Source: Hemiscyllium ocellatum (lineage: Eukaryota). From it: a DNA stretch of 64,000 nt. The stretch spans positions 30,752,001-30,816,000 of the forward strand of contig NC_083420.1 of the NCBI RefSeq assembly GCF_020745735.1, written 5' to 3'. Positions 1 through 64,000 of the stretch are shown here, one piece after another. The notes below the pieces were generated by a model. The model saw only the letters and a program-made list of their open reading frames with translations, was not told the DNA's origin and searched no databases. Position numbers and translations under genes: made by a program. How positions within the stretch are numbered: position 1 is the stretch's first letter; each line of letters begins with the position of its first letter.

Positions 1-150
1 GTGCACTCTCCATTCATCCATTGCCATAGCCTCTGCTTGGTCTCACCAATGTACCATGCTTTGGGGCATCCTTGCCTGCAGCTTATCAGACAGACAATGT
101 TGACTGAGTCACATGTGCACCTGCTGCACACACGGTGGGTGGTGTCCCCA
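1..150 (-). mobile_element. Penelope-like element GIY-YIG endonuclease fragment (family B), runs off window edge
   Basis: Manual minus-strand translation CGDTTHRVCSRCTCDSVNIVCLISCRQGCPKAWYIGETKQRL shows the TCxS..V(Y/C)xIxC...YIGET GIY-YIG signature. Confidence 0.8.
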
Positions 151-179
151 CAGAAAGATTGGGATACAGACAGATTCTG

Positions 180-466
180 ATTGTCAACTTCTGTTATAAA
201 ATCTTAAGTTATCTCAAGAAGGTGACTTATAAGAAGTTCTGGGATTTATATATTAACAAACCAAAACCTGCATCCTAAAAGATGGAAGACTTAACAATCC
301 AGGTTTGTTCAATGTATCACTGTATGACACTAATCTTTCACAATAAATTCTGTCTCCTACGATCTTATACTCCACAACCACCTGATGAAGGAGCAGTGCT
401 CCGAAAGCTTGTGCTCCCAAATGAACCTATTGGACTATAACCTGGTGTTGTATGATTTCTAACTTT
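180..466 (+). mobile_element. PLE 3' end/pLTR (family B), inverted relative to the GIY-YIG fragment
   Basis: Ends in the HHR + ttggactataacctggtgttg tail also seen at 22.8 kb and 38.6 kb; left boundary approximate. Confidence 0.7.
378..413 (+). ncRNA. Minimal type I hammerhead ribozyme (PLE family B)
   Basis: cac-CTGATGA-a-ggagc/agt/gctcc-GAA-AGCT-t-gtg: intact core, 5-bp stem II, palindromic AGCT stem III, cac/gtg stem I. Confidence 0.75.
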
Positions 467-2691
467 ATGATGGAGTTAGTGGCATGAAGACTCTGGGATG
501 CCCTTCTGCCTCTCCTGCCGTGTAAAGTCAATGAGTAGATCATTGAGCTCAGTTGTATAGTTAGTGAGGTGGAGGCTAGTAGATTGTGCGAGGAACATTA
601 CTCTGAGCCATGCCATGAATCTCAGTCAACAAAACATTTGAACTGTGAATGGGAAAATTCTTCCATCGTGTCTGTTGTGTAATAGCAAAGAAGGAACATT
701 TGATAATTCAGTGATTAGCTACAAATAAATTAAATAATTTTAGTTTCTTTGTACTGTAAGACTGAAAACATTGCAAGTGACAAATATTCTGAAGACCTAA
801 ATAAATGTCAAATTTTCATTTAATTTACATGCAAAAATATTGGTCAAATAAATAGTTCTTGTAGACAGCTCAAAACCTGTAACGTATGCCTGACATTCCA
901 CAGCTTGGGTTGTAAATCTCTCAACAGCTCATAAAACACTGACATCTACAGAATAGAGGCAATAAATGTAACAAAGACAGATAAGATTCTGCACATGCTT
1001 GCATGCCACTAAATAAAGCTGCCAGAGTACAGGACCACTTGTAATTAGCTTTAACAAATAGGTTTTGCATTTGTTTTGATGCAAAATCAAATAATCTGCC
1101 ATTCTAGTACATTTTATGCATGAAAGTAAAGGTCTGAATAATTCATACGTCATGGATTGGATTAAAATTACAAGATTGGTTCATTTATCTTCTCCAAATT
1201 TACTTATTTGACCAACAACTTTGTTGGTCTACAGATATCCCTATTCTTTGATTTTTGAAGATTTGATGAGGGTGGTTTTGTGATAAGGGTTTGTTTTGTG
1301 ATATGATAAGCTTTTTTTGTTTTGCAAGTGTCCCAATTCAATTGGAAAGAACGGGTAAATAATTGAGGTCCCACTGTACTATAAGCCATCACAAATGTGT
1401 AACAAATCAATTCACCACCAAAATGATCAATATGCCTGAATGACTACCACATAGATCAAAAGTAATTCACACCAGATTTTATCATTAACAGGAAAATAAA
1501 TGTTTATTGTAAACAAACTTATTCATCAACAAATGGCAAAAAAAAATGGTTTGCTTTTTTAAATTTGCTCACAGGATGTGGATGTTGCTGTCTGGGCTAA
1601 TAGTTATTACCCATCCCAAGTTGCCCTATGGTGGGGAGCTGCCTTCTAGAATCACTGCAGTCCATGTGCTGTCAGAACAAATTACGGTGAATAATTACAG
1701 ATTTACTACTATGCATCTTCAGAGGCCATACCCCTTTTAGAACTCCAAACATAAGTATACCTGTTCACAAAAAAGACAGGAAATAAGATGTTTTGACACC
1801 ACTATAGATGGAAAAATATAGACATGGAAAGTTCTGCAGATCAAAGTTCAAACCACATGTGCAGGGAATTATTTCTTAGATTCTTTTGATGTCACCAACA
1901 TGATATTACCCACAGAGTGATGGTTAATATTTGATTCAATAGTTGCTTGGCTGGAACTAGGTGTTCTTGTATAATAGAATCTGTTCTTTTCAGAGTTTCT
2001 AATGCCTGCCCTTTTCCAGAAATTAGCTAAGTATTAATTTTAGTGAATATTTGGAGAGTTACTCTCTGTGAGACCAAGCAAGATTTCTCACACAATTTAA
2101 CAATACTCACCTCATCATCTAAGCACCATGCCTATGCCAATCTTATTTTTTAATTTCAAAAATATACTTTATTCATAAAATAATTTGATGGTCTGTACAG
2201 TTGGTCATGCCATACATATGTAAACATTTACATACAGAGATCAGAATTTATCATTTTTATACAGGTCTGTACATTTTTCAGTCATATGCCCATATATTTA
2301 GCTGAGGTGCCAGCAGAGCCCAAATGACTGCATGGGCCCCCTGTTCTTCTTTAGGCAGGCAGATGTTGCACGGTGGTCTTTCCCCACCGCGCCTTGGCGG
2401 CAGTTGCCCCAAGCTTCAGCGCGCCCCTCAACACATAGTCCTGGACGTTGGAATGTGCCAGTCTGCAACACTCAGTCGGGGTCAACTCCTTCAGCTGGAA
2501 GATCAACAGCTTTCGGACCACCCAGAAAGCGTCCTTCACCGAGTTGATGATCCTCCAGGCACAGTTGATGTTCGTCTCAGTGTGAGTCCTGGGGAACAGG
2601 CCGTACATCACGGCGCTGCTTGGGACGAACCTCAACAAACACCACTGCATTCCTCTCCAGACTTCCTCTGCATAGGCACATTCCAGAAGGA

Positions 2692-3698
2692 AATGTGTTG
2701 CTGGTCAAACACAGCAGGCCAGGCAGCATCTCAGGAATAGAGAATTCGACGTTTTGAGCATAAGTCCTTCATCAAGAATAAGAGAGAGAGAGAGCCAAGC
2801 AGGCTATGATAAAAGGTAGGGAGGAGGGACTAGGGGGAGGGGCGATGGAGGTGGGATAGGTGGAAGGAGGTCAAGGTGAGGGTGATTGAGAACGTGGCTG
2901 AAGAGTTTCTGTGCAGAGGAGATGACCTGGGGGGTGCAGTGAGAGAGGGACTCACTGAAATCCTTGTAGAGGGAGGAAGAGAGCTTCTTCAAGGAAGGCA
3001 TCCTTGTAAGAGGATTCGCAGTAGGTTAAAATCTTCGAGTAAAAAATGAGGTCTGCAGATGCTGGAGATCACAGCTGCAAATGTGTTGCTGGTCAAAGCA
3101 CAGCAGGCCAGGCAGCATCTCAGGAATAGAGAATTCGACGTTTCGAGCATAAGTCCTTCATCAGGAATAAGAGAGAGAGAGAGAGCCAAGCAGGCTAAGA
3201 TAAAAGGTAGGGAGGAGGGACTAGGGGGAGGGGGCGATGGAGGTGGGATAGGTGGAAGGAGGTCAAGGTGAGGGTGATTGAGAACGTGGCTGAAGAGTTT
3301 CTGTGCAGAGGAGATGACCTGGGGGGTGCAGTGAGAGAGAGACTCACTGAAATCCTTGTAGAGAAGCTCTCTTCCTCCCTCTACAAGGATTTCAGTGAGT
3401 CCCTCTCTCACTGCACCCCCCAGGTAATCTCCTCTGCACAGAAACTCTTCAGCCACGTTCTCAATCACCCTCACCTTGACCTCCTTCCACCTATCCCACC
3501 TCCATCGCCCCTCCCCCTAGTCCCTCCTCCCTACCTTTTATCTTAGCCTGCTTGGCTCTCTCTCTCTCTTATTCCTGATGAAGGGCTTATGCTCGAAACG
3601 TCGAATTCTCTATTCCTGAGATGCTGCCTGGCCTGCTGTGCTTTGACCAGCAACACATTTGCAGCTGTGATCTCCAGCATCTGCAGATCTCATTTTTT
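2692..3698. mobile_element. Non-autonomous PLE-derived HHR concatemer (retrozyme-like): ~1.7 tandem minus copies of a ~389-nt unit plus one inverted plus-strand partial copy
   Basis: TSD acattccagaagga at 2678-2691 and 3699-3712; HHR copies at 2744-2779(-), 3133-3168(-), 3571-3606(+); unit tail matches PLE 3' end 18368-18602. Confidence 0.85.
3571..3606 (+). ncRNA. Minimal type I hammerhead ribozyme (PLE family A)
   Basis: attc-CTGATGA-a-gggc/ttat/gctc-GAA-ACGT-C^gaat; GUC triplet, predicted cleavage after 3602. Confidence 0.8.
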
Positions 3699-4492
3699 AC
3701 ATTCCAGAAGGAGGTGTGTGACAGTTTCTTCCCCCCCGCAGCCGCTTCGAGGGCAGCGTGCGGTGCGGCTGAGAGTCCAGGCGTGCATAAAGGATCTCAC
3801 AGGCAGAGCCCTTCTCACCACCAGCCAAGCCTCTGCCAATCTTATTAGCACACCAAAAAAAACATTGGCATTGAACAAATGGAATCAGCAGAAACAATCA
3901 GAATCTGGGGAAAGCTTGATGTCCACACTCTATACTCCTACTGTCTGTCGGGAAGTGTCAATCTATTGGCCCACTCATGCTGCTGAGGCTGGAGATACAA
4001 ATGTAATATTGGTGCAAATGAATTGCATGGTTTGAAATTAGCTGATCTTTTTATATTATTATAAAATGTCCAAGTCAGCTTGGTATTTTGTATTCATCGC
4101 ATCCACTTTCTGATTGGTACTCACTGATCTGATCATGCCCTAAATCCCAAATGCATAGATTCTCCAGTCGTGTTACTATATGCTGTGGTTTCTCAACATT
4201 GAGACCATGTTTCAGTCAGTGTAACAAACAACTTTTCTCCTGGTCATGTAATAGCATTTAAAAAAAGCTTCAAAAACACTTTCCTTGTTGAGACTTCATG
4301 CATTTTATATTTTGTACAATTGAGTTTCTAGAATAGTTGCAGTAAAATGTGAAAGCTTCCTTGATAGCAGCTTTCTAAATAGACTGAAATGTGAGTGAGC
4401 AATGATCAAAATTAGGGAGACGTACTGATGTGATGTTTCCTTGCTTGTTGATTTTAAACTATGAGTATTTTAATGTGTTTGGGAGGGTACAT

Positions 4493-4578
4493 GAAGGGCT
4501 TATGCTCGAAACGTCGAATTCTCTATTCCTGAGATGCTGCCTAACCTGCTGTGCTTTGACCAGCAACACATTTGCAGC
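4493..4578 (+). mobile_element. Short PLE family A pLTR fragment with truncated HHR
   Basis: Near-identical to 3580-3665; 13-bp TSD tgggagggtacat at 4480-4492 and 4579-4591. Confidence 0.85.
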
Positions 4579-5651
4579 TGGGAGGGTACATTGGCATAGC
4601 TTGACATTGACAAAATTAACACAATACTTGCAGCATTTTGAATCAAACATCTATCGAAAGAGCAAGCGCCAAATCCACATTTTCAAGGTCATACAATTGT
4701 GGTCACTCTTCCATTTTTAAATGAATTGTGTTGATGGAAAGAAGTGAGTAATTGAATATGAAAAGTCTTCATTATGTTAATCCAACATATTCAACACCAA
4801 ATTTTGACAAAGTCTCACTTTCCCATTGTGGGGTATTCCATTACTTGAAATGGGTATAAAATAGACTCTGCCTGACCACTCAATTAATGTGAAGACTGAG
4901 ACTCATTTGCATGCTGAGAGCGAATAGTGGTTCAAAGTTGCAATGATGATAGAAAATTGGTCCGTCTTCACATCAAACCAGGCTGCACGCTGGGTCTCTT
5001 CAATGAACCAGAATCTTTAGAATGGAGGGATATCTTTTGACCCTCTTAGATGTGTTGAAGACAAAGTTGAATCCTTTCCTGGCCCTTTCTTGTGAACTCA
5101 AGCTGTTTCATTAAGTATGATTGGTATGCCCTCCTGGAATAACAGCTGCACGCACACAGCCCATCCATTTGCACCAATGAGTATTAATTAGATTTTGAAT
5201 CAACTCAGTCCTTTGAAGCCAAATTACAGTTGGAAGCAGTTTCCAACTGGGCTTCTTACCTGATTATAGGTTCTTTTGAAAATTGTATTTTGTGAAGCTT
5301 AAGCATCATAAGATGGCCAACGTGTCTATTCAACTTCCAAATGCTGGCTATTAATTATTCAAGCCAGAAATTGATCACAGCAGTTGGAAATCACAGCAAT
5401 AATGTCTGTAACAGTTAAACATTCTTGAACAAAAAAAACCCCTTTCTGACCTCCATATGCTGCAAAACACTCACTGCCAATCAGATACTTCAACAATGTT
5501 GTGACTATTGTAATCAGAAGAACGATAGTCCATGTTGAATGGTAAGATGTTAAGCTATCGTGGGCATTAAGGAAAAGATATTACAGCACTCTCTTAGGCA
5601 GGATTTTAAGATGGGATGTTCCTGAGGACGGGTCACTTGTTTCTTAAATAA

Positions 5652-5757
5652 AAGTACTGTGGATGCTTGAAATTTGAAATTAACCTTGAAAATTCTGGCA
5701 ACTCAGCATATGAAGAGAGATTATGTGCCAAGTCGGATGTGACTCTTGATTGAACTC
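5652..5757 (-). mobile_element. Old PLE-type pLTR fragment
   Basis: Resembles the 19981-20082 and 40.4-kb family; TSD tttcttaaataa at 5640-5651 and 5758-5769. Confidence 0.55.
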
Positions 5758-5778
5758 TTTCTTAAATAACAATCTGAT

Positions 5779-6592
5779 GACCACAAGTCCATCAGGAAGT
5801 GGTCAGCACGTAGTGTCCTTGAGACCCTTCAGGAAAAGGAGAGGGTGGATCCTATCAAGTGGTTCCTTGAGCAGAATGCCTCATCGCCAGAACTTTCCAA
5901 CAAGCACCAAGACATGGCTTGGCTGGTGGTGAGAAGGGCTCTGCCTGTGAGATCCTTTATGCACACCCAGATTCTCAGCCCCACCGCACGCTGCCCTCGA
6001 AGCTGCTGCGGAGGAGATGAGACTGTCACACACCTCCTTCTGGAATGTGCCTACGCAGAAGAAATCTGGAGAGGAATGCACTGGTGTTTGTCGAGATTTG
6101 TCCCGAGCAGCGCTATGATGAGGGACTCCGCGCTCTATGGCCTGTTCCCTGGGATGCACACCGAGACGAACATCAACTGTGCCCGGAAGATCATCAACTC
6201 AGTGAAGGATACTCTCTGGGGCGGTCCGAAACCTGTTGATCTTCCAGCTGAAGGAGTTGACCCCGACTGAGTGTTGCAAACTAGCACATTCCAAGGTCCA
6301 GGACTATGTGTTGAGGGACACGCTGAAGTTTGGGGCTACTGCCGCCAAGGCGCGGTGGGGAAAGACCACCGTGTAATATCTACCTGCCTAAAGAAGAACA
6401 GGGAGCCCATGCAGTCATTTGGGCTCTGCTGGCACCTCAGCTAAAAAATGTAATTGTACAGATCTGTAAATAGGAATGATTACTCTGTTTCGGTATGCAA
6501 AGAAATGGAATGTTTGCATATGTATAGCATGTCACTTGTATAGATCAAAGTATTTTATGAATAAAGTATATTTTTGAAATTAAAAAAAAATA
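5779..6592 (+). mobile_element. Tx1/L1-clade LINE 3' fragment (zf-RVT)
   Basis: ORF 5845-6270 with CPRSCCGGDETVTHLLLEC; aataaa and polyA at ~6560-6591; same family as 2148-3833. Confidence 0.85.
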
Positions 6593-6613
6593 AGATAGGA
6601 AGGACATTTCTGT

Positions 6614-6956
6614 GGGGTAGCACGGTGGCTCAGTGGTTAGCACTGCTGCCTCACAATGCCAGGGATCCGGTTCAATCCCAACTTAGGGTCACTCTCTGTG
6701 TGGAGTTTGCACATTCTCCCCATGTCCGTGTGAGTTTCCTCTGGAAGCTCTGGTTCCCTCCCGCAGTCCAAAGACATGCAGGTTAGGTGAATTGGCTGTG
6801 CTAAATTGCCTGTAGCATTCAGAGATGTGTAGGTTAGGTGCACTAGTCAAGGGTAAATATAGAGTAGGGAATTGGTCTGGATGGGTCACCCTTTGGAGGG
6901 TCAATATAGACTTGTTGGGTCGAATGGCCTGTTTCTACACTGCAGGGATTCTTGTT
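6614..6956 (+). mobile_element. HE1-type tRNA-derived V-SINE, full length
   Basis: A box tggctcagtgg (6626), B box ggttcaatccc (6669), V-domain gtggagtttgcacattctccc, CR1-like tail. Confidence 0.85.
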
Positions 6957-7244
6957 CTAATTTAATTTCAGAGTAAATCAGTAAAATTGACTAAAAGTGA
7001 TTGCCACTTCCCAATGACATCCCTAGAAGGAACTGTCGGCTGCAGTTGTGTGTCAGGGTCATGCAGATATCTCAACATAGCTGATTCTACAGGAATTACC
7101 TTGGAATTTGAAATTTTCATGTGGCAATTTACCCAGCATCTGGAACCTGTAAAGAAGACCACAACTCTGATTTGGGATTGATTATTTCAGAGGGGTCTAA
7201 TTCCATTTAGCTTAATAGTTACCAGGAAAGTTAAAGGATTAGTA

Positions 7245-9889
7245 GAACATAGAACATAGAACATAGAAGGATACAGCGCAGTACAGGCCCTTCGGCCCTC
7301 GATGTTGCGCCGACCGAATCCTACCTAACCTATACTAGCCCAATAACTTCCAAATGCCTATCCAATGCCCGCTTAAATGACCATAAAGAAGGAGAGTTCA
7401 CCACTGATACGGGCAGGGCATTCCATGAACTCACAACCCGCTGTGTGAAGAATCTACCCCTAACATCTGTCCTATACCTACCACCCCTTAATTTAAAGCT
7501 ATGTCCCCTAGTAACACCTGACTCCATTAGCGGTAAAAGGATCTTAGTATCTACCCTATCTAAACCCCTAATCATCTTATACACTTCTATCAGATCTCCC
7601 CTAAACCTTCTCTTCTCCAATGAGAACAGCCCCAAGTGCCTCAGCCTTTCCTCATAAGATTTTCCTACCATTCCAGGCAACATCCTGGTAAACCTCCTCT
7701 GCACTCGTTCTAAAGCTTCCACATCCTTCCTATAGTATGGCGACCAAAACTGCACACAATACTCCAGATGAGGCCTCACCAGAGTCTTATACAACTGCAA
7801 CATGACCTCAGGACTCCGGAACTCAATTCCTCTGCCAATAAAGCCCAGTACACCATATGCCTTCCTCACAGCACTATTTACCTGGGTGGCAACTTTCAGA
7901 GATCTGTGTACATGGACACCAAGATCCCTCTGCTCATCCACACTACCAAGTAGCCTACCATTAGCCCAGTAATCCATCATCTTGTTATTCCTACCAAAGT
8001 GAACGACTTCGCACTTAGCTACATTGAATTCCATTTGCCACATTTCCGCCCAGCTCTGCAACTTATCTATATCCCGCTGTAACCTACCACTTCCTTCCTC
8101 ACTATCCACAACTCCACCGACTTTTGTGTCATCCGCAAACTTGCTTACCCAGCTTTCAAGTCCTTCCTCTAGATCATTTATAAAGATAACAAAAAGCAAT
8201 GGTCCCAAAACAGATCCTTGTGGTACACCGCTAGTAACTGCGCTCCAAGATGAACATAATCCATCAACTACTACCCTCTGTCTCCTTCCAGCCAGCCAAT
8301 TCCTAATCCAAACCTCTAATGTATCCTCAATGCCATACCTCCGAAGTTTTAGCATTAGCCTACCATGGGGAACCTTATCGAACGCCTTACTAAAATCCAT
8401 ATACACAACATCTACTGCTTTACCCTCATCCACTTCCTTAGTCACCTTCTCAAAGAACTCAATAAGGTTTGTGAGGCACGACCTGCCCTTCACAAAACCA
8501 TGCTGGCTATCCCTGATCACGTTATTCCTACCCAGATGTTCATAAATCTTATCCCTTACCATTCTCTCTAAGACTTTGCCCACCACTGAAGTCAGACTCA
8601 CTGGCCTATAGTTACTAGGGCTATCCCTACTCCCTTTCTTGAACAATGGGACCACATTCGCTATCCTCCAGTCCTCTGGTACTATTCCCGTTGACAACGA
8701 CGACATAAAAATCCAGGCCAATGGCTCTGCTATCTCCTCCCTAGCTTCCCATAGGATCCTGGGGTAAATGCCATCAGGCCCAGGAGACTTATCTATATTC
8801 ATCCTTTCCAATATTCCCAAAACCTCTTCCCTGCATATTTCCAGGGCATCCATTCTAATTATTTGTGATTCCATATTCACATCAGCAACAGTGTCCTGTT
8901 CCTGAGTGAATACTGATGAAAAGTACTGATTTAATGTCTCTCCAATCTCCTCCGCCTCCACACACAACTTCCCACTACTATCCTTGACTGGACCGATACC
9001 TACCCTAGTCATCCTTTTATTCTTGACATACCTATAGAAAGCCTTTGGGTTTTCCCTAATCCTACCAGCTAAAGACTTTTCATGTCCCCTTCTCGCTTCT
9101 CTTAGCTCCCTCTTTAGCTCCTTCCTGGCTACCTTATAACTCTCAATCGCCCCTACTGAACCTTCACGCCTCATCTTTACATATGCCGCCTTCTTCCCTT
9201 TCACAAGGGACTCCAATTCCTTACTAAACCACGGCTGCCTCACAAGGCCCTTTACACCATGCCTGACTGGTACATACCTATCGAGGACACGCAGTAGCTG
9301 CTCCTTGAACAATCCCCACATCTCATTAGTGTTCTTCTCTTGAAGCCTGTTTTTCCAATCCACACATCCTAAGTCATGCCTCACAGCATCATAATTGCCC
9401 TGCCCCCAGCTATAGCTCTTGCCCTGCGGCGCACGATTATCCCTCTCCATCACTAAAGTAAAAGTCACCGAGTTGTGCTCACTGTCCCCGAAGTGCTCAC
9501 CTACCTCCAAGTCTAACACCTGGCCTGGTTCATTACCTAGAACCAAATCCAATATAGCCTCCCCTCTTGTTGGCCTGTCGACATATTGTGTCAGGAAACC
9601 ATCCTGCACACATTGTACAAACACCGACCCATCTAATGAACTCGAGCTATAGCTCTCCCAGTCAATATCTGGGAAGTTAAAGTCCCCCATAACAACCATC
9701 CTGCTACCTTCACTCTTTTCCTGAATCATCCTCGCAATATTATCCTCTACTTCTCTAGGACTATTAGGAGGCCTGTAGAAAACACCTAACAGGGTGACCT
9801 CACCTTTCCTATTTCTAACCTCAGCCCAAACTACCTCAGATGGCAAGTCCTCTTCCATCGTCCATTCCACTGCTGTGATACTGTCTTTG
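7245..9889 (-). mobile_element. Young CR1 LINE, 5'-truncated inside the APE domain, with uninterrupted ORF2 (APE part + RT)
   Basis: YRPP, GDFN, SEH, KSPGPDG, NYRPVSL, DFSKAFD, GVPQGSVLGP, FADD motifs; stop at 7330; (TTCTATG)n tail 7243-7268; candidate TSD tagta at 7240-7244 and 9890-9894. Confidence 0.95.
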
Positions 9890-11469
9890 TAGTACTTGTA
9901 AACTCCTGGGTAATTATCAAACTGAATTCTAGCTCCCCACTGGCGTGAAATTAGGTAATAAATGATGAGAGTAAGAAATATTAGAATGCTAAGTGGGGCA
10001 AATGGATGCAAATGAACCTCTTGCAACCTACTAGTGAGCCTCTCATTTTACTGGTCAAACTGTAGTTGAAGAATCGGTCTTTTTCCTCTCTCATTGAGAA
10101 TCTCATTTCTGGCAATCTTGCACTACTTTCCAAAATATTTTTCATCAGGGGCTGGAAAGAATTTGCTCTACAAGTCAGAGTCTAGTATATCTACGATTAT
10201 CCTGTAAATAGTATCTCGCATCTATTGCATTGTAAATAGTGTTGTTTAGAAATCTAAACCTGAAGATGGTTCACGACGTTGCCTTCTTGGTAGCATGGCT
10301 GTGAAGCTCATGGTGTTGCACCAAAGCATAAACTGAAAGAATGGCCATCTTCCTGATGTCTGTATAGTGAAACAGGATGCCATTGATGACTACCAGTCAC
10401 TTCACAATATAGCAGGAACACCAGTGACCCTGCTAGGACTCAGCTGCACTGTCGGGGAAACAGAGCCAATAAGATCTATAATCTGAGTCTGGTGTCAAGA
10501 AGGAAAATGGAGATGTGTCCTGGGCCACCGATGGACCTAGCATGACATTTTACAATCAGTTCATCAACCTGATACACCTATAACTTCAGTGGGTAGGTCT
10601 TGCTCCCTGAGATCCACCCATCTCCTTGATAATAATCAAGAACAAATGACGCCCAACAGTTAGATCCCTGAACTCCTTTCACCTTTGTAATATGCAAGGA
10701 GGATTGAAGGCCCTGAACATATGACTTCAAATCCTAATAGGATTCTCGATAGAAAGGATGCCAACTAAAGAACGTGAAAAGTAAGAATTCAGGAAACAAA
10801 GAATCTGACTCACAGTGCCAGAAACACAAGGCCGTGGTTTACTTGCTTTAATTATCTTTGTTGTCTTCCTCAGCTGTGAGAATCATAAATCATTTCAATA
10901 CTTGCATTTAACTTGATAAGCAAGAAATCAAGTACAAATTCAGGATTCACACTTGAGAATAACGAGTGGAATTATGTTAATAGATGTTTATTGGTTTCAG
11001 TGAGGATATCAGTGCCGCAGCACAAGCATCTTTGGAAATTATTGCAGTGTAACAAGTTCCATCATTACTTGCTGAAACTTTGTAAGGAATAATAGCACTT
11101 TTCACTGTACTAGTCGTGTGATACTCAGCCCAATCACCCTAAATTTTGTTTGAGCAATGAGATAGCAGAAAAAGTACCACTGTGCTTTTGGATATGGTAG
11201 GGTAGATTTTCAACATTTTCATCGAGGTATTGATGGCTGGATTTGCAGATTGGAAATTCTGAAGAGAAGGTTAGCTACTCATTATGGAATCAAGCTGAGT
11301 TTTCTATCACTGAAATATGCAATATCTCTGACCTGACAACAATTTCTGAAGTCCCCATGTATGCAACTAAACAGGAAAGTTGAGAGGTTGCTGTTTTTTT
11401 TCTGTGATTCTTGACATGTTTTACAACTGAAGCTGTGATATCAGGTCTGTGATTTACCATTTTAAAAAA

Positions 11470-12041
11470 AGAGTCACAGAGACGTACTGACCCTTTGGTC
11501 CAACTTGTCCATGCCAACCAGATATCCCAACCTAATCTAGTCCCATTTGCCAGCATTTGGCCCATGTCCCTCCAAACCCTTCCTATTCATATACCCATCC
11601 AGATGCCTTTTAAATGCTGCAATTGTACCAGCTTCCATCACGTCCTCTGGCAGCTCATTCATACACTCACCACCCTCTGCGTGAAAAAGTTGCCTCTTAG
11701 GTTCCTTTTAAACCTTTCCCCTTTCACCCTAAAGTTCTACCCTCTAGTTCTGGACTGCCCCACCCCAGGGCAAATACCTTGTCAATTTATCCTATCCATG
11801 CCTCTCATGATAGGTCACCCCTCAACCTCTGACACTCCAGGGAAAACAACCCCAGCCTATTCAGCATCTCCCTATAGCTCAAATCCTCCAACACTGGCAA
11901 CATCCTTGGAAGTCTTTTCTGAACTCTTCCAAGTTTCACAACATCCTTTCGATAGGAGGGAGACCAGAATTTCACACAATATTCCATAACTGCCCTAACT
12001 AATGTCCTGTACAGCTGTAACATGACCTCTCAACTCCTATA
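11470..12041 (-). mobile_element. CR1 3' fragment
   Basis: LQLYRTLVR..EYCVKFWSPSYRKD..RLGLFSLE..RLRGDL and CR1 3'UTR. Confidence 0.9.
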
Positions 12042-14149
12042 CAATTTATTTTAGGGATTGACCTTTTGAACTAGTGGAAAGTGGGTTTTAGCATATGTGT
12101 ATCAGAGGGTTTAATGATTAATTTGTCAGCATTTTTGGAACCATGACATCTTTTTAACCAGTATGGGAGAGCAGATCCCTGGAATGATGAGATTTATCTG
12201 TATTGGAAAAGTTTTATGAACGGATAAACTAAACATTGAGGAGATTAGTTTTTTTTTGTGGTAGAAGATCACGATTATCTTTGCCGAGAGGAAAAATCCA
12301 TAGTTTTGGAAGTTTCTGTGCTCAGTTTGTTAGGTTGTGGTCGAAGTTAAATGTGTGCGACAGTTAATTCTGAAGAAAGGAGTTAGGTTAGATCAGTTAG
12401 GAAGTAGGTAACCTCAGAGAAAAGATTTCAGCTTGAAATTCCCAGATCAGGAGTGTTTGGTTAGAACCTTGAGAGAGTTTAAGCTTAGTTTTCCATGACT
12501 AATCAAGGTAGGGATTAGCAAAGTCCCAAGACTAGGAATTGAAACGAACAATGGAGTTAAATATCTGGAAATGAATCGACTCTATTGTTTGATTATTGTA
12601 AAATGATGGAATTGGAGTAGATGGATCTGACATATCCAGAAATAACATCAACTGGAATCAACAGAAAGCCCATGCAGATGGAATATAACCAAAATCAGTG
12701 AATAAATAAGAACTGTCACCTTTAAATGAGCCATCTTTCAGTAAAAGCCTTTGAATGAGGTACAGCCATGTTTTCAATCATGTACTAAGTTTATATTTAC
12801 TTACTAAGTTCATATATACTACTTCTGCCTCTGTGAAACAGATTTCCCATCTGTGAAATTTCATAGCAAATGTCAACATTATGATAAAATATCACATATT
12901 TTTAAAACATTATACTTTTTAAGATATTTATGATAATAGTTTTTATTAATCTTTTTTGTGTCTCAATCATTATATGATTCCCTGTAAAATAATATTAAAA
13001 ATAAAAGGACAATTCTAGTTTACTGTCTGTGGGCATTATCCACTGTTGGTGGATGCCTTGATTTTCCTGTTATTTGGCATCAGTTTTGGATTGTGCATCA
13101 AGTTGTTTTCAAGGACCGTTTGGTTGTAAAAGGATATGAGTTGGTATGGGGTTTATAAGTGACAATTCTCTTTTTGTGTCAAAGATAAAGCCTGCAGGTG
13201 TTCAATGTAAAAAGATTGCATGACACTATGTCAAAAAAGAGCAATCAGTTATCCTCAATTTACAATATCACAAAGATCAGATTCTTTGGTTATCATCACA
13301 TTCCTGGATGTGGGCGGGTTTTGTGTTCAAAACTGAGAGTGCTTCCTTTCGTACAACAGTGACAATACTTCAAAAGTATTTAATCGATTGTAAACTATTT
13401 TAACACATCTGATGGTTTGGAAGTATTGCATAAATGCAAGGATTTTTGTTTCAAAACAAGACCGAGCAAGAAACGGTTTTACATCTCCGAAACAGAGTTT
13501 CCATGCCTGTAATAGCAATTTTTTTTAATACCAGAGTGGCTCTTGAATCCAAACATGTATTTAGATAGCTGAAACAGCACATAGATAAGAACAAAAGCAA
13601 TTTATATATCCACATGCCTTTAGCTAGTGAGCGGTTAGCTCAGAGAGCCAGAGGCTTGTGGAGCAGAGTTTCTGACCATAGGCAGTGATGGTGAGGCAGG
13701 AAAGCTCGGATAGTCAAACAAACACTCCCTAGAAATAGGGTGCCGTAGGTGGAAGGAGAGCTAGTGGGAGTGGGGGCAACAGACGGAGAAAGGAATTCCT
13801 CAGTATACTGTAACCCATGGGCTCATTCCATTCAAATACCATCAATAGTTCCTCATTTGTCCTTAATTTCTTTTCATGTTTGTAATGACCTGATGTCAGT
13901 GAAATAAAGAATCCTTGCGACATAATCTTTGGGCCATCTGTGTATTTAAATCTCATGTAACACTGAGCATGTGGTTCAGCTGAACACAGCAGTGCAGATT
14001 CCATTCAGTCCTGGCAAAGTAGACTTAGAACACTCTGGCCCGAGGATTGAAGGCAACGTTAGAACACGTTGAATCAGGATGAAGCATCAGCAGATAATCA
14101 GCCAAGTACCTGCCTTCAGACTGAACGCCCAGGAATGGATTAATATTTT

Positions 14150-14362
14150 TCTCATAATAAAATGCTCAAAGGTATTTCACAAGAATATTGTAAAACAAAA
14201 TATGTCACCAAGATAGATAAGGCGATCTTAGTCCAGATAACTGAAAGCCTAGTCAAAGGGGTAAACTTTAAGGAGATTCTCAAAGTAGAAAAGAGATGGA
14301 AAAGTTCTGGTCAGGAATTCCAGATGCCAGGGTCTCAGTAACACAAGGCATTGCTACTAATG
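14150..14362 (-). mobile_element. Degenerate L2-like 3' fragment
   Basis: Resembles the end of an L2 ORF and its 3'UTR; strongly decayed. Confidence 0.45.
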
Positions 14363-14816
14363 CACTGAACCATCCAATGTGCATCCATTGAAGGTTCCAG
14401 TCATTCATCAAGATGTATTTATTGCCCAGCAGCATAGTGAATCATTCACTAGATGTCAATTGACTACCATAATATGTCAAATAAATTGGGTTAATACACT
14501 AGAAGTAGATAAAATAATACCACAACATTTGATAGATATGGATCAAATTGGTTGCAAACATATTTTATTTGATACCATTTCCCTTTAGAACTTTGAAACC
14601 CTAAACCAGATCTTGAATGAATACTTCTGTGCAGAATGGAGTCACAGTTCTTCGGAAAAAATACTGAGGTAAGGTTATATTTGTCTTTTCCTGTAGATTG
14701 CATTAATATTATACAAAAAATCCTATGGCTCTATTCTAAGAAGTTAAGAGCATTTTCCATGACAACTTGCATTTATGTAGCACCTTAGACGTGGTAAGAT
14801 TAAAATATTTTAAGAT

Positions 14817-15285
14817 TGTCCTTGGCCCACCTTTAATTGCTTCATCAATGACCTTCCCTGAATCATAAGGTCAGAAGTGGGGATGTTCACTGGTGACTGC
14901 ACCATGTTCAGCACCATTCCAATTCTTCAAGCACAGAAGAAATCCACATCCAAAATGCAGCAAGAGCTGGCCAATATCAAGACTTGGATTGACAAGTGGT
15001 AAGTAACATTTGCACCATACAAGTGCTAGGCAATGACCATTTACAAAGAGAGAATTTAACCATTGTACCTCGAAAATTCAACGGTATAAGCATCACTGAA
15101 TCCCCCATTATCAATTCTTGGGGTTAACATTGACCAGAAACTAATTTGGACGAGCCATATTAGTACTGTGGCTATAAAAGCAGATCAGAGGCTAAGAATC
15201 TTGCAATGACAAACTTACTTCCTGACTCCCCAAAGTCTGTCCAACATCTACTAGGCACAAATCAGTGATGTAAAAATTACTCCTT
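14817..15285 (+). mobile_element. Degenerate CR1/L2-group LINE RT fragment
   Basis: VLGP..CFINDLP.IIRSEVGMF(A)DCTMFS..WIDKW..LGVNIDQKL.W. Confidence 0.75.
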
Positions 15286-16797
15286 TGTAATTGTTTTGTA
15301 GAAGTCCAACATGGTTCTTTATTGAGACGATCCACCTAGATGATTTGATAGTCACTCAAATTTAATGGTGCAGGTCATGTATAATGGATTTCAGTGGAGA
15401 GGTCTCACTGTATGGAGGCTTGTTATAGTTTATCCTGTTATCAGTTCCCTATGGAAAGTTTGTCAGGTTGAGGATTATTATGAACATATTTGTACTTGAG
15501 ATTTAGCCTTCAAGCAAATAAGTTGATACTTTTTTTTTGTTTTAAGGATCGTTACCTAAATCACCTGTCAGAGGAAAGCAGTTACTCTGCACCTATGAAT
15601 AATAAAACCAGCATCTCCAAGGAACATTTTTAGTAAATCATCAGTATCTGTCCTTTCCAGACAATTTGACTTTGGCTAACATTGGTTGCAATCTTAGTAA
15701 ATTTCAAAATTGACACTGGAAAAATGTCAAATACTTTTCTATCAGTGAGGCAAAATACTTCTGCTTGAAAGGATGATCAAGCAAATCAATGGTCTCTCTA
15801 GCAGTATCATATAAATATTGTCCTGCCTATTATTGTTGTCAGAGATGCTGACAGTCAGCAGTTGGCTCTGCGAGGATCTGCTTTGGGTTGGTTTGCTGCA
15901 ACTTATTCTTCTTGTAATCGTCGGTAGAGATCACAAATATTTAGTGAAGGATTAACTAATAGTCTTTAGCTGAAGTGCAAGTGTTCGAGTAATGAGGAAT
16001 ATTTACTACATAATAAAATAACAGGTAATATTAGTTTAGACTGGTTAAAGACATTTATACTAGATAAGAGACATTGTTACCTCCTAAGAGTTAATAATTA
16101 GATTTATCCTACATGACATAGACTGAAGAAGCAACTAACAACAAACCAATACTAACTCCTCTTAAAACAATATTTATATAATTGTATAAACAGTGAGTGA
16201 AGCTATTTCAAAGTTTAGTTAACTTTTTCAGGCCTATATACTTTTGAAACAATTGCTCCCCATGCACATTTATTTCCTTTCATTACCTCATTATAAAGTT
16301 CCTCAATAAGAACATCCAGACCATCACTATCATCTTTTCCCGAGTCTCTTATTTTACAAATTTTTCTTGACTTAGATGAATAGTTGGCCATTTGCTTTGG
16401 AATGATCAACTCAGCTCATATAATTCTGTCCCCCTGGTGGGTCTTAATATCTTGAGTGCTTTTTGCTGAAGACATTTGTTGGTGTTGGTATTGAGGGTGA
16501 TTGTTTCCCTGTCTGGAAGAGCTTTACTTTTGTCAAAAGGTATAATGGAAGGCATTTAAGGTGAAGGAAATAAGCTTCTTATTTTGACATTGTCACAATG
16601 TAGATTTAGATGAATACCTTTCACAATTACACCTGTTCTTTTAGCTAAAGCCAACATCTTGTTTGTATTTGATGGCATCAATGGCACTGCTTGCATCATA
16701 TTGGCAATCTCTTTCTGAACAATTGTCTTCTCTGGACTGACTGTTTTAAGAGTTTATCTGGTTTCAGATAATTGTTCCACTTGCTGAAAGTCAAGTC

Positions 16798-18318
16798 ATG
16801 ACTTTAGTCCAAGAACTCCCCACCTACGTTCGGGATACCACCCACGCCCTCTATCTCCTCCATGATTTTTGCTTCCCCGGTCCCCAACGCCTTATCTTCA
16901 CGATGGACATCCAGTCCCTGTACACCTCCATCCCCCATCACGAAGGACTCAAAGCCCTCCGCTTCTTCCTTTCCTACCGCACCAACCAGTACCCTTCCAC
17001 TGACACCCTCCTTCGACTGACTGAACTGGTCCTCACCCTGAATAACTTCTCTTTCCAATCCTCCCACTTTCTCCAAACTAAAGGAGTTGCCATGGGCACC
17101 TGCATGGGCCCCAGCTATGCCTGTCTCTTTGTAGGATATGTGGAACAGTCCATCTTCCGCAACTACACTGGCACCACCCCCTACCTTTTCCTCCGCTACA
17201 TCGATGACTGTATCGGCGCTGCCTCGTGCTCCCACGGGGAGGTTGAACAGTTCATCAACTTTACCAACACCTTCCATCCCGACCTCAAATTCACCTGGAC
17301 TGTCTCAGACTCCTCCCTCCCCTTCCTAGACCTTTCCATTTCTATCTCGGGTGACCGACTCAACACAGACATCTACTATAAACCGACTGACTTCCACAGC
17401 TACCTGGACTACACCTCCTCCCACCCTGCCCCCTGTAAAAACTCCATTCCATATTCCCAATTCCTTCGTCTCCGCGGCATCTGCTCCCAGGAGGACCAGT
17501 TCCAATACTGTACAGCCCAGATGGCCTCCTTCTTCAAGGACCGCAGATTCCCCCCAGACGTGATCGACGATGCCCTCCACCGCATCTCCTCCACTTCCCG
17601 CTCCTCCGCCCTTGAGCCCTGCCCCTCCAACCGCCACCAAGACAGAACCCCACTGGTTCTCACCTACCACCCCACCAACCTCCGTATACAGCGTATCATC
17701 CTCCATCATTTCCGCCAACTCCAAACGAACCCCACCACCAGGGATATATTTCCCTCCCCTCCCCTATCAGCGTTCCGCAAAGACCACTCCCTTCGTGACT
17801 CCCTCGTCAGGTCCACATCCCCCACCAACCCAACCTCCACTCCCGGCACCTTCCCCTGCAACCGCAGGAAATGCAAAACTTGCGCCCACACCTTCTCCCT
17901 TACTTCTCTCCAAGGCCCCAAGGGATCCTTCCATATCCACCACAAATTCACCTGCACCTCCATACACATCATCTATTGCATCCGCTGCACCCGATGTGGC
18001 CTCCTCTATATTGGGGAGACAGGCCGCCTACTTGCAGAACGCTTCAGGGAACACCTCTGGGACGCCCGAACCAACCAACCCAACCACCCCGTGGCTCAAC
18101 ACTTTAACTCTCCCTCCCACTCCACCGAAGACATGCAGGTCCTTGGACTCCTCCATCGCCAGAACATAACAACACGACGGTTGGAGGAAGAGCGCCTCAT
18201 CTTCTGCCTTGGAACCCTCCAGCCACAAGGGATGAACTCAGATTTCTCCAGTTTCCTCAATTCCCCTCCCCCCACCTTGTCTCAGTCGATTCCCTTGAAC
18301 TCAGCACCGCCCTCCTAA
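16798..18318 (+). CDS. PLE reverse transcriptase + GIY-YIG endonuclease (N-terminally truncated; ATG supplied by the TSD)
   Basis: MDIQSLYT, GVAMG, RYIDD, FLD, YYKPT, CxRxxCKTC, IIYCIRC..C.LLYIGETGR.L.ERFREH motifs. Confidence 0.9.
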   Translation: MTLVQELPTYVRDTTHALYLLHDFCFPGPQRLIFTMDIQSLYTSIPHHEGLKALRFFLSYRTNQYPSTDTLLRLTELVLTLNNFSFQSSHFLQTKGVAMGTCMGPSYACLFVGYVEQSIFRNYTGTTPYLFLRYIDDCIGAASCSHGEVEQFINFTNTFHPDLKFTWTVSDSSLPFLDLSISISGDRLNTDIYYKPTDFHSYLDYTSSHPAPCKNSIPYSQFLRLRGICSQEDQFQYCTAQMASFFKDRRFPPDVIDDALHRISSTSRSSALEPCPSNRHQDRTPLVLTYHPTNLRIQRIILHHFRQLQTNPTTRDIFPSPPLSAFRKDHSLRDSLVRSTSPTNPTSTPGTFPCNRRKCKTCAHTFSLTSLQGPKGSFHIHHKFTCTSIHIIYCIRCTRCGLLYIGETGRLLAERFREHLWDARTNQPNHPVAQHFNSPSHSTEDMQVLGLLHRQNITTRRLEEERLIFCLGTLQPQGMNSDFSSFLNSPPPTLSQSIPLNSAPPS

Positions 18319-18600
18319 CCTGCAATCCTCTTCCTGACCTCTCCGTCCCCACCCCACTCCGGCCTATCACCCTCACCTTGACCTCCTTCCACCTATCACA
18401 TCTCCATCGCCCCTCCCCCCAAGTCCCTCCTCCCTACCTTTTATCTTAGCCTGCCTGGCACCCTCTCCTCATTCCTGATGAAGGGCTCTGGCCCGAAACG
18501 TCGAATTTCCTGTTCCTTGGATGCTGCCTGGCCTGCTGTGCTTTAACCAGCAACACATTTTCAGCTCTGATCTCCAGCATCTGCAGACCTCACTTTTTAC
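16802..18600 (+). mobile_element. Penelope-like element (family A), 5'-truncated, with 3' pLTR
   Basis: Intact RT + GIY-YIG ORF; TSD tcatga at 16796-16801 and 18601-18606. Confidence 0.95.
18471..18506 (+). ncRNA. Intact minimal type I hammerhead ribozyme in the PLE pLTR
   Basis: attc-CTGATGA-a-gggc/tctg/gccc-GAA-ACGT-C^gaat; perfect stem II, predicted cleavage after 18502. Confidence 0.85.
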
Positions 18601-19310
18601 TCATGAAGGATTCCCCATATGTGAGGAACCAGTAAACAGTTTGTCCTTGCCAGAGAAATCTGTGGTTTCTTCTCTGTTGGTAGTATTAAGCTAGTATTTA
18701 TCATCTCACCTGGTGTGTGTACATTTCTAGGTTCAGAATCCTTTTGAGATTTGTAAAGTCTCCTTTTTGCTGATATATATCAAGTCAGTCAGAGGTTATT
18801 ATCTTTTTTGGGTGGTTGGTATTTTCCCTCAAATTTTAAAATGTTTAGGTCAAAACATGTCTTTTTGCTCAGAAGTAAAGTCTTGCTCTGAATGATGTAA
18901 GCATGTTTTGCAAACTGATAATCTTCGTTTCTTAAAAATAAAGCTTTTACCATTGCTTTAATCATAAGGGTTGTTCTGTCAACTGTGTAACATCAGATCA
19001 GTAGGTTGCAACTTTAGGCTTTTCAACAAACGAACTTTATCTGTGAAACTTGCTTTTGTATCAAGCTTAAACTGAGGTGAATATTCATTGACACAGATGA
19101 TCTCTGTCAAGTTCAGATAAATCATTTATTCTTTCGCGGAATTGCTGTGGTATTTCTTTGGAGAAAGTAGATGTAAGGACACATGTTTTAATAGAAGTAT
19201 GTATTGGGTATCTGAGTTTTTCTATTGTTTTGGTAAAACGTTTTGACTTATTTACCCAAAGAGAATACTGATGAAAACAGTACTGTTGCAAACAGTATTC
19301 TCTCTGTTTA

Positions 19311-19442
19311 TAGAGTCATAGAGATGTACAGCATGGAAACAGACCCTTTGCTCCAACTCATCCATGCCGACCAGATATCCTAACCTAATCTGGTTCCATT
19401 TGCCAGCACTTGGCCCATGTCCCTCCAAACCCTTCCTGTTCA
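19311..19442 (-). mobile_element. CR1 3' tail fragment
   Basis: tagagtcatagag tail plus CR1 3'UTR. Confidence 0.85.
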
Positions 19443-19980
19443 AGTATTGTTTCTGGTTTTCAAAATGTTTTCATCATGTGCCACTTTCTTGCAGAGGTGA
19501 ACTTGCTGTAATAAATATTGAGTTTGTTTTGTCTGTGTTTTTCTGCTCCACATCTTGGAAAGTGACTCCTAGCATCTAGAAAGTTGAACACTCATTGTGA
19601 TGTTTTGTTGTATGATAAATTGAAGTGCTTGTGCCTTAAGTTGATCGTACCCGCGGCCTTCTATCCCCCAGGCTTCTGTCTTTTCAGGACCTCATTTTCT
19701 AACACAATCCAAATCTGAATAGTCTGTGCTGGAGAAACTTTCCTTCAATTCTAATGTATAAAAACAATCAATCAGATCAATGACAGTTCTGGCTCTAATC
19801 AGTATTTTTGTTATCGGATAGTCACAAGATTCAGACAATCTGCAAAGTTCATTGATAAAATTGTCAGCAAATTCTGCTAGAAATTTCATTCTATCAATGG
19901 AACTTGAACTTGAAATGAAGTGCAATTGGTTATTGAAGTAAATTGGTCAATTTTTTAAAAGATATCATCAAAGGTACCAG

Positions 19981-20082
19981 AGGTTCTGAAAAAGGGTCAC
20001 TGGACTCGAAGTGTTGACTCTGCATTCTCTGCTCAAATGCTGCCAGACCTGCTGAGTTTCTCCAGCAATTTCTGTTTCTGTA
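19981..20082 (+). mobile_element. PLE-type pLTR fragment (family C) with degenerate HHR
   Basis: ctgaaaaagggtcactggactcgaag..gctgccagacctgctgagtttctccagca; TSD caaaggta(c/t)cag at 19969-19980 and 20083-20094. Confidence 0.7.
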
Positions 20083-20670
20083 CAAAGGTATCAGTATCTT
20101 CAACTTTTTAACTGTTGGTAACATGGTTTGCTCATGGTTCCAAAGAATAAAGTGTGTGTTGATTGTTCTGCTTGTGTCTTGGTATGTAGATCTGAAGCAC
20201 TCCTGAATGGCAGAAATATCGTCGACAATATTGTGCATTAATTTTCTATGTTAACTCTTTGTGGATCTTGAATTTCCCTGAATATGTAACAACTTTTTCA
20301 TTTAATTGTTAAATTAAGGTGCTCATATTAAAAATTCTGAAAGATTTTTAATGTTTACTTCTCTAAGTTACAATCGTGGTTTCAACTCAACTACTGTAAT
20401 GCCAGACAGAGTTAATTTTTTAAAGAATTGTTACTAAGTTATGATTTTTGGTAAAAGTAAGATTTTCAAACATTTTTAATGGCTGTCATGTAGTATGTTT
20501 TAACAGTTTCTTTTTCAAATTTTCTTTGATTTCTTTTCTCTGTATTTTACACCTCTTTAAAGAAAGGCTCTAACAACCTGTATTGTAAAAAAAGTGCATC
20601 AATAAAGCTTTCAATTAATTTTGAATTTTAAGATTTGAGGTGTTGTAAATCTCCTTAAACCTTTTAGTCA

Positions 20671-20848
20671 ATGGATTGGCCATGCTAAATTGCCCTGTAG
20701 TGTCCAGCGCTGTGCAGGCTGGGTGGATTAAGCAATGGGAATTGTAGAGTTACAGGGATGGGATAGGTCTTGGTGGGATGCCCTTTGGAGAGTCAGTGTG
20801 AACTCGATAGGCTGAATTGCCTGCTTCTAAGCCATTGGGATTCTATGA
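20671..20848 (+). mobile_element. HE1-type SINE 3' half
   Basis: tggattggccatgctaaattgccc...gggattctatg. Confidence 0.75.
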
Positions 20849-20930
20849 AACTTTAAGTTCTTATAAAGATAACATTTTCTTGCCATTTTGCCCTTCTTGG
20901 TGGGTTTATGTGCCTTTCTCACCAAGACTA

Positions 20931-21368
20931 TAGGATGATGCTGAACAGGTTGGGGCTGTTTTAACTGGAGTGTCGGAGGCTGAGGGGTGACCTTATGGAA
21001 GTTTATAAAATCATGAGGACCATGGATAGGATAAATAGACAAGGTCTTTCCCCTGGGGTGGATGAGTCCAGAACTAGAGGGCATAGGATTAGGGTGAGAG
21101 GGGAAAGATATAAAAAAGACCTCAGGGGCAACTTTTTCACGCAGAGCATGGTGCGTGTATGGAATGAGCTGCCAGAGGAAGTGGTGGACGCTGGCACAAT
21201 TGCAAACATTTAAAAGGCATCTGGATGGGTACATGAATAGGAAGGGTTTAGAGGGATATGGGCTGGGTGCTGGCAAATGGTACTGGATTGAGTTGGGATA
21301 TCTGGTCGGCATGGACGAGTTGAACTGAAGGGTCTGTTTCCATGCTGTACATCTCTATGACTCTATGG
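20931..21368 (+). mobile_element. CR1 3' fragment
   Basis: LNRLGLF.LE.RRLRGDLMEVYKIM..TRGH..FFTQ.MVRVWNELP; ctatgactctatg tail. Confidence 0.9.
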
Positions 21369-21634
21369 ATAATTATTGCTGTTTCTTCTGCTTCCTCAAC
21401 TACTTCATACCATTTTGCCTCTCTAAATACATCATATGCTTTTTGCACTGAAAATAATTTGCATTATACAATCAAAATGTATTTTTATTACAATTTGGAT
21501 GGATTTGCTGCCAACAACTCTCTTGTAATAAAGTTTTCCAGTCTTAACTAATGAAGGTTTGATGACCTATAGCTCTTTGGCAGAGGAGACACTTGAATAA
21601 GTATAAATCACTTATTACATAATTGCAAGGAACT

Positions 21635-21957
21635 TTAGATTAGATTCCCCACAGTATGGAACCAGGCCATTTGTTCCAAGTCCACACCAACCATCTGAAG
21701 TGTAACCCACCCTGATCCATTCCCTTACTCTATATTTACCTATGACTAATGCACACTGTGGGCAATTTGGCATGGCCAATTCACCTGGCCTGCACATCTT
21801 TGGATTGTGGGAGGGAACCAAAGCATCCAGAGGAAACCCATACCGACATGGGGAGAATGTGCAAACTCCACACTGACAGTTTCCTGAGTGTGGAATCGAA
21901 CGTGGGTCCCTGGTGCTGTGAGGCAGAAGTGCTAACTACTGAGCCACTGCGCCACCC
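21635..21957 (-). mobile_element. HE1-type V-SINE, full length
   Basis: Reverse complement of tRNA head and V-domain; aatctaatctaa tail. Confidence 0.85.
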
Positions 21958-22728
21958 ATTAGATTAAGACAAGTTAACAAACTTAAACCTAGGTAAGAAG
22001 TATTGTTGTCTGCCAAGTGATAGTAACTAGGTCTACACAGCATGACTCGAGACCGAAGACCTGATTAAAAATGAACAATAAAGTGATTAGCTCTTCCCCG
22101 AATCTCACTTCTGTACCAATGTACAGTGCTATTACAAAGCTCTTGAGTTAATCTTTCAGGCCAACTGTCTCAGACACTAGTTATTGTGCCTGATTTAAGT
22201 CTTGCTGTGTGTATCCGACTACATCAGTTGTGGAAATGTGAAGTTAGGTAAGTATCGGTTGTCTTGGATGATTTGCGTCAGCTGATGTTTGCCGCATCTG
22301 ATTTGATATTACGATGACACTGGAGTTAAAAATCATCTTTACTGATCATGAAAAATAGATGCTAACCAGTTGGCAGCTATTTCACATTCTCATGTGCAGT
22401 ACAAGCCTCTTTCAGTCATAACTTTAAAACATAAACTACAATCATTTTGAAATCTTTCACAACCAAGTTTTGATTTTCTGATGGTCACTGAAAGGCAATG
22501 AAAATCAGCTGGCTTTTACAATTTTTTTCCATAGATTCAGAATCATTTTGAGTCTCTGGAAGTTTCTAATTGAGTAGCCAAGGTAGAATTCATCAATTTG
22601 AATAGACAAACCAGAAGATAGACTCCTATTATTAACTGCTGACTTACTCAAAACTAAAATCTTGACTTCACATCACTGAATTAAAAAAAAGTAACAAAAA
22701 GAGCTGCGCGAAAACTATTTAAGCATAA

Positions 22729-22924
22729 TTTGGAGAAGCTGGTGTTGGACTAAGGTGTACAGAGTTACAAATCACACAACACCAGGTTATAGTCCAACAG
22801 GTTTAATTGGAAGCACTAGCTTTTGGAGTACTGCTCCACAACCACCTGATGAAGGAGTGGAGCTCTGAAAGCTAGTGCTTCCAATTAAACCTGTTGGACT
22901 ATAACCTGGTGTTGTGTGATTTGT
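22729..22924. mobile_element. PLE family B hairpin insertion containing an HHR (22843-22877, +)
   Basis: Perfect 61-bp inverted arms 22763-22823 / 22868-22928; TSD aactatttaa(g/t)cataa at 22713-22728 and 22925-22940. Confidence 0.85.
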
Positions 22925-23398
22925 AACTATTTAATCATAAGTAGCTTTGCATAATCAATCCACTTTCCTACTTTGAGGAAATTTATACTTTCCAATCATT
23001 CCAGGTAGATGTTACAAATTTTGATCAGGCAGGTGACCTGATTTTGAAATAACAAATATTTCTCATCCAAGAACCGGGGAGAAACCAAACCAGTCTGTAA
23101 TCAGCAGCTAAAGAGATGGAAAGAGTCAGAGCAATTACATCTTACCAAACTGGAGACATCAACATCTGAGTCTGTTCATGCTCATTTCTAACAATATTGA
23201 AACTGGGGTCTCTCCTAGTAATGAAACTACAAGAAACCAATTTTTGAGTTGCTCAGGATCCAATTGTTTGAAGTAATTCTGAAAAATTCCAGATATATGA
23301 CACTGGCTATCTACCTGGACTACCCTTCACTGGAGTAAACACTTCCTTCATCAGACCCACATGCATGATTTTACGCAAGATGAACCAAACAAGTATGT

Positions 23399-23586
23399 AT
23401 CATAGAATCCCTACAGTGTGGAAACAAGCCATTCGGGCCAACAAGTCCACACTGACCCTCCAAAGAGTAACCCAACCTACCCTATATTTACCCCTGACTA
23501 ATGCACTTAACCTGTATAACCCTAAACACTATGTGCAATTTAACATGGCCAACTCACCTAACCTGCACTTCTTTGGACTGTGGGAC
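23399..23586 (-). mobile_element. HE1-type SINE 3' part
   Basis: catagaatccctacagtgtggaaaca...tttggactgtggga. Confidence 0.8.
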
Positions 23587-24205
23587 AGTTCCTTTGTCTG
23601 TGGAGCACTTTATCTGTACTTTTGTGTGTGTATTTGAGCACCGTTTAAAGTTAGGTCTTTGGGGTAAATGTGTGAATGAATAATCTTTTTAAATCCCATG
23701 GAGGCTTGTTGTTGGTCACCAAACTGACCACATCTCAGGGATTTAAAAAATAAAAAAACCTTCCTTTTAAGAAAGACACTGACTATGGAAGGACAATCAC
23801 ATCAGAATTGAAACATTAACAATGTTTCTTTATCTCTGTAGATGCTGCTTGGCCACCTGATTTTTTTCCAGCATTCTCACTTCTTATCATTGGACTGAAA
23901 GGGAAGGGAATAGAGATTTCAGTTTCCACTCATCCTTTTTTGTAACACAAATTCTGATGCCCATGGAAAAGAAAATCAGGCCTGGTGTAAAAGTGTTGCT
24001 GCTTCATCAATGGCCACTTTGTTTAGCTAGAAGACATTTTTGTAACTGCTACCCCACCACCTGATTTGAGTCACTAACAAAGTCACTCTCCTACTAGTGG
24101 TAAAACAGAATATTTTGATTAACTGCACAGCTTCAGAATTAATCATTCCCACTCAACTTCAGTAACCAAATTGGAGTGGAAGATCATCTCTGACTTCCAG
24201 GTATG

Positions 24206-24429
24206 AATCATGGAATCCCTACAGTGAGGAAACAGGCCATTTGACCCAACAAGTCCACACTGAGCCTCTGAAGAGTATCCCACCCAAACCCATTCCCCAT
24301 TACTCTACATTTCCCCTGACTAATGGACCTAATCTACACATCCCTGAACAGTATGGGAACTTTAGCATGGCCAATTCACCCACCCTGCATATCTTTGGAT
24401 TGTGGGAAGAAACTGGAGCACCCAGAGGT
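24206..24429 (-). mobile_element. HE1-type SINE 3' part
   Basis: aatccctacagtgaggaaacaggcc...ggagcacccagagg. Confidence 0.8.
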
Positions 24430-25029
24430 ACTCCAACTCTTTTGAATACCTGGGATCTTGAGCATTCCTATAAAATGGTTGTACCCTGATTCAAACATTG
24501 CAATACTAGTGAGCCTGCACATTGAAGGGAATCTGAAACTTGTATGGAGGGAAGCAACGGTTCAGAAATGCCAAGTTTGATGCAGAGGTCTTCCTCAGCC
24601 TGTTGTAGAAAGCTTCATTTCAATTAATTGATTATGATTACGTAAACAATATGATATGTTATGATTAACAATACATGAAAAGACTCAGCATTTCACAGAA
24701 ATGAAACAGCTCTTTTAATATAACATGGGTCTCATCTCCACTATTTTGCCATTCTGGCAAAGGCCGTATCCATGTTTTAAAACTGATATGTTACACGTTG
24801 TGACGTATAGAAACTGAACCTGTGAGGATTTTACTGAGTAGCACCATATTTAATGTTGTGACATAATATTTGCCTAGGAGCAGGATGAAATGCCAATATA
24901 TTGCATCAGGATAATGTGGAACTTGGAAGGGAAATTTCAGGTGGATCCCATGTGTCTGTTTAAGTGGTAGAGATTATGGTTTGGAAGGTGCTGTCAAAGT
25001 AGTTTTGGTGTAATTCTACGGTGCATCTT

Positions 25030-26370
25030 CACATAGAAAGTAGCTAATATAACACCTTTATTCAAAAAGGGAGAGATATAGAGAAGGAAACTACAGATCA
25101 AGTGGCTTTTTTCTGTCAAAGAGAAAATGTATGAAGCTAATAAAGAAATCTTAACAGAGCAGTTAAATGAACTCAATGTAATGGGGTAGAGGTAACACGA
25201 TTTTGAAAGAAGGCAAACATTGTTTAAGCAACTTATTGGAAGTATTTGAAGAAGTTACATGTACACCCAGTGGATGGGACACCCAGTGGATGTACTTAGA
25301 TTTTCAGAAGGCATTTCCATAAGGTGTCTTGTCAAAGGTTGTTACGGGATCATGTGGAGTATAATATGGATAGGCAATTAGCTAGCTAACAGGAAACAGA
25401 AAATAAGCATAACTGGGTTATTTTCTGGTTGACAAGATGTAATATAAGGACCATTAGGATTAGTGCTGGTGTTTCAACTTTTTATAATTTATATAAATTA
25501 TTTGTATAAATAGACTGATGGTACAGCTGTTACATTTGCCAGTGATATAAAGATAAGTAGGAACATATGTTGTGGAGAAGGGCACAAAGAAGCCATAAGA
25601 GGATAGCAATAGTTTAGGTGAATGATCACAGTTCTGGAAAATGGAGTGAAATGTGGAAAAATGTGAAAATGTCCAATTTGGCACGAAAAATATAAAAAAA
25701 AATCTAATACAAATGGTGAGCTCTTAAGGTGTAAATGATTTGGGAGCTCTAGTGCACAAATCACAAAGTTAGTAAGCAGGTACAGTAAAAAACTATGAAA
25801 GCTAACAGCATTTTAACATTCACTGAGGGCATTGAATATAAAAATATGGAGGTCATGTTTCAGTTATACGGGACACCATGAGTCCTCTGGAGGATCAGTC
25901 TCACTAAAGCAATGAATGCAACGAAGGCAGTTCAGAGAAGGTTCACAACACAAATCATTGCAATGTGTAATTTGTCCTTTGAGGAAAGGTTGGAAAGGCT
26001 AGGCTTATATCTGCTGGAGTTTAGACAAGACAGAAGCAACTTGATGGACAAATACAGCAGGGGACATGACATGGTGGCTAGGGAAAGGATGCTTCCTTTA
26101 GTCAGGAGAATCTAGAAAAAGTCACTGTTTAAAAATTAGCAGATGATTACTCAAGGGTTGTGAATTTTTGTAACTCTCTTCCTCAAACATCAATGGTTAC
26201 GGAACCTTTGAATATGGTTGAAGAAGAGGTAAAAAGATTCTTGAGAGGCAAAGAAGTAAAAAGTCATCAGTGGTAATTAAAAACTTAGAATTGAGGTTAA
26301 ACACACATCAGTTATAATCAGTTGAATAGCAAAGGGGCCATGTGGCCCTTTCCTGCTTCTCATTCGTATA
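25030..26370 (+). mobile_element. Old degenerate CR1 RT/3' fragment
   Basis: Remnants of TPLFKKG, YLDFQKAF, FA.D.K, VQRRFT, ERLERLGLYLLE and a CR1 3'UTR. Confidence 0.8.
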
Positions 26371-28970
26371 TGTATACACACTGTTGCTATTCTACTCTGG
26401 CAGTAGAATAAGTGAATGTCCAAAGAAGTGGGTGAGGTGCTGACTAAACAGGCAGCTTTGCTTTCTCCCGAATGCTTTTGAAGTGACATCCTTCAAGCAC
26501 TTAGAAAGTATACCCTCTTGTACATTGAGGACAGGCATTGAGGAGACAGGAGCTCAGCTACACGATACAGAGTTCCCAGATTCTGACCTGCTCTTATAGC
26601 CACAGTTGTAATGAAGACGTCATATTTAATAGTTGTTGTGGACTTGAATTTGAAGGATTTTGGCTCCCTGGATGTTTTTGTTGAAGAGGTCAATCAAAAG
26701 ATAAAGAAACTTCTTTTCCACCAAAACATATTTTGGGTAGTCCACATCTCTTTTGATAAGTGTTTGTTTGCTGGAGACTGCCTGCCTGTTTATGACTACC
26801 AAGTAGAAGTGTTTGCTTTGGATATTTTTGGTGAGCAGCCTGTTGAAAGAAAAAAAACTCAACAGTTTAGCTCACCTGTTTCGGGAAAAGAACACCTGTG
26901 TGTTCAGTAGCTACCTGGGACCACTGCATGAAAGAATTTGTCTATATTTTCTGATTAATTGCATCTTCAGTAGATCCTAGTAGCAACTACATGTGTTCAA
27001 CAAGTGCCAGAACTTCAGACCGACAGCCATTGGAACATCTCAAACATTATCCTTTTTACCTTCAAGAACTAACCATTATCGGCCAAACAGGTTTCTCTCA
27101 AAGGATTGGTTTTCCTTTACCTCATGGGTTTGTGTGACAGTGTATTTTGTTTCTTTATGTTGTTATTTTACCACATATATTAACCAATTCATCAATAAAA
27201 AGATAAAAAGTATAATCCATCTAATTTTCCTTTTAACCTCTGAGAAGTCACATCACACATCAATAATGGAATTGCTGATTGATTTTTATTATTAGTCTGT
27301 ATTAACTAGTTCACCACAAACCCAAATGTGATTTGAAGTAATCCTACTGAACCAAACAAGATTCGGAGAAGGTATGACAGGTGAAATATGAGCAGGCCGT
27401 TTCCCCTGCTGGAGAATCTAGGTAATGATAGTCCAACTGAGATGGGGAAATGTTTCTCTAGTGTTTGAAAGCTTCCGGCATCAAATGTACTATACTCCCC
27501 AGATGCTGTATCAGTCTGCATTTTTTGACTATAACGTGGCAAGTGTTGAATACTTGTTGCTGTTGTGCATCAGAACTAGAGAAAATTCTAACCCATGCAA
27601 GGAGTTCATTTATGACAAAATTAAACTCACAATTTGGTAGAATGGCATTGCTCCAGCCCTTCAATGTCACTGTCTCTAACTTTGTGACAGAGAATACTCA
27701 AAGGATTGTACACTTATTGTCACTGCAGCCAAATTAGGTTATTGGCATCATGGCCTTCTTCAAGCCTTTTACTGTCCATATCTCAATGTTATCCCTCATC
27801 AGATTGTTTCTTCTTATCTGCTTAGACACTCAATTTTTCCTTTAATTGTTGCCAGAACAAAACTGTTGTGGTCTTTCATTTGGGATCTTTAGTCTAATAG
27901 TACTCGGCACCACTTTTTTTATTACTGAACTTCAACTTTTGATCTTTCTTGTGTTTCAATCCATCCATCTTTTTGATGGATTTTAACTATTTAACTTCCT
28001 GCACCCAAACAATGCTCACTGCCACCTCCTCAAAAAATTATTCTGACAATGCATACGATGTTGCACCCCATGGTAACATGCAATCTCCATTCCCCTGATA
28101 ATGCTCATCTTCTCTACACTCCAATCCCATCAATGTCCACACTCCACCACAGCCCTGGCAAGGCTGAGCTGAAAATGTTCAACAACCCATACCCTCCTTG
28201 ACCATGTTCAGACACCCCACCCATTCCAAAGTCCCCAATACAAATTCAGAAAAATTTAATGTCTTAATTATTAGAAAGAGATTTTAAAAAAAAGTGAGAA
28301 CCATAAACCACTTACCACAACATGGGCAGACTTTGCTGGAGGCTACCTGAGTTGGTAACATCGGGAAGGGCTGGAGCCTCCACAGTTCCTTCTCTTTGAG
28401 AGACCCTCTCCTGGATCCCATCGGTGATGGTGCATTCCTCAATCCAGGACAGGAAGATGCGCTGGAAGGTTGGAAAATAGTAAGGGTGCACTTTTAATCA
28501 TGATCAGTGGAGATTGCAATGGCATCGTTGGTGACCAGAATCTCTGGGCCATCATGTCTCACGTTACGTATTTCCTGCATCTCCAAACAATGGTCCAGTA
28601 TTTACTGGTGTCAGGAATCTCGCAGTGAGTGTTGACAGTTTGATGTTTTATCTTTCTTCAGCTCCAGTTAACTCTGTGCTGCAAACTGCTAAAAGTCTTA
28701 CTTCTTCATAGTGTATTAGTTCAATGGGGCTTCAGATGAACAACTTAACTAAGAGTGGTTAGCAATGGCAGCTTGGCTGTATGATTAATTCATGTGAGCT
28801 TATTAACATCTTGCTGAATTAGTCTAGGGTTAAAGAATTTTGCCAAATCAGTTTGGCAAATAAACTTAAGAAATCAGAATCGACTATTCGGCCCTTTAAA
28901 TCTGTTCTCTAATTTAGAAACTCTTGATTAATCTGATTGTGGCATTAACTCCTCTCTCCAGAGCAAGTCA

Positions 28971-29040
28971 TTCCCTGGCTGGAGTAAAACCCAGGCCACG
29001 TGGTGATAGCATTAACTTCTAACCATCAGACCACCAGGAA
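28971..29040 (-). pseudogene. Degenerate tRNA-Glu-derived sequence (possible SINE head)
   Basis: ttcctggtggtctgatggttag...gcctgggttttactccagccagggaa aligns by eye with vertebrate tRNA-Glu TCCCTGGTGGTCTAGTGGTTAG...GTCAGGGAA; anticodon and T-loop decayed. Confidence 0.7.
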
Positions 29041-31459
29041 CCAAATGAGGCTCTTGCCCAGTGTTTGAAGTTCTTTTAATTCATGAAATTCAAGAAACAG
29101 AGGGAAAACCTACATTCTTACAACAAAGAATAATGGATTATTGGTATTCAGGATGGGTTTACATCCAATTAGTGAATCAATACACACAAAAGGAATTGAG
29201 TAATTATAAATCTCATCAACCTGTTACTACCTTAGCATTGACTTTCTGCACCAAATTAATCTTTTAATGTGTATTCTGGTTTTATGTTTTATGCAGAGTG
29301 TACAGAAATAGTTATTAATTGCTAACCAATTTCCATGTGGAAAGATATATCACACCACAGAGTCCTTACGCAGTTAAATACCAGCTTTATCTTTATGGGG
29401 TTATGGGAGACTTTAATTCATTTTACACAGCAAATCCAGGAAATCCTTAATTCTCTTGGGATGATTGATAGTGAGCTCTGTTTCTTGTGAGGCTAAAGGC
29501 AACGTGGTGTACATTTTCACGAAAATTATGGTGATTCATAACTTAGAAGCTATCTCTTTCTGTCACCTGACTATCTGTCTTAACAATGGCATAAGCATTT
29601 AACTTGTCATTATTTTTACGGCATATTCTGGGCACTTACTCACTGAATGCAAGTTTTCATTTAGTTTTTAATTTATAACCTCTGAAGCTATATTCTTTAA
29701 TCCTCCAGTCCTAAATAAACTGAAACAACTTGTTATGGTCTACATTTACCAAGACCATTTCAAATCAGCAAGGATATCATTGCTCAAGTTTTTCTCCCAG
29801 TAGGAGCATGCACAAATTTGTGAAATCACAAGATCAAATCTCTGTATCCTCTCAATCATTCTTTGGCCTGTTTTGCATAATTTCAGTTTTTTTTTATTAT
29901 GTTTAACTTTTTTCTTGTGTATTCAATTTGAACACTTTCTGTACTTTATTCCTTTTCTGAAAAAAAAAGTTCAGCATTCCATTTGGTGCCAAATTTAGTT
30001 TTGATTATATAGCAAATTCATAGATGACCTACTGGTCTTCTTCCTTAATAATGAGTTAAATAGTAGTCCTGCTCAATCAGATCAGAGAATCTTAAATATT
30101 GTGCCTTTCCTTCACACTCCAACTTGAAGGAAATCTATCATTTCTCCACTCTCTATGCCAAACCTACTCAAAGAAGATCAAAATTAAAAACTTATTTCTT
30201 GGAATAACAAAAATGATGTTTTCTCCACTGGTATCATGCGGATGCTTCTTTGTTGCCCTTTCACATTACACTGCGATATCTGAGCTTCTCAACTGCAGGC
30301 TTGCCTTTAAATTAGACACACGCCCAGACAATGGGAAATATACAAGAGAGGATACTTGATCCTGCTGCCTCAGCTTTCTTCGGCCAACTCCAGCAATTAT
30401 TTTCACTAACACTGAGGAATTAGTAGTGATGCTAGAATAGGGTTTGGGCTCAGCAATGTTATTGGCCTCACTCTGATTCGAGGCATAAAGAAACCAGACA
30501 GCAATGTGAAGGCAGCCTTCATTGTTTTCAGGAACCCAGTGGGTTTTTAGGCATCACTGATTTCTCATTCTTACCCGCTGAACTACCAAAATGTTCTTGC
30601 CTAGAGTCAAACTGAGGGTATGACTGCCACATTAGGAAATTAACACACAAAATTCTGTTTCAATCACAATGGGTTTAATGTCCTTTGGTGGCACTGGTGA
30701 CATACCAGTTTTGTAAGTGCACAGTTGACCATTAATTATCTAATACATAGTCTACACTCCCATGTATATCCTACATCTGAGGTGCATCATCTGTCATATT
30801 GGTGAAGGCAGAGAGACAGATGTCTCAGACCTATGTCTGAAACAGATGTGAAGATTTTCATTTGCAAACAGGATTCTTAACAGTCATTTTGATCTCTCCT
30901 TTGCATGATAGATCTGCCTGGATTCAGTTGTTATAAACACTGCTGGGGCCTCCCCTCAATGCGATACATTTAAAAATTATTTCACTGAATGCGGAGCTAG
31001 CAGAATACCAGTGTGCTCAACTTCGACTTGAACTCCCTGATCTTCTGAAATTCCTCTCTCCTGTTCCCAAACATACTCTGCTCTTTTCCAAGTGGCCAAA
31101 GTTTGCTGTCAGTGACACAGTGGCCTAACATCTCCTTTCAAATCACAGATGGTCTGCCTGAGGATTGGCCCAGCAACTACCTGTAGTTCAACGTTAACTG
31201 TAAATAGTGAGAGAAGTCGAATGTTGTGTGTGTCTCAGCCCATCAGTCCTGATGCAAAGATCATGCAGTGGCTGCAATTAGGTTCAGCAACAATTAGGAC
31301 ACAGCACTCCAAAGCAACTTAATCCAAAGAATGGTCAAATTCTTCTCCCCTATTCCATGTGGGAGTAACTGTTCTGCATGTTATTAGGACCAAGTCACTA
31401 TTTGAGCAACATTTGATAATGATGTTCTATTGCTGGTTAAAAAAGAAGCAACAGTATCA

Positions 31460-33113
31460 GTAATTTCAATTTAGTGAAATTTTATTGATGGTTATTGTTC
31501 AACTGATCATACTGCATGCACATACGATGACAAAGAGAAAGCCTGGCCACAACACTTTCCAGCAGGTTTTTAATCGCATAGGTATATCACAGATTGTGGG
31601 TTGATATTTACTAAGTGCACGCCATGAGGCGCACACAGTACACATGAGGAGTATAACTAAGAGTTGCAGCAAAAAGGCAGAGGAAAAGTTTTGAAGCTGC
31701 ATTATTACAAAAAACAAGGAGACCTGTGACAAACACCCCAACTTAGGTACTGTTAAACAGGACAAAGTGAACGGATTCCAGCATACGCACAGACAAGCTG
31801 CAATTTTTCAAGGACGCTCAAACAAGCTGACCCAACAACTTGCTTACATTGCGCTTTTAACACTGAAATGGCCCCGAGGCGGAATCGGCTTTCTAATTTT
31901 GTGATTTATTAAAGCATAATAAGTAAAATGCTTCCCTTTTTTGTGAACACTTGTTTTTAAATTCGGTCTAGTCCAAAAATAAAAGGCCTCCTCAGAAAAT
32001 AATGTAACAAAATAACACAAGCTGTCAAGCAATGAAAAATTGCTGTTTGTTTACACAACACAGTCATGTCTCAAAAGTACCAAGCTGACGAAAATACCAT
32101 GATTATCTACACTTAATGATTGCAATACTTGTAAAATGCTTATATAAATCTGAATATGATTATCATGTATTCCATAAAAATGATACGCCTTACAGTTGAT
32201 CTACTATCCTAATTCTAAAACATCATAGGCTGTGTAATCTATAACTGAACATTTCCACTGCACAATTTGAAATTTATTTATACATTTTACTGGTACAAAG
32301 AACCTAGTTTATTACTTTCCTTCTGACAAAAAGAAAAATATAAACAATGCTTTATCACCATTTTTGAATGTTTTCCCTCCCATAATACAAAAGTCAGCAA
32401 TGATATCAATAATTTATATATTGGAAGTAATATAAAAAGAATGCTCATTGATGGCCTAACTAGCAGATTTACTTAAATAGACCTATCTATGGTTGAACTG
32501 CTGAAATACTGCCTGGTGGAGTATCTTATAATTGAATGGATGCCCCGACTGAAACCTTATGTACAAGTGCTGAGAAACATCGAAAAACATAACCTTTGGC
32601 TTGAACAAATAGTGAATAATTTAAGACAATTGATAGCAAGATTCTTGGTGCAGTGGTGCCCTCTTTCAAATCTATATTATGTAGACTGACACCCCTTCCC
32701 TTAACCCACCCTCTTTCTCAAAGCAAACAATATTGAAATGAAGAAAAATGACTCATTAAGTCACTTGCAAACCTACAAAACAGGTGAGAATTCCAATGGC
32801 TGCTGTTCTGCATCTTTATTTCATATATATGTGTCTCAGTGATTGTGGTTCTCACAGTTCTTACATCTCACAGTCTTTAAATACCATTAGAAAAGCAGCT
32901 GCTTTTGCCAATAATCAAATATGTAACTTTCAGAAATTAAAACCCACTTATTAAAATACACAGAACAAAATATCTGAGGTATAAGATTAAAAAAATGTAA
33001 TATTTTCCTCATTTTTAGAGTTGCTAAAATGATGCACTACTGCATGTATTGCAATACCCAGGCCTTGGAAAAGCTTCTTTTTTTCCCCAGCAGAAGATTT
33101 AATGGTATGTCAT
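31460..33113 (-). other. RBFOX1: RBFOX1 3'UTR (distal end inferred)
   Basis: Follows the TAA; proximal block gtattgcaatacatgcagtagtgcatcattttagcaactct matches my recollection of the mammalian RBFOX1 UTR; repeat-free; AATAAA (minus) at 32815-32820, 32273-32278, 31905-31910, 31481-31486. Confidence 0.7.
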
Positions 33114-33275
<162 letters not shown>

Positions 33276-33527
33276 TTATTCCATTAAGCCAAATGTTCAG
33301 CTAGGTGATACTCACAAAATTAGAAATATAATAACTAACATGCACTACATTGCCAAGAAATTAAGACATTCATCAAGTTTACTGGAAGGATTAATGTGGC
33401 ATTTTAGCTGCTGTTAGCACCAGAGACAAATTCAATTAAGTTAAACTGAGGATATGCTGGCAGAGATTTAAAAAAAAATGTAGGACTGAAGCAGCAAGAA
33501 CAGATACAACAGAATTAATAATCTTAC

Positions 33528-33603
33528 CACGGCACCAACGCCGTAGGTGGCTGCTGGAGCAAGTGCGTGGTGGTAGGGGTCTGCAGCATAAACTCTTCCG
33601 TAA
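33528..33603 (-). CDS. RBFOX1: RBFOX1 penultimate exon (76 nt)
   Basis: cctttacttgcag|(S)[25 protein letters not shown]|gtaag. Confidence 0.97.
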
Positions 33604-35589
33604 CTGCAAGTAAAGGAAGAGAGGATTAATTAAAACCATTCATGGAAAAGAAAGGAAGTACAACAAAGCTACAGTATACTATAGGAATCAATTGTTGGAG
33701 TTTGACACAAGGTGATGCATACTGGTAAAATAATGCAAACAGAAAATACAAAATGTAGAACAAAAAAGCAAAGCACATCTTTGTACCCGGACACATTAGC
33801 CCGTAATGTTTGTATATTAATATTCTTCTCATATGATATTGAATTCTGGTGAGTTCCTTATCATAAACCAGTTCTCTGCCTCTTGTCAATTGTGGGAACA
33901 CAACAATAGGGACCATGCATGAGGAGCAGTGGGTTACTGAACCTTCATCGTATGGTAAGCGAAAATAGATATATTTCTCTTGAGGCATGGGTGATGCAAA
34001 GAAATCACCTGAGCTGTAAGTCTCATGAAATTTGCTTCTTGTATCGCCTTACAACACACTTATAATCAAATACTTGTTTTCTTTCTGTTTTGTTTGAAAT
34101 GTCACTTTAAATTTGAATCAAAATACATTACTCTGTGATACGTATTTGCTACCCCATTGCAAGATTTTTCTTTTCATTGGATCTCCTGATTCTGCAGACC
34201 ACAGTCAAGCAAAGATAATGGGCAGCAAACATTCCACGTCATCAGTTCTATTTGTGCTCTTGAATAGGCAGAAGACAAAATAGATTTTTTTTTCAATTTA
34301 ACTTAATTCCCTCTGCAGAAGTGATTTCCTTGTCCAACACAGTTTAGCTTGGAAAGTGACAGTGTAAGAAATGACAGTCGAGAACTTGTTTCTGACCAGC
34401 CCTGGTGCAGCAAAGTAAATACATCAACTTCTGGTACCATGGAACCAACGAAAGGACAGGCCAGTGGCAATCATTACAATGTGCTTCATCCTCCCTTTAT
34501 CAGCCTCAGCATTTTCATAGGTTATGGGAGAGTTTAGAATTAATATTATAAAGGAAAATGGTGACCACAAGCAAAGTTAATGTATTTCATTTAGATGGAA
34601 GAAGAGATACTGAGCTAATTATTATGACGGAACTGTTTGGACAGCAAAAATATGTTATTGCTATTGGCAACCTACATTGTACAGTTAAAGTAATTCATTG
34701 CTCTGAAATCCTAACTACTGACTTATATGAAGCAGTTTTTCCATAATAAGTTATTTTTCCCTTAGACCTTTTACAAAAAAAGTGATCCTACTACATTACA
34801 AGGCACCATCAGTTTGATTATGCTATCTAGTGTGGATGCTTTTTTCATTCCATAATGGTTCGCTAATGGCTGCTTATCAAATTGATAATTTATTCTCCAT
34901 TAGGTTGCTTTAATGAAAGTGTATTCAGTTTTAACGTGTGTTCGTTAAACAACAGAAATTTGCTCAAAATTACTGTTATCATTTTAAAATGAGCATATGA
35001 TACAAGCAAAACAATTATAACTGCAAGGTTTTGGAGAGTGACCTTTATTTTACTTCTGTAATGAGTGAAAGATAATGCAGTAGAAATTAATTTTTTTTGG
35101 TTGTCTCAAACATTCAACATTCCTCAAATCTAGGTATGAAGTCTTGCAATCTGGCAGGGATGTATTGGTCTTCTCTGACTTTACTTATCCTTGGCAACCC
35201 TCAGTAATAGTACTCGATCACCTTAAACATGCAAGTAGGGTTCCTTGGTCTGTTTCGGGACATTTCTGCCAAGTTATGATTAGTTCTATGAGGGTACATG
35301 ACAGCTAACTTGTAATTCTTAAACAGGCTGCTGGAGAGCACTAGTAAATATCACTTCTTCCTTGGAGTCAATTGTATTCCTCCCAGATCCAAAGCACTGA
35401 AGAGGGCTACTCATGGGATGCACTCAACAACCTCATGTTTTGTCTATTTGTTCATCCTAGGACTTCCTTGAGACTAGTGCCAATGTGGCACAGGGTCAAT
35501 ATATGATCCAATTCCTTGGAGGCACTCCGGCAGTTCACTATTATTAAAAGGTGTTCCAGTTCTGAATGAATCTTAGGTCTCCAAATTGC

Positions 35590-36645
35590 AACCCATTTTT
35601 GTTATATTCAGTTGGAAGATGTGGGCTTCACTGACTGGGCCCGTGTTTATTTCCCATCCCTAGTTGCCTTTGAGAAGCTGATAATGAACTGTTGTCTTCA
35701 GCTGCCATAGTCCATGTGCTGCAGGGAGATGAACAATGCCCTTAAGGAGGCTATTCCAAGAATTTAACCCAGTGACAGTGAAGGAATGGAGATATATTTC
35801 CAATTAGGATGGCAAGTGACTTGGAATTGAACTAGCAGGTGGTGGTGTTCACTTGCCCTTGCAGATGAAGTGGTCGTGGCTTTAGAAGGTGGCTCTCAGG
35901 ATCTTTGGCAAATTTCTGAAATGTATTTTACAGATCGTACATACCGCTGCATACTGTATGTTGGTGGTGGAGTGACTGAATGGCACCAATTCCACAATCT
36001 ATTAGGCTGCTTTATCGTGGATGGTATCAACCTTCTTGAGTGTTGTTGGAACTTGGATCTAGGCAAGTGAAAAATATTCCATTTTTTTCCAAATCTGTGC
36101 TTTTAAAGGTGGACAGGCCTTGGGGAGCCAGGTAGTGAGTCATAAGCTGAAATACTCATATAGTCTCTGACTTGTTCTTGTGGCCACTGTAATTATAAAC
36201 CTAGTCCAGTTGTTTCTGGTCAATGCTAACACCCTTGGATGCTAATTATGGGGTACTGACTGATGGTAAAACCATTGAATGACAGCGGGTGGTGGTTAGA
36301 ATCTCTCTTATTGGAGACTGTCACAGCCTGAGATTTATGGGACATGAACATTTCTTACAATATTGTCCAGGTCTTGTTTGACTTGAACATGAATTGCTTC
36401 AGTATCTGAGGAGTCATGAGTGGTGCTGAACATTGGCAAATATTCCTACTTCCTACCTTATGATGGAGGGAAGCTTATTGATGAAGCAGCTGAAGATGGT
36501 TGGACCTTGTAAACTACCTTGTGGAACTCCTGTAGAGATGTCTTGGAAATGAGATGACTGACTTCCAATGATCAAAACTGTCTTCCTATGTGCCACGTAT
36601 GGCTCCAACCAGAAGAGAGCTTTCTCCCTCATTCCCATTGATGCT
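35590..36645 (-). mobile_element. Degenerate CR1/L2-group LINE RT + 3' end
   Basis: GVPQGSLQGPTIFSCFINKLPSIIR; same family as 14817-15285. Confidence 0.75.
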
Positions 36646-38486
36646 TCCTACTTTGGGCACAAGACCCTAACCAATTTGTACCTGAGTTTTCCAAGCTCTA
36701 ATTCACCAAAGTATTCTCATTGGAATTATGCTCCTTGTTAAATAAATAAAACTTTCCAGGTAACCATTGGAATAGGAGGTGGTTTTATACATCTCTTCAA
36801 ATATGGCATAAAGGCAGCTTTCATAATAGGTGAGTGAAAAGGATAGGGAACACATTGCAACATGTAACTGCCAAAGAGCAGTCAGGGAATTTCAGATAAA
36901 TTGTTCAAGTATAACTTGGCAGTTAATGCATTATAGGATGATTTGATGTGACTCAGAGCAGATCTAAAGGTTACATGTCACCAATATAAGACGTCCATAG
37001 GTCATATAAAAATCAGATTGTCAAACGCCATTTGTTGAAAACATCTTGAAGTATTTTATTACTTTATATAGTTCAGTTCAGATCTATAAAAATGTGAAAG
37101 CCAAGTAACATCACCATTTCTGAAGTAACTTGTGGAACCCGGCAACTGATGTAATTTCGAACTGAAATAAATAAATAGCCCATATGCTCTTTACAGTGTA
37201 AATTGTGTGCTTTGAGAATCAACTAAGATGTCCTTGTCTGCACATTTTCTATCCAAACTATTGCTCCAATACAGCATCTTTATAAATTTTACTTATTTTT
37301 TATTATAAATTAATTTTTTTGAGAAATCTTTTCTTCAGTAAGACCTGTGCTGACCTAGTATTCTAAGTTACCAAAGAACCAAAGTACTTGGAGATTCTGT
37401 TCCACTGGTGCTAATTAAACTCTTGCCTACGAACTCAATGTCTCAGGAATCAGGTCATCTTTATGGCTCAATGCGCTAAAGTGCAACTGCAGGCTCTGTA
37501 TTAGAATTTTTGTTTATCTGTTCACAGGACACTGGCATCGCTGGCTAGGCCAGCATTTAATGCCCATCTCTAATTCAGAATCAACCACACTTTCACGGGT
37601 CTGTAATCAAATGTAGGCCAGACCAAGTAAACATGTTGGATTTCCTTCCCTGAAGGACATTAGTAAACCAGATGGAGATATGCAACAATCAGCAATGACC
37701 ACATTGTAAATCCAACTTTTTTTTAAAAATTCCAGCTCATTTGGCTGGACAGCTTGTTTGCAATGTAAAGTGATATCAGCAGGGTTCAACTCTTGCTGGT
37801 GGCTGAAGTGACCATGAACGTCCCACAATCTCAACCCCAACCCCTGAGATGTGGTGATTTAAACTCACCAACGCTAGTTTCTGTCTAACAAGAAAGCAAT
37901 CCTATGATCTTCTGGGACCATAGTGACCTTATGTTACTTAATGCCTGAAAATGCTTGGGACTTTCTCAATGACTTTCCACATAACACATTGGGAGACAGA
38001 GAGAAGATTTAAGCACCGCTCCCTGTTGTGATAAGAAAAAAATAAGGATGAATTCTTTGTGACGGAATTCCATCTTGAACTCTGCCTCGATGAGACTAAT
38101 CAGATTTCTGCCTTTGATTGGAGCATGAATTTTAAACCACGCATTTTCCACTAATTCTTCAAGAAATACCAAAACTGCAGTTGATACGATGGCTATTATT
38201 TCAAACATTACTCCACAAAATGACAGAACGCTGGCTGGGCTAGTGATTTCTAATACAACCGGCTCCCATTCACTGTAGTGTTGACCTGGGCAGATGCTAA
38301 ACAGAGGCAAAGCCACTGTCTGGAATGTGGGATGGAAAAACAATAACATGATCATCTAGATGTTACTCCTTCTCTTTTCAAGGCATGTTCCAGTGTTTAT
38401 TCTACAGGAACGTTAAGCAGAAATCTCGAGTGTCTAACTTCCTGAAAATAAGATGATCAATGGTATAAGAAAAACAACAGAAAGAG

Positions 38487-38703
38487 TCATGATGTGGAGG
38501 TGCCGGTGTGTGACTGGACTGGACAAAGTTAAAAAATCATACAACACCAAGTGATAGTCCAACAGGTTTAATTGGAAGCACTAGCTTTTGGAGCACTACC
38601 CCTTCATCAGGTGGTTCCTTCATCACCCAATGAAGGAGCACACTCCGAAAACTAGTGCTTCCAATTAAACCTGTTGGACTATAACCTGGTGTTGTGTGAT
38701 TTT
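38487..38703. mobile_element. PLE family B hairpin with two degenerate head-to-head HHRs
   Basis: Inverted arms ~38533-38588 / 38649-38703; TSD caaca(g/a)aaagag at 38475-38486 and 38704-38715. Confidence 0.8.
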
Positions 38704-39084
38704 CAACAAAAAGAGGGAAGAGGAACCATGGAAGTGAATAGTCTGTCACATTCGTGCTGCCTGGTTGCACAGTAATGAATTTTTACACATTAACAATTGA
38801 AATATATCATGATTGATTGTTTAAATGCGGGAATTGAGCATCCTGCATCTCAGTTGCTACATAACTGCAGTTTACTGAGTTAGAGAATGTCAGGAAAGTT
38901 CTCACTTCAATAATGGCCACAGGTGACTTTTGGGATGATGTTGCATAAGACAGGAAACTTTGCAGGAATTTCACTTCTGAGCAGTTCCAAGTAAATCTAT
39001 TTGAAAATGACTGAGAATAAGCTGAGGCTCAACAGCTGGGCCCTGTTAACATTCATAATCCTGCCTCATAACTGAAGAGTAGTC

Positions 39085-40030
39085 ACATATAGAATGATAG
39101 AAAACGTGAGCAGGAGTAGGCTTTTTGACCCTGCTCCACCATTCATAATGAACATGGTTGATTATCCAACCCCATAGTGTGTTCCTGCTTTTCCTCCAAG
39201 TGATTTGATCCCCTTAGTCTCAGCCAAGTGTTACATCCAACTCCTTCTTGAAACTACACAATGTTTTTGCCCTGATGTTTTTTTTGTGGTAGCAAATTCC
39301 ACATCTCAATCCTAAATTATTTCTGCCATATCTGTAGACTATGACCCTGGCTCTGGACTGTCCTCCACTGGGAACAGCCTTCCTGCATCCTGCATCTACC
39401 TTGTCTGGTCCTGTTAGAATTTTATAGAATTTTCTTTGAGATGCCCACCCCCGACCTCATTCTTTTGAATGCCACTGAATATAATCCTAACCAAATTTGG
39501 GGTGGCATAAATGTTACAGTGGCTCGCACTGCAGTCTCACAGCGTCAGGAACTTGGGTTTGATTCCAAACTTGGGTGACTGCCTGTGTAGAGTTTGAACA
39601 TTCTCCCTGTGTCTGCGTGGGTTTCCTCTGGATGCTCCAGTTTCCTCCCACAATCTAAACATGTGCAGGTTAGGTGGATTGGCCATGGTAAATTGCCCAT
39701 AGTGTCCAGACATGGGTAGGCTAGGTGAGTTGGTCATAAGAAATGCAGGGCTACAGGGTAGGCAGTGGGTCTGGGTGGAATGCTCTTTGGAGATTCAGTG
39801 TAGACCCGATGGGCCAAATGGCCTGCTTCCACACCGTAGGAATTCCATGATCCAACCTCTCATGATGTTGGTCCTACCTTCCCAGGAATCAATCTGGTAA
39901 ACCTTCACTGCACTCTCTCTATAGCAATAACATCTTTCCTCGGATAATGAGACCAAAACTGCACACAATATTCCTGGTGTGGTCTCACCAAAGCCCTATA
40001 TAAATGCATCAAGAATTCTTGCTCCTGTAC
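39085..40030 (-). mobile_element. CR1 3' fragment interrupted by an HE1 SINE
   Basis: HLYRALVRPHQEYCVQFWSHYPRKD..ERVQ, with continuation below 39495. Confidence 0.8.
39499..39850 (+). mobile_element. HE1-type V-SINE nested in CR1
   Basis: tRNA head, V-domain, gggccaaatggcctgcttccacac tail. Confidence 0.85.
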
Positions 40031-40394
40031 CATCCTTGAGCTTAAACAACATACTGCAAAAAACATGCAATTAAAAGTTGTCATCAATTTAATACAGAAA
40101 TAAGGAGATTTCTTTTCTCTCTGAGGGTCATTATTCTATGGAAGTTTTCCTTCCCCAGAATGCTATGCCACTGAATAATAATAACTCGAAAGTCCACAAG
40201 ATGCCATCACCTATGGATATTAAAGCCCCAACCTTATGTTAGTCGCAGGAAGGTTGGAACAAATTGAAATTCAGTTATAAATACTCAATAGATAAAAAAT
40301 GTTTGAAAATTCAATAATCTGACTTTTTATAGGCTACAAAGCAGCTGATTGCTCTGGTTACATTCAGCAAAGTAAATAGCAATATAATCAAAGA

Positions 40395-40518
40395 ACTACA
40401 GCTGCTGGAGATCTGAAACAAACAAAAACAGAAACTGCTGGAGAAATTCAGCAGGTCTGGCAGCATCTGTGGAGAGAAAATAGTTATGCTTTGAGTCCTG
40501 TGACCTTTCTTCAGAACT
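40395..40518 (-). mobile_element. PLE-type pLTR fragment (family C) with degenerate HHR
   Basis: Minus strand agttCTGAAGAaaggtcacaggactcaaagcat; homologous to 19981-20082. Confidence 0.65.
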
Positions 40519-41209
40519 AAGAAAATATGAAGCTTGTTTTGATGTGCTTCAGTTACCCAAATTACAAATGTTGTGAACTGTAGACATTTGATTCAAACAG
40601 AAGTCTCATTCAACTTTATACTTTTCATGAAACTCTTTCATTCTCTGCTTCCATACAGCTGTCCTGATTGAAATGTGAATTTTACTAAATTGGTTAATAA
40701 TTTATCAACATTTAGCAGCTGCATATGATGGTATGTGAAATAAAAAAAAGTTCAACAGACTATTTCTCTTTGTTCATATTTTTTTAAATTACTTATCGCG
40801 TTTTAATATACAAAGATAAATAATGCAGTATCTCCATCAATTCCTTCTTTAAGGAAAGAAAAGACTTGCATTCATGTAGTGCCTATCACAACTTCAAGAT
40901 GTTCCAAAAGCATTTAGCAGACAATTGAGTACTTTTGACACCCAGTCAGTCATTACTGTAATCAGCCCGTTAGCACATATTTCCTGGTTGAAATGGACAG
41001 GCAAGTAACAGTCAGTTCTACTATTCATGGTCTATCAAGACTGCTATAAAGCAGGCAGAGAGGTTTTATGACTAAAAGCTCCTCGCTAATTAATGAGTCA
41101 CTGATCACATTCTACTGATGTATTATATTAACAGTGCTGGAGCAATAAGAACCCACTGTTATAATCTGTACATCCTACAGCACAAGGAAAGGATATGTGT
41201 ACTGAAATG

Positions 41210-41449
41210 TACAGGTAAAAACAAGGACTGCAGATGCTGGAAACCAGAGTTGAGATTAGAGTGGTGCTGAAAAAGCACAGCAGGTCAGGCAGCATCCGAG
41301 GAGCAGGCAAATTGATGTTTCGGGCAAAAGCCCTTCATCAGGAATAGAGCCCTCTATTCCTTATGAAGGGCTTTTGCCCGAAACGTCAATTTGCCTGCTC
41401 CTCGGATGCTGCCTGACCTGCTGTGCTTTTCCAGCACCACTCTAATCCA
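41210..41449. mobile_element. PLE family A-related palindrome with two head-to-head HHRs
   Basis: 96-bp arms 41254-41349 / 41352-41447, 3 mismatches, 2-nt loop; TSD gtactgaaatg at 41199-41209 and 41450-41460. Confidence 0.9.
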
Positions 41450-41799
41450 GTACTGAAATGAATGCACAGTGTGAAACACCCAGTGACCAACATGGTCTTT
41501 TGAGTGAAAAGAATTGATCAATGGTCAGCTGTCTCCAAACAGAAGGATAAAAATAGCAGTACGGTACAGTAGTGTATGCTAAACAGTTTAGGTTGTTATT
41601 CATTTGATTTTTGAGGAATGTGGGGTGATCCATTCAAAATTCTAAGGCTTGACAGAGTAGAAATTGAGAGGACTGAATCACAAACTGGGGAACACAGTTA
41701 CAGAGTAAGTGGAAACGCATTTAAAACTGCGATGACAAGGAATTTCTAAGAGGGAAGTGTATCTCAGGAACTCTCTACATCAGTTGTGCAGAGTGTAAA

Positions 41800-42610
41800 T
41801 TTTGAAGGCGGTGGATGCACTAAACCTGGCTATGTTATCCTAGATTGTGTCAAGTTTCTTGAATGTTGCTGGAGCTGTTTTCCTCCAGTCAAGTGGCAAG
41901 AACTCCATCAGGCCTCTGAACTGTACCTTGAAGATGGTGGACAAACATTGAGAAATTGAGAAGTTATTCTGTGTCATCATTAGCCTCATGACCCATTTGT
42001 CTAAACGCAGAATTTAATTGGCTGCTCCACATAAATAGTTACAGTTCCTGGTAAATGGAAACCACAAGAATATTGACAGTGAGAAAATTAGTAATGGTAA
42101 TGCCTTTGAATGTAAAAGGGAGATGGTTAGTTCCTCTCTTGTTGGAAATGACCATTGTCTGGTACTTGTGTGTCATAAACATTACTTACTACTTATCAGG
42201 CAAAGCATAAATATTGACCAGGTTTTGCTATATATGGATATGGACATCAACAAATGTCCCTTGTTTTGACTTTGATAGATGGAACATAATTGAAACAGTG
42301 GAAGGTGGCTGAACCTAGGTATGTTCTGAGACTGAAATGATAGTTCTCCCAAACAATCCCAACCATGTTCCTTTGTTCTAAATATAACTCCAACCGTCGA
42401 AGACATTTTCATCCCAAATTTCCATTGATTTAACTTCACCGGGGCTCAGTGATGCCATAACTGATCAAATGTTGCCTTGGAATCAAGGGCAGTCACTCCC
42501 ATCTCATTTCTGCAATTCAATTCTTTTGTCTATACTTGGGGCACAGCTTAATGAAATCAGGAGCTGAGCAGCGCTGGTGGAATCCAAGCTGGATGCCAGT
42601 AAGTTTATTG
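41800..42610 (-). mobile_element. Degenerate CR1/L2-group LINE fragment
   Basis: Remnant ALDSKATFDQLWH (RT motif) and similarity to the 35.6-36.6 kb copy. Confidence 0.6.
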
Positions 42611-42620
42611 CTGAGGAAGT

Positions 42621-42835
42621 GGGTGGCAAGGTGGCTCAATGGTTAGCACTGCTGCCTGGTTTGATTCCAGCCTTGGGTGACTGTCTATCTGTATGGAGTT
42701 TGCATATTCTCCCTGTGGCTGTGTGGGCTTCCACCGGGTACTCAGGTTTCCTCCCACAGTCCAAGATGAGCTGGTTAGGTGGACTGATCATGCCAAATTG
42801 TCCACAGTGTCCAGGAATGTGTAGGCTAAGTGCAC
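42621..42835 (+). mobile_element. HE1-type SINE, 3'-truncated
   Basis: ggtggctcaatggttagcactgctgcc...tggagtttgcatattctccc. Confidence 0.8.
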
Positions 42836-43229
42836 TATGTATTAATAACAAGACATATTAAATTAACAATGTAAAATTTCTCATATTTTACCTAAAGGTC
42901 CTTCCACTTACTTTGACAGATTATTTTAAGACATGGAAGCTTTCTTATTTGCAAAACTGTTAACTTAATATGGGCCACAGGAAAAAAGCCTTTCAATATC
43001 TTATGCCACAATGATACCCAATGATATTACATGCCATTTGGAATAGGGGAGTTGAAAAGACCTACTGCCATGCATGAAAATATCTTGAAACATTTCTAAA
43101 TGAATTATCAGAATGAACTCAATTCCCACATTTATGAAAAAAACAAAAACACAGTGCACACCATTACTGCACAGCAAAATCACTCCAAAATTACTTGACA
43201 GATTATGAAAAACCTAATTGTTGAATAAA

Positions 43230-43905
43230 GAGAGCTTGGGGTAAAGGTATATAGTTCCTTGAAAGTGGCGTCACAGGTAGTCAGGGTGGTGAAGAAGGCA
43301 TTTGGCACGCTGGGCTTCATTGGTCAGAGCACTGAGTGACATGTGAAGTTGGAATGTCACATTACAACTGTATGAGACATTGGCAAGGCCACATTTGGAG
43401 TACTGTGTACAATTCTGAGCACCCTGCTACAGAAACGATGTTACTAAACTGGAAAGGGTGCAAAACATGTGTACAGAAATGTCAGCGAGCCTGAAAAGTT
43501 TGAGTTTTAAGCACAAGCTGGATAGTCTGGGAATTTTATCCCTGGAACATAGCAGGCTGAGGGGTGATGTAGAGGTTTATAAAATCATGAAGGACATAGA
43601 TAAGGTGAATAGCCAAGGTATTTTGCTCAGGGTGGGGGAGTCCAGGACTAGAGGGCATAGGTTTAAGGTGAGAGGGGAAGGGGACCCGGAGGGCAACTTT
43701 TTTACACTAAGTGTGGTGTGTATTTGTAATGAGCTGCCAGAGGAAGTGGTAGACACTGGTATAATTACAATATTTAAAAAACATTTTGACAGGTACATGG
43801 ATAGGAAGGGTTTAGAGGAATATGGGCTAAGTACAGGCAAATGGGACTAGCTCAGTTTAGGGAATCTGGTCAGCTTGGGTATGTTTTCATATTGTATGAC
43901 TCCAT
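43230..43905 (+). mobile_element. CR1 3' fragment
   Basis: RPHLEYCVQF, LGILSLEHSRLRG, TRGHRFKVRG. Confidence 0.9.
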
Positions 43906-45699
43906 AATTCTATCACACTCAACACATACATTTTCAAAATTCAGTTTATTAAGCATAATCTCAAAGCTGTCATCAGCCATACCATATACCACTTTTAAAT
44001 TAAAATTACTGATTAGGAAATTGAGATCGTGATTTCAACTTAAATTTCAAAATATATTCATGACATTAAGTGGGATGATATTTTTACTCACAAGGCAATG
44101 AAATTCAGTACAACTTCAATTCTCTGTTAAAAGTCATTCTCCAACACAACATTTTTACTTTGACGTAGCAGTGTTGTCAGTTATTGACTGGTCAGAGTGT
44201 TATTATAGTTATAATTGTAATTTGAAGTGGAACTGAGGATTGCAAAGAAGACGTTACAATGCTAGAAATGTAATACCTTTGTTCTTATACCTTCCTTAAC
44301 TTGCGTTAAAACCTGAGCAGAGGTGAGATCAATGCTGACTTCCTAACTCTCACTGGATTACAACAGGAATGTTATCAATATGATCACTAGAACTGTATCA
44401 TTAACAAGAAATTCAAGTTAAACTGTCATAGTTAGAAACAAAAACTATGGGTACGTAGTTTCAAATCAACAACTAATGAATCCCTCTTGGCTTCAATGCA
44501 GCTTGCAGCCATGCTACAGTAATAGAGGCTTTTGGAAAACTAAATTGTAAAACTCAATTCAGTATAATGTGAGAAAAATAAAAAACGGCATTGTTAACCT
44601 TCCCAGATTTAGTCAGTGACATGACAATGAGTTTGTAAATCCCAAAATAAAGTTGGCAATCGAGGAATTTACACCGTGGATCACTTTCATGACTGTGAGA
44701 GCTTTAGAATATGATTGATATTTAGCCTGGACCTCAGCTAAAACCTCCAATATTTCTGCTCCCTTAGCATTGACAACAATGGTTATTCTTAACCATTTCA
44801 GTAAAAACCATCATTTGTTTTCAACTGCAGATCATGACATAAGATGTGTTCAGACCATCTCAACTGGAAAGGATCCTGAAAGATTCAAATTGCACTTTCT
44901 CCATTCAGATTTCATCCTTTCCCTACTTAATCTTGTCACATTTTACATTCAGTCACATTTGACCAAGCATGTGAGTTGACCTGGAATTGCAAGCATGAGG
45001 CAGACAAGCTGTCAAATAGATAATGACCATGAAACCAAAAGGGTTGTTACACCTTTTTATTGCATAAGACGCAAAAATGAATGCATGCTGCAAAACAGGA
45101 ACAATCTGAAGATCCTGTCACAAAAACTCTTTGCTTCACACTGGGGCTAGCCTGGTTGTCTTGTGTTAATCAGTAGAGTTGTAATCATGAAATAACCTTC
45201 CACTTTACTTTTTAAAAATCTTGTTGGCTCTGCATTTTAAACCATTTTGTATTAATAAAACATATTAGAGCATTCAAGTCATCATCCTTGGACACTCCTC
45301 CATTAACATGACTTTGCGACATTCATATGAAATTAACAGAATAACAAATTAAAAATTTTGCAACCATTGTATAGCATTCGTTAGATAGCGATTATTTTTG
45401 GTAACTCAGCTCTGGTGATCTAGCATTCCCAAATCACTAAACACAACTCTTTTTTTTATTTTAGTGCTTAAGACTAGAGATGTGTGAATATTTTATTTTT
45501 GATATAATTATTTCCAATAATTAACCTTCCTGCTCTTAGAGTGGGGCATAAATTCTGCCCAGGACGATGAAATTATAGCTCTTGCTCTCTCCTAGCTGCT
45601 AAACAAAAGCGGGATGTTTGCTATTCATATTTTCATTTTAAGGTGCATAAATTCCTGCCATTGAGTTAAAAGAGAAAATTACTGGGAGTCCTGGAAAAA

Positions 45700-46680
45700 T
45701 TGAACAAAGAACAATGTAGCACAGAAACAGGCCCTTCAGCCAACCAAAACTGTGATGACATGTGGTACCTTTCTAAACTAAAAACCTTTTACCTCTGTGT
45801 TGTCCATAATCCTCGATTCCCTCCCTATTCATATATCTTTCAATATGTCTCTGAAATGTTACTATGGTATTTGCTTCCACCACCTCTTCAGGCAGCACAT
45901 TCCAGGCATCTATCACCCTCTGTGTAAAAGAAAAACCTACCTCTAGTATCTCCTCTAAATTTATCCCTCTTTACCTTTAAACCTATGTCCCCAGTCAGTA
46001 TTTTCACCCCTCATCCTTCAATGTTCAAGTGAAAATAATCCAAATTTGTCGAATCTTTCCCCACAAGCTAATACCCTCCGAATCAGGCACATCCTGGTAA
46101 ACCTTTTCTATAACCACGCCAAAGCCTCCACATATATTTAGTAGGGTGATGACTAGAATTGTATACAATATCTCAAATGTGGTCTAACTAAAGTTTTACA
46201 CAGCTGCAACATCACTTTCCAATTTTTATACTCTATGCTCTGACTGATGCAAGCATGCCATATGCCTTCTTGACCACTTTATTCACTTGTGTTGCCATTT
46301 TCAGGAAACTGTGGATTTGTATGCCTAGAACCCTCAGTACGTTGATGCTATTAAGGGTTCTACCATTCACTATATACTTCCTCGAACCTTCCAAAATGCA
46401 TCACCTTGCACTTGTCCAGATTAAACTCCATCTGTCATTTCTCCGCCCAATCACTAGCCTATCTGTATCCTATTGTATCCTCTGGCAGTCCTCCTCAGTA
46501 TCTGCAGCTCCTCAAAACTTTCACAAGTTTACCAATCAGGTCACCTACATTCTTCTCCAAATCATTTATATATATTAAAACAACAGGGGACCCAGCACTA
46601 AACACTGTGGAACACCACTGCTCACAGATCTCCAAATTGAAAAACCCCCTTCCACCTCTATTCTCTGTCTTCCCTGACTC
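45700..46680 (-). mobile_element. Degenerate CR1 3' fragment
   Basis: gaacaaagaac tail, reverse-complement CR1 RT C-terminus. Confidence 0.8.
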
Positions 46681-48794
46681 GGCCAGTTCCTTTCATTCCT
46701 CGTGCTTCTTGGATTTGTTATCAGTATTCCAGCAGAACGTCTGATCTCACCTATTTTCCAATTAATGGCACGTTATAAAATACTGCAAAGGGCAGTCTCA
46801 GCTTTGTGTCTCCAAATGGTGATTTAACATAAACTAGGGTGAAAGTTTGAAGTTTTTCTGTCTCCACAGTTCCTCTGCTCAAGTCACATCTGAAGATTGG
46901 ATTAACTTTTACTTCTATCAAATACACGATTCACTCGTGTCTAAACATCTCATCCTAATGTTATTTTCTCTATCTTTTTTCATCGCCTTCCGGTGATACC
47001 ATATTGTAATTGCCCTTGAACTGATTGGCTTGCTTAGGTTAATTCAGAGGGCACTTACAAACCCCTCCATTGTGGGGCTGGAATCACATTCAGTCTAAAC
47101 CAGGTGGGGGACAGCAAACTTTCTTTTCTAAAGGACATCAGTGAATCACATGGGTTTTTTGTGTTAAGTGTGGTAAGCATTGTGACTAAAATTAGTTTAA
47201 TTCCAGATTTATTTAATAATTGAATTCAAATTCCAGCATCTGCCATGGTTAGATTTGAACTCATGACCCAGAACATTAGTTTGTGCCTCTGGATTACTAA
47301 TGGGTTTATCCTTTGTTGCAATCAACTTGGAAGTGATTTATCCTTTTACGACAATTACTTTTTAAAAAAACCTTTCTACTATTCTTTTCTACTACCAATG
47401 TCCCCCACAAATGCATTCAAATTTCTTATTTCAATAGTCAGTTCATAGTTGCAAAACAATAATATATTCCTTCTATTTGACTGCAAAGACATTAAAGCAA
47501 GAATAGATAGGGAAGCTTTATTTCATTAGTGGTCATAAAGTTAGCCAATCAGAAAATTTATTAGCCAGCTTTGAAGTTCATCAACCAACCCATTAAATAG
47601 AATAATGCTATGATATAATACCTTTTCCACCAGATTATTAGCCAAAACAAAATATATCTCGCTACATAAAGCTTGTATTAATAATCAGTGAACTGGCAAG
47701 TAGCCAAAGTGATCCCTGATTAAGTTAATGATGGATTGCATTCCTGTGAAAGGCTTGGCACTTAAGTTGAGAAAACACGACAATGAGCTTCATTTAGGCC
47801 TCATCACATCTGTTTACGAAAGTAGATTTAATACACTTGGACACAAATCCATATTTAGACCCAAACACACCTTTAAGAAGTTAAAAAAAATGTTTAAATG
47901 TATTTGTGATTAAAATTCATTGCTTTTTGACCTGACAGATTAATTGTTTTAGAGACATTCAAATATCCCTTTATGAAAGCTTATACTTTCTAAAGCATGG
48001 AATTAACCATCATCAGTTCCCTCTTGCCATTGTCAAGTTTTAACCTTGCAATGTAATTTACTGTGCCTTTCTCAACTTAACAGAACAAACAATGATACTG
48101 GCACTTTATGTTTCACACAAAATAGAAAGAGGGTAGATTTTTCCCCTCTTTGGAGGTGGCAAATGAATTGACAAGAGGAGAAAAATATTGGACAAGTTTG
48201 TTCTGGAGAGATACTCATTCCCTTCTTGCCAACTTCCCAATAAATACTGTATGAGGAGGTTCATATGTGACTTGTCAGCAATTAAGACCTCAAAGTGGCC
48301 AATAAATGGCAACTTAAGGATTGTCAATTACCACTTATCCAATGACCTGCTTTCTCTGGGGGCAAGAAAGATAGTTAGATTCATGACTGAGACATCATAT
48401 GGCAAACTGCCTCAAGTCATCCCAACCTGGGTGAATTCAGAAGCAAGGACATGGATCAAAGGGGCAGCCTCTGAGAATCACACCCCGGCTCTTATCTCCA
48501 ATCCACTTGAACACATTCACCCATAAGCTGGACTGTATGACAAAAAGATTAAAGAAAAATCCTTCTCATGCTGAATCAGTTCTGGATTAGTACTTAACTG
48601 GTGGACCTGAGGACCCAGAGCTGCCAGCCTTATGGTCACCCAATGCACCGATGTCAAGGAGCCTAAAAGGAAGGGATACTTGCACTCGCTCTCTTCTCAG
48701 AGAGAGCAATGCCGGCACTTAACGGAGGGAAATCTGGTGAACTCTCTCAACACATTAGTCACCAACTAAATTGGAAAATCCCAGTTGTGGTTTA

Positions 48795-49137
48795 GGTATT
48801 GATAGGGTGAATAGCTAAGGTATTTTCCCAGGGTGGTGGAATTGAAATCTGGAGAGCATCAGTTTAGGGTGAGAGGGGAAAGATTTAAAAAGGACCTAAG
48901 GGGCAACTTTTCACACAGAGGGTGGTGCATGTATGGAATGATCTGCCAGAGGAAGTGGTGGAGGCTGGTACAAATACAGCACTTAAAAGGAATCCAGATG
49001 GGTGCATGAATAGGAAGGGTCGAGAGGATATGGGACAAGTGCTGGAAAGTGGAATGAGATAAATTTAGGATATCTGGTCGGCATGGACAAGTTGGAAAAA
49101 GAGTCTGTTTCCATGCTGTACATCTCTAATGACTCTA
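48795..49137 (+). mobile_element. CR1 3' fragment
   Basis: Same family as 20931-21368. Confidence 0.85.
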
Positions 49138-52100
49138 CTGTCTCTCTCAAAATTAACACCCAAGTCTTCAGTTCAACATTGTTAATGCTACACAAGTGAG
49201 CAGTCACATATAGATGTCAAGCATAAACTAATTCTAGACTAATGTTATTGGGCAATAAATCATATGTCAATAAGAAATCTGCATATGGATTCAAGTACTT
49301 CTATAAGCATGATGAAAATCATATACAATTATTACTTTTAGCATTTTCTGTCAAAGGCAGAATTTAAGTCCTCTTCACCTTCCTGCCACCCGAGGAAAGG
49401 TCAAAGGCCAAGGGTAAGTGAGAGGGAGGGTATGGGCTGGAGTTGCTGTTGCCTTCCCACTTCCCTCCAGTTCAGTCTGGGCCAAGAAGCTGCAGATGGC
49501 CCTCCTGCCAACACACCAATTGAAATCATTCAATTGTTCAACCAGCAGCTAGTGGTTGAGTTGGGGTATACAGCAAACCCTGCCATGTTTTCCTACAGCT
49601 ATCCATCATTCAAAGGCACTCTATGCTTGATTGAGGGACCCAGCATTGGGGAGGAGAAGCCAACTCCCTGCCCTTGATGTTAATCCAATTCTCTGACAAC
49701 CCCATCTTAGCCTGCTTACTCGTCTCCAGAGGATATACTGCTGATCTCCAGGTAGCCCCCACTGTAGCAATGACAGCAACTTCTAATCCTAGAGCATTGT
49801 CTATACTGAACAACTGTTGGACTCTCAGCAGTAGCTCATGGGTGAGATTCCCACCCAGGTGAAGCCTCAATTCGGTTTGAGGGCCAGTACTGTCCAGGTA
49901 AATGCCTGATTCCCTCACAATAACATTGAGTCTCTCCACGGAGAAGCAACAAGAGGCAGGACCCATGTTGCCATCACTAAATTCAAGCCCGGATTTTCTG
50001 GTTCTCTTTTGACCATGTTTTGATTGCATGTTTTCCTTGAGTTAAAAACAATTAAACACTGACTGACACATTAATGTTCCACCTAGTTTCTCTGTATTGT
50101 ACATGATCCATTTGGCATTGCACACTCCATTTAAAAGATTGCCATTTGACTTCATGTATGCACATCTCAGTGTTTTCTTGCACAGCCTGTTTGCCCTCTT
50201 CAGAGTAAATTCTGGACTGCTGTGTGCCTTCACGTCTCTGCAAATCAGAGGAATATTTTTAGATAGGTACTTACCTGAAAAATACAAGTTCAAAAAGGAA
50301 CTAGACTATAAGTCTTCAATCTGGACTTGTTTGAACAAAAGTTAGCATCAGGAAAGTGGACTCTCAGTCTTTGGAAAAAAAAACACGAGAAGCTCCCAGG
50401 GGCATGGGAACGCAGCACTGTGGTTGGAAACCTATGATATTTATTGGTGTTTTAGCACCATTTGTTGGGGCTTTAATCTCTCAAATCAGAATCCTTTGCA
50501 AATTTCATTCAAATATGCTTTATAAGAAATATACAATTTTTCTGTGACTGCCAGAGTCATGGAATGGTCCCATTTCTAGTCTGTTCAATCTCTTTATGAT
50601 GTGAATGACACTTTTTTCCTTTGCATCAAAAAAATTCAGATTTCCACAAATATTGACATTTTGGTAATTACGTTACTACAACAAAAAAGAGTTACAAACT
50701 AATTGTCATGTGAATATGTATTTCTGGAGTACCGCAGTCACTGTAGCACTGCAGTCACATTCCAAGTATCAGTGTATTGACCCACCTGTCATATGGGGAG
50801 ATGCATAAAATAAATTCTGTGAAGCTCCTTTATTTTGAGTATTTCTAAATTATTGGAAGGAGAAAATATTTCATGGTGGCAGATGGTACCTTTGAGTAAA
50901 AATACAAACATTGAAGAAATCTGATCCTCAATTAGGTTGAAAATCAACCCAAATTTGTGCTGTCCAATGATAGTAAAACTGAGTGAACTGGACAAAGCAA
51001 AATGGCTACCATCGCTTAAAAAAAACATTTCAAGAAAATCGGAATGCTCACGGTTCATAGATACATTTGAGAAGTTGAAACAAAAGTGCAGACTGTCATT
51101 CAGTAGCTTTCCAAATGGAGAAGAAAAGATTAGCTCCATCCTTCTTGTTGCCAGGAGAGAGAGAGAGGATGAAATGTGTTTGATGCTGGGAGCTGAATGG
51201 AGAAAACAGCAGAAACTCAAGCAAAGTTCTGAAGACAGATATGCACATGTCTCCTGTCACGTTCACATCACAGAATTTACTGATATGTATTTCAAGGCTG
51301 GATATAACAATGATATCGATAATTCCTTAACATGGAATGTGAGAATGAGAAGTAAAAGAAACCAAATGTCCGTACCACACCAAGGTGATGATGAATGTGA
51401 GGATATAACAGACAAAGGAACCATACAGTGCAAGAAATGACTCAATGTAACATTTCTCAGAGAAAAAGCTATTCACACAACAATGCAGATTATGAACAGG
51501 GTATAAAGGAAGCTGAAGATTATTGAGGGGTGCAGAATAAAATTAACCCTCATGCTGAAGATCTTCCCAGTAAATTTTAAAGAGAATGAATTCTCAAGGA
51601 AAGGCACTTTGAAAGTGAGCAAAGTCATGGTAATGCCATAGGGGGCAAAGTGAGGTCTGACATGAGGAACAACCCAAATCAGAGTGATGTTAAAAATAGA
51701 ATGATGCTTACTGCAAGTTGGACATGACTGAAACAGACAGTGCTGTTATCTTGGGGTTGAACAGTTGTACAAAGCAGCAACTTACCTCAGTAAATCTTGA
51801 GGTAGAAAGATCCAATTACCCATTAGGGAGTGGATGTAACATCACTGAAACTGAGTCAAATTAGAGATGAGACCAGAAAAGATGAAGAATTATAGATACT
51901 TCCAGCAAGTGATCGAGGGATTATCTGTTAAGATAATAGCAAACATAGCCAGCTACACGATATATCACAGATGACACCCCACTTGAAGATGTTATGCTTG
52001 CTGATTCTGGAATAATCAGACCCAAAACGATGTAGAAAGAACTTCTCCACAAGATAAATGAAGCCGACTTGTGAATGGAGAACTGTGAGCTCAGAGCCAG

Positions 52101-52319
52101 ATCATCCATTTACAGGATAGCATCAGCAAAAAACATTGAAAGAATGGTTTATACATACAATGTATACTAGGAGGACAAAGGTATACTTTAAAAAAAGGTA
52201 ATGACCGTATCTAAATACCACTCTGACTGTAGCAGACTATAGGGAATCTGTTGTCAACAAGCAGGAATAATATTTTATAGGCCCAAATCATTCAATCTGA
52301 TTCAGAATCCATATTTTCA

Positions 52320-53390
52320 GTTCAAATCAGACAAAGTGTGACCTACTCAAATGAGTACTGTGAAATGTTTACAAGTTGCCACTTATGGCGCCATCTTAGG
52401 CACAAGGTACAGATTCTTCAGGATAAATTTTTAGGAAAAACAATAAGTCCAGCATTGATGATCATAGGAATAAATTAGAAAACTAGAGAAGTAAAAAGTT
52501 CCGAACAATAGTCCTCCCAACCCAGTTGGTGGCTGGCATCTAGCCTGCAGTTCACACTGGGCCTTGACTCCAGCCCTCGCTGGAACTCATCTCAAGACTC
52601 TCAAGGCTAGGATACTGCTCGGGAATCACCTCAAGGCCAAATATCCATGCTAAGGACAAGCCAAGCTGAAAAAACGCCACTTACTGCTGACAGACCACCA
52701 CACCAGGCCAAGAGACCACCACACCAGGCCAGGAGACCACCACACTGGGCCACTGAGAGACCGCCACACCTGGACAGGAGATTGCCACACCAGGCTGGGA
52801 GACCACCATACTAGGCCACTGAGAGACTGCCACGTTAGGCCGAGGGACCACCACACCAGGCCAAGAGACCACCACGCCAGGCCAGGAGACCACCACACTG
52901 GGCCACTGAGAGACCGCCACACCTGGACAGGAGATTGCCACACCGGTCTGGGAGACCACCATACTAGGCCACTGAGAGACTGCCACGTTAGGCCGAGAGA
53001 CCACCACACCAGGCCAGGAGACCACCATGCCAGGCCAGGAGACCACCACACTGGGCCACTGAGAGACAGCCACACCTGGACAGGAGATTGCCACACCGGG
53101 CTGGGAGACCACCATACTAGGCCACTGAGAGACTGCCACGTTAGGCCGAGAGACCGCCACACCAGACCAGGAGACCACCATGCCAGGCCAAGAGACCGCC
53201 ATGCCAGGCCAGGAGACCACCATGCTGGGCCATCCACGCCAGGCCAGGAGATCACCATACCAGGCCGGGAGGAGGCCTCGTCGAGTATATGCTGAGGTCA
53301 GGAGTGAGAGACCAAGAGGAATAAAGAGAGAAGAGGAAAGCAATACAGAAGAGAAGAGAAAAAAAAGAAATGGACAAAGTGGATGAGCTC
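52320..53390 (-). mobile_element. Putative SINE-like element with LINE-type 3' tail and internal VNTR
   Basis: Minus-strand tail aagatggcgcc...tgtaaacatttcacagtactcatttgagt, pyrimidine-rich 5' part at 53320-53390, GC-rich array inside; boundaries approximate. Confidence 0.4.
52691..53268. repeat. Minisatellite with 153-bp higher-order repeat (21/24-bp monomers)
   Basis: Units 21+21+24+21+21+24+21 repeated at 52691, 52844 and 52997, followed by simple monomers. Confidence 0.95.
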
Positions 53391-54802
53391 CACCTGAAGC
53401 ATCCTACTCCACTGGCATACATTACCTGAATTCCCAGGTCTACAGAATGGCAAATTCAAATTGTCAAGTGAACCAGAAAAAATTAGACAACCAAAGGAGA
53501 ATCCAAACCATGTCTGGTCATTCGATCTCCTCTGCTCCAAGCTGACCATGACATTGTCTGCAGAGTTATTAAGTATAACAGAAGTATCCCAACAAGATAC
53601 CTCCTCCAAGTGACCAAGATGGAGTCAGACAACAACTTACTGATGCACAACAGCAAGGAGGTCAATGCTTCGAAAAGCACATTTTAAATCCATGTTGTTG
53701 AAAGGAGGAACTGTACAGGTACAGGAGCCAATCATGAAAACCTGCAGCCCAGTAAAGATGGTGGGTGAACAGAGTCTGCAAGCTCATACATCTTTGAGAC
53801 TAAAACTGGGCAGTAAATGAGAAGAAACTGAGTTCATACATGACCTACACCTTGAACTGAAAAAGCAGAAAAGACTTTCAAGGACACCAACAACATCACT
53901 TAGCAGCAAAATATCAATGGCATCTCGCACGACAATGTCAACAACATACCGACAAGTGGCACACGGTACCAACATCATCCACATCCATACATCAGGAGCA
54001 ACATGCATAACGTTGCATCTACAGCAAGCCAACTCACCATTGAGGGTGCTAATCCCAAATCTACAAGGTAGAGATGGAACATCCTATCAGCTAAGTAGTA
54101 ACATCAATCATATTTTTGCTGGAATCTGTATAAGTCTCCAATAGGGTTCATGTTATTCATAGAATTTGGGGAAATAAAAAATTACAGTTCTACTATTATA
54201 AAGGATTGTTTTATAGAGAATGAAGGGTTTTGCATTGTTTTTATTATTAGTAAAGAACTAGGAAATAATTGTTATATCTTCTGAATGTCACATTTGTTTT
54301 TGCATTTCAGTTCCACGGTCAAGAAACAATATATCAGTCCAGCAGCCACATGGCGAAATACAGGACACGCACATGAAAAAGCTCAGTATTTTGCATCTGG
54401 AGTCTGATTCCACATAACATATTGCAACCAGAAGAATACGGTCAAAGCCTCAGTCCTGAAACCACATACATGACCAAAGTTGTGCCTCAGGGCCATTCTG
54501 AAGCTCTGGCACTCTGACATATATCTGGGAATTTCACAGGAACTCTGAACTTGGAGTGGGGAATTTGCTGGTCCCAGGGACACTCCAGAATTTTCTCTGA
54601 CTCTGAGGGAGAATCAGAGACATCACATGTTTCCACAATACTTGGCTGAATTGTCACCAAGAAGACCATTGCTAGAACATACCTAATCTAACTCCTGGAT
54701 AATTTCGGAATTGACATCTCAATAACTTCCACTCACCATCATATCCCAAATCTTAACATATGCCCCGACCCCAGAAAAATGGGCAACCTTCCCTAACCAT
54801 CA

Positions 54803-54951
54803 CTCTGAGCTGACTAGCTCCCTGACCACCCCCTCTGAGCTGACTAGCTCCCTGACCACCCCCCTGAGCTGACTAGCTCCCTGACCACCCTCTCTGAGCT
54901 GACGAGCCCCCTGACCACTCCCTCTGAGCTGACTAGCTCTTTGACCACCCC
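54803..54951. repeat. ~30-bp minisatellite, 5 copies
   Basis: ctctgagctgactagctccctgaccacccc. Confidence 0.95.
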
Positions 54952-55571
54952 CTTACACCCAGCAATATGTCTCAAACTACCCAAATACCTGCCCCTGACT
55001 GACAACCTCAACGCTTAACGCAACCACTTAACAAACTCCCCCCCCGTCCGCTTGTCCTGACCCACCTAATGCCCCAAATGCAGTAGCTTCCATTACCCAA
55101 CTACCGCTCAACTACTCAAGTACCCCACGAATCCCCTACTCACTTACCTTCATCACCCAACCTACCCACGTAATTACCTCAGCTATTTATCCATGCTCCC
55201 AACTTCTCTTAATACCTTACGCTTCCTCATACTCCTCCCCTTTTGACACGTTAAACACCTTCATTTTCGAGCCCATTTCGCTTCTAAAGATGTAGTCAGA
55301 ACATTGACTCTGTTTCTGTCTCTACATCTGCTGCCAGAGTATTGTCAGTACTTTCTGTTTTGAATTACCCATGCTGCCCACCCAACCATTCACTTGTTAA
55401 TTCACTCAGTCAAAAACCCAACAGTTAAACTTAGCACATGGTAATAGTGACGGTAAAAATGAGGCATGTCCTGTTTCCCCTTCACTCCACTCTGCTTTGA
55501 TGATGTTCCCTGATGCCATGTGTCTGGAAAAGCCAAGCTAAGAAATCCAGTGTCGTGTAAGAGAAGGGAAT

Positions 55572-56893
55572 TTATAGTCATAGAGCATGGAAACAAACAC
55601 TTCAAATCAATTTGTACAGGCTAACTAAATTTTCCAAACGAACAGTCCCACTTGCCAGCATTTGGCCCCTATCCTCTAAACCTTTCCGATTCATGTACCT
55701 ATCCAAATGTCTTTTAAATGTTATAACTGTACCTACATCTATCACTTTCTCTGGCAATTCATTCTATATACGAACCACCCTCTGTGTGAAAAAGTTGCCC
55801 CTCAGGTATCTTTTAAATTTTTCTCCTTCACCTTAAAAATATGCCCTCTTAGTTTTGAACTCCCCACCATCGGGAAAAGACTTTTGCTATTCACTTTATG
55901 TTTACACTTCATGATTTTATAAACCTCGTTCAGGTCACCCGTCAACCCCCCTAAGCTCCAGTGAAAAAAGTCCCAGCGTCTCCTTATAATTCAAACCGTT
56001 ATGTCCCAAAAACATCCAGGTAAATCTTTTCTGAATCCTTTCCAATTTAATAATATCCTTCCTAAAGCAGGGTGACCAAAACTGTACCACAGTACAGCAA
56101 AAGAGGCCTCATCAGCATCCTGTTCAACCTCAACTCCTATACTCAAAGCTCTGAGCAATGAAGGCAAGAATGCTAAATACCTTCTTAACCACCCTTTCTA
56201 CCTGTAACACAACTTTCAATGACTATGCACCCCTTAAGCCTTGGGCCTCCCTGTTCTACCATACTACCCAGAGCTCTTCCATTAATTGTACAAGTCCAAC
56301 CATTTGTTTCTGCTACCAAAATGCAATAGCTTGCATTCACCAAAATTAAACTCTATCTGCTACTCCTATACCCATTGACCCAATTGATCAAGATCCCTTT
56401 GTAATCTTAGATAACCGTCTTCACTGTCCACTATACAACCAATTCTAGTGTCATCCAAATTACTAACCATTCCTCCTAAATTCTCATCCAAATTGTTTAT
56501 ATAAATGAAAAACAGCAGTGAACTCAGCACTGATCTCTGCGGAATACCACTGTTCACAAGCCTCCAGTCTCAAAAACAACCCTCCATCACCATGGTCTAT
56601 CTCCTATCCTCAAACTTTCTATCCAATTGGCAAGCTCTTGCGGAATCCCATGTGATCTAATTTTACTAATCAGTCTACCATGCAGAACCTTGTCAAAGGC
56701 TTTACTAAAGTCCATGTTGACAATGTCTATCGCTCTCCCCACGTCAATCTTTTTGGTTATGTCCTCAAAAAATACAATCAAGAGACACGATTTCACATGC
56801 ACAAAGCCATGCTGACTATCCCTAATCTCTAAGCCTGGTCTCTCAGAATTCTGTCCAACATTTATCCATGCCTGATATCAGACTCACAGGTCC
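55572..56893 (-). mobile_element. Degenerate CR1 RT + 3' end
   Basis: MDFSKAFDKV.HGRL, SGIPQRSVLS.LLF.IYINNLDE, LQRDLDQL. Confidence 0.9.
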
Positions 56894-56991
56894 CATGCTT
56901 CTCCTGAGATTGGGAAACGTGGAGAAATAAGATCATGTCTTAAAAACAGTCAGCATTTCAGAAGAGGAGTCACTCGAGGTCTTAAGTAACG

Positions 56992-57113
56992 TAAGTCTCT
57001 AGGGTCTAACTAAGTGTATCCTGGCATGTTGTGGAAAGTTAGGGAATAAATTGCAGACCCCTAGCAGAGATATTTGTATCATCTGTAGCCACAGGTGAGG
57101 TGCCAGAGGACTT
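56992..57113 (+). mobile_element. CR1 ORF2 fragment inverted relative to the adjacent copy
   Basis: KSLG...VYPGMLWKVRE.IADPLAEIFVSSVATGEVPED. Confidence 0.7.
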
Positions 57114-60100
57114 GATTTCAGAAAGGCTGCATGTTTCTGAGCAGACCAACACTCCAACAATGATTGCTGCACCTCAGAAGATCTGGACCTTGGTTTCTGC
57201 TATTGTTCACAACAGTCCTTACAATGGTATATCACAAAGAGGCAGAAACATCACGGGAGTTGAACTTTCACGTTACTGGTTAGAACGGTTACAATAGAAT
57301 TATTCAATTTCCCGCTGTGTTCCCAATGAGTCCCATTGGACCAACTTGGCACAGGGCTCTCCATTAACAAACGTGAATGAATGCCTAAATCGGAAGCCTG
57401 CACCATCTCTTTACCATGTTGAAAGGAAAGCAAGGCCTTCTCAGAGATGTTAATTAAAGCTAGAAAGGAAACCCAGGACTCTGATGTTCCAGGCTGCCCC
57501 ACCAAAAGAGTCAAGAGAAACTCCCTTCCCATTAATAGCTTGTTGGTGGAAACCTTGCCTTGCTGCTGGGGTGAGCCTTTGGACAACGCAGTCTGCATTT
57601 CCTTTTACCAGCCAGTTATCACATTCCACCAGAAATCAGATCTCAGTCGGCCAATAACATGTAATAAGCTCCACCAGTTAAAATCTGCCAGGTAACAAGT
57701 ACCTCACGGGATTAATGTGATCTTCCAGGCATTGGTTAAAACCAACTTTCCAAGCTCAGGATGAAATGTTATTGCTGTGGTCCAGTAATAAATACACAAC
57801 AATGAGCATTGAAGTTGCAAAGGTTCTAACACATTCAATATTAGCTGGTGGAGTACAGCAATGGTAAACTGAAACAAATTTAAGATGGGCACCAAAACCA
57901 AAATAAACAAAATGCTATCAAGAGATATGTGCTGATTCAGAATGATTTACCTACTTTGACAGGACAGACATGCTCATGATTGCAAGTAATTTTTGGCCCA
58001 AGTTTATAGAAAGTAACATGCATTAACAAAGTATTTGCATCATTTCTGGGCTCAAGTCAATTTTTCCTTTTTATGCTTTGCACAATCTACAACTGGAATC
58101 AAAGTACTAAGCAATTTTGAATATGTTGTTCTTAGGGACTTGGTGTATTTTCCATTCACAAAGCATTTTAGCAGGTTTCTATAGCAGTAACTCACCCAAG
58201 CATTTCATGTGTTAATATTGGGAGCTTTAAAGTCCAGAACAAACAAACCTAATATATTAAAAATGAAAGCAATTACTTCAGAATTTGAGGCAATTTTTGT
58301 GTGGTGGATTTAAGTTCCCTATCAACAATACTAGCCTTTCCTCTAATGCTGATATTCTTCATTGTTTAGGACACTCTGTAGCAATTTGATTTTTTTACTG
58401 ATTCCATGGTTACTTTGATAGGCTCAGGCCTGAATTTGTAGAGTCAAAGAATTCCCTGATCCTGACTAGGGAGGAAGTGCCCCAGATTGTCAGATTTTTA
58501 TTCTGGGTAAGGACGTTAAGCTGAAGTTGAGATTGCGGTCTCCCCTTCCTAGAAAGCATCTGGAAGTAGCTTCAGGCACTGCTGTGCCAGGATGGATTGT
58601 AGGATAGGCCCATTTTTGTGCTTCACCCCAGCTACAACAAAATGCTCTCCAGCCCTCACTCTGTGTACTCCCACAGCCCTCCCCCATCTTTGCCAGTCCA
58701 TGCCACCTTATGCCTATTGGATACTTATTCCCATCAAGTCTCAGGCCTTTGTCAACTACCAGAGTGAAATAGCACCCTTTGATCTTTTCTAACTCTGCAC
58801 CCTTTTGTTCAGGCCAAATCAATTAAATGCTTCCAAAGCCTGACAGATCCTTTGTCAGCTCCCTTGATAGCTCCATTGGTAGTTCCAAACTGTTTTTCCA
58901 TAAGTGATGCACATTTGGCACTCTTGACCTCCCTCAAATTTAATTTACAGCTTGAAAGGAGTACCTTACTTCTCCCAAAGATGTCCCTGCATCTATCTAA
59001 AAGGGTACCCTACCTCTTTTGGTGTGACCTATCACACACAACATTTAGACCTTCACCTGAAATATCCAAATGCAGAAATTTTGTTTTGGTGATCCTACAA
59101 GTGACATTTGGATCTGATTGGAGGCAAGTACACATTCAGTTGCCTCTGTTCAATATAAACATCCCACCTTTCTCTCTTGTCAAGAGGAGTGAATGCCAGG
59201 CTGGAAGCTAGGACTTCCAGATTTGGGCCTCCTGCACTACTATGACTAATCTCGGGACCCCTCCTTCATGGTTTGGATATTTGGACAGTTCCAATTTAAT
59301 CTAGTCTGCCAGTTGATTTCAGTTCTGTATCCATCCTACACGGATTGCTGTTTCATTTTGTATAAATATTCCATTGCTGTCTAATTCGAGAACAGTTCGA
59401 CGCTTTATTTGATCAGTATTTTACAAATGAGCTATGGGGTGTACTTAATCATTGCTTTCAGTTGAGCTACTGTCTTCAGGCTAAATTGGTTTCAATCATT
59501 TTTGTGGATTCAATGGCAATTTCAGAAGTCATCTTGTCTTCTTTAACAAAGTGCAAGGTAAATCTTCACAGAAAATGAATGTCTCAAAGGCTTTAGTTAA
59601 AAAATCATTATTTTAAAAGTCTCATTACCCACAGGTAGAAATGCACTGCTTTCCTTGTGGGGAAAAAAAAATCAAAAAATATTTTTGAATAATGTGCTGT
59701 TACAGTCAACATGAATAATGCAGACAAAGGAAATTTGCTGTTGTTCTCTACAATTCCTACTCTTTAAATTCTGATGGAGAACAACAAAAATTATCTTCTC
59801 AACCCAGTATATAAAACAAAAAAAACTGAATAAGTCAACTTTGTCAAGGTGTCAATCAAGGACGTGATGCAAAAGCAACAAGTCACATTGGATCAACGTA
59901 GGAAGAGATGATGACTCTCACCATCTTTCCTGCATTATGCTATTAAAATTTCACTACAATGAAATTTTAATATCATCTCTCTCTGTAGTTTATACAGAGT
60001 GACCTTTGCTATAGCTTATGGTGTTTGCCAATAGCTTCACTGAAGAACTGCTGGAAGTCCGTTGTGCATTAAGTGAACTAAAGGTAACAAGGTCAACATG

Positions 60101-60649
60101 AAATATACTCCAGATAATAATTTTTCAAACATTGAATCTCTTTTTTTTAAACCATAGATCATGCATATGATAGCTTATATTTAAGTTGATTTATTTGTAA
60201 AGATAAACTCATGGAAAAGCTTGCCGCCCTTCTCAAAGTTGTGCTTGACTCAAAAATACAAGTCTTTACAGGTTAAAAACTTTAGCTGCAACTGGAAAAG
60301 TCCTGCCTCGACTAATGAAGAATGGAAGCTCAATGCACGCCCTCATGGACAGCTAGAAACAGTTAAAAATTGGTAGAGAAAACATTTGCTGAGCAATAAT
60401 TGTTTGGAATAAAGTTTCTAAACCATTTTAGCTTTTCTATCTTCTGAAATGAAAACTCAACCAAACTGGGGTCATCTCTATAATATGTAAGACAGGGAGT
60501 GCTTCAGTTTATGAATTTAACTTCATGTTGCAGGTTTTGTCGACTGCTAGCTAAAGGATCCAGTCAACGTCACATGTTAAGTACTGCAGGATACCATGAC
60601 AGATATAAATACCACTGTGGATGCATCAAAAAGTATCAACAATTATTAC

Positions 60650-60702
60650 CTGAAGAGGTGTTACAAGAAATTTCATCTGCTGCAACGAAGACGAACTGAT
60701 TT
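60650..60702 (-). CDS. RBFOX1: RBFOX1 53-nt alternative frameshifting exon (A53 / mouse exon 19)
   Basis: tcttcttttgcag|aaatcagttcgtcttcgttgcagcagatgaaatttcttgtaacacctcttcag|gtaat = (R)NQFVFVAADEISCNTSS; exactly 53 nt. Confidence 0.95.
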
Positions 60703-63700
60703 CTGCAAAAGAAGATAAAATTGACAATACTGCTTGGTGACAGAGCACGTTTGACTGGAAGATGTGCTAGCTGCCCACTGATCTGATGTTTAAAGATGGG
60801 AGGGGAGAAATTCCTTAATTAAATCAACGTATGGACAAAAGCTTCCAAAACTCAGAAACTATTTAATTAATTGTGAATTTTAGTTTGGTGAATGAATAAC
60901 ATAACTTGAACAAAGTGTCATAAAATAGTTCCAGGTATCAGTTTATTATTTGATGGACATATCATTAAAAAAATTGTTTCTGCACAGTAAATGTATTACC
61001 AAATTAGCATGCAGGGTTTTAATGAGATTGGTTATCTCTAATCTATTGCATAATAGACCTGTCAAAATAGATTCCAACAACATTTTGTGCTTAAAACATT
61101 TTCACAAATTTTCATGCAAACTGAAACATTGCAAATCTTTAGAGTAGTAATATTTTTAGCTTTTTGTTCAACAGCAATAGTTTATTTAAAAATCTGTAAA
61201 TATACTTATTAAATTTCACTTTTTATTTAAAAATTCCTGTGATAATTTTTTTGTTAATTTCACATCACACAGAATTTGAATTTTCAGTTAAACTTCCTAA
61301 TTTGAGAAGAGATCAATTTTCCTTTTTGAAGTATTATGATACTGTCAACTGTTCTTCAAAAACCACTCACATTTAATATTGTATATCAACATCTTTTATA
61401 ATTGGTTTTAAGGGTCCAATGTGAGTAGTGTGATTGCAATAAAAATGCCGGTTACTGCTCATGAATTTAACTCTATCTTGCTCCATGGAACTTTTATTTA
61501 AATTAGCAATATTTCTTTACATCAAATTAAGATTTTTCTTGAAGTTGTGTGCCTCACACTGTTGAAAAATCTCCACTTTCATGTATTCCAATTTAAAATG
61601 GTAGCATAATCAATTTACACTAATTCTGCAGTTACAGGGAGGGAGGTAGAATTTCAACCTGGAACAAAATTATTTGCAAATAACATTTATCCATTTTAAC
61701 ATTACAATGCACTTAGTATTTTGTTTCAAAAAAGCTGGTTTATTATATTAAGTGATAAGATTACTTAAAGTCTTAAATATCTACCATTTCCTTAGATTTA
61801 AATCCATGATTAACATTCCATTTTACAAATATTGACTGCAACCTATCATTTAATATTGGAGCTAGTCTCAAAAAAACCTTTTTAAATGATTAAACTATTA
61901 AACGGACAAAAGCATACATCAGAAAAGATCATGTAGAACATACTACAGATTGAAAACTTGCATTCCAACATTCCCCTATCTGTTTCTCAATAGCCAAAAA
62001 CGAAGCACTTATTGCAAACATTTATGGGTAATTAGCTTCAGTCTACACAAAATCAAACCAACAGCATCTAAAAGCATACTGGTGTAGCGCATGCAAACTG
62101 GAGTTTATGGTACTGCATTCAATGTACAAAGTGCATATGCATGGATATAGAAATGCAAACAGTCAAAGATAAATTTATTCAATGGCATATATTTTGATCT
62201 AGTAGTTCAATGATTTTCAAGAAAGGAACCCTGGTTGCAAGCTATGATACACAAGCCAGTACACTTTACACAACAAAATGCACCAATCAAATCAAAAACC
62301 ACCAGGCAGCCAAACAAGGCAAAAAATCCTTGCCCTGGGGCTTTGCTCAAGAAGCCACACAGTGAACTTTTGTGATGGATCTGTCAGAAGTGATACAGCT
62401 TTGCAGATAAACTGAATCATCAAGTGAATATGCACTGACAAAATGACAATCCATCCCTCTTCCCTGAGACCGATAAGGTACGAAAGGGCTTCAGAGTACT
62501 ACTAAGTGTGAAATGACAGAGGGTCAGCATAAATCCTTTACAGTGCCATTAGTACTTACACACTCTTCAATGAACATGCTTTCAGCACACTTGGTGACAA
62601 GATTTTAGCTATGGACATGCATTGTGTAATACATAGTAGCTTGAATCAGTTGTTCTGCTATTTGTGTTTTGTTTATAAAAGAAGAGTAGTTTATCTTTCT
62701 GAAACAAGGTTTAATTCATGTCAGGGGTATAATCTTGATGAATGTGTACTCACTTAATTGTGTTCAATGATCTGTTGCTGTTTGATTACTCAAAACAAAT
62801 AACCATTGGCCCTTGTTGCTTTTTGTTAAAAACTAGTCCTGTGATTTGTGACCATTTTGTTGGTATCAATTTATTTCTGTGCCACAATTCGTGCAATCTT
62901 ATTGCATTCCAAAATCACGTCTGATGAAACTCACTTGTAACAAAAAAAATTGCAGAAAATTGTAAAATAGTATTTAAAAAAAAATAAATTAACAAAATAA
63001 AATAACGTGCTTTTCTGCATATTCAAGTATGCTATTTACAACTGAAGGCTTATTTTGGGTTCCACTCGAAAAATACAATGTAAATCCATGACAACAAAAT
63101 GCAATATAACATAATGTGAAAGAATAACACACTGTAGTTTTATATGCAGGCGTTATTGCATTCTAGGTTTTGTGCAAGCGTGCAAACAACATACATCTAC
63201 CTTACACATGACACAAATGAAACGATGTGTGGAGTGATTAGAAATTCAAAAACAATAGTATACTGTAGTTTCATTGATTCAAAACATTGCTTACACGGGA
63301 AATTCTACGGCCTTAACACTCCTGAACCTTCCAAAGCAAAGATAAACAAAGCAATCAGTAGATTTAAGACGTCCTGATATTCATTATAAAATCAGTCAAC
63401 AAGGCAATCCAATTCAGACAATGGCAATATAGTTCTTTATAACCGTTTTCCATTTTGTACCAGATACTTAAAAGATTGTACATCTTTAACATTATCATAT
63501 TGCAATAAAAAAAGCCCTATCCATTCTGGAATTTAAAATAAATTACACAAATTAGCTGACAATGATAGATATGTCATAAGTTCTACAATTGTCTTACTGC
63601 ATAACCCAGACAATTGTTCGACTAATTTACAAGGGGCAAAGAAGACAATCACAAATAGAAACTCTTACTAATAAATTTGAAAAAGACAAGAACACGTCAT

Positions 63701-64000
63701 CCTCTAAAGTTGACCATGGACAGTAGGAAAGCCCCATCACATTTGTTACACCACTGTAAGGACAAGTTTGATTCAATCCTATAATGAGCATGGTTCTGCA
63801 TGAACCCCACAGGAAAGGGCATGTGCCATTTTCGGAGCAAGCACAAATAACCTTACCCAGGATGCCACCTTTAAACTCAAGACAATTTTCAAAAATAATG
63901 AAGGGCTATATATTGAATTTCACTAAGTTAAAAATAACAAAAGTTTCCATTTTAAAGTGCATTCTGTGAAGTTGGTCAGCATTTCTCAAAAACAAGAGTA

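Follow-up and report, generated by a model that had tools for sequence, protein, structure and literature searches.

A dead Ty3/Gypsy retrotransposon copy in Hemiscyllium ocellatum, probably of a Gag-protease subfamily with a tail of ~270 codons

Gypsy elements that carry only Gag and protease are already documented in plants. The TR-GAG elements and the 'semi-autonomous' wheat elements RLG_Sabrina_SA and RLG_WHAM are described in PMC6022998 and PMC9744471 as encoding Gag or Gag plus protease without reverse transcriptase (RT) or integrase, and as needing an autonomous partner. Among complete Ty3/Gypsy elements, the Mag lineage is listed with two CCHC arrays in PMC2577118, a feature shared by Micropia/Mdg3, and the mosquito tabulation of PMC3286476 gives most Mag elements a tRNA-Leu primer site and 5-bp target duplications.

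In the 64,000-nucleotide stretch of H. ocellatum DNA analysed here (the window), positions 22179-15834 very probably hold a dead copy of a Ty3/Gypsy LTR retrotransposon from a subfamily that coded for Gag, protease and a tail of ~270 codons, in which RT, RNase H and integrase are undetectable and which likely relied for its copying on the enzymes of pol-bearing members of the same family. This old element lies on the minus strand; it has an LTR at either end, is flanked by a probable 5-bp target duplication that mismatches at one base, and is interrupted by six younger insertions. Its coding part, of ~675 codons, runs from 20301 to ~16244 and specifies a Gag bearing two CCHC knuckles, then an aspartic protease and the tail. 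The features are as follows.

22180..22184, minus strand: probable target-site duplication, 5' copy ATAAC; agrees with the 3' copy at 4 of 5 bases
21490..22179, minus strand: 5' LTR, split by a SINE; paralogue of the 3' LTR (16251-15834), with 62% and 68% identity to it
21634..21961, minus strand: SINE in the 5' LTR, with a flanking duplication and 5 further matches within the window
21368..21487, minus strand: leader remnant, non-coding; holds the peptide KAYDVF
20928..21367, plus strand: CR1-type LINE end, 5'-truncated; its translated sequence is similar to the C-terminal end of the 905-aa LINE ORF in the window
20851..20927, minus strand: leader remnant
20672..20850, plus strand: SINE fragment
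20302..20670, minus strand: leader, with common stops in all three frames
19600..20301, minus strand: gag capsid region; start ATG common to 27 of 35 copies
19983..20081, strand not assigned: 99-bp repeat inserted in gag, with a flanking duplication (11 of 12 bases)
19465..19561, minus strand: two CCHC zinc knuckles, damaged in the window copy
19311..19442, minus strand: CR1-type 3' tail insertion
18837..19310, minus strand: linker and aspartic protease
18604..18836, minus strand: tail, first part; no counterpart detectable in pol-bearing copies
16800..18603, plus strand: Penelope-type element with RT and GIY-YIG; duplication tcatga
16416..16799, minus strand: tail, second part; no homologue found
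16252..16415, minus strand: tail end and purine-rich tract, common to pol-bearing copies (z 8.2)
15834..16251, minus strand: 3' LTR, 418 bp, TG...CA ends
15829..15833, minus strand: probable target-site duplication, 3' copy ATAAT

Two direct LTRs with TG...CA ends are present, as in Ty3/Gypsy LTR retrotransposons, and an LTR stands upstream of the internal part in at least nine other copies (all copy counts here are lower bounds). The start of the 5' LTR is mutated in the window copy, which has also lost the last ~40 nt of this LTR, the primer site and ~570 nt of a leader that measures ~1.1 kb in the family. Target-site duplications of 4-6 bp are typical of Ty3/Gypsy elements; at the window copy ATAAC and ATAAT agree at 4 of 5 bases, and a clean 5-bp duplication was seen at only one of four apparent solo LTRs. 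A purine-rich run 5' of the 3' LTR was noted by eye. A LINE-like 3'-end reading of the repeat was ruled out because copies carry it at both ends. A loose pairwise alignment suggested a complete second copy in tandem at 23.3-21.4 kb, but its score was near shuffle level (325 versus 273-302), and only the LTR part held.

The original prediction for this locus was a dead ORF of ~1,100 codons stitched across six nested insertions. A dead coding sequence can indeed be traced across six later insertions, but its size and extent differ from those proposed: the coding region covers only ~2,030 of the 3,442 nt to be joined, and flank, LTR and leader together make up ~40% of the stitched DNA. The most upstream piece, 22660-22185, which contains the Cys-rich peptide, lies outside the element. 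Its 158 codons include 9, 11 or 14 stops depending on the frame, and it yielded no paralogue by protein search. The adjacent piece, 22179-21494, is the 5' LTR, and the KAYDVF peptide sits in non-coding leader. The peptide LLVPHIWGILH-DLTFSK, which spans the Penelope duplication, belongs to a frame other than the open one of the family. The ORF end placed at 16215 is a read-through in the window copy; the family stop codon corresponds to window position 16244, 7 nt inside the 3' LTR. The stop-poor stretch at 19925-19443 was confirmed (161 codons with 2 stops, versus 11.9 in shuffles, P=0.0002), although the frame in question drifts in and out of the family's open frame.

All six insertions are present and younger than the element, but they are placed side by side in it, none inside another. 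Clear flanking duplications accompany three of the six, namely the SINE in the LTR (which we take to be HE1-like), the 99-bp insert and the Penelope element (tcatga). Paralogous copies that lack the six insertions are collinear across the sites at 60-69% identity. Because these paralogues run uninterrupted across the insertion sites, the element predates the insertions, as had been proposed for the Penelope, CR1 and HE1 sequences.

Single window fragments compared with Pfam and PHROGs gave nothing useful, and a homologue search with a window fragment alone returned none of 186 candidates. A profile built from five copy fragments found 18 proteins at E<=0.001, including the full Gag-Pol proteins P0010 and P0011 at 1.3e-19. 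P0010 has domains for gag, protease, RT, RNase H and integrase. Against PDB it matches Ty3 Gag-Pol best (7e-89), the best retrovirus reaching 7e-27. Compared with single-ORF Ty3/Gypsy Gag-Pol proteins (P0010, P0011, the fish proteins P0006 and P0014, and Ty3 Gag-Pol 7q5b), the Gag of this subfamily is 38-43% identical in the matched part; the gag profile had no match among PDB sequences. The window copy's own gag scored 64 against 31±3 in shuffles, and hhalign assigned the copy profiles probabilities of 99.9 for gag and of 68 and 56 for protease. The protease match of a single copy is weak (Pfam E 0.02; window score 29 versus 18), and near 19062 the window copy has D-T-K as its active-site motif where most copies have D-T-G. 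Two CCHC arrays emerge from column tallies over copies, with the last Cys of the second array outside the columns tallied; the window copy's knuckles on their own did not score significantly. The proposed profile search thus identified the coding part as Gypsy Gag and protease and left the tail without a match.

The reading frame was assessed from stops shared across copies. Shared stops in the three frames number 0/11/20 in gag and 0/13/10 in the tail, compared with 5/7/8 in the leader and 11/7/10 in the LTR, and 150 column shuffles never gave fewer than two in the tail. One frame is well supported from the linker into the tail, and at the two junctions around the knuckles the frame was set by plurality (14 of 32 and 11 of 23 copies). 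A dN/dS comparison between copies, suggested with the original prediction, says little, since the copies are related as a star and have decayed neutrally; the codon-position test within the main family is flat, as neutral decay predicts. Selection is visible only between subfamilies, not among main-family copies, with P=0.001 for gag and P=0.057 for linker plus protease.

The tail was found in at least 32 of 55 genomic regions bearing the internal part, and pol remnants instead in four. Tail DNA matched 11 further loci, all of the same family and none with pol. Integrase remnants in element orientation occur in four copies; RNase H accompanies them in three of these, and one copy has the first half of RT as well. 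The order protease-RT-RNase H-integrase is seen in family copy C61 and partly in C200, C17 and C112, not in the window copy, where profile tests for RT, RNase H and integrase found no match to pol. The pol DNA is ~59-78% alike among the pol-bearing copies. Because the tail is present in 32 of 55 regions, pol in only four, and no RT, RNase H or integrase was detected in the window copy, the tail-bearing copies are a non-autonomous subfamily. A tree of 26 copies is a star that does not separate pol-bearing from tail-bearing copies. No family copy with a complete pol was found, nor the catalytic YxDD of RT in any of them, so the helper element is inferred. When the genome was searched with pol DNA, a SINE dominated the matches, and the two in the pol region fit neither the family model nor pol proteins.

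The subfamily shares with known Ty3/Gypsy elements its two knuckles, D-T-G protease and TG...CA LTRs and, in pol-bearing copies, the RT-RNase H-integrase order, but differs from their Gag-Pol in a ~650-nt unrelated-looking segment that replaces RT, RNase H and integrase. Of the tRNA-Leu, -Ser and -Arg primer sites accepted for Mag, it has the first: the 12 copies with sequence past the 5' LTR match the 3' end of tRNA-Leu (mean 8.6 versus 6.5, z 7.3), in a comparison covering the tRNA-Leu genes of this genome. With two knuckles, this primer site and a probable 5-bp duplication, the subfamily is Mag-like in its features. Its 418-bp LTR and ~1.1-kb leader are longer than the Mag LTRs of 119-304 bp tabulated in PMC3286476. 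As in TR-GAG-type elements, Gag and protease lie between LTRs (here with an extra tail), and the copies form a multi-copy group of their own. TR-GAG, RLG_Sabrina_SA and RLG_WHAM are, however, plant elements of other lineages, whereas the present family is long dead, has a vertebrate host and carries a long tail seemingly fused in frame past the protease.

What the tail was is much less certain. Pfam gave no consistent family over 13 members, none of 8,000 scored candidate homologues reached E<=0.1, and the tail profile had no match among PDB sequences; an Atlas look-up with a 51-residue stretch returned sub-threshold matches only. The reading we rate highest, at somewhat less than an even chance, is that a deletion brought the 3' half of integrase into frame behind protease, and that this remnant, the tail, eroded past detection over many copying rounds. 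The tail occupies the place of pol, its last ~165 nt are common to pol-bearing copies (z 8.2), a DNA alignment shows weak collinear similarity with the 3' half of integrase, and the top-scoring profile match stops at a collinear position. However, hhalign gave P>=0.1 in all three frames, the DNA profile reached only z<=1.7 against the integrase region, and the protein profile z<=0.3 in the open frame, in a test of limited power given that its protease control was itself weak (z 1.5, 5.3 and -0.3). Moreover, nhmmer --max found no match to the tail in three pol-bearing copies, whereas gag and the LTR match strongly, and 1.84 billion protein representatives contained no match.

It is possible, if rather doubtful, that the open frame was kept merely so that translation ended at the LTR, for example avoiding nonsense-mediated decay, and that the peptide had no function. 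The third-position excess between subfamilies in the tail (13/82, 15/89 and 22/82) is borderline at P=0.057, from two sister copies only, and weaker than that of gag, and an AlphaFold prediction for a 155-residue part has low confidence (pTM 0.25). Yet the trend equals that of linker plus protease in direction and P value, and the one frame without a shared stop across copies is still readable in both available sister-subfamily copies. More tentatively still, an ancient vertebrate Gypsy subfamily may have exchanged its whole RT-RNase H-integrase block, with the frame preserved, for a ~270-residue domain, captured or newly evolved, that has no living homologue. It would have kept this domain under selection in two diverged lineages and come to outnumber its autonomous parent among surviving copies; such a tail could have been an accessory protein that recruited helper enzymes or favoured packaging of its own RNA.

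That the element is an endogenous retrovirus with an env-like gene besides gag and protease is very improbable. The TG...CA LTRs, tRNA primer site, two CCHC knuckles and an ORF region adjoining the 3' LTR would suit one, but the Gag matches are Gypsy Gag-Pol proteins and no retroviral pol was found; the tail, seemingly an in-frame fusion to protease, has no Pfam match and, unlike an env, no stretch of transmembrane strength (maximum mean hydropathy 0.64 over 19 columns). A single ~1,100-codon gene of some other fossil element, or a domesticated host gene, is scarcely credible despite the stop-poor frames at 19925-19443 and 18998-18603, being refuted by the LTR pair and the shared-stop test. 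The upstream pieces are flank, LTR and leader, and the window copy has ~15 in-frame stops, many frameshifts and an ordinary long branch in the star tree.

For the Gag-protease-tail subfamily, we therefore propose no more than a provisional life history. A master copy would have been transcribed from its 5' LTR and translated into a single Gag-protease-tail polyprotein, which would form particles and package its own RNA. RT and integrase may have been supplied in trans by pol-bearing relatives, with reverse transcription primed by tRNA-Leu and the purine tract, and integration would have produced the 5-bp duplication. The family presumably spread in one old burst, after which the window copy would have decayed neutrally and taken up its six younger insertions.

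A survey of the literature at the level of titles yielded no description of Gag-protease-only Gypsy elements in cartilaginous fish, and Repbase and Dfam may hold the family. For annotation, a puzzling stitched ORF becomes a defined repeat family of two structural types, with LTRs, a leader and a primer site. Should the tail be a selected accessory domain, it would be a protein domain that has died out and would offer a hint on how non-autonomous elements compete for the enzymes of their helpers.

The original prediction joined a dead ORF of ~1,100 codons across six nested insertions that it took to be younger. Its segment 19925-19443 is indeed poor in stops, with 2 in 161 codons compared with 11.9 in shuffled sequences (P=0.0002). 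Single window fragments gave no match in family searches, and protein searches of the 3.98-Gb genome containing the window yielded paralogues at 30-45% identity. A paralogue on C4 is collinear with 20351-20084, 19976-19443, 19249-18611 and 16753-16328 (61-69% DNA identity) and has none of the insertions. Therefore, the downstream half was joined correctly, and the coding element predates all six insertions.

With 16790-15700 as query, a DNA search brought up many copies matching only a ~420-bp block with a sharp start. The block recurs at the other end of the element and lies upstream of the internal region in at least nine other copies, so the two blocks are LTRs. These are listed below together with other repeats.

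LTRs and other repeats in the window
22179-21494 (minus): 5' LTR, the second occurrence of the block, split by a SINE
16251-15834 (minus): 3' LTR, with TG...CA ends
16750-18318 (plus): Penelope-type insert, 522 codons open, matching RT and GIY-YIG
7330-10047 (minus): young LINE copy, presumably CR1-type; endonuclease and RT domains (RVT_1, E 6.7e-35) in an open 905-aa ORF
5770-6270 (plus): LINE fragment with zf-RVT (E 1.6e-10)
2351-2704 (minus): fragment resembling the one at 5770-6270
51993-52150 (plus): zinc-binding region of a second Gypsy-type integrase, present as a remnant (score 51, shuffled sequences 30), with no match to the family's model
52687-53222: compound tandem repeat directly downstream of that remnant (periods 21, 66, 87 and 153 bp), several frames open

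We take the SINEs to resemble HE1 of cartilaginous fish. The bases just outside the element ends are ATAAC and ATAAT, and a clean 5-bp duplication is present at one of four apparent solo LTRs. The flank at 22185-23390 has one 44-bp DNA match elsewhere and no paralogue by protein search. Because the LTRs bound the element, a Cys-rich piece assigned to the predicted gene lies outside it; this piece contains many stops in every frame, and protein searches found no paralogue. A second upstream piece, KAYDVF, also drops out of the gene, as it falls in the ~1.1-kb leader. In 12 other copies, the sequence following the 5' LTR matches the genome's own tRNA-Leu genes at their 3' end (z 7.3); the window copy has lost this primer site and ~570 nt of leader.

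A profile search run with five in-frame fragments yielded 18 hits from 5,143 candidate proteins, among them complete Gag-Pol polyproteins at 1.3e-19. One complete protein (P0010) carries gag, protease, RT, RNase H and integrase, and Ty3 is much closer to it than any retrovirus is. With breaks written as X, a frameshift-aware alignment places gag at 20214-19680 (score 64 vs 31±3) and finds no pol 3' of the protease in the window copy.

The ancestral frame was established without a consensus by counting, per frame, codon positions with a stop in at least 40% of copies. The paralogous copies conserve a frame, with no common stops in one frame of gag (0/11/20) or of the 3' coding part after the protease, the tail (0/13/10); the leader (5/7/8) and LTR (11/7/10) have common stops in all three. 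Apparent frame changes among linker, protease and tail arise because columns are missing from the model (+5, +1, +4; exact fit), and around the knuckles a single frame is favoured by pluralities only (14/32 and 11/23). An ATG at 20301 is common to 27 of 35 copies. The stop lies 7 nt into the LTR, where 22 of ~42 sequences read TAA and the window reads AAA. At 16390, nine copies have TGA, five CAA and one CGA, as would be expected for CpG decay of an arginine codon. Thus, dead coding sequence is real, but the window ORF spans only ~675 codons: Gag, two CCHC knuckles, protease and a 270-codon tail. This copy holds ~15 in-frame stops (the count was 16, but the Penelope duplication shows one of them twice), and its protease motif is D-T-K, with D-T-G in most copies.

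Hits fall in 79 regions, window included, 55 with internal sequence and 24 with only LTR within the stretch fetched. The tail (at least 150 columns) occurs in 32 regions, in 30 of them with gag or protease. Eleven new loci reached through tail DNA all belong to the family, and none has pol. This multi-copy type, with its Gypsy structure and homologies but without pol, has relatives that carry pol along with the same LTR and gag. Integrase remnants occur in four copies (C200, C17, C112 and C61), three of which also retain RNase H; C61 has the first 160 residues of RT. Tail-type DNA resembles C61 up to the protease end (z 11.3, window 18837), and likeness to the pol type resumes at ~16416 (z 8.2). 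The ~650 nt between show no likeness to the integrase region (z<=1.7) or the RT start (z 1.1 and 2.4). Other remnants of Gypsy pol or gag, on the opposite strand and within or next to family copies (G000:C4 near 11270000-11271300, G000:C9 near 54007000-54010700, G000:C15 near 84144800-84146300), are probably separate insertions.

The tail, queried as decayed fragments, matched nothing in Pfam, PDB, Atlas, 1.84 billion representatives or a 5.8-billion-protein word search; because of the decay, these searches support novelty only weakly. No segment of the tail reaches transmembrane strength, and its AlphaFold model was unusable. That the tail is an eroded integrase end is a live alternative, which its position suits and a faint collinear likeness to integrase favours, although this likeness reached significance in no test.

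Copies average 60-65% identity; between the two LTRs of the window it is 62-68%. The 26 copies placed in a tree form a star whose terminal branches mostly measure 0.22-0.39, suggesting a single ancient burst and neutral decay thereafter. A diverged sister subfamily (support 0.998) consists of two copies (L202 6477-8731 and L203 5849-8132), both of which keep the tail. Changes that this pair shares show an excess at third positions in gag (P=0.001), with a borderline excess in linker plus protease (P=0.057) and in the tail (P=0.057).

The literature describes TG...CA ends with 4-6 bp duplications as common to LTR elements generally (PMC12440569), and two knuckles (PMC2577118) and a Leu primer site with 5-bp duplications (PMC3286476) for the Mag lineage. 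Knuckles, primer site and the probable 5-bp duplication make this element a candidate member of that lineage. Literature listings showed no published report of this family; repeat databases and supplements may hold one. By established retrotransposon biology, the element would supply its own capsid and protease, borrow RT and integrase, prime reverse transcription on tRNA-Leu and integrate with a 5-bp duplication. It would then work as plant TR-GAG elements (PMC6022998) and wheat Sabrina_SA/WHAM (PMC9744471) do. The fossil is real but largely ordinary, a non-autonomous Gypsy subfamily in which an in-frame tail is the one unexplained part.
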